A stretch of DNA of 64,000 nt. Source: Escherichia coli (GTDB taxonomy: Bacteria; Pseudomonadota; Gammaproteobacteria; Enterobacterales; Enterobacteriaceae). Below are positions 1 to 64,000 of the stretch, in pieces. How positions within the stretch are numbered: position 1 is the first letter of the stretch; every line of letters begins with the position of its first letter. Where the stretch lies: assembly GCF_048403405.1 (NCBI RefSeq), contig NZ_CP183129.1; one strand, 5' to 3'. A program made the position numbers and the translations under genes. The notes beneath the pieces are model-generated. The model ran no database searches and was not told the origin of the DNA. It worked only from the letters and a program-made list of their open reading frames with translations.

Positions 1-13602: not shown

Positions 13603-16600
13603 TATGCAAGCCTCACAATATAGTTAAATGCGATGTTTTTGACGGTGTTTTCCGCGTTACCCGCAGCGTTAACGGTGATGGTGTGTCCATGTGAACCAAT
13701 CGCAACGGAGTGCGTATGCGCACCAATACCTACAGTATGTGCATGTGCGCCAGAACTTGCTGCAGTACCAGACAGCGAGTGGGTATGAGCACCTGCTGAC
13801 TGTGTCTGAATACGTTGATAATACGATCTATAGGAAGAAGTCTCCGGGCTTACTTGATACTGTGAATTCTGGACATAAGTGAACCCACCGCCATCATAAA
13901 ATGCTAACGCAGAACCGCCGCCTCCTGGCCAACGAATACCATTACCATGAGTATGAACACCGGCAGACCCCGTAGAGCCACTCAGACTGTGCGTATGCGC
14001 CCCGGTGTTATTCGTGGATTTAGTGCCGTAATCAAACGACGATGTGGTTTTCGTCCCCAAATCCGTACTGGATGCGCTGGCGCTGTGGGTGTGCGATTTT
14101 ATGCCGTCCTGTTCCTGAGACAATACGGCCCGGCCACTGGCGGGTTTGCCCTTGATTGTCCAGCCGCGCATATCTGGAATAACACCTGAAGGATAGGCAA
14201 TAGCCAGTTTCGGATATGCTGCCTTATCAAACGTCTGCCCCTGCATGATCGCATAACCTGCAGGTGGTGTATCTGATGGCCACGGCAGCGGAACACCTGG
14301 CGGAAACGCTTCAATATTTGCCGAGCCGTCAAATTTTACGCCGTTAATTGTCCTTGCAGTTTGCAATTTGGTTGCTGTGCTTGCATTACCCGATAAAGAT
14401 CCAGTGATACCACCACTCGCGTTTAATTTAGTTGCAATTGTAACATTGCCAGTATGGTTACTAATTATAAACGGCCTTAAGCTATTGTGCGTACCAAGAC
14501 TGTTACCCGAATCTGTCAACATAAAATATGTGTTTGATCCATCATTTCGGATAAAGAATCCATAGTTGCCATAGGCAATACGCAGACCATTTGCTGACCT
14601 TGAAATAACCTCACCAGCAGCAGTTAAACCACCTGAAAGAGTCCCTCCAGTTAATGCCAATGCCCCAATATTTGAAGGGGTCAATGTGATATTTGCACTA
14701 CCATCAAATGACACACCGTTAATCGTTCTGGCTGCCTGAAGTTTCGTGGCGGTCGCAGCATTACCTGTAGTGTTTTGATTACCGGTAGCGTTGACTCCAG
14801 GCAAGTTGATATCTGCCGATCCATCAAATGCCACGCCCCCAATCTTACGTGCTGTCTTGATCTTGGTCGCAGTATCTGCGTTTCCGGTCAAATTACCAGT
14901 AACACTACCACCAACTTTTAGTCCATTACCGATGGACACCAACCCTGATCTTAAGTTTATAGAGAATGGTCTTAATGAACCGATGTCTCCATTTTCCCCC
15001 TCCCCTTCATTAGTCGGAATAAGATGAAGATGATCTTCGGAACGCCTAAAAATAAGGCCAAAGGCTTGGTTGAATATTCGAAGAGCATTTATCGTGCTGA
15101 TTTTTAACTGCCCTCCCATTGTGTCGCCAGTTTTTTGAACTGAACTATCTTTAACAGTTTTAACTGCCTTTGGCGTTGCCGCCAGCTTTTCACTGGTGCT
15201 GTTTGTTGCACTGCTGAGCTGTACTATCCCCTTTTTCGTCGTGCTCGCATCCTCCAGCGCCACGGCGGATGCAATATCCTCTGCCCGTTTTGCTGCTGTC
15301 TCGGCGCGCGTTGCCGCGGATTCAGCAGCAACTTTGCTCTGAGATGCAGCCGTCGCACTGCCTGCCGCCTCTGATGCTTTCGTTGTTGCTGTCGTGGCAC
15401 TACCTTTCGCTGCTGACGCTTGTCTGGTCGCCTCATCTTTTGAAGCAGACGCAGATGATGCCGATGACGCCGCTGAACTGGCTGACGATGCGGCTGCCGC
15501 CTTAGAGGAAGCAGCATTGTCTGCTGAAGTCTTTGCATTTGTTTCAGAGGTTTTTGCTGCAGAAGCAGACCTCGCTGCTGCAGTGGCTTGCTCAGTGGCT
15601 TTGCCAGCCTTCGTTGTGGCTGTTGAAGCGGATGATGCGGCGCTTTCTGCCGATTTTCCGGCGGCGGTGGCACTGGCTGAGGCCTGCCCGGCACTTGTTG
15701 ACGCGGCACTGGCAGATAATGCAGCCGCTGTTTTTGAACCTGCCGCAGCTGAGGCGCTCTGTCCCGCTGCTGTTTCAGAAGACTTAGCGTTCGTCTCGGA
15801 CGTTTTTGCCGCCTTCGCGGAATTTCCTGCCGCCGTTGCCGAGGAAGCTGCACTACTGGCACTTGATGATGCATTCGTTTCTGAAGATTTCGCTGCCTCT
15901 TTTGAGGCCGCCGCACCCCGTGCCGAGGTGGCAGCTTCTGACGCCTTCATGGTCGCTGTGGATGCAGAAGTGGCTGCCGATTTTTGTGATGCTGCGGCAT
16001 TCGTTTCTGACGTTTTCGCGGCACTGGCGCTGGTAGCTGCCGCGCTTTTTGATGACTCTGCAGCAGCAGCACTTTTTGCTGCTTCACGGGCCTTTGTCGA
16101 TGCCGTTCCTGCGCTGGAAGACGCTGACTGAGCCGACGACGCGGCCTGTCCGGCTGACGTGCTGGCGGCACGTGCTGAGGCTGCAGCATCGGTTGCATGA
16201 GTTGCCGCCTCGCTGGCTGATGCACTGGCATCGCTGGCTGATTTTTTCGCGGCTGCCGTATTCTGTGCAACCGCGGAGGCGTTACGTGACACCTCTTCCA
16301 CCATCTGCTCAAAGCGGCGCAGTGCCTCCGGTCGGACATCATCCTCCGTCATGGCACCGAGAAAATCATTCAGCGTACCTGGTCTGGAACCTTCATAGAC
16401 GGTAATGGTCCCGGCATGTGAAGGCGGAAAACCTTCAACCAGCAGGGTGACGCTGTACTGGCCATGCTCAACATCCATGCTGTAACGTCCGGCTTCATCC
16501 GGATTTTCAGAGGCCACCGTGTTCACCACCACCGTGCTGCTGGTTCGTCTGGCCTTCAGCACAATGGTGCAGTTCTGTACTGGTTTTCCTGTGCCATCTT

Positions 16601-16628
16601 TAAGCACGCCAGAAATTTTTACTGTCAT
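13602..16628 (-). CDS. stf: side tail fiber protein Stf
   Basis: 1008-aa ORF; long Ala/Ser-rich region, three GNxxTATKLxxARxIxGVxFDGSANI repeats, His-rich C-terminal HxH motifs. Confidence 0.85.
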
Positions 16629-16642
16629 ACTTTTCCACCAAT

Positions 16643-16673
16643 AAAAAAAGCCCGCAGCAGTGACGCCACGGGC
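16643..16673 (-). terminator. intrinsic terminator downstream of lom
   Basis: GC hairpin GCCCG-N14-CGGGC followed by a U-tract on the minus strand. Confidence 0.45.
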
Positions 16674-16779
16674 TTCAGGACAGTGTAACTTTACGTTTCC
16701 TCAAACGCAGTTCACCCCATAAGGTGGATGAACCTGCGTATCATAACAATATTTACAGAAGATAAATCGGCGTCTGTTG

Positions 16780-17379
16780 TCAGAAACGGTATCCGATACC
16801 AACAATAAATGCATCCGTTCGCCAGTCGCCACTACCGGAACCTTCATAAGCAAGGTCAATGGTTACGGATTCGGTCGGGTTAAACTGCACGCCAGCCCCC
16901 CACGCCAGAGACGTGTTGCTGTGGCGACCGTCATCACTTCCGGTCAGCACATCGTGCGTTTTCCCCTTGTTGTCAGTTACGCGGAGATAATCCCCGGAGA
17001 AAGTCGACACACGGCTGTAAGCCACACCCACCATCGCATACGCGCTGAACCATTCATTCACGCGTACAGACGGCCCCGCCATCACGCTGAACCAGCGGTT
17101 ACGCACGGAATCTTCATGCCAGCGGGTATCGCTGTAGTGCGTTTTTTGCTCATCCTCAGCATTGGCATAACTGAAGGACGTAATCAGCCCCAGCGCGTCC
17201 GTAAACTCATAACGGTATTTCACGTTAATCCCGTTCAGATTATCGCTGCCGGGAGCGTTCGTACGGGCATGAAGATACCCCGCGCTCAGTGTGGACTGAT
17301 GTTCAGACGCCCATGCAGGCGCACCGGATACGGACAGACAGATGGCTGCGGACAAAATGGCTGCACAAACTTTACGCAT
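16780..17379 (-). CDS. lom: Lom/Ail-family outer membrane beta-barrel protein
   Basis: 199-aa ORF with signal peptide and Ail/Lom-like beta-strand pattern ending ...GIGYRF; lambda lom position after J. Confidence 0.85.
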   Translation of the reverse strand: MRKVCAAILSAAICLSVSGAPAWASEHQSTLSAGYLHARTNAPGSDNLNGINVKYRYEFTDALGLITSFSYANAEDEQKTHYSDTRWHEDSVRNRWFSVMAGPSVRVNEWFSAYAMVGVAYSRVSTFSGDYLRVTDNKGKTHDVLTGSDDGRHSNTSLAWGAGVQFNPTESVTIDLAYEGSGSGDWRTDAFIVGIGYRF

Positions 17380-17402
17380 AATTACCTCTCGCTTTTCTGC
17401 AA

Positions 17403-17427
17403 TAAAAAAGGCGCCATTTCTGGCGCC
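17403..17427 (-). terminator. intrinsic terminator downstream of J
   Basis: Hairpin GGCGCC-ATTTCT-GGCGCC followed by U-tract on minus strand. Confidence 0.45.
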
Positions 17428-17446
17428 CGTATATGGGTTATAAAAT

Positions 17447-20400
17447 TCAGCTGATACTGATGCCTGCGGTGGCTTTCTTCATCACCACAACCAGCAAATC
17501 GCTGATACTTGCTGTGGGATACCAGTTATTCACCAGCCATGCTGACACCGAAAACTCCAGCGTCATGTGGCCGCGACCAGCTGGCATATCAATAACACCA
17601 CTGTAAATCAGCGTATTATCCAGCGCGGTACGGTTATAAATTTCAGCACCGTTTTTCCGTACTATCAGGCGGCATGACGAATAAGTATCGCTGTTCTCCC
17701 GCTCATGTCTGGCACCGCTGAAAGCCACCGCCGGAATAACAATCTGCCGGTTAAACGGCTGATCGTCATAAACCCTGACGGTAATGGTTCCTGATGGCCA
17801 ACGCTCCGGTGCACGGGAGTCACGGGGGAAAGCCTTACCCACTGTTTTAACGAGATCGCCTTCAATCTGGTTTGCAGACAGTTTCCCTCTGATGACACAG
17901 TTCTCGTTAATGGTGACATTATTGAGCGTGCCGGTATTCGCCGTGATGGCTCCACTGATATCCGCATTGCGGGCTGTCAGCCTGCCATCCGGCGTCAGGG
18001 AAAACGTAGGAGGATTGCCGGATGACGTGATGCTCACCGCAAACAGTCGCTTCAGGAACACGTCGTTCATGAACAGCTGATTCCCCTGCGCCACAAACAG
18101 CGGCGTGGTGTTGCCATTCTCCGGGGTAATCATCGCGATACGGTCCGCCTGCAGCAGAATACTGCTCAGCGTCTGACCATCAACATCCTCAATCCCCGCA
18201 CCAATCCCGGCCACATAGGGAATACCGTTTTTTGTTTTCTGCACCTTCAGCATATACATGGCATTCAGCTCATTGCGCGTGTCTGACTGAACCCGCTGGA
18301 TTTGCTGTATGGTCACGGCCTGGTCACCCAGCTTTTTATCCGTGGTCGAGGTAATTTCACTCCCTTTTTTATCCACGTACTGGCGGACCTGTGCTATCTG
18401 TCGGGCGTTTTCTGACTGCCCCTGGCTGACAGTCTGTGAGATTTCACTGCTCACCCGGTCCACTTTCTGGCTCACCTGCGCGATGGCCAGTGTCTGGTCC
18501 TCATTCTTTTTCGCAACCAGCTGCGTGAGGCTGTTTTCCGCCTTCCCGATTTTCCGGGTCACTTCTGCGATATCCGTGTCCATCCGCTGACGGATGTCTT
18601 CTTCCAGTTGCGTGACCTCCGTACGCAGCGCTGAAGCATCAATGCGCTCTTTCAGTGCCTGGCCCAGAAGCGTCTCATCTATCAGCCCCCGGAAAATTTC
18701 CAGATACCCTTCACCATCATTGCTGGGCTGCCCGCTGGCTTCCACAAAAGCAGATTTTCCCACCAGGTTGACGCTTCGCACGTAAAACCAGAAATCCGTC
18801 CCCGGCTTAATCCGGCTCCCCTGGACAGTCCACTGACTGCCGGTCCCCAGATAACGGGCAGATTTTTCCACCTGTGCCGTGTTCGTGATGCGTTTTTCTG
18901 AGAACCAGAATTCAAACTGTACCGTCGGGTCATACACCGCAAGACGCGGGACCGCCGTTATCTGAAAATACCCCGGCGTCAGCTCAATGGTGGCGGGTTT
19001 TGCAGGCGCGTTAATCCGGAAGGTGGTGGTCGCAGGTTCGCCCTGCTGGCCGTAGCTGTTAATGGCCCGCACCGTCAGGGTGTATTCCCCCAGTGGCAGG
19101 CCGCTGAAACGGTGCTCCGTGTCTGCGGTGATGGCGGTGGTCACCAGTCTGGCATCCGTTCCCTTACCACTGGTCAGGCGCAGACTGAAGCGCACACCCT
19201 TCACCACCCGCGGCGTGTCCCATTTCGCCTGCGCCAGATACTGGCCGTCAGCTGCGCTCACCTCCACCGTCAGGTGCTGCACTGCCGGTGGGATGACGCT
19301 GTTCAGGGAACCTGACTGCGGCTCAAAGCGGGCACCGTTATCCACGATGGCTTCTTTTTCCGGTACGTGCTGCACCGCCGTGATGGCAAAGGTGCCGTCC
19401 GTGTTTTCCCGGACGGAGACACAGCGGAACAGGCGACGGCGCAGTGACGGCAGGGAGAGTCCCCACACCCCGTATGTCTCCACACCATCAGGCAGGGTAC
19501 TGACCTGTATCCGGTCCGGCGCGGGGTGTTCGGTGATGTCCACACTCACTGGCTTACCGCTGCCGTTAATCAGGTTCACCGTGGCGGCACCGGTCTCCGG
19601 AAGTGTCACTTCACGGTCCAGCGTCAGGGTGCGGGTGGCAGCATCAATGGACAGGACACGTCCGCCGGTCAGGGTCCCGGCATAGTCGTTATCACAGATT
19701 TCAATGATGTCACCGGGTGTGTGCCGCAGCCCCTGAGACCCGAGCGTGAAATCCACCGTCTGCGTTTCCAGCAGTTCGGTCTTTATCACCCACAGTCCGG
19801 CACGGTGGGCCTGACCGCGGCTGGTACAGCCGAACGCGTCCATCTTCAGCAGGTTGCGTCCGTAGCGCAGTATGGCTTCCGGGTCTTCCACCAGTTCCGT
19901 GGAGGTCTGCCAGCCGTTCTGCGGGTCGGTGTAATTCACCTCCACCGCCGTGTGCCGGTCCTTCAGGGCACTGAAGCTGTAGCGGAATCCCACGCCGTTA
20001 TCATCCACCACCACATCGCTGTTGGTGTACGGCCACACCACATCCGACGGGCGGTCCTGAACGAACGTCAGCGTCTGACCGTTCCATACCGGCATACAGC
20101 GCATCGCAGAGCAGAAATCACTGAGAACGTCCCACGCCTTACGCTGTTGTGCCAGGTACGCATTAAAGGTCATCCGCGGCTCGGTCCCCCCGAAACCATC
20201 CGGGACCGTCTGGTCGCAGTACTGCCCGATGGCATACAGCGCCCACTTGTCCACATCCGCCGCCCCCAGACGTTTTCCCATGCCGTAGCGCGGGTGAGTC
20301 AGCATGTCCCACAGGCACCAGGCCGGGTTGTTGCTGTATGCCGGTTTCAGACTGCCGTCCCAGATACCACTGTACGTGCGTTTTTCCGGGTCATAGTTTG

Positions 20401-21139
20401 ACGGCACCTGGATGATACGACCGCGGATATGGTAGTTCACCGTCATCTGCTGGCCGCCGAACTGCTCCGCATCCACCTGCAGCCCCACAATGGCCGTGTT
20501 CGGGTAGCACTGTTTCACATCGATGATTTCGGTGTATGACGACCACAGCGTCTTATTCTGCAGCTGGTCCGTGGTGCTGTCCGCCGTCTCCCTGACCATC
20601 CGGATGTTAAAGGGCCGGGGAGGCAGATTATCCAGAATCACCGAGGCCAGGAACTGTGAGGTGGTCTTGCCGTTAATGGTGACGTCCTTTTCTGTCACCC
20701 AGTTACCGTTACGCTGTAACTGAATCAGCAGGCGGACGGTTGCCGGGTTACGGTCACCCTTTGAGGTGGTCTCCACCAGTGACTGCACCCCGAAGGTAAC
20801 CCGCAGGCGGTCAATGTTCGCGGACGTAATGGTGCGCGTCACCGGTTTTGCCTTCGTCACTTCCACGCCCAGTCCGGTTTCAGCTCCGGAGGACTCAAAG
20901 CCTTCCGGTGGTGTCTGCTCCTGCTCCCCGGCACGCCAGACCGCGGTCACACCGTGTATCACGGGATTACCGTCCGTGTCCGTCAGCGGGGTTTTGTTCA
21001 CCAGAATACTCTGCAGTCCCTTCACCGGACCTTCTATCGGTCCCTCACCAATCGCATCAATCACACTCATCATCTGCGTGGATTTGAGATTATCCTTCGC
21101 CTCACGAGGCGTGTGTGCCTTACCGCCACCTTTTCCCAT
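17447..21139 (-). CDS. J: tail tip host-specificity protein J
   Basis: 1230-aa ORF collinear with lambda J ([22 protein letters not shown]...; fibronectin-type regions; conserved C-terminal receptor-binding part). Confidence 0.95.
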
Positions 21140-21378
21140 ACAGCCTTCCCCTGAATAAATTAACCGCCACTTGCCATTCCGTACAGAAGTCGGATATCCT
21201 TCGCCCGAAAAGCATGAAACACATTTCTGCCATGCTAAAGAGAAACCCCGGTATCAGCAGATACCGGGGTTTTCTTTCATGCCCACCGATAATCCTGTTG
21301 GTTAAAACCGGTAATGGCATAAAAATTCTGAATATCTTCACATTTTCACACACTGACTGTGGCGCGTATAATTTCTCT

Positions 21379-21476
21379 GCGTTAATTTTTTTGTCGTGAT
21401 ATAAGAATAATTCCTTACACTTAATCTTCGTAACTCTCCCGCAGTTCCTGTCCGCGATCACTGCGGGATTTTTTTA
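21379..21476 (+). ncRNA. candidate small RNA in I-J spacer (sigma70-like promoter plus intrinsic terminator, antisense to tail operon)
   Basis: -35 TTCACA (21345-21350), 16-bp spacer, -10 TATAAT (21367-21372); hairpin CCCGCAGT...ACTGCGGG followed by TTTTTTT at 21438-21478. Confidence 0.3.
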
Positions 21477-21482
21477 TTCTTT

Positions 21483-22163
21483 TTACCCCTGCCGCCCGAT
21501 AACCACGACCTTTCCGCCCCCGCCTTCATCACGGGTGCTGATGTCCTGGGATATACGGCGGGAGCCAACCAGCATTTCCCCGTAAGGCACCGGCATCGGG
21601 TTCCCCTGGGCAATCATGTTATCCAGCGAGGAAAAGTACGTGTTCTGTCTGCCGTTATCCGTTGCGCGGTAATCCGGTGTTTTTGCCTTCGGGGCCAGCA
21701 TCTGGGCCACTCCGCCCAGTATCATGCTGGCACCCAGTGAAAACAGCATCGTGGTGGCAGAAAAACCACCGGCACTCAGGGCTGTACCCCATAACGCCAT
21801 CGAGCCTCCGGCCGTGAAGAAAGAGCCCACGATGGCTGCCGCCCCCAGCACAATCTGCAGTCCACCCTTTCCGGCCCCGGCCAGTCGCGGCACAATGTGG
21901 ATGACCGTTCCCTCACCCAGCTGTTCGTGAAGACGGGCGTACACCGCCTCCGGTGCCGTGTCATCACCGGCAATACGTATCTGGTACCAGCCTTCGTTCA
22001 TCTGACGGCGAAAGCCCGGCATCTGCATCGACAGGGCGCGAATGGCTTCCGCTGCCGTGTTCACATACAGGCTGAGGCGGCGGCCAAATCGTTGTAAATC
22101 CCCGTGAAGGCAGATGCGTGCCAGTGGCGGTGACGCCAGACAGAATGCGTTCGTCGTTGCCAT
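21483..22163 (-). CDS. I: tail assembly protein I
   Basis: 226-aa ORF collinear with lambda gpI (ARICLxGDLQRFGRR ... YGEMxVGSR). Confidence 0.9.
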   Translation of the reverse strand: MATTNAFCLASPPLARICLHGDLQRFGRRLSLYVNTAAEAIRALSMQMPGFRRQMNEGWYQIRIAGDDTAPEAVYARLHEQLGEGTVIHIVPRLAGAGKGGLQIVLGAAAIVGSFFTAGGSMALWGTALSAGGFSATTMLFSLGASMILGGVAQMLAPKAKTPDYRATDNGRQNTYFSSLDNMIAQGNPMPVPYGEMLVGSRRISQDISTRDEGGGGKVVVIGRQG

Positions 22164-22804
22164 TTTTCGGAATACCTCTCCCGTTTACTCAGTTGTTCAG
22201 GCAGATGGTGAAGCAGCTCACCGTTACCGCAGTAAATGGCGGCATGGTTCGGTACCGAAGCACCAAAGCAGCACAGCAGAATATCGCCCGCCTGTGCAGA
22301 GGACAGGGGCACCCGGTAAAAGCCGGTGACCGCCATATTGTCCAGGTAAAGGTTCTGGCCGTTGCGCCACCAGTCATCCTCGCGATGAAAATCCGGCATT
22401 TCAGTCCCCGCCAGATGATAAGCATCCCGGAACAGCGTGTAACAGTCCGTCACCCCGTGCTCAAAGCGCCGTCCCGTCAGATGTGGCACACAGCGGAATT
22501 TGTGAATGTCACCCCGGCAGACCAGCCACCAGGGCAGTGCGCTTTTTATCTGCAGCCGCCGGTCAGCCTCGCTCAGCCAGGGCAGCCCACCGGGATGACT
22601 GTGGACCAGTGCCACAATCTCCCCCTGCATCTCTGCCCGCAGCCAGTCTTCCGGTGCGATACGAAAATACGCCTCCGGCTCCGCGGAAATATTCACACAA
22701 GGGATATACCACTCCCCCTCCGGCGTGCTTATCACGAAGCCGCACGACTCCGCAGGCGCACACCGCCGGGCATGTGCCAGAATCGCTGATTCAGTCTGTG
22801 TCAT
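22061..22804 (-). CDS. K: tail assembly protein K (NlpC/P60 + JAMM/MPN domains)
   Basis: Start set at internal ATG (MTQTESAILAHARRCAPAESCGF); HSHPGG JAMM motif and NlpC/P60-like Cys/His region. Confidence 0.85.
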   Translation of the reverse strand: MTQTESAILAHARRCAPAESCGFVISTPEGEWYIPCVNISAEPEAYFRIAPEDWLRAEMQGEIVALVHSHPGGLPWLSEADRRLQIKSALPWWLVCRGDIHKFRCVPHLTGRRFEHGVTDCYTLFRDAYHLAGTEMPDFHREDDWWRNGQNLYLDNMAVTGFYRVPLSSAQAGDILLCCFGASVPNHAAIYCGNGELLHHLPEQLSKRERYSEKWQRRTHSVWRHRHWHASAFTGIYNDLAAASACM

Positions 22805-22814
22805 AAACCGGGAT

Positions 22815-23513
22815 TTACTGCGAAAGTTTATTAATGGAAAGGAAACCGCCAAAATTGCCGACATTCCTGCGCAGTTCACACCCGCGCATGCACTTGCTGC
22901 ATCTGTCCTTACGGATATCCGTGGTGGGTTTATCGAACTCATCCGCCACAGCCCCGCCCGTGTAACCACACTCATCAGAGCGGTAGGTCCACATACAGGT
23001 GTTCGCCAGCATGATACGACCGGGAAACAGCGCCCCGTCCGTCTCGGTCGGTGTGGCCAGCACAAACGAGGCCGTCATGGCTGTCAGCTGCGACATCTGC
23101 TCCACCACCCAGCGGTCACTCAGCTCCTGCTCCGGGTCCGCCGCCGGATTGCCCGCAACGAAATTCACCGCATCCAGAAAACGGGCATACACCCGGCGGC
23201 GGACCACCGTGGCCCCCACCAGACTCTGCAGGTCTTCCGCCATCCCGGTGACCAGACCGAACAGATTGGACACCGTCAGCGACGGTCTGGCACTGCTGCC
23301 CTTCCCGCTCATCTCAAAACCGCTGCCGTCAATCGGGTATGCCTGATATTGCCGCCCCTGCCAGGTGACCGGCTCCCCTTTTTCATTCAGCTCATTACAG
23401 AAAAAATACCGCTCACCGCCCTGTACCGTCAGGTCGATTTCCCAGAGTACCACCCGCGGTGACTGCTCTGACTTAACCGACTCGTTCAGACTTTCTTCGC
23501 GAATATCCTGCAT
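22815..23513 (-). CDS. L: minor tail protein L
   Basis: 232-aa ORF collinear with lambda gpL; C-terminal Cys cluster. Confidence 0.9.
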   Translation of the reverse strand: MQDIREESLNESVKSEQSPRVVLWEIDLTVQGGERYFFCNELNEKGEPVTWQGRQYQAYPIDGSGFEMSGKGSSARPSLTVSNLFGLVTGMAEDLQSLVGATVVRRRVYARFLDAVNFVAGNPAADPEQELSDRWVVEQMSQLTAMTASFVLATPTETDGALFPGRIMLANTCMWTYRSDECGYTGGAVADEFDKPTTDIRKDRCSKCMRGCELRRNVGNFGGFLSINKLSQ

Positions 23514-23842
23514 CAGTTCACCACCTGCTTAAACTCCGCGCTGAACTCAACGCGCAACATCCCGACCCGCGCAGACCACCCGGCACAGGTCACCTTTATC
23601 TGCCGGTATGCATAGGGTGGCTTCCACAAAAATGCCTTCCAGCCACCGTGCTCTGCCAGGAACGCTTCCAGATGCCGGGCCTCCTCCCGGGTCACGGAAA
23701 GCGTCACCCTGTATGTTTTCAGGTCAGCATTCAGCCCTGCCGCCATACGCTGTGAGTACCCGTCACCAAAACGCACTTCACGCACCGATGGCTGCGAGTT
23801 CACCTCCATATCCGGCTTCACTTTCCAGCGAAATGTTTTCAT
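23513..23842 (-). CDS. M: minor tail protein M
   Basis: 109-aa ORF in lambda gpM position. Confidence 0.9.
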   Translation of the reverse strand: MKTFRWKVKPDMEVNSQPSVREVRFGDGYSQRMAAGLNADLKTYRVTLSVTREEARHLEAFLAEHGGWKAFLWKPPYAYRQIKVTCAGWSARVGMLRVEFSAEFKQVVN

Positions 23843-34541: not shown

Positions 34542-36456
34542 TCACTCCTCCGGACAGCTTCGCTGCCAGTTCTTTAAGGGTTGGCCGGGTCGTCTCTTCT
34601 TCCCGGGATTTTGCCAGTACAGCCAGATCAAGCTGCCAGCGTTGCACGGACACACGTAATGCCGCGTAGGCATACACCAGGCAGTCCAGCGCTTCGTTAC
34701 GCCGCTTTTTGTTATCCCACAGCAGACGCATCTTTCCTTTTTCCCACTTCTCCACAAGCTCTTCCGCGACCAGTTGCTGCGCCTCTGTCTGCGAAAAAAT
34801 CTCCGGATCATCAGGAAAACGGATGGCATACGACGTGGCTTCATCCGCAGGCGTGGGCTCGGCTTTCATACGGGCATAGAGAATTTCTTTTGCGGTGTCC
34901 GTCCCCACTTCACACAGATAAACGCCCCGCTGATTGCGGGTTTTCGGCATGGTGATCACCGGCTTGCCATAGACAGACGCGCCTTTTACCGGCAGCACAC
35001 GGAAAACACCGTGTTTTTTTGACCTCTGGTAGACGATTTCACCATCGATCCCCCCGGTGTCCCAGCAGACACGGGAAATGGTCATTTCGGTGCCATCCGC
35101 ATGGCGGTATTTTTTGTTGATCGCCGCATCCACACGTAACAGCGTCTCTTCCTCATCAGGACGCCCCATAATGATGATTTTATCCACCAGAAAAGCTTCC
35201 TCTCCCGGTGCCCATCCCCAGACATACATCTCAAAACGGTTTCGCTGCGAGTCAATGCCCGCCGTCAGATAAACCACCCGGGCAGGCACCGCCGCCGTGT
35301 AACGCACAACCTTATCCATCAGCACCTGGTGATCGAGTTTTTCGCCCACGGCCTCTTCCCAGGTCTCGCCCAGCGTGGTGTTCACAAAGGTTTTCAGGCC
35401 GTTGGGATCTTTCAGTGCATCCAGCCAGTCATAGACTATCTGTACCCAGGTGGTGAACGGACTGTACGCTGTCCAGATATGGAACGTGATGGAGCGCGGC
35501 GGCGGAATTTCATTATCCGCGGCGCTGAAAAACGTCAGACCGTCACGGGTCCACATCCCCGTGTTTTCACAGATCCACCGCCCGTTGCTCTGGTCAAGCT
35601 CAGACTGATGGATCACGCAGCCATGATGTTCACAGAGGTAGAAAACGCTTTCGGGGCTGTCCTTCTCCCATTTAAGGCCAAAAGGCGTGGATTCATCGCC
35701 AAATTTCAGATACTGCTCCTCCCCACAGTGTGGGCAGGGCACATAAAAACGCATGAAATGCGCCGACTCGTTGGCCGCTTTTTCGATCTGGCAGGTGCCT
35801 TTGATTTTAGGCGTCGAGCCGCGAATGGATTTGGGCCATACAGAGCCCTCAATACGTTTATCCCCAAGCAGGGTTGGCGAACCCTCTTTTTCGACATCCG
35901 GTTCGAACGAGGAAAGTTCGTCATAGCAGACCACGTCCACGGATTTTTCACGGTAGTTTTTGGCGGCAGCGCCGCCCAGGCACCAGAAACCCACACCCGA
36001 TGAAAAGCGTTTCAGCGTGAGGGTATTGTCACGATGTTTACGCCCCAGCCATGGAAAAAGGTCTTTCAGACATGGCACATCCCGAATCGTCGCCTCCACG
36101 TGAGACTTCATAAAATCTTCAGCGGCAGAATCCGTGGGCTGAAAAAGCAGACTGTTTCGGGATTTATGCTCAATAAAATACCCGACCACCCCCAGCAACA
36201 TCTTTGTATAGCCAACACGGGCAGATTTAATCAGATTAACAGTCCGGATCTGATCATTCCCCATGCTGTTCATGATGGCGATCTGGAACGGCAGCGTTTT
36301 CCATTCTCCCTCACCATATGAAGATTCTTTAGGCAGATAATAATTTTGATCAGCCCATTCAACTGGCGTCACCGGCAATGCCCTTATCAGGGGCTGTAAT
36401 GCTGTTGTGACAGCACTCATCATATTATTCAGTTGTTGCTCTGATATATTCATCGA
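34525..36456 (-). CDS. A: terminase large subunit A
   Basis: Start set at MNISEQQLNN... ; collinear with lambda gpA (EWADxNYYLPKES, Walker-type ATPase, C-terminal nuclease). Confidence 0.95.
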   Translation of the reverse strand, partial: SMNISEQQLNNMMSAVTTALQPLIRALPVTPVEWADQNYYLPKESSYGEGEWKTLPFQIAIMNSMGNDQIRTVNLIKSARVGYTKMLLGVVGYFIEHKSRNSLLFQPTDSAAEDFMKSHVEATIRDVPCLKDLFPWLGRKHRDNTLTLKRFSSGVGFWCLGGAAAKNYREKSVDVVCYDELSSFEPDVEKEGSPTLLGDKRIEGSVWPKSIRGSTPKIKGTCQIEKAANESAHFMRFYVPCPHCGEEQYLKFGDESTPFGLKWEKDSPESVFYLCEHHGCVIHQSELDQSNGRWICENTGMWTRDGLTFFSAADNEIPPPRSITFHIWTAYSPFTTWVQIVYDWLDALKDPNGLKTFVNTTLGETWEEAVGEKLDHQVLMDKVVRYTAAVPARVVYLTAGIDSQRNRFEMYVWGWAPGEEAFLVDKIIIMGRPDEEETLLRVDAAINKKYRHADGTEMTISRVCWDTGGIDGEIVYQRSKKHGVFRVLPVKGASVYGKPVITMPKTRNQRGVYLCEVGTDTAKEILYARMKAEPTPADEATSYAIRFPDDPEIFSQTEAQQLVAEELVEKWEKGKMRLLWDNKKRRNEALDCLVYAYAALRVSVQRWQLDLAVLAKSREEETTRPTLKELAAKLSGGVNGYSR

Positions 36457-36934
36457 GTAAATCCGGTAATTTATCCCCCGCCCGCGCACACTGATTTGCC
36501 CCCTTCGCAATAAGGGTTTTCAGATGGTCAAGATGGCGCGGTGTTAAATCAGGAAACTGTCGCTGCATGGATAAAGGGATGGAATCAAGCGTACTGGATA
36601 ACGCCATTGCCAGCTTGCTGAGGGCAAAAATACAGAACCCGGTATCAATAAGTTTTCCTTTTGACACCTCATTTTTTAACTGCTGTGTAACAGCCTGTTC
36701 TGCTGTCAGTTCCCATCTGGCAATAAGCAATTTCTCCTCATAGTCGTCTTCGCTATCGCCATCAGGCACATCGTTTTTACTTCTTCTCAGATACGATATG
36801 TAAAAATCGCGCCAGGCATCCAGATCCAGTTGCCCTCGCTTATTCGATATCGGGGCACCCGGCAATTTCTGCAATCTGCGAAGCTGGCGATCGGTCAGAC
36901 TTAAATGCCTGGCAACTTCAGTCTGCGTAGCCAC
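36425..36934 (-). CDS. Nu1: terminase small subunit Nu1
   Basis: 169-aa ORF adjacent to cos; C-terminal half similar to lambda Nu1. Confidence 0.85.
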   Translation of the reverse strand: MATQTEVARHLSLTDRQLRRLQKLPGAPISNKRGQLDLDAWRDFYISYLRRSKNDVPDGDSEDDYEEKLLIARWELTAEQAVTQQLKNEVSKGKLIDTGFCIFALSKLAMALSSTLDSIPLSMQRQFPDLTPRHLDHLKTLIAKGANQCARAGDKLPDLLDEYIRATTE

Positions 36935-37117
36935 TCCTCACCTCGCAAAAACTCTCACTTCACAATCACAACAAAACCGGTCATGTCCGGCTTACATGTC
37001 TATTTTTTGTGCATGTCCGGTTCACAGAAGACCTCTTTTTTTATTTTTCATATAGTTAACTTGAAGAGAAACCGGACATGGTTCCCGGAAAATTTTCATA
37101 AATAGCGAAAACCCGCG

Positions 37118-37129
37118 AGGTCGCCGCCC
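37118..37129. other. cos site (cosN 12-nt cohesive end, GGGCGGCGACCT on minus strand)
   Basis: Minus strand of 37081-37160 reads ...CGGGTCCTTTCCG..GATCC.ACAGGTTACGGGGCGGCGACCTCGCGGGTTTTCGCTATTTATGAAAATTTTCCGG, matching the recalled lambda genome ends. Confidence 0.85.
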
Positions 37130-37277
37130 CGTAACCTGTTGGATCGACGGAAAGGACCCGAAAACGAGAATAATTATCACTTACAGCAAGAATCGAATCT
37201 GATCTATTATGGTGCTTGCTATTATGTGCCGGCACAAGTGCGTCGTTTACCGTCATTTCACACAGAGGCATCATCAA

Positions 37278-37529
37278 ATGAAAATCAGAAATATTCTCGC
37301 TATCTCCCTTGCAACATCATCCTTCAGTTGCCTGGCATTTAAATCCTCGCCCAATGTGCTACCAGGACCAACGAATCAACTAACTGCGGTAGAAAGTAAA
37401 ATTATCGGACATTTTTATGCCCCACACAGTGCATTACCCGGAACAACCATCACAGGGACATGTGACGCCTCCCCCGTCCCGGGATGCACCTGTCCGTTTT
37501 GTACTATGCTGCGTAGCCAAAACCGATAA
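37278..37529 (+). CDS. hypothetical secreted Cys-rich small protein (83 aa, signal peptide)
   Basis: N-terminal MKIRNILAISLATSSFSCLA; C-terminal CDASPVPGCTCPFC cluster; GAGG RBS; candidate promoter TTACAG-N18-TATTAT upstream. Confidence 0.35.
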   Translation: MKIRNILAISLATSSFSCLAFKSSPNVLPGPTNQLTAVESKIIGHFYAPHSALPGTTITGTCDASPVPGCTCPFCTMLRSQNR

Positions 37530-37590
37530 CATCCGCATTTACCTGGTATTACATGATGAGTTCACGCAGCGACTGATAGAGGAAGGAAAG

Positions 37591-37770
37591 ATGGTTAGTA
37601 AAAGCAAGGCGCATTGCCGCCGCATGCTGCAGGCATTGCAACAGACGAGAGCAGGTATTTTTGACCAGTTGGAAAACTGCCAGCATACTTTGCCCGAGTA
37701 TATCGCCATCTCATCGGAAACCAGTGCAACTCTTATTCATCGGGTTCCACCAGAGAAAAAGAAGAAATGA
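37591..37770 (+). CDS. hypothetical 59-aa protein
   Basis: ORF with strong RBS (AGAGGAAGGAAAG) following the secreted peptide gene; hairpin immediately downstream. Confidence 0.3.
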   Translation: MVSKSKAHCRRMLQALQQTRAGIFDQLENCQHTLPEYIAISSETSATLIHRVPPEKKKK

Positions 37771-37892
37771 ACAGTGAGGCGTTGTGTGGCATACAACGCC
37801 TTCTTCCATCATTCCTCGTCAGCCATGACAAAAATATAACCGCTGGCTCTTTCATTTTTCTCCTGCGTCCAGCCCCTCTCTACCTGGAAGCA

Positions 37893-38219
37893 TCAAGGAC
37901 GTGACGGCGTAAAGATAAATTGTCTCTTCACTCCCTGACAGGGGCGATTCTTTTCAAATCGCCATTTCGCCATGGCCTTCACCACTTCATCACGAAACAA
38001 ATTATGAGGCTCTGAGCGGAGAAAAACGATCCGTGTCACAGTCCCATCAGCACCAATATCGAACTTAACCTCAACCAGCCCCTTGATATAATTTGCTGCA
38101 GCATATTCCGGATATCGTGGATACACCGTCACTAATTGCCGGGGCTCATCAGCTTTTTGCTGCGAGCATCCCACTGCCAGGACAGATAACAGAAAAAGTA
38201 GTAAAAGGCGTCTTTTCAT
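37893..38219 (-). CDS. lipoprotein with TonB C-terminal-like domain (108 aa)
   Basis: Signal peptide + lipobox (LLLLFLLSVLAVGC, Ser at +2); body aligns to TonB C-terminal domain (YPxxA...G.V.VKFDxxxDGxV...P...F..EV..AM..WRxE). Confidence 0.6.
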   Translation of the reverse strand: MKRRLLLLFLLSVLAVGCSQQKADEPRQLVTVYPRYPEYAAANYIKGLVEVKFDIGADGTVTRIVFLRSEPHNLFRDEVVKAMAKWRFEKNRPCQGVKRQFIFTPSRP

Positions 38220-38529
38220 TTTTATTCCTACGGGTCTTATTCTGACAATATATCCTGTGTTCCAGACTGCCACATCACCACATCCTGTGCCATTATCTGA
38301 CTCACATTACATACATCGCATCGGGATACAGTAGTAGCACTTTCTGTAATACAGCTTCCTGTTTCTTCCACCATCGCACCGGGATAAACCCGCGAATCAT
38401 TAACGCGGTAAAAACCCGGTGTGCATCGTTTTTAATTATCCCCGCACACTCGCGCAGAGGAGTCTCCCTGTCGGGCTGCGGTCTCTGTTAATGAGGGAAT
38501 ATAGCGACGATACGGCGCATCAACAAAAC

Positions 38530-39003
38530 TTATTTCAGGCACTGAGTGCGGATATAGTCCTGTGCCCCTTCCAGTTGCTTGTGCATCGTCATCAGCCGCT
38601 CTCTGAGGGTGAAATAATCCCGTGTAACGGTGTCTGCCAGTTGGGGGCCGGTTGCATTATCCACGCCGGAGGTGGTGGGGGCTTCACGCACGGAGCCTGG
38701 ACAGGTGGCGTTGATCCGCAGGCGCTTACGACCAGCGGCAACGTCAGCGCGAAGAGTTTCATTTTCAGCTCTCGCATCGGCTAATTCCCTCGAGTATTTT
38801 GCATCGAGCGCAGCAACATCGCGCTGGCGCACCTGCATATCAGTAATGGTTGCGTTCGCCAGCTTCAGTTCACTGGCTTTGTTATCGCGCTGCGCTTTGT
38901 AGGTAATCGCGTTATCACGGTAATGGTCTGTTGCCATCCACAGCGCACCACAGGCCACCAGCAGAATAACGATAAACGCGGAAAGCATTCGGTTTATGTT
39001 CAC
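38530..39003 (-). CDS. Rz: i-spanin Rz
   Basis: 157-aa ORF similar to lambda Rz ([15 protein letters not shown] ... [10 protein letters not shown] ... [17 protein letters not shown]). Confidence 0.9.
38592..38777 (-). CDS. Rz1: o-spanin Rz1 (embedded in +1 frame of Rz)
   Basis: 61-aa ORF with lipobox and proline-rich core [14 protein letters not shown], as in lambda Rz1. Confidence 0.8.
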
Positions 39004-39131
39004 CCCAGCAACCCCGACGAAGACAACATCATCCAGGCCATGGAAAGAAAAAGAGCAACCAGCATTAGTGAAAATGAAATGCCGACAATTACACAGAGGA
39101 TCTTCGCCAGCGTTATGAGTTTGTCTGACAT
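39000..39131 (-). CDS. hypothetical small membrane protein (43 aa)
   Basis: Strong RBS (GGGAGG) before ATG; single hydrophobic TM segment; sits between R and Rz. Confidence 0.35.
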
Positions 39132-39145
39132 GCTTAATCCTCCCT

Positions 39146-39292
39146 TCACGATTTCAACGCAATGACCAGTTTTGCCAGCCCATACAGCATCGGGGACACA
39201 GCAACACCGACCGCCACCCACTTAATGGCAAAAGCCAGTGCTCTGCTGATGTCATCAGTTACAGGCGCTTTCAGTTCAAGGCCATTTTTCAT
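39146..39292 (-). CDS. hypothetical small membrane protein (48 aa)
   Basis: Short ORF with one hydrophobic segment between R and Rz; start uncertain. Confidence 0.3.
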
Positions 39293-39484
39293 AGTCAACC
39301 TCAACAGAATTCGTTTACACTTCGCCATGTTCTCCCTTGCCTTACTCAAGGTCAGAAACACAAAACCTCGCTTGGTGCCAACAAACGGGGTTTTTACTTT
39401 TATTCACTTACGTTTCGCCAGTTCGCAGGATTTCGTGTTATCCGCCCGCGTGGCCATTCCTCATTTTTCAGCAAAATATTCTGC

Positions 39485-40018
39485 TTATCTGTCGATACCC
39501 CAGCACGCCAGCGCGCTCTCCTGGTCACGACGGGATACCTGACCGTAACAGTTGTTTGAACGAATACGGCAGTCTCTGCCACCGTCCTTAATCCACCAGC
39601 GAATCGCTTCGCAGGCACCTTTTCGATCACCAGCATTAATTCGTCTGTAAAACGTCGACGGGAAACACTTACCGGGATCAATGTTGTACGGACAGAATGA
39701 CGCGATCCCCGCTTTCTGGGGTTCGGTCAGCGGCACTCTGATGTTTTTCTCCACCCACGCCAGCGCTTTATCACGCTCAATGGCGTTAACCTGGTCGCAT
39801 TTTTCCTTCGACAACTTCATGCCCGGAACGACAGGTTTGCCATCCACCATGATGGCACCACGGCAGATGGTCCAGATACCTGCACCATCACGGTATGCCG
39901 TGGTGTGGTTGCCTTCCTTTTCATCCAGAAACTGGTCGAGAATGTCAGGCGCAGGCGCACCAGCGGCAATCAGCGCCAGAACGGCAGCCGACAGGCCGTA
40001 TTTGATTTTGGTGTTCAT
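39485..40018 (-). CDS. R: SAR-endolysin (GH24 lysozyme R)
   Basis: 177-aa ORF; N-terminal Gly/Ala-rich weakly hydrophobic SAR segment then T4-lysozyme-like E...D...T catalytic pattern (EKEGNHTTAYRDGAGIWTICRG). Confidence 0.85.
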   Translation of the reverse strand: MNTKIKYGLSAAVLALIAAGAPAPDILDQFLDEKEGNHTTAYRDGAGIWTICRGAIMVDGKPVVPGMKLSKEKCDQVNAIERDKALAWVEKNIRVPLTEPQKAGIASFCPYNIDPGKCFPSTFYRRINAGDRKGACEAIRWWIKDGGRDCRIRSNNCYGQVSRRDQESALACWGIDR

Positions 40019-40054
40019 GGATATATTAAATATTCAGCCGCTGTCCCTGGCCCA

Positions 40055-40945
40055 CTAAATACGCACTTTAAGATAAGTCAGCCCCGGATGAAGCCAGTAA
40101 GCCGGCACTTTTTTAAAGGGTGGAGTATTAAAATCACGAAGAAGAGCCTCCCGCACAATTGCATCCTTATCAGCACCACTGGCCAGCGCTTCAATCTCAG
40201 CGGCTACCTGAAGATATCCCATGCAACGGCCAACGCGCTTCATCAGCCCCTGCTTTTTATTGTTCTTCAGGTAATCAATGGCAAATTCAATGAGCTCCTC
40301 ACTGTGCTGGTGCGATGGAGGTGTTACTTTCCCATTTTCTGAGATGGTTATTTTCCCAGCATCACCGGATACAACAAAGGATGGCCGGTTACACTCCCAT
40401 TCCGGGTCACTGAAATTATCATTATGAATACTGAAACACTCTGCGAGATTTCTGCTCATCACTTTCCGACAATAATCGTCAAACGCAGCAAACTGCTTTT
40501 CATCGCCAGAAGGCACCAATATCGACCATTTCTTATTCAGCTCAACGACGTAGCTCTCCAGTTTTTCAATACGTGATTCAACATCATCTTTTTCTGACCG
40601 CAGTGTTGACGGCGGCATCTTCAGAGAACAAGTAATTCTTCCCGGTAGCTTTCCTTTGTAGGTTATCAACATATCCTGCGCCTCTAAAATTACGGGGCGC
40701 TTTTCCGGCAACGGTTCGTTCCATTCACATAACCCGGCAGCAACATCCATGAAAAACTGCTTCGCCTGCTTTTTCGCCTCAGCTTCGTAAAACTCCAGCG
40801 TGGCACCTTCAGTACGGTCAAGACTAATCGCCACATCTGGCAACAACAGCGACGCTTGCCCGTCACCTTCCGACTTCACAGTAACAGTAACCTTATCCCC
40901 GTAATTATTTATCCCCTTAACAACCAGTTCATATTTTTTATTCAT
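40055..40945 (-). CDS. hypothetical protein (296 aa) between holin and endolysin
   Basis: Start abuts holin stop with GGGGAGAG RBS; no family recognised by inspection. Confidence 0.55.
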   Translation of the reverse strand: MNKKYELVVKGINNYGDKVTVTVKSEGDGQASLLLPDVAISLDRTEGATLEFYEAEAKKQAKQFFMDVAAGLCEWNEPLPEKRPVILEAQDMLITYKGKLPGRITCSLKMPPSTLRSEKDDVESRIEKLESYVVELNKKWSILVPSGDEKQFAAFDDYCRKVMSRNLAECFSIHNDNFSDPEWECNRPSFVVSGDAGKITISENGKVTPPSHQHSEELIEFAIDYLKNNKKQGLMKRVGRCMGYLQVAAEIEALASGADKDAIVREALLRDFNTPPFKKVPAYWLHPGLTYLKVRI

Positions 40946-40949
40946 CACT

Positions 40950-41165
40950 TTACTCTCCCCGCGCCGCCTTACGCCGGTCCTCTTTGATTTTGAAATACAG
41001 GTTAGTCAGATATGTCAGCAGCCCAAACAGCAGACTCCCCAGCACGCCTATTGCCGCCCACTGAGACGGGGAAACCCTGTCCAGCAACTGCAGGAACCAG
41101 TAGCCCGTTCCCACCGCTGACGTGGTGTATGACACACCTGTTGTGATTTTTTCCATCTGGTACAT
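40950..41165 (-). CDS. S: pinholin (S21-type holin, dual-start MYQM)
   Basis: 71-aa ORF nearly collinear with phage 21 S ([45 protein letters not shown]); two in-frame starts. Confidence 0.85.
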
Positions 41166-41472
41166 ACCCCGTCTCCCGTTATCCGGAAGCTGACAACAAT
41201 AAAAAAGCCACCAGTTAAGTACTGATGGCTCTGATAACTCATGCAGGCGTCTCAGACGCCCCACTGACACTACCGGTGAGTTTAACGATACCTTCCATTT
41301 GACTGGCTCACTTTTTATGATGATGCCGGTGCATTTATCTCCAGCACCAGACTTTCTATCTCAACGCCATACGTTGCATTTTTGGTAATATCCGTCAGCG
41401 TCAGTGCATTTAGTCCCACTGCCAGACCGTCTTTTATGGCCTGGAATGCCGGGCCAGTACGATGACGTAGTA

Positions 41473-41661
41473 TCACTCCGGCTCAGTTGCACCACTGACC
41501 ACCACATCACCTTCTGCTGCAATCGCCTGCATCAGGGTATAAGGGGTTATGGCCACCGGACTACCAAACGGCTGCCAGCCCTCTTTCAGTTTATGTGTCA
41601 GCTTTTCCGCAAGATCTGACGGCGACGCCGCCCTGACAACATCATAGTGTTTAAATGCCAT
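41473..41661 (-). CDS. small conserved prophage protein (DUF1737-like, assignment unverified)
   Basis: 62-67-aa ORF upstream of holin, a position commonly occupied by a small conserved ORF in lambdoid lysis cassettes. Confidence 0.45.
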   Translation of the reverse strand: MAFKHYDVVRAASPSDLAEKLTHKLKEGWQPFGSPVAITPYTLMQAIAAEGDVVVSGATEPE

Positions 41662-41921
41662 GGTTCTTTCCACCATCTGAAAAATGATTCTTTAAAATAC
41701 CTGACATGTAATACAGAAAAAACACAAAACCATACCTTAAATAAAAACCTCATCATCAAGCAGATATGCATGGATAAACTACAAGACGAGATATAAACCA
41801 CCCTGCATTTAAATAAACAATAAACAACATCAGAAAAATAATTCTGCTCTATGGTTTACAATCAAAAATATCATTTATACTTTTCAGAACATCACCAGCA
41901 AGGCATAAACAAGGAAACTAA

Positions 41922-42257
41922 ATGAAGTGGATTGTGATTGATACAGTTATCCAGCCATCATGCGGAATATCTTTTTCAGTCATATGGAGTAAAATAAAAT
42001 TAATAATCTGGTATCAATCGGATGCTTTCTTACCTCCTGAAAGTATATTTACACTGACTCACACAGGTATCATGCTCAATAACAAAGTGCTACCTGTAAC
42101 CATTTACAACGTAGTACCATTCAATAAAACATTCTGGAATTTAATCAAAAACAGCCAGGAATGCCCTACAAATACAGATAACGTATTGAATGAATGCTTT
42201 AATAACCGTTGCACTCTGCAAATATGTCCTTATGGGCTAAAACAACAAAGTCCATAA
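41922..42257 (+). CDS. hypothetical Cys-containing protein (111 aa) in AT-rich island, opposite strand to late operon
   Basis: AAGGAA RBS 6 nt before ATG; very AT-rich upstream region; no recognisable family. Confidence 0.4.
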
Positions 42258-42270
42258 GGAGTTTACTCAC

Positions 42271-42313
42271 ATCTGACAAAATCAATATAAACAGCCCCTC
42301 CGGAGAGGGGCTG
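42271..42313 (-). terminator. intrinsic terminator (minus strand) upstream of lysis cassette
   Basis: Hairpin CAGCCCCTC-CGGA-GAGGGGCTG followed on minus strand by TTTATATTGATTTT. Confidence 0.5.
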
Positions 42314-42610
42314 GAGAGTGGCGCTATGTGCCATTGCATGGTGCCGGGTGCCTCCCGGTGAATTCAGTACCAGCACCTGAATCCGCGATTATCCCATATA
42401 CCTACTCGCTGATTGCCCCTCCGCACAGGGGGATTCACCATGCCAGTTTCTTTTAACAAACTCCCCGCAAACCAGACAACAGTCAACCGCCTGAATTGTG
42501 AAGTATTTAAAAATTTCTCCCGCTAACTGATACCCGGCTAACAGTCTGGCGTTTTCTTTTTCAGCAACGGGAAAGCAACAACCACCACACCCACCAGCCG
42601 CCCATTTACC

Positions 42611-42639
42611 ACAAATAAAAAAGCCTTCAGGACTGAAGG
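42611..42639 (-). terminator. intrinsic terminator (minus strand) about 400 nt downstream of Q; tR'-like candidate
   Basis: Hairpin CCTTCAG..CTGAAGG followed by CTTTTTTATTTGT on minus strand. Confidence 0.5.
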
Positions 42640-42947
42640 TGTCTGTAACAACCAAACTGATAGTCTGCCAGACCCGCCATAACAAGCTGGGTCAGTATTA
42701 ACTGGCAGCGTTCGCGTGAAAGGTAAGTATTCTGTGCAATCTCCCTGACTGTCGCCGGGTCGGTAACGCTTAATTCATTAAACACCACTCTGGCGGCTTC
42801 TGTCATATCCTGCTGTTTTAGCATGTCTTTTTCCCTTTTCCGGTTAACGTGACATACCAATAACTCTTGTCGAAAAAGCCGGCAAGCTGAAAGACCCGTA
42901 TTCGCAACCACCAGCGCGTTTACTGTACTGACGCGATTTTCGGACAT
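42627..42947 (-). CDS. hypothetical protein between Q and late terminator
   Basis: ORF only; terminator overlaps its 3' end; coding status uncertain. Confidence 0.3.
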   Translation of the reverse strand: MSENRVSTVNALVVANTGLSACRLFRQELLVCHVNRKREKDMLKQQDMTEAARVVFNELSVTDPATVREIAQNTYLSRERCQLILTQLVMAGLADYQFGCYRHLQS

Positions 42948-43036
42948 AAAAAAAACCACCTGGCGGTGGTTTTTTCTTACTTTGCCATCACGTACAAAAT
43001 CGGCAAAATATCAGATTTATACGAAACATACGCGAT

Positions 43037-43732
43037 TTAATTGACTTTTGCAATATCTCGTCGTGAAAAGGTCGCTTTTTGTTGCGCTCTTATTTTCACG
43101 GAGCAAATCAAGGATTCTCTATCGAGGCGCTTAAAAATATCGCACATCTCACGCCAGTAGTTCGCATAATTATGGCTCCAGTTATCAGGCTTAACTCCAC
43201 ACAGTCTGGCAAGCTCCTGTCTCTGGTAGACCTCACACCCGGTAACCCATCCTCTGACATCCTGTGCCGCCAGCCAGATCAACTTCTTCACACGCTCCAG
43301 CGTTTTCACTGCAATTTTTCTGGAGCCGGACTGAGTTTTAAATTCACTCCACCCCCACTGCGTTATCGCGATCTGATGCTCCCAGCAAATGTTTCCGCCA
43401 TAACACCACAACAACCACGCCTTCTGATGTTCTTCCAGTTCCAGAACAGCACGCCGCCACGATGATGTTGCAAACTCAACAGGACTGACCAGCGCAATTG
43501 ATGAGCCTTTCGCCAGTGATTGTTTACCCTGGATCGGGGGATTATCCCGCGTGATCATTTTTCCGGTTACCTCATCGCGGTAACGAATTTTTTTGCGTCT
43601 GTAACGCCCTGTATCGAACAGGGCATTTTCCTGCCAGGCTTCCAGCTGGCATTTTGTCGACCCACTGAGATCTGCAGTGGCAATCATGAGTTGCTCACGA
43701 ACAAACTGTAAATACTGGTTATTCATGCACAC
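43037..43732 (-). CDS. Q: late antiterminator Q-like protein (QuuQ/phage-82 type)
   Basis: 231-aa ORF directly upstream of candidate pR'/tR' region and downstream of rusA; Cys/His-containing; family assignment by position and recalled similarity. Confidence 0.6.
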   Translation of the reverse strand: MCMNNQYLQFVREQLMIATADLSGSTKCQLEAWQENALFDTGRYRRKKIRYRDEVTGKMITRDNPPIQGKQSLAKGSSIALVSPVEFATSSWRRAVLELEEHQKAWLLWCYGGNICWEHQIAITQWGWSEFKTQSGSRKIAVKTLERVKKLIWLAAQDVRGWVTGCEVYQRQELARLCGVKPDNWSHNYANYWREMCDIFKRLDRESLICSVKIRAQQKATFSRRDIAKVN

Positions 43733-44087
43733 CCACCTCTGTAATTCTTATCTCCAGCCGTCCACCAGATACTGGCTGGCCACGTACAATATTGATTTCA
43801 TCAAACTGCTCATCGTCCATTAACAACCCCGCGTGCGTCAGCGCATCCAGTGGTGCTTTCAGAATATTGTCCAGGTCACGACGACGCTTATCCGGTGGCT
43901 CTGCAATAATTTTTATTGCCAGCCGTCCGGACAGGCTTAATTTCAGTCGCTGCTGGCGAACAATAAGCGCCACTGCCCGGCGATAACGCTCCCCGGCTTT
44001 TGATACAAAATATGTGCTGCCACGGCGTCGCCAGTAAGTGTTCACCGTCGGCGAGTAAGGCAAAACAAATTCTATGCGTTCGGTCAT
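43719..44087 (-). CDS. rusA: Holliday junction resolvase RusA
   Basis: 122-aa ORF with RusA motifs (YWRRRG ... RRRDLDN ... GGRLEI.ITE). Confidence 0.85.
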   Translation of the reverse strand: MTERIEFVLPYSPTVNTYWRRRGSTYFVSKAGERYRRAVALIVRQQRLKLSLSGRLAIKIIAEPPDKRRRDLDNILKAPLDALTHAGLLMDDEQFDEINIVRGQPVSGGRLEIRITEVGVHE

Positions 44088-45146
44088 TTATGCTTTCCAC
44101 TTCAGAACACCCGAATTTCTCGCGTGCATTAAAAAACGAATCAGCAACAACAACTGACTACCGTGTTTTTCTTCAAAATCTTTTACCCCGGCGTGTAGTT
44201 CGTTATGGCATTTACGACACAGCGGAATAACAAACAAATCGTCAGCCTTTGTTCCCATCCCTCCCAGTCCATGACCAATGATGTGATGCGGATCATCTGC
44301 CTGATTGCCACACGTCATGCATTTCTGCGTTTTTACCCAGCGCGTGTATACAGGCATCTCTTCCCGTTGTGGTTTCTGGCGCTGGAGATACTGAGCCGGA
44401 GATTCCGGATCAACGGCAATGCTGACCACCGTCTTTTCCTGTGGTGGGTTCTGTTGCTGGTGGGCGTGAGGCAGCGGCGCAAGATTTTTTGTGCGCTGTT
44501 TCAGTATGCTGGTGGCGGTCTGCTCTCCCGGTACGATGTCGCTTTCACGGTACATTGAGCGGATTTTTTCCGCACGCAACCCCAGCGAACGACGTAATAC
44601 CGCTTCCGGTAGCGCGTCCGCCACCTGATTGCGGACCGCCCACCAGGATAATTCAGCCAGCGATAATTCCCGTTCCTGCGAGCCATTCATTGCATGGCGT
44701 ATGACGTCAATCATCCATGCAGACAGGTTTTGGTGAGCAAGTTGCCCGAGTGATTCGGAGGTCTGGTCGCGCAGCTGGTTGTCGCAGTGCCAGCACAACA
44801 CCATTGCGCCGGTACCATAACGGTGAATGACGGTTTCACTGTGGTGATAATCGCCGTGTGGCCACTGGCAGGATTTAACATGGCGCAGTAACCAGTCAGA
44901 CAATGCGCCAGCGCCACCAGCAGCACGAATCACTCGTTCGTCGCTGAAAAATGGCAGTAATGATTTATCCTCCGCCAGCGGCTGGCGAACGGCAGGAACG
45001 ACCCCGGACGACAGATTACGCATGCTTTTCGGTTCCGGCTCCACCAGTACCCGGGTATTGTGGAATACCGGCATGGATTCACGGCCCGGTTTTAGCACCA
45101 CCAGCCCAAGTTCCGGTACCAGAACAGGTCGAAGTAATACCCGCAC
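44088..45146 (-). CDS. DUF968-like prophage protein with C-terminal HNH-like zinc motif (YdfU-like)
   Basis: 352-aa ORF; C-terminal CMTCG ... HHIIGHGLGGMGTKADD ... CRKCHNELH; same neighbourhood (Q, rem-like, hok) as Qin ydfU. Confidence 0.7.
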   Translation of the reverse strand: MRVLLRPVLVPELGLVVLKPGRESMPVFHNTRVLVEPEPKSMRNLSSGVVPAVRQPLAEDKSLLPFFSDERVIRAAGGAGALSDWLLRHVKSCQWPHGDYHHSETVIHRYGTGAMVLCWHCDNQLRDQTSESLGQLAHQNLSAWMIDVIRHAMNGSQERELSLAELSWWAVRNQVADALPEAVLRRSLGLRAEKIRSMYRESDIVPGEQTATSILKQRTKNLAPLPHAHQQQNPPQEKTVVSIAVDPESPAQYLQRQKPQREEMPVYTRWVKTQKCMTCGNQADDPHHIIGHGLGGMGTKADDLFVIPLCRKCHNELHAGVKDFEEKHGSQLLLLIRFLMHARNSGVLKWKA

Positions 45147-45147
45147 G

Positions 45148-45426
45148 TTACCTCCAGATGCGTTGCTGGAATGTGCGGGACGGACGCGGTGGCCGTTCGG
45201 AGTAAGGGAGCCTGACGGAGATTATCCAGTGACGATAATCGAGGCTGAGGGCTTTCTTAATCTCGTATCCGTGTCTGCGGTAGCACTGAATTAGCCACTC
45301 GGCCTGTTCTTCAGTGCATGGGGGATGCTGGTACCAGTCTGACTTAAATGCATGAGAATACCGCTCGTGCGTGTGGGCAAGAACGGTCGAATTATCATGA
45401 TTGTAATATTTTGCGTTGCGTGCCAT
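45148..45426 (-). CDS. hypothetical protein (92 aa)
   Basis: ORF tightly packed after DUF968-like gene. Confidence 0.4.
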   Translation of the reverse strand: MARNAKYYNHDNSTVLAHTHERYSHAFKSDWYQHPPCTEEQAEWLIQCYRRHGYEIKKALSLDYRHWIISVRLPYSERPPRPSRTFQQRIWR

Positions 45427-45492
45427 CGGTTTTCTCCGGTGGCACGGTGTTACTCAGCGGGAGTTCAGCCCCGCGCAAGATTGTAGATGAGT

Positions 45493-45744
45493 TTATTCTT
45501 CTGAAAAAGCAGAAAAGCCAGCTTTTATTCCGATCTCTTTCAATGCCTGTAATGAAGTGACAAACTCACCGTCGTGCAAGATAAATCCGTCCGTCACTCG
45601 GGCATCCACAAAATTAATTAACGCAGCCCCATTTTTTTGCAAACACACAATGCGGTAATGGCTAACAATATTTCCATTTTCAACGCACACAGCATAGAGG
45701 CCATCTTCACAAAAAATTTTACGCAGTTCTTCGATGTTCATCAT
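45493..45744 (-). CDS. hypothetical protein (83 aa), possibly Rem-like by position
   Basis: 83-aa ORF between ydfU-like and hok, the position/size of Qin rem (sequence identity not verifiable from memory). Confidence 0.4.
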   Translation of the reverse strand: MMNIEELRKIFCEDGLYAVCVENGNIVSHYRIVCLQKNGAALINFVDARVTDGFILHDGEFVTSLQALKEIGIKAGFSAFSEE

Positions 45745-45960
45745 CAGAATCCTTCCGGATAATTAGCTCTCCCCTTTAAGGGACCATCCCTCTTATCCCT
45801 GCGCGCTACTTAAGTATTTTTGATTCTATTCCGGCACCGTCCAGAACTTCAAATGCGTTGAAAATAAAAACAAAAACCCGCCGAAGCGGGTTAAGTGCGG
45901 GTGCGTTGAGGATGCCTGCCACATCAGAGGTGGCGAGGGATTTCTCCCTCGCCTGGTCTC

Positions 45961-46116
45961 TTACTCCTCAGGTTCGTAAGCTGTGAAGACAGCGACCTCC
46001 GTCTGGCCGGTTCGGATTCGTACCTCGCAGAGGTCTTTCCTCGTTACCAGTGCCGTCACTATGACGGTTAAACAGATGACGATCAGGGCGATTAACATCG
46101 CCTTTTGCTGCTTCAT
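45961..46116 (-). CDS. hok: Hok/Gef-family type I toxin (51 aa)
   Basis: Translation MKQQKAMLIALIVICLTVIVTALVTRKDLCEVRIRTGQTEVAVFTAYEPEE is a canonical Hok-family peptide; not in the ORF track (below size cut-off). Confidence 0.85.
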   Translation of the reverse strand: MKQQKAMLIALIVICLTVIVTALVTRKDLCEVRIRTGQTEVAVFTAYEPEE

Positions 46117-46129
46117 AGCCTGCTTCTCC

Positions 46130-46230
46130 TTGACCTTTCGGTCCGTAAGAGGCTAATCTCTATGTGTCGCATAGATATGGCCTCAGATTAATGTTAAGCG
46201 TCTTGCAGGACGCGTAATGTTAACTGGGGC
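46130..46230 (+). ncRNA. sok: expected Sok-type antisense RNA / mok leader region of hok locus (location approximate)
   Basis: By analogy with hok/sok loci the antisense RNA overlaps the hok mRNA leader; exact ends not determined. Confidence 0.3.
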
Positions 46231-46374
46231 TTTTCTCTATCTGCCTTTTGGTGTTCATGCCTGAGACAGATAGCCTCAAGCACCCGCAGTTATTCTACTT
46301 AACTAAGATTTCCCCGCAAACCGTTTTTGTCCGGCACAGTAAATATCCAACTAAACCAATGGCGTTCGCTGTAT

Positions 46375-46554
46375 TTACCGCCAGTATTCAATGCACATGA
46401 CCGCCATGAACACCCCTAAAAAAAGGGCATTTATATGTCCAAACATTAATATCAAAACATCAATTTTTTCCATATACCTTGCTGTGAAGATGATGGGCAT
46501 ACATGATGCGAACAACCAGAACGCAACAAACAAAAACTGCAATGCGTTTTTCAT
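46375..46554 (-). CDS. hypothetical small membrane protein (2 TM)
   Basis: 59-aa ORF with two hydrophobic segments. Confidence 0.4.
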   Translation of the reverse strand: MKNALQFLFVAFWLFASCMPIIFTARYMEKIDVLILMFGHINALFLGVFMAVMCIEYWR

Positions 46555-46674
46555 TATTCCCCCTACAATCAATGTGCAATAACATTTAAACACACCTCAA
46601 TTTGGCCGGACATATAAATATCTAAACCAGAAAAAATCACTTACATAGCGTTACAAACTCTTTAGTCTAAATAT

Positions 46675-47661
46675 TCATCGTAAAACATCCTCCACGCTTA
46701 TCAGTCCATTTCGTTTCAGGTAATCCATCGCCTTCTCCGGTAATTTGCAGTCCGGCTGAGCTTTTTTCAGTTGACTGACCAGTCGTTTAACCCACATTGT
46801 TAATTCGCTAACCTGGTTACCTAGCGCTGGCGACGCTACTGTCTGTTCCAGAACGTCATCAGGTACTACCGGCTCTACTGCCAACTGACTGGCATATTTG
46901 TTAATGGTAACGATAAGCTCTTGCTCGGCCTCATCCAGACAATCACCGATACCTCGCCTGTCACCGTCAAAATCATCGAAATCGGCGCGAATCCTGGCAA
47001 CCTCCCGGATTGCGGACAACACCTCACCAGGAATTACCGGAGAGTTGCCCGATAGTGCATTCTGCTCCAGTGATGCCTTTACAAACCACGCGGCCTGAAC
47101 TATTACGCCATGAATCCAGCGCAAATCAGCATCGCGATCTTTCTTTTTCATCTTTTCGCCACTTAAAGCCTGGCTTATGTGGCTACGTACAAGGTCTTCA
47201 TGTAACACCTTCGCATCCTCAATGGTGAAACCACCAGGCAGGCGAGCCGGGGTTACATGAGGGTTGCCTTCCCCCTGACTCTGAAGCATGGCGGCGCGGT
47301 AGGCATTCCAGCCTCTCACCTCTGCAATAGCGGCAACATCATCGACCGCGTACATTTTAAGAGGGTTAGGCATTGGTTTTTCTTCAGATACTACTGGCAC
47401 TGGAGGGGCGGCATAAACAGGAATAACGTCCGCTTGCTCTTTATTGCTTTCATCCGTTAAAGCCCAGAATAATTTCCCGGCCGGATGTTTGAAAATATAA
47501 GCAACTGGTTCTGCGCTATCAGCTTCGCGCCGCTTCTGTAGCTCTGCTGCCATTGCGCTCACGACTTCAACTGGTGCCCTTGCAGCAAACTCTATGTTGG
47601 TGATAAGCTCATTAAGATATTGCTCGCTGGGATACTGTTTCTTATTGGTAATAGTGGTCAT
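46675..47661 (-). CDS. hypothetical protein (328 aa)
   Basis: Long ORF in nin-type region; N-terminal module shared with ORF 48025-48432 (motif AAPPVPVVSE). Confidence 0.55.
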   Translation of the reverse strand: MTTITNKKQYPSEQYLNELITNIEFAARAPVEVVSAMAAELQKRREADSAEPVAYIFKHPAGKLFWALTDESNKEQADVIPVYAAPPVPVVSEEKPMPNPLKMYAVDDVAAIAEVRGWNAYRAAMLQSQGEGNPHVTPARLPGGFTIEDAKVLHEDLVRSHISQALSGEKMKKKDRDADLRWIHGVIVQAAWFVKASLEQNALSGNSPVIPGEVLSAIREVARIRADFDDFDGDRRGIGDCLDEAEQELIVTINKYASQLAVEPVVPDDVLEQTVASPALGNQVSELTMWVKRLVSQLKKAQPDCKLPEKAMDYLKRNGLISVEDVLR

Positions 47662-48023
47662 GCTGTAGCCCCTTCTTGATATTTTTCAAACCAGAACACA
47701 ACCGGGTCAGATTTCATTTCAACCAATCCCATACGAACCAGCGCTTTGCCTTTCCCGGACGCAAGGAATTCACGACGACCATCACTGATAATTCGCCGAT
47801 AGTCTTCCAGGCTACTGCAATGCTTGTGCAGATTGCATGGGTGGCATGCCGGAACCATGTTGGATATATCGTCACGTTCCTGGTGAAGCATATTTCCATT
47901 AAAACGAATGACCGGTTTTACATGGTCTGCATGCCACTTTTCGCCAAGTTCACAGCCGCAATAAGCACAGCGACCGCCAAACTTCATGCGCAATTCTGCA
48001 CGTTGTTTTTTCGTCAGTGCCAT
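47658..48023 (-). CDS. HNH endonuclease
   Basis: 121-aa ORF with CAYCG ... HADH ... N ... CHPCN ... H. Confidence 0.75.
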   Translation of the reverse strand: MALTKKQRAELRMKFGGRCAYCGCELGEKWHADHVKPVIRFNGNMLHQERDDISNMVPACHPCNLHKHCSSLEDYRRIISDGRREFLASGKGKALVRMGLVEMKSDPVVFWFEKYQEGATA

Positions 48024-48024
48024 A

Positions 48025-48432
48025 TCAGTCTCCTTTGATGCCAGTGTTTACAACCTGGCAGGCCTCTTTGAGCACCCAGTCAACAGCGTCTTTCCATGCT
48101 CCGGTTTCGACTGGCGGATTTTCACGCTTAACCTTTTCATAGAAGCGCACGGCTTTAACCAGTCCTTCAGACACAACCGGCACAGGTGGAGCTGCGAATA
48201 GTGGTTTAGGTGATATCTCCGCACGTTTTGCGTATGCTTCAACTGTGTCAGGATTAAACAGGATTATGTTTTCGCCGCATTTCCACGCTATCGGTTCCGC
48301 TTCTAGCGATGCCAGTGCAATTTTGAATAACTCACCCTCTACCCGTGCCATCCCTGAATTCGTGTGGCATTTCGCAATCGCTATTTTTAATTTGGCTTCT
48401 TCGATTAATTGCTCTTTTGTTAATTCAGTCAT
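48025..48432 (-). CDS. hypothetical protein (135 aa)
   Basis: ORF sharing N-terminal module with 46675-47661. Confidence 0.5.
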   Translation of the reverse strand: MTELTKEQLIEEAKLKIAIAKCHTNSGMARVEGELFKIALASLEAEPIAWKCGENIILFNPDTVEAYAKRAEISPKPLFAAPPVPVVSEGLVKAVRFYEKVKRENPPVETGAWKDAVDWVLKEACQVVNTGIKGD

Positions 48433-48527
48433 TTTTCATTACCGCCCTTTCGGGCGGCCTCCTGATGTTCTGAGGGTGCAGAAATCCCTCCGGTTAAGGA
48501 TAAAATTTTTAACAGTGCTAAATTTAA

Positions 48528-48884
48528 TTATTCAGTTCTGGATTTTGTCGCCCTGCATATCCGCGCTTTCGCGTTACGCTCAATCTGAATTAACTTTTCT
48601 ATATTTTTCCGCCTTTCCTGTTCCTCCTGGCGCAATAGCCTTACATCATCTGCCAGTCTGGTTTCTCTTTTCGCCACAGAGAGCATCCAGTCAAACGGCT
48701 CCACAACTGCACCGCAGATTTTACAGCGGACCTGACGCTCTTTTTCGTCAACCCGAACAGAGGCGTGATGACAATATGGTCTTTCCGATGACTCATAAAG
48801 AAAATTAACCTGATTACGAGGGTCATCCTCTTTTACCGGAAATAAAACGATATTGCTTAACTCATCCTCTGGTTTTATTTCCAT
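48528..48884 (-). CDS. hypothetical zinc-ribbon protein (118 aa)
   Basis: CHH ... CKICG pattern. Confidence 0.45.
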   Translation of the reverse strand: MEIKPEDELSNIVLFPVKEDDPRNQVNFLYESSERPYCHHASVRVDEKERQVRCKICGAVVEPFDWMLSVAKRETRLADDVRLLRQEEQERRKNIEKLIQIERNAKARICRATKSRTE

Positions 48885-49323
48885 GCTCCTCTCCTTTGAT
48901 GCGAATGCCAGCGACGCGTAATGCGTGTTCTAGGTCAATCAGGTAAAGCCAACTGCCATTTTCTTTAGGTATCATGACATGTCGCTCATCTGCATTTATC
49001 GGGTGTCCATATCGAAGGTCGTAGCGAGTCGGTAATTGAACTTCCCGCGCTTCCAGTTCAGCAATACGCTTACTCCCATCAGAGATAACGCCTTCGTAAT
49101 ACTCACGCTGCTCGTTGAGTTGTGATTTTGCTTCTTCCAGTCCATCCAGCAAATCAGCGATAATATCCGCTTCCCGATGACGGATGTGACGCTTAAACGC
49201 AGCAAGAGCCGCATCACAATCCCGTTCAGCATTTGGGCTGTCCGGGATAGCCTGATACCACGCCAGCGTCGACTGATAGTTTTGTGCTGCCTCACGAAGC
49301 GCCTCATAGTTAACCTCTCTCAT
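48862..49323 (-). CDS. hypothetical protein (153 aa), Ea22/ead-like coiled-coil
   Basis: ORF with coiled-coil-like heptads; nin-region position. Confidence 0.45.
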   Translation of the reverse strand: MREVNYEALREAAQNYQSTLAWYQAIPDSPNAERDCDAALAAFKRHIRHREADIIADLLDGLEEAKSQLNEQREYYEGVISDGSKRIAELEAREVQLPTRYDLRYGHPINADERHVMIPKENGSWLYLIDLEHALRVAGIRIKGEEHGNKTRG

Positions 49324-49616
49324 TGAGCCACCTCCTGATAAATCACCGCATGCCCCAGTTTCTCCGCCAGTGCCAGCTCTGCCTTAGCGCCCGCTGACCG
49401 CTGCCAGCCATTCAGCATGTAAATCGCATCCACACAACGAATCATTGCCATGCAAATATCCATGTAGTGCGGCTGTGTCAGCCCGTCCGGAAGTACTGCC
49501 GGGTTTAAGACGGTATGCCCTTCCCGTTTCAGTTCCTCTTCCGCCTTGTGAAACGCCTCACGGTTGAAATTTTCATATCCCGTCATTGGACCGGCAATAT
49601 AAACTCTCACCCTCAC
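49320..49616 (-). CDS. DUF4406/nucleoside 2-deoxyribosyltransferase-like protein
   Basis: VYIAGPMTG motif near N-terminus; GTG start with GGAGG RBS chosen to avoid overlap with upstream ORF. Confidence 0.5.
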   Translation of the reverse strand: MRVRVYIAGPMTGYENFNREAFHKAEEELKREGHTVLNPAVLPDGLTQPHYMDICMAMIRCVDAIYMLNGWQRSAGAKAELALAEKLGHAVIYQEVAQ

Positions 49617-50020
49617 TCCATCACCTCCTGAAAGTTTCCCCGATAGAACGCCAGCACACGCTGCATGACTTCGCTCTGGCGGCACTCACGACAAATTATG
49701 TTCTGCCGTCTGTTGTAACGACGTATTTCTCCGTCAGGTAACTTTCGAATCAGTGTCGGGTCAGCAGCCTTCTCCGGTGTCTTACGCCATACGCGATACG
49801 CCTGCTCTGATGGAAATACCCCGCAACCAGAGAGCCAGACATCACCACTGGCCGCAAGCGCACCAGATAAACGACGAATAGCGGTCTTACTGACACCCGT
49901 TTTATCTGCCAGTTGTCGAAAAGTTTCTCGTCCGCTCAGGCGCACGAATTCCACAATGCGCGCCTTCACTTCTTCCCGCTCTTCTGGTGTAAATACTTTT
50001 GCCATAAGCGCCTCCGGCAA
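49613..50020 (-). CDS. hypothetical protein with helix-turn-helix-like region (135 aa)
   Basis: ORF abutting upstream gene. Confidence 0.45.
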   Translation of the reverse strand: MPEALMAKVFTPEEREEVKARIVEFVRLSGRETFRQLADKTGVSKTAIRRLSGALAASGDVWLSGCGVFPSEQAYRVWRKTPEKAADPTLIRKLPDGEIRRYNRRQNIICRECRQSEVMQRVLAFYRGNFQEVME

Positions 50021-50809
50021 TCACTTTTCCGATACAACACGGCGGGAAGAATCACTAATCTGTCGAACAATATCCCGGTGCTTGTTCAGCTCCCGCAGCG
50101 CGGCGCAGACTCGCTCCCACTTCTGAACATCACTTTTCGCCCTGCGCAGCGCCAGGTTTGCCCTGCGAAGGGACGGAAAAATCAGCTCATCTGCTTGCGT
50201 TTCGGTAAACGATGGCAACGGCTGCACAATGTCCGCCACAGTTTCTGTTTTAATTTCTTCCTGTGTTGCGGCTTCCCGGACTGGTAACGCAGCACCTGCT
50301 GGCTGAGGAAAGGCCTTACCATCACTTTCCGTTACCAGCGCGGCTTTCGGCTCTGCTGGTAAATTATCGCCCGGCATGCAGTAACGAAATTTACCGTTCT
50401 GATTAACGCGTGCCAGCCGCCCCGTTGCGGTTACCACCGCCAGCGTGGAGGCAACCTTGCGAGTACTGACGCCGAACTTACCCGCCAGTTCCTCACACGT
50501 TTTAGCACCATCCTGACCGATAAACTCAATCATCATGTCTGCGGTAACTTTTTGTTCGACCTCCCCGGTCAGCATATCCTGTGCTTCAGATTTTACTGGC
50601 CGCTCTTCGGTTACCCGGGATTCACCTTCGCCAGCCAGAAACCAGGTGTGACCAGTTTTATCAACGACGCCATTTCTTTTGAGTTCCCACAGCTCGTTGA
50701 GAACCTCTTCACGACTGATATCAAGTCGCGCGGCCAGTTCTACCGATGTGGCTTTTCCCATTGCTTTCAGTGCGTCAAATACGGTTTCCATTAAAATTTC
50801 CTCCGACAA
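50021..50809 (-). CDS. hypothetical protein with two winged-helix-like segments (DUF1627-like, unverified)
   Basis: 262-aa ORF immediately after P-like gene. Confidence 0.5.
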
Positions 50810-50824
50810 AATCGTTTCTCAGAT

Positions 50825-51490
50825 TCAAATAAAACCAGCTGCCTTCCGGCGTTCGTATTCCTGTTTCAGCCGTTCAATTGGCGTTGGCCCTTGCGGGTGT
50901 TTCGCCCCTTCCAGTTGTCGTCGCACTGGCGGAACACTCATCCCGTTACCAACATGCTTTGCCCATTTCGTCAGTTGCCGTTCTGCAAGTCGTTTTAACT
51001 CACCCTGCGTCATCTGGCGCTCAATCCCTCTGGTACGCATTTCGAGGCAGATGTGGTACAGCACAGGCTGAGGCCACGGATATTTGTCGCTTCCGTCATA
51101 TCGCCAGGACTCATCACGCCAGCGGCGGTACTCCTCCATCACAGCATCCACCGTCAGGCCAAATGGATTGGCCCCGCTTTCTGAAATCAGCGCCACAAAC
51201 TCAGCCAGGTCCGGAGGCCATGTTTCACCCGCCCGGCAGCGGTCCATGCACTGGCGGCAGACCTGTCGGATTTGCTGCTCAGTCATCGCGCCAATCTGTG
51301 CAATCCAGAGCTTCGAAGGTGCGGCCCCGTTCTTCTGGGTCCAGCGGTTCGAATAAACCTCCCCCATGAGTTCCCACAGCTTCCAGACCGTTTCCGTCGC
51401 TGATAAATCCGTTTTCACGTTCCCACTGCTCACGTGCTGCCCGAATTTCCTGAACTGCCCGTGATGCGGTGCCACCTGGTGCTGCTGCAT
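50825..51490 (-). CDS. P: replication protein P-like (helicase loader); start uncertain
   Basis: C-terminal two thirds similar in pattern to lambda P; track ORF overlaps O by about 210 nt so true start is probably internal (for example near 51367). Confidence 0.6.
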   Translation of the reverse strand: MQQHQVAPHHGQFRKFGQHVSSGNVKTDLSATETVWKLWELMGEVYSNRWTQKNGAAPSKLWIAQIGAMTEQQIRQVCRQCMDRCRAGETWPPDLAEFVALISESGANPFGLTVDAVMEEYRRWRDESWRYDGSDKYPWPQPVLYHICLEMRTRGIERQMTQGELKRLAERQLTKWAKHVGNGMSVPPVRRQLEGAKHPQGPTPIERLKQEYERRKAAGFI

Positions 51491-52319
51491 GGTTTACCCC
51501 CTTGCTGACTGGTTTAACCTGCGCCCTGACGTGATTTACGTGACGGGCGAATTTCTGCTCCCACTGAATCTGCGTAAACACTTTCCCCTCCGCTGCCCAG
51601 TAGTCCCGGAAGGCGGCAAGTTCAGCAGGTGTAAATTCTGTCTCCGGCAAAGCCATCCCCCACAACGCAGCCCGTCGTCGAAAATCCCGTGACGGATACC
51701 AGCTATCGGTCATCGGAAATTTTCCGATGGGTTCGCTCAGGCCATCCAGGAATACAAGGGGTGCTGCCTGTAACGACAAAACTTCCTGCTCACTGGTCGG
51801 AGCACTCTCGCGTGCGTTATGTGTGGGGTTTAGATCTTTGGGTTCCTTTGGGTTCCGTGATCCGTTTTTGGGTGTCTTTGATGGAAAATTTGGGTGTCTT
51901 TGGTTATTTTCCATGCAGCTAAGAGTTCCGTTTTTGGGTCTGTTTTGTGCTGAAACATAACCATTTTCGGTACTGTTTTTATTAACAGCACCAATTTTAC
52001 CCACCTTTAAAGACTCCCGTTTTTGGGTGTATTCAGGCTCGGCAACACTTTCTTCTACACCGATAAGTCGGTACACCACAATTTGCTTTGTTCTGCCTTT
52101 TCTCTCACCGGTATCAACAATTAACCCAATCTCCATCAGGTGTCGTAAGCTGTCCTGCACAGTCTTTTTGTTCAGTTCCGTTACTTCTGCCAGTGCAGAT
52201 ACAGACGGGTATGCACACAAATCGGCACCGCACATATCAGCAAGCCAGGTCAATACAGACTTACTGGATGAACTGCCGGTTTTCACCTTTTTAGCCCATC
52301 GTAGTGCATCGATACTCAT
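51279..52319 (-). CDS. O: replication initiator O-like (N-terminal HTH initiator domain, DnaT-like C-terminus)
   Basis: Start set at MSIDALRWAKK...; iteron repeats embedded in mid-gene. Confidence 0.65.
   Translation of the reverse strand: MSIDALRWAKKVKTGSSSSKSVLTWLADMCGADLCAYPSVSALAEVTELNKKTVQDSLRHLMEIGLIVDTGERKGRTKQIVVYRLIGVEESVAEPEYTQKRESLKVGKIGAVNKNSTENGYVSAQNRPKNGTLSCMENNQRHPNFPSKTPKNGSRNPKEPKDLNPTHNARESAPTSEQEVLSLQAAPLVFLDGLSEPIGKFPMTDSWYPSRDFRRRAALWGMALPETEFTPAELAAFRDYWAAEGKVFTQIQWEQKFARHVNHVRAQVKPVSKGVNHAAAPGGTASRAVQEIRAAREQWERENGFISDGNGLEAVGTHGGGLFEPLDPEERGRTFEALDCTDWRDD
51840..52035. repeat. replication origin iterons inside O gene
   Basis: At least three copies of TCCGTTTTTGGGT(G/C)T plus TTTGGGTTCC repeats and adjacent AT-rich stretch. 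Confidence 0.5.
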
Positions 52320-52842
52320 ACAAACCCCTGGCAGACATTTGTTTATCTGCAAAGTAATATTGATATTGCTGACGATACGCATGCTTGAAAGCAATAGCTT
52401 TTTCTATAAGCTCGTCAGTCTCACGTTCCACAACAGCTGGATCCGCAAAAAGCAGCCCGGACTCCACCACATCGCCATATTCTTTGTTTAATCCGGCGAT
52501 CATGTACGTAATGCTTTTTCCATCACTGATCTCACGATACAACCTGAAATCACTAATTCGGATAGCCTCCATAATTGCCGGAATCAGCGCCGTGAATTTT
52601 TTCCGCTTATCCCTGGTGTCGATAGCTTTCCAGCGTTCGAATATCTTCACCCGGTTAACGCCCAGCGCCCGTTGATCAACCTCGCCATCATTAAACGTGA
52701 CGCGTTGAACATCGATGTTCGGGCGTTCTTTCAGAGCCCAGAATGCTTCCGTGATTAATATCGTCGCTTGCTCCTGTGTCATTCCTGGTCGACATACCCA
52801 GGCATCCAGAGCCTCACAAACCTGTTCAGGGGTGATTTTCAT
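52291..52842 (-). CDS. hypothetical protein (183 aa) in cII position
   Basis: ORF translationally coupled to cro-like gene, upstream of O. Confidence 0.4.
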   Translation of the reverse strand: MKITPEQVCEALDAWVCRPGMTQEQATILITEAFWALKERPNIDVQRVTFNDGEVDQRALGVNRVKIFERWKAIDTRDKRKKFTALIPAIMEAIRISDFRLYREISDGKSITYMIAGLNKEYGDVVESGLLFADPAVVERETDELIEKAIAFKHAYRQQYQYYFADKQMSARGLYEYRCTTMG

Positions 52843-53053
52843 TGTTCAACCGCCCCGCCCGCTTTGCCTTACGATATTCGTCATAAACTTTGGGGTCGTA
52901 CTGAAGTTCCCCGCCGGATGCCTCCTGTAGACGCATCGCGCGACCTTCAGGAACCAGTTTCCCCCATGCAGCAACGCTTGCCAGCCTAACTCCTGCGGCA
53001 TTGGCAAGCTTTGTTTTGCTGCCAAAAAACGCTATAGCATCAATTTTCAACAT
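52826..53053 (-). CDS. dicC: Cro-like regulator (DicC-like)
   Basis: 75-aa ORF divergent from repressor; sequence (FGSKTKLAxAAG.RLAS ... LVPEGRAMRLQEASGGELQYDPKVYDEY) matches recalled DicC. Confidence 0.7.
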   Translation of the reverse strand: MLKIDAIAFFGSKTKLANAAGVRLASVAAWGKLVPEGRAMRLQEASGGELQYDPKVYDEYRKAKRAGRLNNENHP

Positions 53054-53129
53054 ATCGAACTCCTTAGATTTTCCTAAGGAAACTAGATCGTAGAGAAACC
53101 TAAGTCAAGAAAAATTAGAATTACCTAAT
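53054..53129. promoter_or_regulatory. divergent promoter/operator region between dicC-like and dicA-like genes
   Basis: Palindrome TTCCTAAGGAA plus further CCTAAG half-sites. Confidence 0.5.
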
Positions 53130-53537
53130 ATGAAAAACGAAACCTTCGGTGCTCGCCTCTTATACAGGCGTAAAAAATTAAAACTGTCTCAGGCCGCATT
53201 AGGTAAGCTGGTCAAAGTGGCTCACGTAACAATTTCTCAATGGGAAAGAGATGAAACACAGCCAGCGGGGAAGAGATTATTCGCACTGAGCCAGGCGCTT
53301 CAGTGCTCGCCGACTTGGCTTCTTTTTGGAGATGAAGATAAGCAACCAGGCGAACCGATCCCAGATAATCAGCCAGTTAATCTGACAGAAGATCAAAAAG
53401 AGTTGCTTCAACTGTTCGACGCACTGCCTGAGTCAGAGCAAAAGGCTCTGTTGTCAGAGATGCGTGCTCGAGTTGAGAATTTCAACAAACTTTTTGAAGA
53501 ACTACTCAAAGCTCGCAAAAGAAGCGCAAATAAATAA
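53130..53537 (+). CDS. dicA: prophage repressor (DicA-like, HTH-XRE, no S24 peptidase domain)
   Basis: 135-aa ORF; HTH (LSQAALGKLVKVAHVTISQWE); C-terminal SPTWLLFGDEDKQP ... LPESEQ ... EMRARVENFNKLFEELLKAR matches recalled DicA. Confidence 0.8.
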   Translation: MKNETFGARLLYRRKKLKLSQAALGKLVKVAHVTISQWERDETQPAGKRLFALSQALQCSPTWLLFGDEDKQPGEPIPDNQPVNLTEDQKELLQLFDALPESEQKALLSEMRARVENFNKLFEELLKARKRSANK

Positions 53538-53589
53538 CCCTCCCTTTTTTTTCGCCACTCTCTGTAATAAAAAGCACAAACTTTCAAAT

Positions 53590-53660
53590 GCTTGTGTTTT
53601 TTACATCAAAAAACTTAGGTTTTTCTACACAAAAAGCTTGACCATAATTCTTAGGTTATT
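53590..53660. promoter_or_regulatory. second operator/promoter region (CTTAGG repeats) downstream of repressor gene
   Basis: ACTTAGGTTTTTC ... CTTAGGTTATTC repeats with embedded TTGACC; likely promoter of the dicB-type operon. Confidence 0.45.
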
Positions 53661-53743
53661 CTAAATTCTACTCATCAAGACACCGCACGGTGTTCTCAGC
53701 AAACAGTTCCGCTACCCTGGCGTTAAGGGGAAATGAGGTCAGC

Positions 53744-53896
53744 ATGGATACTATCGATCTTGGCAACAACGAATCTCTGGTATGCGGCGTGTTTCCCAAC
53801 CAGGACGGCACGTTTACCGCGATGACGTATACCAGAAGCAAAACGTTTCAAACTGAAGCTGGCGCGCGTCGCTGGTTAACCAGAAACACTGACTGA
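53744..53896 (+). CDS. small protein, YdfA-like (50 aa)
   Basis: MDTIDLGNNESLVCGVFPNQDGTFTAM... with GAGG RBS; first gene after repressor as in the Qin dicB operon. Confidence 0.5.
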   Translation: MDTIDLGNNESLVCGVFPNQDGTFTAMTYTRSKTFQTEAGARRWLTRNTD

Positions 53897-53907
53897 TGAG
53901 GTTGACG

Positions 53908-54282
53908 ATGGAATTTAAAGATTTACCAGTACCATTCCAGGAAATGGCATCGAATGTGGTTCGCTCTCAACTGGCGACTCTTGACCTGAGTACCGTAGAA
54001 AAAGAAACCATCGATACTATATCCGGTAACGTGCGTCGTGCCTTTATCGGTCTGTACGAAGAGAAGCAGCTCTCTGATAACCAGGATTTACATGAAAAAT
54101 ACTTCCTGGAATTAATGGACATCATTAATAAAGGATTTGGCTTGTTAATGAAAAAGAAAGGGATTCGAATAGCTCCCCTTGAAAATCATTTTACAGCGAG
54201 CAGTATTAATTCCTGTGATTTAAAGCATCACACATCCGATGGGAAAGTTGAATCAAACAACAAAATATCAATTAATCATTAA
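53908..54282 (+). CDS. hypothetical protein (124 aa), AT-rich
   Basis: ORF with GAGG RBS before MEFKDL; no family recognised. Confidence 0.45.
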   Translation: MEFKDLPVPFQEMASNVVRSQLATLDLSTVEKETIDTISGNVRRAFIGLYEEKQLSDNQDLHEKYFLELMDIINKGFGLLMKKKGIRIAPLENHFTASSINSCDLKHHTSDGKVESNNKISINH

Positions 54283-54584
54283 TTTATTCACAGGTGAGGT
54301 AGAGTGCGTGCGCCGGACACGGATAAGAATCCGGCACTGACAGTTTACTAAAAAGGATATATCCCTGAAAAGTCAGGGCATAACACGAAAGCGCCCGGCG
54401 AAGTTAGTCTCTCTGTATAGGTCGTCGTTAAATTTAATTCGATCGTGCGCTTCCGGTTGTGGCAATCCGCGAAATGGCGCGGCGGTAAGTATGGCTGGGG
54501 TTTCCTCCATTGCTCCAGAAAATGCACCGGGTTGTCAGGTTGACCATACGCTTAAGTGACAGCCCCGCCACAATACCCATGTGT

Positions 54585-54637
54585 AGTCTTTGGTGGCATC
54601 AGTTCTACTCCGTGACTGCTCTGCCACCCTTTTTAAA
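54585..54637 (+). ncRNA. dicF: DicF-like small RNA (3' stem-loop/terminator region conserved)
   Basis: TTTGGTGGCATCAGTTCTACTCCGTGACTGCTCTGCCACCCTTTTT closely matches recalled DicF 3' portion, with compensatory stem changes GGCGG/CCGCC to GGTGG/CCACC. Confidence 0.55.
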
Positions 54638-54812
54638 GTGAATTTTGTGATGCGGTGAATGCGGCTAAGCGCACGCGGAACAGTTAAAACCAAAAACAGT
54701 GTTATGGGTGGATTCTCTGTATCCGGCGTTAATTGTTAACTGGTTAACGTCACCTGGAGGCACCAGGCACCGCATCAACAAAGTTCACTTCGGTGATGAA
54801 AGGTAAGAGAAA

Positions 54813-55667
54813 ATGTTGAATGTAGCTATTGAAAACCAGAACGGGTGGAATTATAGTGCACCTGCACCTCATAAAACGGGTGCCGGGCGTGGAAACCCGG
54901 AATTCAATCAAGCGCATAACCGCGCTCAGGCGGTTTTTTTATGCGTCAAGCACAGCCACATTCAGATTATGGTGGGGCGTGCAGGGCAGCTGCAAGGCTG
55001 GCCGGATTCTTGGTTGACCGGTATTTCCACCCCTGTACGCCTCACCACCCTTATGGTCGTGGAAAACCTTGGTGGTGAGTTATTAATACTCAACCAAGAG
55101 GCTGCCATTATGGCTACTATCCCTACCCTTTCTCACCCTGACGTAACCATCGAAAATGGTCGCGCTGTCACTACGTCTGTTGCGGTTGCAGAGTTCTTCC
55201 GCAAAATGCACAAGGACGTTCTGCGCAAAATTGAAACGCTAGAATGCTCTGAAGATTTTAACGAGCGCAATTTTACGCCCGTTACCTACACCGACGCCAA
55301 AGGCGAAAAACGCCCCATGTACCAAATCACCAAAAACGGCTTCGTTTTCCTGGTGATGGGGTTCACAGGTAAAAAAGCCGCAACTTTCAAAGAAGCCTAC
55401 ATCGCTGAGTTCGATCGCATGGAGGAAGAACTGCGCCAGAATAACGCCCCGTCTCCCGACAAAATGATTCACGGGGACGGACGCACCCTGGTTATCCGTC
55501 TCGACGAACACGGCAATATCAAATTCACTGAAACCGTTCCTGACGGCGCAATGGTCTGCACCCTGGATACCTTCCGGTTTTATCTGGAGAAACAAGGATG
55601 GACTCTTGTAAACCGGAGCGCAATTAAAAATATGACTGTGGAGCAATTGCTAAAAATTCATTGTTGA
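54813..55667 (+). CDS. Rha-family phage regulatory protein (possible antirepressor); start uncertain
   Basis: C-terminal 185 aa carry Rha-like motifs (AVAEFF.K.H..VLR.I ... MGFTGKKA..FKEAYI.EFDRMEEEL); alternative start at 55110. Confidence 0.65.
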   Translation: MLNVAIENQNGWNYSAPAPHKTGAGRGNPEFNQAHNRAQAVFLCVKHSHIQIMVGRAGQLQGWPDSWLTGISTPVRLTTLMVVENLGGELLILNQEAAIMATIPTLSHPDVTIENGRAVTTSVAVAEFFRKMHKDVLRKIETLECSEDFNERNFTPVTYTDAKGEKRPMYQITKNGFVFLVMGFTGKKAATFKEAYIAEFDRMEEELRQNNAPSPDKMIHGDGRTLVIRLDEHGNIKFTETVPDGAMVCTLDTFRFYLEKQGWTLVNRSAIKNMTVEQLLKIHC

Positions 55668-55677
55668 GGACGCGATA

Positions 55678-55866
55678 ATGGAAACGTCACTACCAAACGT
55701 TAATACGTCTGACGGGTGCTTTAATATTGGTGTTCTGCTCAGTAACAGGGATTTCACCGAGGATGCAATCAATATGAGAAAATATGAACCCTACCTGCTG
55801 AATGACAATTCCATACTCTCCAGAATTGCCCTTCTTAAACTCGGTATTTTCGGAGAGTGGCGATGA
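55678..55866 (+). CDS. dicB: DicB-like cell division inhibitor (62 aa)
   Basis: LPNVNTSDGCFNIGV..SN..FTEDAINMRK matches recalled DicB; follows DicF-like RNA. Confidence 0.7.
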   Translation: METSLPNVNTSDGCFNIGVLLSNRDFTEDAINMRKYEPYLLNDNSILSRIALLKLGIFGEWR

Positions 55867-56066
55867 ACACATTATTCGTACTCATTCTGACTGTACATCT
55901 CAATACTGGTGAGTCGCTTGATGCAATCACCGGCATGTACAACTCAATGAAAGAATGCATGGCTGCCGCAGCGGAACAGAAAATTCCCGGCAACTGTTAT
56001 CCGGTCGATAAAGTTATTCACATGGACAATAACGAAATCCCGGCGGGGCTTAAAACAGCACCGTAA
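55863..56066 (+). CDS. small protein, YdfD-like by position
   Basis: ORF overlapping dicB-like stop; hydrophobic N-terminus. Confidence 0.45.
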   Translation: MNTLFVLILTVHLNTGESLDAITGMYNSMKECMAAAAEQKIPGNCYPVDKVIHMDNNEIPAGLKTAP

Positions 56067-56143
56067 TTAATATCCGGTTTCATTTTTATATGCCAGCAAT
56101 GGCAGGGATTTGTTCACCCTTAAATCTGTAATGAGGTTTATCA

Positions 56144-58600
56144 ATGAGCACTGATAAAGAAGAAATTGCACTATATTACGAAGCCAAAAATGACAAAATC
56201 AGAAAACGTCTTGGAATTAAAGGCGGTTTTTACTGGCGCACAGCAAAAAAATTATCGGTTGCAATATCACGCGGTGTTGTCGCAATGGACGATGCCGGAT
56301 TTGACAAAGAGGATTTTAAAAAACCTGTTCGCGTCCATTTACCCGTTGTGAATGACCTTCCTCCGGAAGGCGTGTTTGATACCGAATTCTGCAACCGATA
56401 CGAAAAGGGCGGTGAAGATGGTATCACAATGGTACTTATCGCGCCCTCGCCCTCTGTTCAGGATAAACCAGCCAGCACTGACAATACCAACGTCAACGGC
56501 GAAGACATGGCTGAGATTGAGGAGAACATGCTCCTGCCGGTTTCAGGTCAGATTCTGCCTGTTCGATGGCTGGCACAGCACGGCAGCGAAAAACCGATCA
56601 CACACGTTTCGCGGGACGAACTGCGCACATTACATAACGCACAGGATGAAAAACTTCCCGCCGTTACCGCGCTGGCCATCTCAAATAAAGCAGCGCAACT
56701 CGAACCGCTGGAAATTCGCGATCTCCACAAACTGGTTCGTGACACGGACAAAGTTTTCCCTAATCCTGGTAATTCAGACCTGGGACTGATGACTGCTTTT
56801 TTCGAAGCATACCTGGGCGCTGACTACACCGATCGCGGTCTGCTGACAAAAGAGTGGATGAAAGGAAATCGTGTTTCACGCATCACCCGCACGGCTTCCG
56901 GTGCTAATGCCGGTGGAGGGAACAAAACCGATCGCAATCCGAATTTAGTACACACCTTCGATACGCTGGATGTGGAGATTGCAGCGGCCACACTTCCGAT
57001 GGATTTTAATATTTATGAAATTCCGGGCAGCGTTTATCGTCGCGCAAAAGAAGTCGTCCGGAAGAAAGAAAGTCCGTTCAAAGAATGGTCCGCAGCACTT
57101 CGCGCAATCCCGGGTATCCTGGATTATTCCCGCGCCGCTATTTTTGCACTTATCCGAAGCGCACACCCTGAATTTTATCACTACCCGGGACGCCTTCAGG
57201 GGTATATCAACGCCTATTTGACGGAAACTGATCACGAGAACCCTACCGAGGAAACTCTCGCTGCTGCACGACATACACCGGAAAAAGATATCCTGGAAGA
57301 AGTTAACCGCGAACTGGCTGCTGAACGCGAAACAGAAGAAGAAAAAAATAATGAGGAAAAATCACAACCGTCTGACGCAATGGCAGATGAACAGGCAACG
57401 ACTGAAGCAATGGAGCCGAATACAACTGAACATCGCCAGGACACGCAATCGCTGGATACTCAGGCACAGATAGATCCGGTTAATCAGGTAAAAGTTACCG
57501 CTGACGAAGTAAACAAAATTATGCAGGCAGCCAATATCAGCCAGCCTGACGCCGATAAGTTGCTTGCGGCCTCTCGCGGAGAATTTGTTGCAGGGATTAG
57601 CGACCCGAATGATCCGAAATGGGTCAAGGGGATGGAAACCCGCGATTCTGTGAACCAGAACCAGCAAGAAACGGAACAGAACGGCCAGAAAGCGGAACAA
57701 AACAGCCCAAATGCGTTACAAAACGAGCCAGAAACGAAACAACCTGAACCAGTAGTGCAACAGGAACCGGAAAAGATCTGCACCGCCTGCGGTCAGACCG
57801 GCGGCGGCAACTGCCCTGATTGTGGCGCGGTGATGGGCGACGCAACATACCAGGAAACATTCAATGAAGAGAATCAGGTTGAAGTTCAGGAAAATGATCC
57901 GGAGGAAATGGAAGGCACTGAACATCCACACAAGGAGAACCCTGGCGGCAATCAGCATCACGATAGCGATAGTGAAACTGGCGAGGCGACAGATCACTCA
58001 GTTAAGGTGAACGGTCATCATAAAGGCACATCCACCAGCGGGACGTGTGACCATCTAATGATCGACCTTGAAACCATGGGAAAAAATCCAGATGCCCCGA
58101 TTATCTCAATAGGTGCAATATTTTTCGATCCGCAAACCGGAGATATGGGACCGGAATTTAGTAAGACTATCGATCTGGAAACTGCTGGCGGAGTCATTGA
58201 TCGGGACACCATTAAATGGTGGCTTAAGCAATCACGCGAAGCGCAATCTGCCATTATGACCGATGAAATCCCGTTAGATGATGCACTGTTACAATTGCGG
58301 GAATTTATCGACGAAAACTCCGGCGAATTTTTTGTTCAGGTCTGGGGAAATGGAGCCAACTTCGACAACACGATTTTGCGCCGTTCATACGAACGGCAGG
58401 GGATCCCCTGCCCGTGGCGTTACTACAACGATCGCGATGTACGCACAATCGTTGAGCTGGGGAAAGCCATAGACTTCGATGCCAGAACGGCTATTCCATT
58501 CGAAGGTGAGCGCCATAATGCACTTGATGACGCCCGTTACCAGGCAAAATACGTTTCAGTTATCTGGCAAAAACTGATCCCGAGTCAGGCTGATTTTTAA
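56144..58600 (+). CDS. large RecE-like prophage protein with C-terminal DEDDh 3'-5' exonuclease domain and central zinc ribbon
   Basis: 818 aa; C-terminal Exo I (LMIDLETMG), Exo II (GNGANFD), Exo III (H-x4-D: ERHNALDDARY) motifs; central CTACG ... CPDCG; acidic linker. Confidence 0.55.
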   Translation: MSTDKEEIALYYEAKNDKIRKRLGIKGGFYWRTAKKLSVAISRGVVAMDDAGFDKEDFKKPVRVHLPVVNDLPPEGVFDTEFCNRYEKGGEDGITMVLIAPSPSVQDKPASTDNTNVNGEDMAEIEENMLLPVSGQILPVRWLAQHGSEKPITHVSRDELRTLHNAQDEKLPAVTALAISNKAAQLEPLEIRDLHKLVRDTDKVFPNPGNSDLGLMTAFFEAYLGADYTDRGLLTKEWMKGNRVSRITRTASGANAGGGNKTDRNPNLVHTFDTLDVEIAAATLPMDFNIYEIPGSVYRRAKEVVRKKESPFKEWSAALRAIPGILDYSRAAIFALIRSAHPEFYHYPGRLQGYINAYLTETDHENPTEETLAAARHTPEKDILEEVNRELAAERETEEEKNNEEKSQPSDAMADEQATTEAMEPNTTEHRQDTQSLDTQAQIDPVNQVKVTADEVNKIMQAANISQPDADKLLAASRGEFVAGISDPNDPKWVKGMETRDSVNQNQQETEQNGQKAEQNSPNALQNEPETKQPEPVVQQEPEKICTACGQTGGGNCPDCGAVMGDATYQETFNEENQVEVQENDPEEMEGTEHPHKENPGGNQHHDSDSETGEATDHSVKVNGHHKGTSTSGTCDHLMIDLETMGKNPDAPIISIGAIFFDPQTGDMGPEFSKTIDLETAGGVIDRDTIKWWLKQSREAQSAIMTDEIPLDDALLQLREFIDENSGEFFVQVWGNGANFDNTILRRSYERQGIPCPWRYYNDRDVRTIVELGKAIDFDARTAIPFEGERHNALDDARYQAKYVSVIWQKLIPSQADF

Positions 58601-58661
58601 TGTTCAACCGTCGCCAGTTGTCGTTGATATTCTGCAACTGGCGCGTTCCGGAGTGATAGCC

Positions 58662-58931
58662 ATGAGCGAACAGTACCTGATAACGCTCGACGAGTGGAAA
58701 CCAAAACGGTTCAGTCTCCCAATAACAAACACTACCCTGGTGAAATACGGAAAACTAGGATACATCGTTCCAAGACCACAAAAAATTCGTGGGCGTTGGC
58801 TGATAGATCGCCGAGCAGTATTTGTTGGGCCTGGTGAAACGGGAATTGCGCCGGAAATTCATACTGGCGATGATGATGCACTGAAGGAGATTTTAACTCA
58901 TGTCACCGAGGCCACGAAAAAACAGCACTGA
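58662..58931 (+). CDS. xis: excisionase Xis-like
   Basis: Small basic ORF overlapping int start; pattern L.TL.EW ... TV.R ... P.P.K.GR similar to lambda Xis. Confidence 0.6.
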   Translation: MSEQYLITLDEWKPKRFSLPITNTTLVKYGKLGYIVPRPQKIRGRWLIDRRAVFVGPGETGIAPEIHTGDDDALKEILTHVTEATKKQH

Positions 58932-60018
58932 CGTAGCCGGTCTTTACGAAAAGTTTGATCGCAGAACTGGCAGAGTTTACTACCAGTATAAAAATCCTGT
59001 GACTGGAAAATTTCACGGACTCGGAACAGACAAAGGTAAGGCAGAAAAAATCGCTTCCACAGCCAATCAGCGAATAGCTGCAGCAGAAGCTGAATATTTC
59101 ATGCGCAAAATTGATGAAAGTCCGTCAGCAACAAAACGTCGGGGTATCAGATTAAAGGCATGGGTTGATCGATATCTGAAAATACAGGACACGCGACTGA
59201 AAAATGGAGATATTGCAGCTACAACTCACAAAGAAAAAACTCGAATGGCTGCATACCTGGTTTCCCGTCTGGGAAACCACCCATTGAAAGAACTGGAAGT
59301 AAGAGACTTTGCATTAATACTGGATGAGTGGCTGGATAAAGACATGGTCAGCACAGCGAGAGTAAATCGTGGATTATGGGTTGATATTTATAAAGAAGCA
59401 CAGCATGCAGGGGAAGTTCCTCCTGGATGGAATCCTCCGGAGGCTACCCGTAAACCGATCCCTAAAGTAACCAGAGCCAGGCTCACCATGGAAGACTGGC
59501 AAAAAATTTACAATGCAACGCCTGAAAAACACTTTATCCGTAACGCAATGCTTCTTGCGATTGTTACTGGTCAGCGCCGTGATGACATTTGCCACATGCG
59601 TTTTTCAGATGTGTGGAACGAACACTTGCATATCACCCAGGGAAAAACCGGAATGCGTCTGGCGTTACCGCTTACACTACGCTGTGATGCCATTGGGATA
59701 ACGTTAAAAGAAGTTATTGATGGGTGCCGAGACAGAATATTAAGTCCATATCTAATCCATAGTCGGCACCAGAAACAACCGAAGCCGATGAGTAAAGACA
59801 ACCTGAGCGACTACTTTGCCAAAGCACGGGATCTGGCTGGGATAATTCCACCAGCAGGAAAAACTCCGCCAACATTTCATGAACAACGCTCTCTATCAGA
59901 ACGGCTGTACCGTGCACAGGGTATCGATACAAAAACATTACTAGGACATAAAGTCCAGGCAACCACCGATCGCTATAACGATACTCGAGGTCAGGAATGG
60001 GTTAAGTTGGTTATTTGA
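58900..60018 (+). CDS. int: tyrosine integrase (lambda Int family)
   Basis: 372-aa ORF; Arg-His-Arg-Tyr catalytic residues (VTGQRRDD, HEQRSLSERLY, LLGHK...TDRYNDTRGQEW); adjacent to attR. Confidence 0.9.
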   Translation: MSPRPRKNSTDVAGLYEKFDRRTGRVYYQYKNPVTGKFHGLGTDKGKAEKIASTANQRIAAAEAEYFMRKIDESPSATKRRGIRLKAWVDRYLKIQDTRLKNGDIAATTHKEKTRMAAYLVSRLGNHPLKELEVRDFALILDEWLDKDMVSTARVNRGLWVDIYKEAQHAGEVPPGWNPPEATRKPIPKVTRARLTMEDWQKIYNATPEKHFIRNAMLLAIVTGQRRDDICHMRFSDVWNEHLHITQGKTGMRLALPLTLRCDAIGITLKEVIDGCRDRILSPYLIHSRHQKQPKPMSKDNLSDYFAKARDLAGIIPPAGKTPPTFHEQRSLSERLYRAQGIDTKTLLGHKVQATTDRYNDTRGQEWVKLVI

Positions 60019-60162
60019 CAAACACCATATGGAATATCCGTCACCATCTCAGGAAAAAAGTGTTGTAAAATGCGTGGCCTAGTTTTGGGGAAACGTTTTG
60101 GAGAGATTTTGGAGAAAGGAAAAAATTGAATAAATTCAAAATCCTGAAAGTGCTCCACCTTA

Positions 60163-60176
60163 TGAATAAGAAGGTG
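60163..60176. other. attR core (TGAATAAGAAGGTG) with native potB 3' end
   Basis: Identical to 11709-11722; 60152-60184 encodes ...LMNKKVELE-stop overlapping potC ATG. Confidence 0.6.
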
Positions 60177-60184
60177 GAACTCGA

Positions 60185-60979
60185 ATGATCGGTCGACTGC
60201 TTCGCGGCGGTTTTATGACCGCTATCTACGCGTACCTGTATATTCCAATCATTATTTTGATTGTGAACTCGTTCAACAGCTCGCGCTTTGGCATCAACTG
60301 GCAGGGTTTTACCACTAAATGGTATAGCCTGCTGATGAACAACGACAGTCTGTTGCAGGCAGCTCAGCATTCATTGACGATGGCGGTGTTTTCAGCGACG
60401 TTTGCTACGCTTATCGGTTCACTGACTGCAGTTGCGCTGTACCGTTATCGCTTTCGCGGTAAACCGTTCGTTAGCGGAATGCTGTTCGTGGTGATGATGT
60501 CGCCAGATATTGTGATGGCGATTTCGCTGCTGGTGCTGTTTATGCTGCTGGGTATTCAGCTTGGCTTCTGGTCGCTGCTGTTCTCGCATATCACCTTCTG
60601 CCTGCCATTTGTGGTGGTGACAGTGTATTCGCGCCTGAAAGGTTTTGACGTGCGAATGCTGGAAGCGGCGAAAGATCTCGGTGCCAGCGAATTTACCATT
60701 CTGCGAAAAATCATTCTGCCACTGGCAATGCCAGCGGTAGCGGCGGGCTGGGTGTTAAGCTTTACCCTGTCGATGGACGATGTAGTAGTTTCTTCGTTCG
60801 TCACCGGACCAAGCTATGAAATTCTGCCGTTAAAAATTTATTCGATGGTCAAAGTCGGCGTATCGCCGGAAGTTAACGCGCTGGCAACCATATTACTGGT
60901 GCTGTCGCTGGTGATGGTAATTGCCAGCCAGCTTATTGCTCGTGATAAAACGAAAGGTAACACAGGGGACGTTAAATGA
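60185..60979 (+). CDS. potC: spermidine/putrescine ABC transporter permease PotC
   Basis: 264-aa multi-TM permease; overlaps potD start. Confidence 0.9.
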   Translation: MIGRLLRGGFMTAIYAYLYIPIIILIVNSFNSSRFGINWQGFTTKWYSLLMNNDSLLQAAQHSLTMAVFSATFATLIGSLTAVALYRYRFRGKPFVSGMLFVVMMSPDIVMAISLLVLFMLLGIQLGFWSLLFSHITFCLPFVVVTVYSRLKGFDVRMLEAAKDLGASEFTILRKIILPLAMPAVAAGWVLSFTLSMDDVVVSSFVTGPSYEILPLKIYSMVKVGVSPEVNALATILLVLSLVMVIASQLIARDKTKGNTGDVK

Positions 60980-62022
60980 AAAAATGGTCACGCCACCTGC
61001 TCGCGGCGGGTGCTCTGGCACTGGGCATGAGCGCCGCTCACGCCGATGACAACAACACGCTGTATTTCTACAACTGGACCGAGTACGTGCCGCCAGGACT
61101 GCTTGAGCAGTTCACCAAAGAAACCGGTATTAAGGTTATCTATTCGACTTACGAGTCGAACGAAACCATGTACGCGAAGCTGAAAACGTACAAAGACGGT
61201 GCCTATGACCTGGTGGTTCCTTCAACCTATTACGTCGATAAAATGCGTAAAGAAGGGATGATCCAGAAGATCGACAAGTCGAAGTTAAGCAACTTCAGCA
61301 ACCTCGATCCAGACATGCTCAACAAGCCGTTTGACCCGAATAACGACTACTCCATTCCGTATATCTGGGGGGCGACGGCGATTGGCGTTAACGGTGATGC
61401 GGTAGATCCGAAATCCGTTACCAGCTGGGCCGATCTGTGGAAGCCTGAGTACAAAGGCAGCCTGCTGCTGACCGACGATGCCCGTGAAGTGTTCCAGATG
61501 GCGCTGCGCAAACTGGGCTACTCCGGTAACACTACCGATCCGAAAGAGATTGAAGCTGCATATAACGAGTTGAAAAAACTGATGCCAAACGTCGCGGCGT
61601 TTAACTCCGATAACCCCGCTAACCCGTATATGGAAGGCGAAGTTAACCTCGGCATGATCTGGAACGGTTCTGCTTTCGTTGCACGCCAGGCGGGTACGCC
61701 AATTGATGTGGTGTGGCCGAAAGAAGGCGGCATTTTCTGGATGGACAGCCTGGCGATCCCGGCAAATGCCAAAAACAAAGAAGGCGCGCTGAAATTGATC
61801 AACTTCCTGCTGCGCCCGGATGTGGCAAAACAGGTTGCAGAAACTATCGGTTATCCAACGCCAAACCTTGCGGCGCGTAAGCTGTTAAGTCCGGAAGTGG
61901 CGAACGATAAAACGCTCTACCCGGATGCTGAAACCATTAAAAATGGTGAATGGCAGAATGACGTTGGCGCAGCCAGCAGCATTTATGAAGAGTATTATCA
62001 GAAGCTGAAAGCAGGACGTTAA
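60976..62022 (+). CDS. potD: spermidine/putrescine periplasmic binding protein PotD
   Basis: 348-aa ORF with signal peptide, SBP family. Confidence 0.9.
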   Translation: MKKWSRHLLAAGALALGMSAAHADDNNTLYFYNWTEYVPPGLLEQFTKETGIKVIYSTYESNETMYAKLKTYKDGAYDLVVPSTYYVDKMRKEGMIQKIDKSKLSNFSNLDPDMLNKPFDPNNDYSIPYIWGATAIGVNGDAVDPKSVTSWADLWKPEYKGSLLLTDDAREVFQMALRKLGYSGNTTDPKEIEAAYNELKKLMPNVAAFNSDNPANPYMEGEVNLGMIWNGSAFVARQAGTPIDVVWPKEGGIFWMDSLAIPANAKNKEGALKLINFLLRPDVAKQVAETIGYPTPNLAARKLLSPEVANDKTLYPDAETIKNGEWQNDVGAASSIYEEYYQKLKAGR

Positions 62023-62079
62023 TTCAGCAAGCGGGCGGTGGTATTACCGCCCGTTTTTTATTTAGCAAGGATGTGGCTA

Positions 62080-62541
62080 ATGAGTCAGGACAGTAGAGTT
62101 TTCTTTCGTATATTCCTCGGTATCGGTCTGGTACTGATCCTCATTTCTGTTGTTGTCTTTTATAACCAGTTCACCTATAGCAAAGACGCGATTCATACTG
62201 AAGGCGTCATTGTTGATACCGTCTGGCACTCCAGTCATTCTCATCGCACGGGTAAAAATGGTTCGTGGTATCCCGTCGTTGCCTTTCGTCCAACGCCAGA
62301 TTACACGCTAATTTTCAATTCGAGTATTGGCAGCGATTTTTATGAAGACAGCGAAGGCGATAAAGTTAATGTTTATTATTCTCCAGGACATCCTGAAAAG
62401 GCTGAGATAAATAACCCGTGGGTTAATTTTTTTAAATGGGGATTTATCGGCATTATGGGCGTTATTTTTATCTCCGTCGGTTTATTAATCAGTATGCCCT
62501 ACTCTAAAAAGACACGCAGGAAACGGAAGTCCCGCCCATGA
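62080..62541 (+). CDS. ymfA: inner membrane protein YmfA (DUF3592-like)
   Basis: Start at internal ATG (MSQDSRV) gives 153 aa; two TM segments flanking a beta-rich domain. Confidence 0.75.
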
Positions 62542-63323
62542 AAAAAATCATATTATTGCTCAGTTTACTGATACTCCTGCCTCTGACGGCAACCAGTAAT
62601 CCATTGATTCCAATAATGAAGACTCTTTTTACAGATGTTACAGGTACTGTACCAGATGCTGAAGAGATCGCGCATAAAGCCGAGCTTTTTCGCCAACAAA
62701 CCGGGATTGCGCCGTTTATCGTGGTTGTACCTGGCGTTAATGAAGCAAGCTTCAGGCAAAATGGCAAAGCGATGCTGGCGCATGCGTCATCTTCATTGAG
62801 TGATGTAAAAGGCAGCGTCCTGTTACTTTTTACCACCCGCGAGCCACGGTTAATTATGATAACCAACGGCCAGGTTGAAAGCGGTCTGGACGATAAACAT
62901 CTCGGCCTTCTGGTAGAAAATCACACTCAGGCTTATTTACATGCGGACCTCTGGTATCAGGGAATCAATAATGCATTGGCTGTTTTACAAGCACAGATAT
63001 TAAAACAACCGACGCCGCCACTGACATATTATCCGCATCCCGGACAACAGCAGGAGAATGATCCTCCCGGCAGTACCACGATATTAGGTCTTTTTGCCTG
63101 GGCAGTTGCATTCATCGTCTTTACTGCATTTTTTTACTACACGACGCGCCTTAATTATGCATTAAAGTTTGCAGTGGCGATGACTATTGCCAATATGGGT
63201 TATCAGGCTTTATGCCTGTATATCGATAATAGCTTTGCGATTACCAGAATATCGCCACTCTGGGCAGGACTGATTGGTGTCTGTACGTTTATTGCCGCGT
63301 TGTTATTGACGAGTAAACGGTAA
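62538..63323 (+). CDS. ycfZ: inner membrane protein YcfZ
   Basis: 261-aa ORF with signal/TM segment and C-terminal TM helices; synteny. Confidence 0.8.
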
Positions 63324-63339
63324 AAGAGGCAGTAAAGTG

Positions 63340-63440
63340 TGCGTCTATTATGCCGGAGGCGGCGTAAACGCCTTATCCGGCCCACAAACCCGCAAATTCA
63401 ATTAATTGCGTCCCCTTGTAGGCCTGATAAGCGTAGCACA
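63340..63440. repeat. REP/BIME palindromic elements
   Basis: GCCGGAGGCGGCGTAAACGCCTTATCCGGCC and GTAGGCCTGATAAGCGTAGCACATCAGGC resemble REP consensus. Confidence 0.5.
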
Positions 63441-63459
63441 TCAGGCAATTCTTCCCGCT

Positions 63460-64000
63460 TTATAAGCCCTTCAGCAACTTTTCAACAAACTCTGGCACCA
63501 CCTGGCTTGCCGGGCCGTAATATTTCTCGGCAAATTCATTACCGACCTGGCTTGGTTCAAGATTCAGTTCCACGGTGTGCGCGCCATGCAGTTTCGCTTC
63601 GTGAACAAACCCAGCTGCCGGATAAACATGCCCGGAAGTACCAATGGCAATGAAAATATCGGCCATCGACAACGCCATATAAATTTCATCCATGCCGAGT
63701 GGCATTTCGCCAAACCAAACGACGTGCGGGCGCAAGGGCGCCGGGAACTGGCAACAATGGCATTTATCTTCTGGCGTAACGTCTCCGGTCCAGTCGAGAA
63801 CCTGACCACTTTGCGAACAGCGAACTTTCAGCAGTTCCCCATGCATATGAATGACATTGGTATTACCTGCGCGTTCATGCAGGTTGTCGATATTCTGCGT
63901 CACCAGCAAAAAGCGATCGCCGAGGGCGTCTTGCAGTTTAGCCAGCGCAAGATGCGCGGCGTTAGGCTGAATTTCTGGCTGCTGTAGCTGTCGACGACGG
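63460..64000 (-). CDS. cobB: NAD-dependent protein deacylase CobB (sirtuin), 5' end beyond window
   Basis: C-terminal sirtuin sequence with zinc-binding Cys pairs (CSQSG ... CHCC) and NAD-binding motifs; ORF continues to window edge. Confidence 0.8.

What the first reader, a model, noticed from the sequence alone, without database searches (positions are those of the whole stretch)
54560..54640. DicF-like sRNA with conserved 3' stem but divergent 5' segment
Downstream of the 128-aa ORF, the sequence TTTGGTGGCATCAGTTCTACTCCGTGACTGCTCTGCCACCCTTTTT matches, as far as I can recall it, the 3' two thirds of DicF (the Qin cell-division-inhibitor sRNA), including compensatory base changes that preserve the terminator stem. 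The upstream segment differs from the recalled K-12 DicF 5' end, which could change target range. Its operon context (dicA/dicC-like, ydfA-like upstream, dicB-like downstream) supports the call.
Basis: partly seen in the sequence, partly recalled or inferred. Interest (0 to 1): 0.55.

Follow-up and report, generated by a model that had tools for sequence, protein, structure and literature searches.

The report
DicF small RNA with swapped 5′ arm
This is a genuine copy of the well-known prophage small RNA DicF, which blocks cell division by silencing ftsZ, but its 5′ arm has been replaced by one shared with Rac-prophage relatives, so one known target (xylR) is predicted to be lost.

Summary
Window 54578-54629 (+) matches Rfam DicF (RF00039) end to end at 61.1 bits (threshold 48; K-12 dicF scores 76.7). 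The terminator hairpin, the U5 tail and the ACUCCG anti-Shine-Dalgarno loop are conserved. The stem carries one true compensatory change (C-G to U-A) and one U-G to C-G change.

The first ~12 nt differ from K-12, and 14 nt just upstream are missing, including K-12's RNase E site. The new 5′ arm, UGUGUAGUC, is not random decay. It recurs in a second DicF class upstream of kil in Rac-like prophages, and in the K-12 Rac sRNA KilS, which I find to be a sub-threshold DicF homologue.

Predicted pairing:
- pykA and manX sites are kept.
- ftsZ pairing is kept but weaker.
- The 13-bp xylR pairing of K-12 DicF falls to chance level.

The gene sits in a DicA/DicC-controlled early operon of an intact-looking lambdoid E. 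coli prophage next to potC. An isrK–C4–Rha module lies between dicF and dicB. The identical 90-nt stretch occurs in 152 chromosome or plasmid records from 5,426 complete E. coli genomes.

Verdict: a known family with an undescribed seed-swapped allele. Expression, the mature 5′ end and any new targets are untested. Interest is modest.

The parts
54578..54634 (+). dicF gene (DicF sRNA, 'class B' allele): Rfam match 54578-54629 plus the U5 tail 54630-54634. The true 5′ end is unknown.
   Evidence: Rfam RF00039, 61.1 bits against a gathering score of 48, model positions 1-52 of 52. Fold -15.8 kcal/mol, z = -2.45.
54580..54588 (+). Alternative 5′ arm (seed) TGTGTAGTC. It replaces K-12's TTTCTGGTGACG.
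   Evidence: Alignment with K-12. The same 9-mer occurs in class C DicF upstream of kil and in K-12 KilS, where the sequence further upstream is unrelated.
54592..54628 (+). Terminator/scaffold hairpin. Outer stem 54592-54598 pairs with 54622-54628. Inner stem 54600-54603 pairs with 54615-54618.
   Evidence: Rfam structure line. Pair counts 98.6% standard pairs; C-G to U-A at 54594/54626 and U-G to C-G at 54597/54623.
54604..54614 (+). Loop TCTACTCCGTG containing the anti-Shine-Dalgarno ACTCCG (54607-54612). This is the region that pairs with the ftsZ and pykA ribosome-binding sites in K-12.
   Evidence: Identical to K-12 except one U to C at 54605. Duplex predictions: pykA -22.9 against -23.0, ftsZ -24.4 against -29.2 kcal/mol.
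54283..54577 (+). Qin-type untranslated leader between the 124-aa ORF and dicF. It is conserved at the position inferred for the 5′ end of K-12's 190-nt precursor. It lacks the 14 nt that carry K-12's RNase E site.
   Evidence: The whole 54290-54830 stretch aligns with K-12 at 86% column identity. K-12 processing is described in PMC10448788.
54641..54782 (+). Conserved non-coding spacer downstream of dicF (the dicF–dicB leader). It resembles STnc100. RefSeq calls 54699-54782 a partial DicB pseudogene.
   Evidence: Rfam STnc100, 38 bits, below its gathering score of 47. Nearly identical to the K-12 dicF–dicB spacer. Annotation.
54787..55654 (+). Module inserted relative to K-12 Qin: isrK (54864-54940), C4 antisense RNA (54965-55052) and a Rha/antirepressor-family ORF (probable start 55110, stop 55667).
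   Evidence: Rfam isrK 69.2 bits and C4 78 bits. PHROG Rha and anti-repressor families. Junction alignment.
55678..55866 (+). dicB (62 aa cell-division inhibitor).
   Evidence: 64% identical to K-12 DicB. RefSeq annotation. phrog_1251.
53130..53537 (+). DicA-like repressor (135 aa, helix-turn-helix).
   Evidence: 63% identical to K-12 DicA over 131 aa. PHROG repressor families.
52826..53053 (-). Cro/DicC-like regulator, divergent from the repressor gene.
   Evidence: RefSeq 'Cro/CI family'. phrog_409.
53638..53667 (+). Promoter-like site (TTGACC-18-TAAATT) ahead of the ydfA-like gene. It is a candidate equivalent of dicBp.
   Evidence: Consensus scan only. Its role is inferred from its position.
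53744..54282 (+).
   Evidence: RefSeq annotation. phrog_751 and phrog_6937.
45493..45744 (-). rem, homologue of the Qin antirepressor that derepresses dicBp in K-12.
   Evidence: RefSeq 'protein Rem' in the collinear prophage of strain 7/2. Rem's function is described in PMC10448788.

Best explanation
This is a real dicF gene. It encodes a trans-acting, Hfq-type small RNA in the early (DicA-repressed) operon of an intact-looking lambdoid E. coli prophage integrated next to potC.

**Expression (inferred from K-12).** The RNA should be made when the DicA-like repressor is relieved, for example by the prophage's own Rem antirepressor. Its 3′ end should be set by its own hairpin and U5 terminator.

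**What is conserved.** The loop and 3′ arm keep the residues that pair with ftsZ, pykA and manX in K-12. The RNA should therefore still repress ftsZ translation and inhibit division, perhaps less strongly.

**What has changed.** The single-stranded 5′ arm has been exchanged by recombination for a different conserved module, UGUGUAGUC. That module is otherwise found in Rac-type DicF and KilS RNAs. This removes the pairing with xylR and may redirect the 5′ arm to other, unknown mRNAs.

**Basis.**
- Shown here: family membership, structure, mosaic origin, and loss or retention of predicted pairing.
- Inferred: expression, processing, Hfq dependence and the regulatory outcomes.
For: - **Family membership.** Rfam DicF full-length hit at 61.1 bits against a threshold of 48. 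K-12 dicF scores 76.7 and the class C allele 60.9.
- **Structure.** The hairpin is supported by pair counts, including C-G to U-A, and by the fold.
- **Context.** A DicA-like repressor (63% identical), DicB (64% identical), a ydfA-like gene and a Cro-like gene are present. Rem is present.
- **Two arm types.** In about 115 DicF loci from IMG/VR the 5′ arm falls into two types. TTTCTGGTGAC is found in 91 loci. TGTGTAGTC is found in 23 loci with two unrelated upstream flanks: 11 with a Qin-type leader (counting the window itself) and 12 with a Rac-type leader.
- **Shared seed.** The same seed is in K-12 KilS and in a Citrobacter braakii homologue.
- **Pairing with the 5′ arm.** K-12 with xylR: -19.7 kcal/mol, 1 of 300 shuffles. 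Window allele: -9.8, 174 of 300 shuffles.
- **Pairing with the loop and 3′ arm.** pykA -22.9 against -23.0. manX -28.1 against -28.9. ftsZ -24.4 against -29.2.
- **Published basis.** In K-12, xylR pairs with the 5′ end and ftsZ with the 3′ region; pykA was validated with the DicF23 mutant, which also impairs ftsZ repression (PMC5069750). manX pairs with the 3′ end (PMC5861419).
- **Spread.** The exact 90-nt stretch occurs in 152 chromosome or plasmid records from 5,426 complete E. coli genomes, so it is a stably propagated allele.
Against: - There are no expression data for this allele.
- The 14 nt that carry K-12's RNase E site are missing, and I see no RN↓WUU-type site (my recollection of the RNase E motif; read by eye) at the new boundary. 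A short DicF-like species may not be produced, or it may have a different 5′ end.
- Predicted ftsZ pairing is about 5 kcal/mol weaker. In a co-fold that accounts for intramolecular structure, the optimum for this allele is not the canonical ftsZ duplex.
- No target was found for the new arm. It pairs with yncL, the RIL-seq partner of KilS, only at chance level (-9.9; 146 of 300 shuffles). Nothing in the window is complementary to it.
- The compensatory stem change is a single event.
Confidence: 0.78

Rival explanations
1. The 5′ change is a neutral recombination or deletion scar with no regulatory meaning. The RNA acts only through its conserved loop and 3′ arm. Alternatively, only a long precursor of about 176 nt accumulates because the RNase E site is gone, and the new 5′ arm has no targets of its own.
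For: - The RNase E site region of K-12 is deleted.
- No target was found for the new arm: yncL pairing is at chance level and nothing in the window is complementary.
- Lambdoid immunity regions are mosaic, so junctions can fall anywhere.
Against: - The 9-mer TGTGTAGTC is kept almost unchanged in three contexts whose upstream sequences are unrelated. These are the Qin-type leader, the Rac-type leader and KilS, and it also occurs in Citrobacter.
- An RNase E cleavage site mapped in KilS lies 7-8 nt upstream of the seed, which would leave the seed in a processed RNA.
- In K-12 the 5′ arm is functionally important for xylR regulation and toxicity (PMC5069750).
Confidence: 0.17
2. The element is only an intrinsic terminator or attenuator between the upstream ORFs and dicB. 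It is a decayed dicF remnant with no trans-acting function.
For: It ends in a hairpin plus U5, as any terminator does. RefSeq annotates no ncRNA here. No expression data are available.
Against: - The 11-nt loop, including the anti-SD ACUCCG, is conserved to within 1 nt of K-12, although a terminator needs no specific loop.
- KilS shows what a decayed loop looks like, and it scores below the Rfam threshold at 39.1 bits. This allele scores 61.1.
- The predicted pykA and manX duplexes are unchanged.
Confidence: 0.04
3. The resemblance to DicF is due to chance.
For: None.
Against: E = 6e-11 over the 64-kb window, above the curated threshold. The flanks are syntenic with and 86% identical to the K-12 dicF region.
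Confidence: 0.01

Closest known systems
DicF sRNA of the Qin cryptic prophage, E. coli K-12 (Rfam RF00039)
   Same: - Same family by covariance model, with the same hairpin and U5 terminator and the same ACUCCG loop.
- Same Qin-type leader and downstream spacer (86% identical over the aligned stretch).
- Same operon logic: DicA/DicC switch, ydfA-like gene, dicB and Rem.
- Predicted pykA and manX pairing is unchanged.
   Different: - The 5′ arm is UGUGUAGUC instead of UUUCUGGUGACG.
- The 14 nt carrying the RNase E site are absent.
- xylR pairing is lost and ftsZ pairing is about 5 kcal/mol weaker.
- Stem pair C-G is replaced by U-A.
- Scores 15.6 bits lower (61.1 against 76.7).
- dicB is displaced by an isrK–C4–Rha module.
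- The prophage looks complete rather than cryptic.
Rac-type DicF ('class C') upstream of kil, e.g. E. coli 2013C-4974 (unnamed in the records I saw)
   Same: Same 5′ arm (A/G/T)TGTGTAGTCTTTGG. Same loop start, CAGTTCTACTCCGTG. Rfam DicF score 60.9 bits.
   Different: - The upstream leader is Rac-type (…AACGACATTGCT).
- The downstream gene is kil, not dicB.
- The stem is GGCGGC/GCCGCC.
- The 3′ side of the loop is GGCTGCC rather than GACTGCT.
- It was found full-length in 86 complete E. coli genomes.
KilS sRNA (b4833) in the kilR 5′ UTR of the K-12 Rac prophage (Bar et al. 2021, PMC8175672)
   Same: It shares the seed UGUGUAGUC and the GGCGGCAUCAG…CUGAU-CCGCC-U5 hairpin and U-tail scaffold. The sequence after the terminator is also homologous. 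It is a sub-threshold DicF homologue (39.1 bits, E = 2e-5).
   Different: - The KilS loop lacks the ACUCCG anti-SD, so no ftsZ-type pairing is expected.
- It is 98 nt long, with its own mapped transcription start and an internal RNase E site.
- It lies upstream of kilR.
- Its RIL-seq partner yncL pairs with the KilS arm (-14.7 kcal/mol; 13 of 300 shuffles) but not with the window's arm.
Multiple dicF copies of EHEC O157:H7 (Melson & Kendall 2019, as cited in PMC7873438)
   Same: These are prophage-borne extra DicF copies in one genome. Carrier genomes of this allele also hold other DicF-family loci (2-3 places per record).
   Different: O157:H7 genomes match the window's 90-nt dicF stretch only at 74% identity, with the K-12-type 104-nt span. 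Their best copy is therefore K-12-type rather than this allele (H28 and H29). The original paper was not available to check its alignment.

Membership tests
DicF (Rfam RF00039) | Covariance-model score at or above the curated gathering score, over the full length | tested here: met
   61.1 bits against 48, model positions 1-52 of 52, E = 6e-11. K-12 control scores 76.7 bits.
DicF (Rfam RF00039) | 3′ hairpin with internal loop followed by a U-run (Rho-independent terminator, an Hfq-type 3′ end) | tested here: met
   Fold -15.8 kcal/mol, z = -2.45. 98.6% of stem cells are paired across 26 variants, with C-G to U-A in this allele. U5 at 54630-54634.
DicF (Rfam RF00039) | Loop and 3′ arm complementary to the ftsZ ribosome-binding site | tested here: met
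   ACUCCG is conserved. The predicted duplex at ftsZ -29..+4 is -24.4 kcal/mol against -29.2 for K-12. This is a prediction only, and the pairing is weaker.
DicF (Rfam RF00039) | Position inside a dicBF-type operon, downstream of ydfA-like ORFs and upstream of dicB, under a DicA/DicC switch | tested here: met
   An ~870-bp isrK–C4–Rha insertion lies before dicB.
DicF (Rfam RF00039) | K-12-type 5′ arm that pairs with xylR | tested here: not met
   K-12 arm: -19.7 kcal/mol at xylR +7..+21 (1 of 300 shuffles). Window arm: -9.8 at an unrelated site (174 of 300). This feature belongs to the K-12 allele, not to the Rfam family definition.
DicF (Rfam RF00039) | 5′ end made by RNase E cleavage of the polycistronic transcript | tested here: inconclusive
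   The K-12 cleavage context (…AUCAAU↓UUUCUGG) is deleted or replaced. I saw no comparable motif by eye. An experimental 5′ end is needed.
DicF (Rfam RF00039) | Expressed, Hfq-bound small RNA that causes filamentation and lowers FtsZ synthesis | not testable with these tools
   Requires Northern blot or RNA-seq, Hfq co-immunoprecipitation, and reporter and microscopy assays.
KilS (K-12 Rac sRNA) | Location in the kilR 5′ UTR with a Rac-type leader and its own transcription start | tested here: not met
   The window has a Qin-type leader and dicB downstream. The simple scan found no promoter-like site directly upstream of dicF.
KilS (K-12 Rac sRNA) | 5′ seed UGUGU(G)UAGUC | tested here: met
   Alignment A2. 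The seed is at window 54580-54588.
KilS (K-12 Rac sRNA) | Pairing with its RIL-seq partner yncL | tested here: not met
   KilS arm: -14.7 kcal/mol (13 of 300 shuffles). Window arm: -9.9 (146 of 300).

The most novel reading that the evidence does not exclude
DicF-family prophage sRNAs are modular. A shared hairpin-terminator scaffold, with or without the anti-ftsZ loop, is combined by recombination between Qin-type and Rac-type immunity regions with one of two conserved 5′ seeds. On this reading, the window's allele joins the KilS/Rac seed to the DicF loop in a Qin-type operon. The prophage would keep division inhibition but drop xylR control and gain a different, still unknown set of host targets. 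As a corollary, the 'orphan' K-12 sRNA KilS is a DicF paralogue that has lost the ftsZ-binding loop.
Probability: 0.4. Interest if true: 0.55.

Novelty: new variant of a known kind. Interest (0 to 1): 0.36.

Why it matters
DicF is one of the few prophage sRNAs with validated host targets in cell division, sugar use and glycolysis, and in EHEC virulence. In K-12 the 5′ arm is responsible for xylR control and for much of DicF's toxicity.

A naturally occurring allele keeps the ftsZ-binding loop but carries a different, conserved 5′ arm. It is present in a few percent of complete E. coli genomes and is absent from the deposited phage genomes searched. It is a ready-made natural experiment on how prophage sRNAs are re-targeted by recombination.

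It also ties KilS, an sRNA with no known function, to the DicF family. In practice, annotation pipelines would label all of these 'DicF', or miss them altogether, although their regulons probably differ.

It remains a variant of a well-known family. Nothing here overturns current understanding.

Tried and rejected
- **yncL as a target.** I tested whether the new 5′ arm targets yncL, the RIL-seq partner of KilS. The KilS arm pairs modestly (-14.7 kcal/mol; 13 of 300 shuffles), but the window's arm is at chance level. I do not propose yncL as a target.
- **Targets inside the window.** I searched the 64-kb window for complements of the seed with up to 3 mismatches. Only the gene itself and chance-level hits were found.
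- **Full-length duplex folding.** Unrestricted duplex folding of the sRNA against targets gave over-long, meaningless duplexes. I replaced it with windowed folding per arm.
- **Genome-wide target prediction.** This was not possible.
- **Distribution across species.** A scan of 100,044 species-representative genomes for seed plus stem returned only KilS-type loci: the E. coli representative genome, two MAG contigs carrying the identical sequence, and Citrobacter braakii. The other matches were unrelated. The DicF classes with this seed therefore appear confined to E. coli strains.
- **Deposited phages.** No deposited phage genome carries this allele.
- **Papers not held.** Melson & Kendall 2019, Murashko & Lin-Chao 2017 and Faubladier & Bouché 1994 could not be read. 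From memory, the 1994 paper reported dicF-like sequences in Rac and other prophages, so the homology between Rac and dicF regions may have been noted before at DNA level. I could not check this.
- **PHROG test of the Rha start.** The PHROG match of the 99-aa N-terminal 'extension' of the Rha ORF does not decide whether it is coding, because PHROGs are built from the same gene calls.

Full report
**1. The observation**

The quoted sequence lies at window 54589-54634 on the + strand. A scan of the whole window with all Rfam families gives a full-length DicF match (RF00039) at 54578-54629. It scores 61.1 bits against a gathering score of 48, with E = 6e-11 (alignment).

I aligned 54290-54830 with the K-12 Qin dicF region (fetched, aligned). 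Column identity is 86% overall.
- From TTTGG to the T-run only four positions differ.
- Two of these form a true compensatory pair: C-G in K-12 becomes U-A at 54594/54626.
- One turns a U-G pair into C-G (54597/54623).
- One is U to C in the loop (54605).
- The 12 nt before TTTGG are unrelated: CATGTGTAGTCT here, TTTCTGGTGACG in K-12.
- 14 nt present just upstream in K-12 (CTCTGTTATCAATT) are missing.

The 57-nt RNA folds into the DicF hairpin at -15.8 kcal/mol, z = -2.45. On 26 distinct DicF sequences, the Rfam structure has 98.6% standard pairs, against 26-70% when partners are slid. The double change is one event, so it is consistent with the structure rather than independent proof.

**2. 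Where it sits**

The window is E. coli. The 501 bases around the site are 100% identical in the 20 best-matching complete genomes listed, and 129 records match at 99% identity or better. Window 34300-60460 is collinear with a prophage of strain 7/2, with 3 mismatches.

That prophage looks complete. It has terminase, portal, lysis genes, Q, hokD/sok, replication genes, a Cro/repressor pair, exonuclease, excisionase and integrase, and it abuts potC.

The local order is as follows.
- Cro/DicC-like gene (52826-53053, - strand)
- DicA-like repressor (53130-53537; 63% identical to K-12 DicA)
- DUF1391 (ydfA-like) gene (53744-53896)
- 124-aa ORF (53908-54282)
- ~295-nt leader
- dicF
- ~150-nt conserved spacer
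- isrK, C4 antisense RNA and a Rha/antirepressor ORF
- dicB (55678-55866; 64% identical to K-12 DicB)
- DUF1482 gene
- exonuclease

Relative to K-12, the isrK–C4–Rha block (about 54787-55654) is an insertion about 24 nt before the dicB start. The prophage also carries rem (45493-45744, - strand). In K-12, Rem is the antirepressor that relieves DicA repression of the operon (PMC10448788).

**3. The 5′ arm is a second conserved module, not decay**

I scanned IMG/VR for the conserved DicF loop and recovered about 115 DicF loci.
- 91 loci have the K-12 arm, TTTCTGGTGAC(G/A/T)TTTGG.
- 11 loci (counting the window itself) have the window's arrangement, which I call class B: …CACAATACCC-ATGTGTAGTC-TTTGGTGGC.
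- 12 loci form class C: …AACGACATTGCT-(A/G/T)TGTGTAGTC-TTTGGCGGC. They have the same 9-mer arm, but the upstream sequence is unrelated.

Class B always has the Qin-type leader and dicB downstream, with or without the isrK module. Class C always has a Rac-type leader and no dicB. In a complete genome, class C lies upstream of kil.

A search of complete E. coli genomes with class C showed that K-12 strains match only its first 89 nt, inside Rac. That K-12 stretch is the annotated sRNA KilS (b4833) in the kilR 5′ UTR.

The four-way alignment shows what KilS retains and what it lacks.
- It has the seed (TGTGTGTAGTC).
- It has the GGCGGCATCAG…CTGATGTCCGCC-T5 hairpin and U-tail scaffold.
- It has the same downstream spacer.
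- Its loop lacks ACTCCG.

With the DicF model, KilS scores 39.1 bits (E = 2e-5, below threshold). A Citrobacter braakii homologue scores 43.2 and class C scores 60.9.

Bar et al. 2021 detected KilS by Northern blot and RIL-seq, with yncL as partner. They list a transcription start at its 5′ end and an RNase E site 7-8 nt upstream of the seed (PMC8175672). That paper does not mention DicF, and no held paper mentions both names.

The window's dicF is therefore a mosaic: Qin-type leader, Rac/KilS-type seed, DicF loop, and Qin-type 3′ loop side and spacer.

**4. Frequency**

- The exact 90-nt stretch (identity 99% or higher) is in 152 chromosome or plasmid records from the 5,426 complete E. coli genomes. 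Another 55 records match at 95-99%.
- K-12-type loci dominate, at about 3,260 records.
- Full-length class C is in 86 genomes, and KilS-type loci are in roughly 1,670.
- Carrier genomes hold 2-3 DicF-family places.
- O157:H7 genomes match the window's 90-nt stretch only at 74% with the K-12-type span, so their best copy is K-12-type rather than this allele.
- None of 50,697 deposited phage genomes has this allele.
- Among 100,044 species-representative genomes, seed plus stem occurs only as KilS-type loci: in the E. coli representative genome, on two MAG contigs carrying the identical sequence, and in Citrobacter braakii.

**5. Consequences for pairing (predictions)**

Published genetics for K-12 show the following.
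- The 3′ region pairs with ftsZ.
- pykA pairing was validated with the DicF23 mutant, which also impairs ftsZ repression.
- The 3′ end pairs with manX.
- The 5′ end pairs with xylR.
- A 5′-arm mutant (DicF3) loses xylR and pykA regulation and much of the toxicity.

These results come from PMC5069750 and PMC5861419.

I ran windowed duplex folding against the K-12 target regions. All energies are in kcal/mol.

| Target | DicF region | K-12 | Window allele |
|---|---|---|---|
| xylR | 5′ arm | -19.7 at +7..+21 (13 bp) | -9.8 at an unrelated site |
| pykA | loop | -23.0 | -22.9 |
| manX | 3′ arm | -28.9 | -28.1 |
| ftsZ | loop and 3′ arm | -29.2 | -24.4 |

A shuffle test places the K-12–xylR value in the extreme tail (1 of 300) and the window allele at chance (174 of 300).

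In a co-fold that charges for opening the sRNA, the optimum for the window allele is not the canonical ftsZ duplex. ftsZ repression is therefore likely but not assured.

I found no target for the new arm. Its pairing with yncL is at chance level, whereas the KilS arm reaches -14.7 (13 of 300). Nothing complementary lies in the window.

**6. Processing**

In K-12, RNase III makes a 190-nt species and RNase E makes the 53-nt species from the operon transcript (PMC10448788). In the window the leader is conserved at the position I infer for the 5′ end of the 190-nt species, but the RNase E context is gone. I saw no comparable motif at the new boundary. This was judged by eye against RN↓WUU, which is my recollection of the RNase E preference. 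The mature 5′ end is therefore the main unknown. The simple scan found no promoter-like site directly upstream of dicF, and it did find candidates for the operon promoter and for isrK.

**7. Verdict**

What is new is modest but specific.
- The allele carries an alternative, conserved 5′ arm shared with Rac-type DicF and with KilS.
- The arm is predicted to abolish xylR control while keeping the ftsZ, pykA and manX sites.
- The comparison shows KilS to be a DicF paralogue.

I rate it a new variant of a known kind, with interest of about 0.36. The decisive work is experimental: mapping the 5′ end, reporter assays with swapped arms, and a genome-wide target search.

Noticed in passing
L128 1406-1503 (-) = NC_000913.3 1418405-1418502; compare window 54580-54634: The K-12 Rac sRNA KilS (b4833) is a sub-threshold DicF homologue (Rfam DicF 39.1 bits against a threshold of 48, E = 2e-5). 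It has the same 5′ seed as the window's DicF and the same hairpin and U-tail scaffold, but its loop lacks the ACUCCG anti-SD. No held paper mentions KilS and DicF together. Citrobacter braakii ATCC 51113 has the same type (L136 4182-4233, 43.2 bits).
   Followed up: partly
window 54787-55654: An ~870-bp module is inserted between the dicF spacer and dicB relative to K-12 Qin. It comprises isrK (54864-54940), C4 antisense RNA (54965-55052) and a Rha/antirepressor-family ORF. It is flanked by imperfect repeats, CAAAGTTCA and AAAAATTCA. About half of the class B loci in IMG/VR have it, and three have dicB directly after the spacer.
   Followed up: partly
window 54813-55667 (+): The RefSeq 'Rha family' CDS (284 aa) runs straight across the isrK and C4 RNA genes. 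An internal ATG at 55110, preceded by AAGAGG, gives a 185-aa protein covering the whole Rha/Ant homology and looks like the likelier start. A promoter-like site, TTGAAA-17-TATAGT (10 of 12), at 54829-54857 sits just before isrK.
   Followed up: partly
window 54699-54782 (+): RefSeq annotates a 'partial DicB, missing C-terminus' pseudogene here. The stretch is the conserved non-coding dicF–dicB spacer, also present in K-12, and it does not resemble the DicB N-terminus. It is probably an annotation artefact.
   Followed up: partly
window 42283-42472 (-) and 54641-54782 (+): A full-length STnc100 (RF02076, 132 bits) lies between the Q antiterminator gene and the lysis genes, on their strand. A weaker STnc100-like stretch (38 bits) directly follows dicF. 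Similar stretches follow dicF or KilS in K-12 Qin, K-12 Rac and the class C locus (28-50 bits). This suggests a shared structured leader element in two prophage operons.
   Followed up: no
window 46114-46285 (-) and 13061-13259 (-): A sok antitoxin RNA (106.7 bits) lies next to hokD in the same prophage. An IS009 RNA element hit (225 bits) lies further left in the window.
   Followed up: no
L132, L135, L139, L131, L134 (genome-contig hits): Two contigs filed under non-enterobacterial MAG names ('Proteobacteria bacterium', 'Candidatus Nanosynbacter') carry sequence identical to the E. coli Rac KilS region, which suggests E. coli contamination of those bins. Three Dehalococcoidia/Chloroflexi hits are unrelated chance matches to the pattern.
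   Followed up: no

What the first reader, a model, noticed from the sequence alone, without database searches (positions are those of the whole stretch)
54640..55667. Rha-family regulator inserted between DicF and dicB, preceded by a double GTTAAC palindrome
A Rha-like gene interrupts the otherwise Qin-like dicF-dicB arrangement. Its upstream region contains TTAATTGTTAACTGGTTAACG, a candidate operator. The repressor here is DicA-like with no LexA-type autocleavage domain, so induction may depend on an antirepressor; a Rha-family protein is a plausible candidate. The start is ambiguous (54813 or 55110).
Basis: partly seen in the sequence, partly recalled or inferred. Interest (0 to 1): 0.4.

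Follow-up and report, generated by a model that had tools for sequence, protein, structure and literature searches.

The report
RNA-gated antirepressor cassette beside dicB

Summary
A Rha-family ORF lies between DicF (54578-54629) and dicB (55678-55866), downstream of GTTAAC-N2-GTTAAC (54735-54748), in an E. coli prophage with a DicA-type repressor that has no S24 domain.

The palindrome lies in a stretch that is base-for-base identical in K-12 Qin, which has no rha. It forms one hairpin of a structured STnc100-like RNA, not an operator of rha.

The extra 865 bp is a self-contained cassette:
- a sigma-70 promoter (54829-54857);
- IsrK sRNA (54864-54940);
- C4 antisense RNA (54965-55052);
- rha from ATG 55110.

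The C4 loop sequences pair with the rha Shine-Dalgarno region and with decoy copies in IsrK. Three-way compensatory changes in 14 related loci support this pairing. The layout matches P1 immI (c4-icd-ant) and Gifsy-1 isrK-orf45-anrP, both of which control antirepressors.

The Rha C-terminal domain matches the family of AnrP, which induces Gifsy-1, so the antirepressor idea gains support but remains untested. RefSeq's 284-aa CDS from 54813 runs over the promoter and both RNA genes.

Verdict: a new member of a known kind, of moderate interest.

The parts
54578..54629 (+). DicF sRNA, followed by a T-run. It belongs to the Qin-like backbone, not to the cassette.
   Evidence: Rfam RF00039 scores 61.1 bits against a gathering score of 48. 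It aligns to K-12 dicF.
54641..54782 (+). Structured STnc100-like RNA element in the dicF 3' flank. The 'double GTTAAC palindrome' (54729-54749) is one of its hairpins (CGUUAAU/GUUAACG).
   Evidence: - Rfam RF02076 scores 38 bits, below its gathering score of 47.
- The minimum free energy is -64.6 kcal/mol, z = -5.5.
- The 21-mer and its flanks are identical in K-12 Qin.
- The full STnc100 copy at 42283-42472(-) has UUCAG/CUGAA at the same hairpin.
54829..54857 (+). Predicted cassette promoter (PisrK): TTGAAA, 17 bp spacer, TATAGT, with the start site near 54864.
   Evidence: - It is the best sigma-70 match in 54300-55800, 10 of 12 positions.
- It sits just upstream of the Rfam isrK 5' end.
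- P1 P1c4 has the same -10 hexamer, TATAGT.
- Gifsy-1 has TTGACA-17-TATATT at the equivalent place.
54864..54940 (+). IsrK-like sRNA. It carries decoy sites a1 (54890-54895, UGGAAA) and b1 (54904-54912, UCAAUCAAG) and an intrinsic terminator (stem 54918-54935 plus a T-run).
   Evidence: - Rfam RF01394 scores 69.2 bits against 50.
- The terminator is found.
- a1:a' and b1:b' covary: 97% of cells paired, 14 of 16 pairs compensatory.
54965..55052 (+). C4-type antisense RNA, with b' (55009-55017, CUUGGUUGA) in the loop of hairpin 2 and a' (55024-55029, UUUCCA) single-stranded.
   Evidence: - Rfam RF01695 scores 78 bits against 45.
- The fold matches the family consensus.
- Covariation is shown.
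54969..55109 (+). Leader reading frame that starts at the AUG equivalent to the Gifsy-1 orf45 start. Here it is in frame with rha, 47 codons with no stop. It may be translated or may give an N-extended Rha.
   Evidence: - The alignment to Gifsy-1 is.
- The frame analysis of 10 Rha-type cassettes is.
- orf45 translation is shown experimentally in Gifsy-1 (PMC4825925).
55060..55101 (+). C4 target region in the rha mRNA: a2 (55060-55065, UGGAAA), b2 (55090-55098, UCAACCAAG) and the Shine-Dalgarno AAGAGG (55096-55101).
   Evidence: - b':b2 pairing is 87.8%, with 8 of 9 pairs compensatory.
- The distance from the end of b2 to the ATG is 11 nt, the same as P1 b2 to icd.
55110..55667 (+). rha cargo gene, 185 aa: an N-terminal Rha domain (aa 10-111) and a C-terminal domain of the AnrP family (about aa 100-172). 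It is a probable antirepressor.
   Evidence: - Pfam PF09669 scores 2e-31 and TIGR02681 matches.
- phrog_2379 matches aa 100-172 at 3.3e-9.
- Substitutions are biased to the third codon position only from this ATG onward.
- The ATG is conserved in all 11 aligned loci.
54813..55109 (+). 5' extension of the RefSeq/PGAP 284-aa CDS, also the Pfam Phage_ASH hit. It overlaps the promoter, IsrK and C4 and is probably not a protein domain.
   Evidence: - PGAP annotation.
- Phage_ASH covers aa 14-109.
- The substitution pattern across codon positions is flat.
- The promoter and terminator lie inside it.
55678..55866 (+). dicB (cell-division inhibitor), 10 nt after the rha stop codon. It is therefore also downstream of the cassette promoter.
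   Evidence: Pfam DicB scores 1.3e-32. No terminator is predicted between rha and dicB.
53130..53537 (+). DicA-family repressor, the proposed target of Rha.
   Evidence: - NCBIfam NF007257 scores 241.6 bits.
- It is 63% identical to K-12 DicA.
- It is 30% identical to the Gifsy-1 repressor, E = 1e-11.

Best explanation
The roughly 865 bp that distinguish this prophage from Qin are a self-contained, RNA-gated antirepressor cassette. It is of the P1 immI and Gifsy-1 isrK type.

Proposed mechanism, all inferred from sequence and from the two studied systems:
1. Its own sigma-70 promoter (54829-54857) starts a transcript at about 54864.
2. Most transcripts stop at the IsrK terminator and give the short IsrK sRNA.
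3. Read-through transcripts contain the C4-type RNA and the rha mRNA.
4. The two exposed C4 sequences, a' and b', pair with a2 and b2. The b2 site abuts and overlaps the Shine-Dalgarno sequence of ATG 55110, so rha translation is blocked. By polarity, transcription into dicB is probably blocked as well.
5. IsrK carries mimics of the targets (a1, b1). When IsrK is abundant it titrates or refolds the C4 element and opens the ribosome-binding site.
6. The 185-aa product has a Rha N-terminal domain and an AnrP-family C-terminal domain. It then most likely binds and inactivates the non-cleavable DicA-type repressor. That would derepress the prophage early operons and induce the prophage or the dicB operon without RecA-mediated cleavage.

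What is shown here:
- the RNA genes;
- promoter and terminator matches;
- the complementarities and their three-way covariation;
- the conserved start codon;
- the domain homologies.

What is inferred:
- expression of the RNAs;
- the direction of regulation;
- antirepressor activity;
- DicA as the target.

The GTTAAC palindrome is not part of this cassette. It is a hairpin of the STnc100-like RNA structure downstream of dicF.
For: - Rfam places isrK (69.2 bits, gathering 50) and C4 (78 bits, gathering 45) in tandem between the palindrome and rha. The same tandem lies upstream of anrP in Gifsy-1, in 10 other phages, and in P1 as c4-a1b1 plus C4.
- The promoter TTGAAA-17-TATAGT and the IsrK terminator are both found.
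- In the 11-sequence alignment A2, a1:a' and b1:b' are 97.1% paired. Fourteen of 16 pairs show changes on both sides. The covariation score is 0.926 against 0.225 in shuffles (0 of 500 reach it), and slid controls give 28-51% pairing.
- b':b2 is 87.8% paired, with 8 of 9 pairs compensatory and a score of 0.832 against 0.224.
- Three more dicF-linked variants have near-identical flanks but different, mutually matching a and b sites.
- The Gifsy-1 pairs G28-C162 and G31-C159, proven by compensatory mutation (PMC4825925), fall exactly on my a1:a' columns.
- b2 abuts the GAGG and a conserved ATG in all loci. The spacing is the same as P1 b2 to icd.
- Third-codon-position bias begins only at ATG 55110: 29/28/60 substitutions in the Rha domain against 15/16/18 in the leader.
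- Rha aa 100-172 match the AnrP family phrog_2379 at 3.3e-9 and AnrP itself by BLASTP at E = 0.003.
- AnrP expression induces Gifsy-1.
- The window repressor is homologous to the Gifsy-1 repressor.
- All loci examined that carry this Rha C-terminal domain and were long enough to include the repressor gene (the window, L016, L017, L018) encode a short DicA-like repressor.
Against: - No expression or protein-interaction data exist for this locus.
- No member of the Rha family was found with demonstrated antirepressor activity.
- The C-terminal domain has no informative match to a solved structure.
- The similarity to AnrP is weak (23% identity) and was not reciprocal in PHROGs.
- Rha-type cargo with a different C-terminal domain sits behind the same leader in phages whose CI does carry an S24 domain. 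The cassette is therefore not specific to non-cleavable repressors.
- In Gifsy-1, a1 mutations in cis raise expression, and the authors explain activation by alternative cis structures and an upstream ORF rather than by C4 titration. The exact logic is unsettled.
- The cargo reading frame stays open upstream in all Rha-type cassettes, so longer isoforms cannot be excluded.
Confidence: 0.6

Rival explanations
1. The RNA-gated cassette is as described, but Rha is a DNA-binding transcription regulator that acts on promoters directly. It would not be an antirepressor that sequesters the DicA-like repressor.
For: - Pfam, NCBIfam and the best PHROG hits label the family 'regulatory protein' or 'transcriptional regulator'.
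- The literature search found no experiment showing antirepressor activity for a Rha protein.
Against: - The same leader gates the proven antirepressor Ant of P1 and the prophage-inducing AnrP of Gifsy-1.
- The C-terminal domain matches the AnrP family.
- AnrP itself has a comparable N-terminal module, ORF6N. An N-terminal domain of this kind does not therefore exclude antirepressor function.
Confidence: 0.25
2. The real product is the 284-aa protein annotated by RefSeq (an Ash domain plus a Rha domain) starting at 54813, or a 232-aa form starting at 54969. On this reading the isrK and C4 matches are secondary to a coding sequence.
For: - The cargo frame is open for 303 nt upstream in the window and for 264-660 nt in the 9 other Rha-type cassettes. 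Indels occur only in multiples of three.
- Pfam Phage_ASH scores 52.6 bits against a gathering score of 26.
- ATG 54813 has an AAGAG/AAGG motif upstream.
- Gifsy-1 orf45 is translated from the AUG equivalent to 54969.
- P1 makes two in-frame Ant isoforms.
Against: - The predicted promoter and a strong intrinsic terminator lie inside the extension.
- Substitutions in the leader show no third-position bias, whereas the Rha domain does.
- Window and Gifsy-1 share the nucleotide sequence but in different frames. PMC4825925, as summarised, also notes that the nucleotide sequence of orf45 is conserved but its amino-acid sequence is not.
- Variation concentrates in the a and b sites and is RNA-compensatory.
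- Gifsy-1 has stop codons in the cargo frame at -30, -33 and -93.
- Gene callers disagree, giving 283/284, 231 and 185 aa.
Confidence: 0.15
3. One reading: the double GTTAAC palindrome is a protein operator that controls rha, possibly bound by the prophage repressor or another regulator.
For: - The exact GTTAAC-N2-GTTAAC occurs once in 64 kb and is far beyond chance.
- It lies upstream of rha.
Against: - It is identical in K-12 Qin, where no rha exists.
- It lies 116-129 nt upstream of the cassette start site and outside the 865-bp cassette.
- It forms a hairpin inside a fold with z = -5.5 that matches the STnc100 consensus.
- The STnc100 copy at 42 kb keeps the hairpin but not the sequence.
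- No similar site occurs in the dicA-dicC region.
Confidence: 0.05
4. The main role of the cassette is not induction. It would serve either as immI-type superinfection immunity, with C4 acting in trans to silence the antirepressor of incoming related phages, or as an internal RNA-gated promoter for dicB and the downstream early-left genes.
For: - The a and b sites are hypervariable between otherwise near-identical cassettes. This is the pattern expected for heteroimmunity specificities, as between P1 and P7 (review PMC12197685).
- dicB starts 10 nt after rha with no terminator between them.
- Cell-division inhibitors accompany C4-gated antirepressor genes in P1 (icd) and in a Salmonella houtenae locus (kilR).
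Against: - These roles are compatible with Rha being an antirepressor rather than alternatives to it.
- None of them was tested.
Confidence: 0.2

Closest known systems
Phage P1/P7 immI operon (P1c4 promoter, a1/b1, c4 RNA, a2/b2, icd, ant1/ant2)
   Same: - The order of elements and the spacings match: a promoter with -10 TATAGT, upstream a1/b1, a C4 RNA above the Rfam threshold, and a2/b2 with b2 ending 11 nt before the first start codon.
- The specificity loops covary with their targets.
- The regulated gene is annotated as, or suspected to be, an antirepressor.
- A cell-division inhibitor sits in the same transcription unit.
   Different: - There is no separate icd ORF. rha itself occupies the icd position, and the division inhibitor (dicB) follows rather than precedes.
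- The cargo is Rha-type, not P1 Ant.
- No C1-type operator overlaps the promoter.
- The leader ends in a strong terminator that scores as IsrK (69 bits here against 35 bits in P1).
- The host element is a lambdoid, integrated, Qin/Rac-like prophage.
Gifsy-1 isrK-orf45-anrP locus (Hershko-Shalev et al. 2016, PMC4825925)
   Same: - Both have IsrK and a C4-type RNA (STnc1160) in tandem, above Rfam thresholds.
- The experimentally verified IsrK-orf45 base pairs coincide with a1:a'.
- The cargo C-terminal domain is of the same family.
- The prophage repressors are homologous and lack S24.
   Different: - The cargo N-terminal domain is ORF6N in AnrP and Rha here.
- orf45 ends in an ATGA overlap with anrP in Gifsy-1 but is fused in frame to rha here.
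- The Gifsy-1 locus lies downstream of Q and is followed by isrJ. This one lies in the early-left operon between dicF and dicB.
Satellite phage P4 immunity region (seqA, CI RNA, seqC)
   Same: An antisense RNA processed from the leader pairs with repeats upstream and downstream of itself. PMC4825925 calls the P4 SeqA RNA a structural homolog of IsrK and compares STnc1160 to the P4 CI RNA.
   Different: - P4 CI causes premature transcription termination of replication genes rather than blocking an antirepressor's ribosome-binding site.
- This comparison was not examined at sequence level here.
E. coli K-12 Qin dicB operon (dicA, ydfABC, dicF, dicB, ydfD)
   Same: - The backbone genes and their order match, with 84% DNA identity through dicF and its 3' spacer, including the palindrome.
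- DicA is 63% identical.
   Different: - Qin lacks the 865-bp IsrK-C4-rha cassette.
- The Qin-type junction is found in 4203 of 5426 complete E. coli genomes and the cassette junction in 399.
LexA-controlled antirepressors of non-cleavable repressors (Gifsy GfoA/GftA, Fels-2 and 186 Tum, N15 AntC)
   Different: - No LexA box lies near this gene.
- Control here is post-transcriptional, through RNAs.

Membership tests
C4 antisense RNA / P1 immI-type module | A C4 RNA with the family's secondary structure | tested here: met
   Rfam RF01695 scores 78 bits against a gathering score of 45 over the full model 1-87. The MFE fold reproduces the consensus.
C4 antisense RNA / P1 immI-type module | Exposed a' and b' sequences complementary to a2 and b2 downstream, with b2 at the ribosome-binding site of the first downstream ORF | tested here: met
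   - b' (55009-17) pairs with b2 (55090-98), which overlaps AAGAGG.
- a' (55024-29) pairs with a2 (55060-65).
- Across 11 loci, 8 of 9 b':b2 pairs are compensatory.
C4 antisense RNA / P1 immI-type module | Second copies of the targets (a1, b1) upstream of C4 in the same transcript | tested here: met
   - a1 is at 54890-95 and b1 at 54904-12.
- 97.1% of cells are paired and 14 of 16 pairs are compensatory.
- The Rfam c4-a1b1 hit is weak here (25.5 bits against 46.7) but passes in Gifsy-1 and P1.
C4 antisense RNA / P1 immI-type module | Its own constitutive promoter, giving co-transcription of the regulator and its target | tested here: inconclusive
   A strong sigma-70 match lies at 54829-54857. 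Transcription itself cannot be shown with these tools.
C4 antisense RNA / P1 immI-type module | C4 matured from the precursor by RNase P | not testable with these tools
   This is known for P1 from my own knowledge (Hartmann et al. 1995). Here I can only note the CCACC(C) 3' end.
C4 antisense RNA / P1 immI-type module | An icd-type leader ORF translationally coupled to ant | tested here: not met
   There is no separate ORF between b2 and rha. The b2-adjacent ATG is the rha start itself.
C4 antisense RNA / P1 immI-type module | The downstream gene product inactivates the primary repressor | not testable with these tools
   Only domain homology to the AnrP family and genomic context are available.
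IsrK sRNA / Gifsy-1 isrK-orf45-anrP locus | An IsrK RNA with three hairpins, the last being an intrinsic terminator | tested here: met
   Rfam RF01394 scores 69.2 bits against 50. The terminator is at 54918-54935 plus a T-run.
IsrK sRNA / Gifsy-1 isrK-orf45-anrP locus | orf45 starts at the AUG in the C4 5' stem and stops in an overlap with the cargo start (translational coupling) | tested here: not met
   The AUG is conserved at 54969. The frame, however, runs without a stop into rha: the distance is 141 nt, a multiple of three.
IsrK sRNA / Gifsy-1 isrK-orf45-anrP locus | AnrP-type cargo (ORF6N N-terminal domain plus the phrog_2379 C-terminal domain) | tested here: inconclusive
   The N-terminal domain differs: Rha here and ORF6N in AnrP. 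The C-terminal domain matches phrog_2379 at 3.3e-9 and AnrP by BLASTP at 23% identity, E = 0.003.
IsrK sRNA / Gifsy-1 isrK-orf45-anrP locus | Location downstream of the late antiterminator Q, followed by isrJ | tested here: not met
   Here the cassette lies in the early-left operon between dicF and dicB. Q is at 43037-43732. No isrJ hit was found.
Rha family (PF09669 / TIGR02681) | A Rha domain above the curated cut-offs | tested here: met
   PF09669 scores 108.7 bits against 29.9. TIGR02681 scores 109.7 bits against 45.95.
Pfam Phage_ASH (PF10554) as a protein domain | The matched stretch evolves as protein-coding sequence | tested here: not met
   - The HMM hit passes (52.6 bits against 26), but substitutions are flat across codon positions: 15/16/18, 24/25/21 and 28/30/21.
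- The hit spans the -10 element, IsrK, C4 and the ribosome-binding site.
- The Gifsy-1 and P1 leader ORFs do not hit the family.
Qin-type dicB operon | DicA repressor, YdfA, DicF, DicB and YdfD in this order | tested here: met
   - The family hits are NF007257, DUF1391, RF00039, PF05358 and DUF1482.
SOS (LexA)-controlled antirepressor | A LexA box at the promoter | tested here: not met
   No CTGT-N8-ACAG with up to one mismatch occurs between 51989 and 64000.

The most novel reading that the evidence does not exclude
Rha may be the natural, SOS-independent inducer of DicA-repressed operons. In intact Qin-like prophages, IsrK and C4 would decide when Rha is made. Rha would then inactivate DicA and switch on dicF, dicB and the phage early genes. 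The cassette promoter would also give dicB a DicA-independent, RNA-gated route of expression, echoing icd-ant in P1. On this reading K-12 Qin lacks this cassette, which would explain why no physiological signal for dicBF induction is known. Expressing this 185-aa protein in K-12 should derepress dicBF, since the two DicA proteins are 63% identical.
Probability: 0.3. Interest if true: 0.6.

Novelty: new member of a known kind. Interest (0 to 1): 0.4.

Why it matters
- It corrects an annotation repeated across hundreds of E. coli genomes. A 284-aa 'Rha' CDS, and probably the Pfam Ash 'domain', cover a promoter and two sRNA genes that are not annotated.
- It shows that the P1 c4 system and the Salmonella IsrK system are one module type. 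The module is spread across lambdoid, P2-like and P1 phages, carries interchangeable cargo, and has hypervariable three-way matched specificity sites.
- It gives a concrete, testable candidate for how DicA-type prophages, which cannot be cleaved by the SOS pathway, are induced.
- By extension, it gives a route to asking what could switch on the dicF/dicB cell-division inhibitors. To my knowledge their natural inducing signal in K-12 is still unknown.

Tried and rejected
- LexA control: no box lies near the cassette.
- Palindrome as operator: rejected because the sequence is identical in rha-less K-12 and because of the RNA-structure evidence.
- Phage-database search for the Rha C-terminal domain by tblastn: no match. 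The protein search found it only in Escherichia, Shigella and Salmonella, mostly as fragments.
- Solved-structure search by sequence: nothing.
- Foldseek of the AF2 model (pLDDT 79.9) against the PDB: nothing at E <= 0.001.
- RNAduplex energies against shuffles were only weakly discriminating (z = -3.0 for C4 with the translation-initiation region, -1.7 for C4 with IsrK). I rely on covariation instead.
- I tested whether Pfam Phage_ASH also hits the P1 or Gifsy-1 leader ORFs, which would have proved it to be a translated-RNA artefact. It does not, so that claim stays 'probable'.
- A literature search for dicF + dicB + Rha found no paper. Searches for experimental Rha antirepressor activity found none. 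The phi24B Ant paper concerns a P22-type Ant and is not relevant.
- Whether the cassette was inserted here or deleted in Qin could not be polarised. The junctions carry an imperfect repeat, consistent with either.
Full report
**Context**

The window is an E. coli lambdoid prophage. The 54560-55700 stretch is 100% identical to many complete chromosomes, and 393 of 5426 genomes hold at least 80% of it. The plus-strand layout around the finding is as follows.

| Feature | Coordinates |
|---|---|
| Cro/DicC-like gene | 52826-53053 (-) |
| DicA-family repressor | 53130-53537 |
| YdfA-like gene | 53690-53896 |
| 128-aa ORF | 53896-54282 |
| DicF | 54578-54629 |
| Rha ORF | ends at 55667 |
| dicB | 55678-55866 |
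| DUF1482 | 55857-56066 |
| RecE-like exonuclease | 56144-58600 |
| excisionase and integrase | downstream, next to potC |

**Checking the observation**

The Rha domain (Pfam 1e-31), DicF (Rfam 61 bits) and DicB (Pfam 1e-32) are all confirmed. The 21-mer TTAATTGTTAACTGGTTAACG lies at 54729-54749, and GTTAAC-N2-GTTAAC is unique in the window. The repressor is DicA-family (NCBIfam 241.6 bits), 63% identical to K-12 DicA, and has no S24 domain. BLAST against K-12 Qin shows that window 54289-54787 and 55653-56138 align to contiguous Qin sequence. About 865 bp (54788-55652) is therefore extra here.

**The palindrome**

The palindrome lies in the part shared with Qin. The sequence from dicF through the palindrome and the hairpin after it is virtually identical in K-12, which has no rha. 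It therefore belongs to the dicF 3' flank and not to the rha insert.

The 54630-54800 stretch folds to -64.6 kcal/mol, with z = -5.5 against shuffles. It also matches the Rfam STnc100 model at 38 bits, below the gathering score of 47. In that model the two GTTAAC copies are the stem and loop of one hairpin (CGUUAAU/GUUAACG).

A full STnc100 copy (132 bits) lies elsewhere in the window at 42283-42472(-), between Q and the holin gene. At the equivalent hairpin it reads UUCAG/CUGAA, and the neighbouring hairpin also shows a compensatory change, CCUGG/CCAGG against CCGGG/CCCGG. Structure is conserved and sequence is not. This points to an RNA element rather than a protein operator. The palindrome also sits 116-129 nt upstream of the cassette start site.

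There is also a weak c4-a1b1 hit at 54851-54903. The best sigma-70 match in the region, TTGAAA-17-TATAGT at 54829-54857, sits just upstream of the isrK 5' end. An intrinsic terminator at 54918-54935 plus a T-run closes IsrK.

RefSeq/PGAP annotates 54813-55667 as a single 284-aa 'Rha family' CDS and annotates no ncRNA here. That CDS starts upstream of the promoter and runs across both RNA genes.

**Relatives**

- Gifsy-1 has the same isrK-C4 tandem directly upstream of anrP.
- Ten other phages have both RNAs above threshold with the same spacing: Stx2a_1447, ST64B, mEp460, Lys8385Vzw, Stx2_131990, Stx2c_PV98-693, Stx1_14040, phiP27, cdtI and the P2-like Shae_phiSM.
- P1 immI has the curated series P1c4 promoter (-10 TATAGT), a1, b1, c4, a2, b2, icd, ant1/ant2. 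Rfam scores it as c4-a1b1 plus C4, with a sub-threshold isrK hit.

The window matches P1 element for element. The end of b2 lies 11 nt before the first start codon in both.

**RNA-RNA pairing**

The window sites are:
- a1, UGGAAA, 54890-95, in an IsrK hairpin loop;
- b1, UCAAUCAAG, 54904-12;
- b', CUUGGUUGA, 55009-17, in the loop of C4 hairpin 2;
- a', UUUCCA, 55024-29;
- a2, UGGAAA, 55060-65;
- b2, UCAACCAAG, 55090-98, overlapping the Shine-Dalgarno AAGAGG, with the ATG at 55110.

In an 11-sequence alignment the sites differ greatly between phages but always match within a phage.

| Pairing | Cells paired | Pairs with changes on both sides | Covariation score | Shuffled mean score |
|---|---|---|---|---|
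| a1:a' plus b1:b' | 97.1% | 14 of 16 | 0.926 | 0.225 |
| b':b2 | 87.8% | 8 of 9 | 0.832 | 0.224 |

In both tests none of 500 shuffles reached the observed covariation score. For a1:a' plus b1:b', controls with the partner slid by one to three columns gave only 28-51% pairing. For b':b2, most of the unpaired cells come from the one locus that is out of register in the alignment.

Three further dicF-linked variants (L016-L018) have almost identical flanks but new, mutually matching a and b sites. The a and b types also reassort between loci. The Gifsy-1 base pairs proven by compensatory mutagenesis (G28-C162, G31-C159) fall exactly on my a1:a' columns.

**Start codon**

Evidence for ATG 55110 as the regulated start:
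- The ATG and the preceding GAGG are conserved in all loci, and b2 abuts them.
- Substitutions between the window and its relatives are biased to the third codon position in the Rha domain: 29/28/60, 14/13/38 and 26/17/52. In the leader they are flat: 15/16/18, 24/25/21 and 28/30/21. By my arithmetic the chi-square p is about 2e-4 for the domain and about 0.87 for the leader in the window-Stx2a_1447 pair.
- Window and Gifsy-1 share leader nucleotides but in different reading frames.
- ATG 54813 lies in the junction, upstream of the promoter.

Evidence that keeps the question open:
- The AUG at 54969 corresponds to the experimentally used orf45 start of Gifsy-1.
- In all ten Rha-type cassettes that AUG is in frame with the cargo ATG with no stop, and the frame stays open for 264-660 nt upstream.
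- Gene callers give versions of 283/284, 231 and 185 aa.

ATG 55110 is therefore the conserved, C4-targeted start. N-extended isoforms, like P1 Ant1/Ant2, cannot be excluded.

The Pfam Phage_ASH hit (aa 14-109 of the long ORF, nt 54852-55139) coincides with the -10 element, IsrK, C4 and the ribosome-binding site. It is probably a translated shadow of the RNA module. I could not prove this, because the P1 and Gifsy-1 leader ORFs do not hit the family.

**The protein**

The 185-aa product has a Rha domain at aa 10-111. Its C-terminal part is found only in Escherichia, Shigella and Salmonella.

PHROGs matches aa 100-172 to phrog_2379, the AnrP family, at 3.3e-9. BLASTP to AnrP gives 23% identity over the C-terminal part, E = 0.003. 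The N-terminal domain of AnrP is ORF6N rather than Rha. The two proteins thus appear to share an effector domain behind different N-terminal modules.

AnrP expression induces Gifsy-1 and its antQ operon. The Gifsy-1 repressor is homologous to the window's repressor (30% identity, E = 1e-11), including the C-terminal LPExE region.

Among the dicF-linked variants, one (L016) has an identical Rha but a repressor only 26% identical. That repressor has a different HTH domain and a conserved C-terminal region. Cassettes in phages with S24-type CI carry a different cargo C-terminal domain. This pattern fits a C-terminal domain that recognises the repressor, but the sample is small and not phylogenetically independent.

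**Mechanism proposed**

1. The cassette promoter makes IsrK, plus read-through C4-rha RNA.
2. C4 a' and b' occlude the rha ribosome-binding site, as in P1.
3. IsrK, which carries target mimics, relieves this block, as shown in trans for Gifsy-1 with 100-fold or greater activation that depends on a1.
4. Rha then inactivates the DicA-type repressor.

Steps 1-3 rest on sequence, covariation and the two studied systems. Step 4 is inference.

Because dicB starts 10 nt after rha with no terminator between them, relief of translational repression may also let transcription reach dicB. Cell-division inhibitors also accompany C4-gated antirepressor genes in P1 (icd) and in a Salmonella houtenae locus (kilR). 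No LexA box lies near the cassette.

**Distribution and novelty**

The Qin-type dicF-dicB junction without the cassette occurs in 4203 of 5426 complete E. coli genomes, and the cassette junction in 399. The cassette is flanked by an imperfect repeat: AAAGTTCACTTCGGTGA at 54779-95 and AAAATTCATTGTTGA at 55653-67. K-12 keeps one copy, which equals the last four rha codons plus the stop. Insertion here and deletion in Qin are both possible.

No paper in the searchable library links dicF, dicB and Rha. The module type itself is well known from P1/P7, P4 and Gifsy-1. This is a new member of a known kind, with a different cargo architecture, a different position and a fused leader ORF. Its main value lies in correcting the annotation and in offering a testable candidate inducer for DicA-repressed operons.

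Noticed in passing
window 42283-42472 (-): A full-length STnc100 element (Rfam 132 bits) lies between the Q antiterminator gene (43037-43732) and the holin gene (40950-41270), in a position like a late-operon leader. The dicF-dicB spacer at 54641-54782 is a diverged copy of the same structure.
   Followed up: partly
window 54813-55667; L001 (NZ_CP086334) 6254-7108: RefSeq/PGAP annotates one 284-aa Rha CDS and no DicF, IsrK or C4 ncRNA here. The Pfam Phage_ASH 'domain' (nt 54852-55139) coincides with the -10 element, IsrK, C4 and the ribosome-binding site. It may be a family built on translated RNA genes.
   Followed up: partly
L016, L017, L018 (about 2740-3320) compared with window 54560-55125: dicF-linked cassettes in other E. 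coli strains are nearly identical in the promoter, stems and flanks. They differ sharply at the a and b sites, always with matching changes at all three copies. This looks like diversifying selection on RNA specificity. L017 has the same repressor as the window but a different a/b type.
   Followed up: partly
window 54779-54795 and 55653-55667; L002 (K-12) about 3085-3100: The cassette is bounded by an imperfect direct repeat. K-12 Qin keeps a single copy identical to the last four rha codons plus the stop codon. Qin may be a deletion derivative, or the cassette may have been inserted with a duplication.
   Followed up: partly
window 51973-51988: A perfect-core, AT-rich LexA-box-like sequence, CTGTTTTTATTAACAG, lies inside the O/DnaT-like replication gene (51279-52319, minus strand). 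It is the only such site in the early region.
   Followed up: no
L004-L007, locus positions about 2144-2500: In the PR-operon versions of the cassette, the first 357 nt of the annotated 381-385 aa CDS has most of its substitutions at codon position 2 (10/27/17). The annotated frame there is therefore doubtful.
   Followed up: no
window 55678-55866; L014 (P1) 48470-48691; L015 705-911: Cell-division inhibitors sit next to C4-gated or Rha-type regulator genes in three unrelated settings: dicB here, icd in P1, and kilR in a Salmonella houtenae prophage.
   Followed up: no
window 55072-55080: An invariant GGTGGTGAG downstream of C4 repeats the 5' strand of the C4 closing stem. It could form an alternative helix with the C4 3' strand, possibly the alternative structures A and B reported for Gifsy-1.
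   Followed up: no
window 46114-46285 (-) and 13061-13259 (-): Rfam finds a sok antitoxin RNA (106.7 bits), indicating a hok/sok module in the nin region, and an IS009 element (225 bits).
   Followed up: no

What the first reader, a model, noticed from the sequence alone, without database searches (positions are those of the whole stretch)
56144..58600. 818-aa RecE-like protein with a DEDDh 3'-5' exonuclease domain and no RecT/Bet partner
The C-terminal roughly 190 aa carry clear DEDDh exonuclease motifs (DLETMG, GNGANFD, H-x4-D), preceded by a zinc ribbon (CTACG…CPDCG) and a long acidic linker. The large N-terminal region resembles, from memory only, the non-catalytic N-terminus of RecE-type prophage proteins. 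No annealing protein (RecT/Bet) or Gam is present between this gene and xis. A DnaQ-like nuclease in the exo position is unusual and could act in recombination, host-DNA degradation or anti-defence.
Basis: partly seen in the sequence, partly recalled or inferred. Interest (0 to 1): 0.5.

Follow-up and report, generated by a model that had tools for sequence, protein, structure and literature searches.

The report
RecE scaffold carrying a DexA-type exonuclease
This is an intact early gene of a common E. coli prophage in which the usual RecE nuclease has been replaced by a 3'-to-5' exonuclease and the RecT partner is missing; the design is real and very widespread, but nobody appears to have tested what it does.

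Summary
ORF 56144-58600 (+) encodes 818 aa. Residues 1-617 are homologous to Rac RecE residues 1-588. Residues 637-808 are a full-length Rv2179c/DexA-type DEDDh domain (Pfam E 5e-67) with the catalytic residues D641, E643, D741, H791 and D796. DNA homology to recE stops at about window 57995, just upstream of RecE's solved PD-(D/E)XK domain. This is a clean swap of the nuclease domain.

The gene is the last gene of the early-left operon of a Rac/Qin-like lambdoid prophage between potB and potC, directly before xis-int. I found no RecT, Erf, Bet, Sak or Gam anywhere in the prophage.

It is not unusual. The DEDDh module occurs in 4047 of 5426 complete E. coli genomes, against 1730 for the Rac-type RecE nuclease. 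It sat directly upstream of the excision/integration genes in all 11 loci examined.

The most likely function is a Mg-dependent 3'-to-5' DNA exonuclease of the lytic programme that works without an annealase. The biological role is unresolved. A published anti-T4 defence claim for a 37%-identical homologue (EcD/HREX) is not supported here by its signature residues or by gene position.

The protein is catalogued but uncharacterised, and of moderate-to-low interest.

The parts
56144..58600 (+). Complete 818-aa gene (RecE-type scaffold plus DEDDh exonuclease), identical to RefSeq WP_001542183.1 'exonuclease'
56144..57352 (+). N-terminal RecE-type non-catalytic scaffold, aa 1 to about 403. It contains PF06630 Exonuc_VIII at aa 55-189 (nt 56306-56710). 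The predicted folded domains are 1-100, 130-260 and 270-375, and no solved structure resembles them.
57353..57478 (+). Acidic segment predicted to be disordered, aa about 404-445 (pLDDT below 50)
57479..57778 (+). Conserved middle module, aa 446-545 (KVTADEVNKIMQAANISQPDADKLLAASRGEFVAGISDPNDPKWVKG...). It is shared with Rac RecE and, at about 97% identity, with the YdfE-type 823-aa exonucleases of Tritos and mEp460.
57779..57823 (+). Cys4 knuckle C546/C549/C557/C560 (C-x2-C-x7-C-x2-C). It is also present in Rac RecE and is optional in the family.
57824..58051 (+). Acidic linker, aa 561-636. DNA and protein homology to Rac recE ends inside it at about nt 57995 (aa 617, RecE residue 588).
58052..58567 (+). 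DEDDh 3'-5' exonuclease domain of the Rv2179c/DexA family, aa 637-808, with catalytic residues D641, E643, D741, H791 and D796
58653..60018 (+). xis (58653-58931) and int (58900-60018), immediately downstream. The prophage end and potC follow at 60185.
53130..56066 (+). Upstream part of the same leftward early operon: DicA-type HTH repressor gene (53130-53537), DUF1391, a hypothetical gene, DicF sRNA (54578-54629), isrK/C4-like RNAs (54864-55052), Rha, DicB (55678-55866) and a DUF1482/YdfD-like gene (55863-56066)

Best explanation
This is an intact delayed-early gene of a Rac/Qin-like lambdoid prophage inserted between potB and potC. The protein has three parts. The first is a RecE-type non-catalytic N-terminal scaffold. 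The second is a conserved middle segment with an optional Cys4 knuckle and disordered acidic linkers. The third is a C-terminal DexA/Rv2179c-family DEDDh domain. That domain sits exactly where Rac RecE carries its PD-(D/E)XK 5'-3' nuclease, and recT has been lost along with the RecE nuclease.

Inferred mechanism: on prophage induction the gene is transcribed from the repressor-controlled leftward operon, together with DicF, DicB and the YdfD-like gene. The flexibly tethered DEDDh domain then removes nucleotides from free 3' ends by two-metal-ion catalysis, most probably on DNA. The scaffold presumably directs it to the same target or partner that RecE uses.

It therefore acts as a stand-alone 3'-end trimming or degrading nuclease of the lytic programme. 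It is not one half of an exonuclease-plus-annealase recombination pair. Any recombination of this phage must rely on host RecA pathways and the phage RusA.

Shown here: the architecture, the swap junction, the catalytic residues, the gene context and the distribution. Inferred: enzymatic activity, DNA as the substrate, timing of expression and biological role.
For: Pfam PF16473 matches aa 637-808 at E 5e-67 and PF06630 matches aa 55-189. The NCBIfam RecE model matches only aa 1-620, corresponding to model positions 1-602 of 877. Identity to Rac RecE is 56% over aa 58-617 against RecE 50-588. The DNA is about 90% identical up to about nt 57995 and unrelated after that. RecE's solved nuclease domain covers residues 605-866.

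The nearest solved relative of the C-terminal domain is T4 DexA, a 3'-5' DNA exonuclease. The DEDDh pentad aligns with DexA and is conserved in 22 of 23 complete domains of relatives.

The window is 99.7-99.9% identical to E. coli 7/2, whose annotation shows no annealase or Gam in the prophage. A PHROG scan of ten early-region ORFs, mostly hypothetical or DUF proteins, found none either.

The DEDDh gene lay directly upstream of the excision/integration genes in all 11 loci examined (xis-int in ten, an integrase in the short contig L019), and none had recT. These include the phages mEp460 and Tritos. No strong private promoter lies upstream of the gene.

Across 50%-identity clusters, the same scaffold is joined to DEDDh in 14 long representatives and to PD-(D/E)XK in 22. 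The Rac-type nuclease domain is annotated with recT in every listed hit.
Confidence: 0.55

Rival explanations
1. Prophage-encoded defence of the HREX type. The DEDDh domain would selectively degrade hydroxymethylcytosine-modified DNA of superinfecting T-even phages and so protect the lysogen.
For: Kang et al. 2025 (PMC12153337) report that an E. coli DexA homologue, EcD, cuts T4 DNA but not unmodified DNA and protects against T4. They also report that bacterial DexA homologues are most common in Escherichia. I recovered an EcD-like protein using their primer. It carries A78 as they describe and is 37% identical to this C-terminal domain (E 3e-36).
Against: By alignment, the residues they assign to 5hmC recognition are not kept. 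DexA W152 corresponds to Y761 and D169 to A775, and the tetramer residue D90 is retained as D713. Those positions vary across the lambdoid clade. The gene lies at the far end of a repressor-controlled early operon with no strong promoter of its own, unlike typical lysogen-expressed defence genes. PADLOC gives no hit. The EcD-like gene itself sits in the early operon of a P2-like prophage.
Confidence: 0.15
2. A genuine recombination exonuclease. It would process DNA ends for homologous recombination like RecE, using a host or unrecognised phage annealase or RecA loader recruited by the shared scaffold.
For: It has the same scaffold and operon slot as RecE. T4 DexA takes part in recombination-dependent intron homing (as summarised in PMC12153337). 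In 13 relative clusters the scaffold is joined to a roughly 280-aa domain with sub-threshold Rad52_Rad22 matches in 5 of 8 members. That would tie the scaffold to annealing functions.
Confidence: 0.15
3. A 3'-5' exoribonuclease acting on RNA, either host or phage transcripts or the genomes of RNA phages, by analogy with ISG20-like TONDO nucleases.
For: The Pfam family founder Rv2179c is an RNase, and PGAP names relatives '3'-5' exoribonuclease'. DEDDh nucleases with auxiliary domains carried on prophages block the RNA phages MS2 and Qbeta (PMC13344964).
Against: The closest solved relative by sequence is the DNase DexA. The match to the RNase_T/ISG20-type family is only marginal (PF00929, E 0.0014) against E 5e-67 for PF16473. 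The domain replaces a DNA nuclease on a DNA-processing scaffold.
Confidence: 0.1
4. A decaying, non-functional remnant of recE in a cryptic prophage.
For: Many database entries are partial or split. One example is three ORFs of 456, 157 and 183 aa in L012. K-12 Qin carries only a truncated ydfE.
Against: The full-length gene is intact in at least 1272 complete genomes and in inducible phages. The catalytic pentad is conserved in 22 of 23 complete domains. The prophage here has complete structural, lysis and replication modules.
Confidence: 0.03

Closest known systems
Rac prophage RecE (exodeoxyribonuclease VIII), partner of RecT
   Same: The N-terminal roughly 590 residues are homologous (56% identity, aa 58-617 against RecE 50-588). 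That region includes the conserved middle motif, the Cys4 knuckle and the acidic linker. Both genes sit near the distal end of the leftward early operon, close to xis-int.
   Different: The catalytic PD-(D/E)XK 5'-3' domain (RecE 605-866, PDB 3H4R) is absent and replaced by a DEDDh 3'-5' domain. The protein scores below the NCBIfam equivalog cut-off (909 against 1269 bits). recT, ralR and rcbA are absent downstream.
Phage T4 DexA (exonuclease A; PDB 8KEL/8KEN)
   Same: Same PF16473 DEDDh family and the same five catalytic residues. Both are early phage genes. DexA is the only solved structure found by sequence search (E 1.6e-6).
   Different: Identity is only 26%. DexA is a stand-alone 227-aa protein with extra loops. 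Its W152 and D169 (5hmC recognition according to PMC12153337) are Y761 and A775 here.
EcD / 'HREX' E. coli DexA homologue (Kang et al. 2025, PMC12153337)
   Same: Same Pfam family, complete catalytic pentad, and carried on a prophage.
   Different: EcD is a stand-alone 189-aa protein, 37% identical, located in the early operon of a P2-like prophage. Its signature residues (Trp at the DexA 152 position, Ala at the DexA 90 position) differ from this protein.
YdfE-type 823-aa exonucleases of Qin-like prophages and of phages Tritos and mEp460
   Same: The middle module plus DEDDh domain (aa about 448-818) are about 97% identical. The operon slot is identical: DicF, DicB, YdfD, exonuclease, xis, int.
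   Different: The N-terminal roughly 440 residues are unrelated. They are YdfE_N-type, as in the K-12 ydfE pseudogene, and not the RecE/PF06630 type.
Mycobacterium tuberculosis Rv2179c (founder of PF16473)
   Same: Same Pfam family.
   Different: From my own knowledge, Rv2179c is a cellular stand-alone 3'-5' exoribonuclease. It was not found by sequence search of the PDB at E up to 1, so it is more distant than DexA.
ISG20-like TONDO nucleases (PMC13344964)
   Same: A DEDDh exonuclease joined to a variable auxiliary domain and carried on prophages or plasmids.
   Different: A different DEDDh subfamily (ISG20/RNase_T type). They are shorter than 500 aa, act on RNA phage 3' UTRs, and have no RecE scaffold.

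Membership tests
Rv2179c/DexA-like DEDDh exonucleases (Pfam PF16473) | Full-length match to the family profile | tested here: met
   aa 637-808 match model positions 2-177 of 177, E 5.1e-67, 225 bits
Rv2179c/DexA-like DEDDh exonucleases (Pfam PF16473) | The five catalytic residues D, E, D, H, D in the three Exo motifs | tested here: met
   D641, E643, D741, H791 and D796 align with T4 DexA. They are conserved in 22 of 23 complete domains of relatives.
Rv2179c/DexA-like DEDDh exonucleases (Pfam PF16473) | Metal-dependent 3'-5' exonuclease activity | not testable with these tools
   Needs a biochemical assay
RecE / exodeoxyribonuclease VIII (NCBIfam NF007259 equivalog) | Homology of the N-terminal non-catalytic region | tested here: met
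   aa 1-620 match model positions 1-602 of 877, E 3.9e-273. Identity to Rac RecE is 56%.
RecE / exodeoxyribonuclease VIII (NCBIfam NF007259 equivalog) | Whole-protein score at or above the curated cut-off | tested here: not met
   908.7 bits against a cut-off of 1269
RecE / exodeoxyribonuclease VIII (NCBIfam NF007259 equivalog) | C-terminal PD-(D/E)XK 5'-3' nuclease domain (RecE 605-866, PDB 3H4R) | tested here: not met
   There is no alignment beyond RecE residue 588. 3H4R is not among the PDB hits for this protein, although it is found with RecE itself.
RecE / exodeoxyribonuclease VIII (NCBIfam NF007259 equivalog) | Adjacent recT annealase gene | tested here: not met
   The next genes are xis and int. 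No annealase was found in the prophage.
Two-component phage recombinases (exonuclease plus single-strand annealing protein: Red, RecET, Erf or Sak systems) | An annealing protein encoded in the same phage | tested here: not met
   The annotation of the near-identical strain 7/2 prophage shows none, and the PHROG scan of ten early-region ORFs shows none.
HREX / EcD-type modification-dependent exonuclease (PMC12153337) | Trp at the DexA W152 position and an acidic residue at D169, assigned to 5hmC recognition | tested here: not met
   These positions are Y761 and A775 in MAFFT alignments, and the nearest acidic residue is D777. This rests on alignment only.
HREX / EcD-type modification-dependent exonuclease (PMC12153337) | Loss of the tetramer-forming Asp (DexA D90 replaced by Ala, as A78 in EcD) | tested here: not met
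   D713 is retained at that position. The EcD-like protein has A78.
HREX / EcD-type modification-dependent exonuclease (PMC12153337) | Protection against T4 and selective cleavage of 5hmC DNA | not testable with these tools
   Needs plaque and nuclease assays
Known anti-phage defence systems (PADLOC-DB 2.0) | Match to any defence-protein model | tested here: not met
   0 families at E up to 0.01
ISG20-like TONDO nucleases (PMC13344964) | DEDDh domain of the ISG20/RNase_T subfamily | tested here: inconclusive
   PF00929 RNase_T matches only at E 0.0014, under the much stronger PF16473 match. No TONDO sequences were available for a direct comparison.

The most novel reading that the evidence does not exclude
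The RecE-type N-terminal scaffold may be a general delivery module that lambdoid phages combine with interchangeable effectors. The effectors seen are a 5'-3' PD-(D/E)XK nuclease with RecT, a 3'-5' DEDDh nuclease without any annealase, and possibly a Rad52-like annealing domain. On this reading, the DEDDh version is an unstudied, annealase-independent system. It is the commonest version, present in about 75% of E. coli genomes. Its real job in the early lytic programme would be to destroy 3'-ended nucleic acids of the host or its defences, for example reverse-transcriptase-made defence DNA, and not to promote recombination.
Probability: 0.2. Interest if true: 0.6.

Novelty: new variant of a known kind. 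Interest (0 to 1): 0.33.

Why it matters
RecE/RecT is a textbook recombination pair and a workhorse of recombineering, yet the function of RecE's N-terminal 590 or so residues is unknown. This locus shows that nature reuses that scaffold with a nuclease of opposite polarity and no annealase. That version is far more common in E. coli than RecE itself: 4047 against 1730 of 5426 complete genomes, with up to 7 copies per genome.

Working out what the scaffold binds, and what a tethered 3'-5' exonuclease does for a temperate phage, would explain one of the most abundant uncharacterised prophage genes in E. coli and in pathogenic lineages (O157:H7, O104:H4). It would also test the recent claim that DexA homologues are defence genes. 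The finding is a catalogued gene with a predictable enzymatic class, so the surprise is moderate.

Tried and rejected
1. K-12 Qin YdfE as the truncated N-terminus of this protein: rejected. There is no similarity. YdfE matches the N-terminus of the Tritos/mEp460 variant instead.

2. EcD of Kang et al. as the same protein: rejected. EcD starts MIDTET (primer), is not among the 120 closest homologues, and the recovered EcD-like protein is only 37% identical.

5. RecT fusions to the scaffold (P0124, P0257). The matches begin in the middle of the RecT model, so I read them as recE-recT deletion fusions and not as designed fusions.

6. The zinc ribbon as a core feature: rejected. It is present in only 7 of 81 long relatives.

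7. A private promoter for the gene. The consensus scan found nothing beyond chance.

8. Literature searches for PF16473, for Rv2179c with phage, for ydfE, and for DexA with prophage gave no functional study of this fusion. One search was wasted because 'RecE' matched 'receptor'.

9. The profile search of the PDB with alignment A2 is circular for DexA, because DexA was in the alignment. I did not use it as evidence.
Full report
**Observation**

The window carries an ATG-initiated ORF at 56144-58600 on the + strand (818 aa), preceded by a GAGG ribosome-binding motif.
- DLETMG at 641-646
- GNGANFD at 735-741
- HNALDD at 791-796
- a C-x2-C-x7-C-x2-C motif at 546-560
- strongly acidic stretches at 380-460 and 575-636

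Profile searches rule out chance:
- Pfam PF16473 (Rv2179c-like 3'-5' exonuclease) covers aa 637-808 end to end at E 5e-67.
- PF06630 (enterobacterial exodeoxyribonuclease VIII) covers aa 55-189 at E 2e-27.
- The NCBIfam RecE equivalog model matches aa 1-620 at E 3.9e-273, but only over model positions 1-602 of 877. The score of 909 bits is below the curated cut-off of 1269.
- PHROGs places the protein in several 'exonuclease' families.
- The only solved structure found by sequence is phage T4 DexA, a 3'-5' DNA exonuclease (E 1.6e-6; annotation).

**Anatomy and the swap junction**

Against Rac RecE from E. coli K-12, the protein is 56% identical over aa 58-617, matching RecE 50-588. This stretch includes the motif KLLAASRGEFV.GISDPNDPKWVKG, the Cys4 knuckle and the acidic linker. 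No similarity exists after that.

At the DNA level, the last 300 nt or so before the junction are about 90% identical. Homology stops at about window 57995. RecE's only solved part is residues 605-866, the PD-(D/E)XK nuclease (3H4R). From my own knowledge, RecE 588-866 is the minimal fragment used in recombineering.

The break therefore lies in the linker just upstream of the catalytic domain. The 5'-3' nuclease has been exchanged for a DEDDh domain that begins at aa 637. The five catalytic residues (D641, E643, D741, H791, D796) align with DexA and are conserved in 22 of 23 complete domains from relatives.

**Context**

The whole window is 99.7-99.9% identical to the chromosome of E. coli strain 7/2, so that annotation can be used. 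The gene belongs to a lambdoid prophage of about 48 kb between potB and potC. The prophage has complete head, tail, lysis, Q, RusA and O/P-like modules.

The leftward early operon reads in this order:
1. DicA-type repressor gene
2. DUF1391
3. a hypothetical gene
4. DicF sRNA
5. isrK/C4-like RNAs and Rha
6. DicB
7. DUF1482 (YdfD-like)
8. this gene
9. xis
10. int

No RecT, Erf, Bet, Sak or Gam is annotated anywhere in the prophage. A PHROG scan of ten early-region ORFs, mostly hypothetical or DUF proteins, found none. No strong private promoter precedes the gene. In Rac, by contrast, recE is followed by recT, ralR, rcbA, xisR and intR.

**Distribution and modularity**

The DEDDh module's DNA is found in 4047 of 5426 complete E. 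coli genomes (8098 places, up to 7 per genome). The Rac-type RecE nuclease domain is found in 1730 genomes (1827 places), and every listed hit is annotated with recT. The full-length gene is present at 80% coverage or more in 1272 genomes. It also occurs in phage records.

In phages mEp460 and Tritos and in O157:H7, O104:H4 and other genomes, an 823-aa version occupies the same slot (DicB, YdfD, exonuclease, xis, int). That version shares aa about 448-818 with this protein at about 97% identity. Its N-terminal part is unrelated and matches the K-12 ydfE pseudogene.

Other arrangements also exist:
- A stand-alone 189-aa version lies directly before xis-int in a Salmonella prophage.
- A split version (456, 157 and 183 aa) exists in E. 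coli.
- More distant fusions (45% identity and lower) keep the same position.

In all 11 loci examined, the DEDDh gene is immediately upstream of the excision/integration genes and no recT is present. It is xis-int in ten of them. In the short contig L019 an integrase follows.

A search of 1.8 billion representative proteins with aa 1-620 found 271 clusters. Among the long representatives, 14 end in DEDDh and 22 end in a RecE-type PD-(D/E)XK domain. A further 13 end in a roughly 280-aa domain of unknown type. The Cys4 knuckle occurs in only 7 of 81 long representatives, with either nuclease type.

**Literature**

I found no functional study of this fusion.

Kang et al. 2025 (PMC12153337) solved T4 DexA. 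They reported that an E. coli homologue, EcD, cleaves T4 DNA but not unmodified DNA and protects against T4 ('HREX'). They also noted that bacterial DexA homologues are most frequent in Escherichia.

Using their forward primer I recovered an EcD-like 189-aa protein from viral contigs. It has A78 as they describe, and its 3' end matches their reverse primer except for one base. It is 37% identical to this C-terminal domain. It lies in the early operon of a P2-like prophage, between cox-like regulators and the Dam methylase and gpA genes.

By alignment, the residues that paper assigns to 5hmC recognition are not kept here. W152 corresponds to Y761 and D169 to A775. The tetramer residue D90 is retained as D713. 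These positions vary across the lambdoid clade. PADLOC gives no hit.

Santos et al. 2026 (PMC13344964) show that ISG20-like DEDDh nucleases with auxiliary domains block RNA phages. That is a different DEDDh subfamily. PF00929 matches here only at E 0.0014.

**Structure predictions**

The third C-terminal module seen in relatives carries a motif (GEAQKKSLTDAIKKALSLLGFSADIWLGLYD) that reminded me of Rad52/Sak annealases. The evidence is inconclusive:
- Pfam Rad52_Rad22 matches 5 of 8 members, but only at E 0.01-0.1.
- A profile search of the PDB found nothing.

This remains a lead and is not a result.

**How it most likely works**

Shown here:
- a RecE-type scaffold
- flexible acidic linkers
- a complete DEDDh active site of the DexA family
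- a position at the end of a repressor-controlled early operon
- no annealase in the prophage

Inferred: on induction the protein is made along with DicF, DicB and the YdfD-like protein. It then removes nucleotides from free 3' ends, most probably of DNA. The scaffold would deliver the nuclease to whatever RecE's N-terminus recognises.

Because 3'-5' digestion removes the 3' tails that annealases and RecA need, and because no annealase is present, it is unlikely to be a RecET-like recombination initiator. I put about 0.8 on 3'-5' exonuclease activity and about 0.6 on DNA as the main substrate. No specific biological role gets more than about 0.35. The candidate roles are trimming or turnover of linear DNA in the lytic cycle, HREX-type defence, host-assisted recombination, and action on RNA. 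They are weighed in the rival list.

DexA-family genes sit in early lytic operons of four unrelated phage types: T4, Rac/Qin-like lambdoid phages, a Salmonella lambdoid phage and a P2-like phage. This favours a function that benefits the phage during lytic growth over a lysogen-expressed defence.

**Comparison, novelty and verdict**

The protein is a member of the PF16473 DEDDh family, since both the profile and the catalytic residues are met. It is not a member of the RecE equivalog family. It fails that family's score cut-off, lacks the PD-(D/E)XK domain and lacks recT.

It is best described as a nuclease-swapped variant of RecE. It is already catalogued in RefSeq, Pfam and PHROGs as 'exonuclease', and it is extremely common. 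It has no experimental characterisation that I could find.

Interest is moderate to low. The main value is that a textbook protein's unexplained N-terminal scaffold turns out to be reused with an opposite-polarity nuclease in most E. coli genomes, and that is directly testable.

Noticed in passing
window 54578-55110: Rfam finds DicF (54578-54629), an isrK Hfq-binding RNA (54864-54940) and a C4 antisense RNA (54965-55052). The last two lie inside the 5' part of the annotated 284-aa Rha ORF (54813-55667), whose Rha-like sequence only starts near 'MATIPTLSH' (about 55110). The annotated start is probably too far upstream. The region looks like a P1/P7-type c4-ant or Salmonella isrK-anrP anti-repressor cassette.
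   Followed up: no
window 54699-54782 and 55678-55866: RefSeq annotates a truncated dicB fragment (missing its C-terminus) upstream of the isrK/C4/Rha cassette, and an intact dicB downstream of it. This suggests the cassette was inserted into the dic operon with duplication of the dicB 5' end.
   Followed up: no
relatives P0201, P0129, P0183, P0200, P0204, P0227, P0255, P0263 (alignment A4); loci L020, L021: Thirteen clusters join the YdfE/RecE-type scaffold to a roughly 280-aa C-terminal domain (PHROG 2489/7838, labelled 'exonuclease'). It carries a Rad52/Sak-like motif and gives sub-threshold Pfam Rad52_Rad22 matches. A Sipho_Gp157 gene follows it. It may be an annealing protein fused to the scaffold. 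This is not confirmed.
   Followed up: partly
L031 6401-6970 (- strand), with L030, L034, L037, L044, L045: The protein matching the published 'EcD' primers (189 aa, MIDTETLGNGPDAAIF..., A78) is encoded in the early operon of a P2-like prophage, between cox/C-type regulators and the Dam methylase and gpA nickase genes. The 'bacterial defence exonuclease' of PMC12153337 is therefore a prophage early gene.
   Followed up: partly
L012 737-3127: In one E. coli assembly the equivalent of this gene is split into three consecutive ORFs (456, 157 and 183 aa). The last ORF starts at MIDLETMG, which corresponds to M639 here. Complete 180-aa 'MIDLETMG...' proteins are also annotated elsewhere (P0039, P0046, P0049). 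I did not examine whether M639 can serve as an internal start in the full-length gene.
   Followed up: no
relative P0137 (752 aa): One DEDDh-type relative has D-K-A-H-D instead of D-E-D-H-D at the catalytic positions. It is possibly an inactivated nuclease kept for another role.
   Followed up: no
relatives P0124 (703 aa) and P0257 (615 aa): Here the RecE scaffold is fused in frame to a RecT domain, but the match begins at RecT model position 92 or 149. These are most simply explained as recE-recT deletion fusions in decaying prophages.
   Followed up: partly
window 62054-62059: Compared with E. coli strain 7/2, the window lacks a roughly 700-bp IS200C insertion between potD and ymfA. Otherwise the two are collinear.
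   Followed up: no
Salmonella loci L008-L011, 4743-6570: The stand-alone DEDDh gene in a Salmonella prophage is preceded by a DndB-like (PF14072) gene and by a DUF2303/YfdP module in the same early operon.
   Followed up: no
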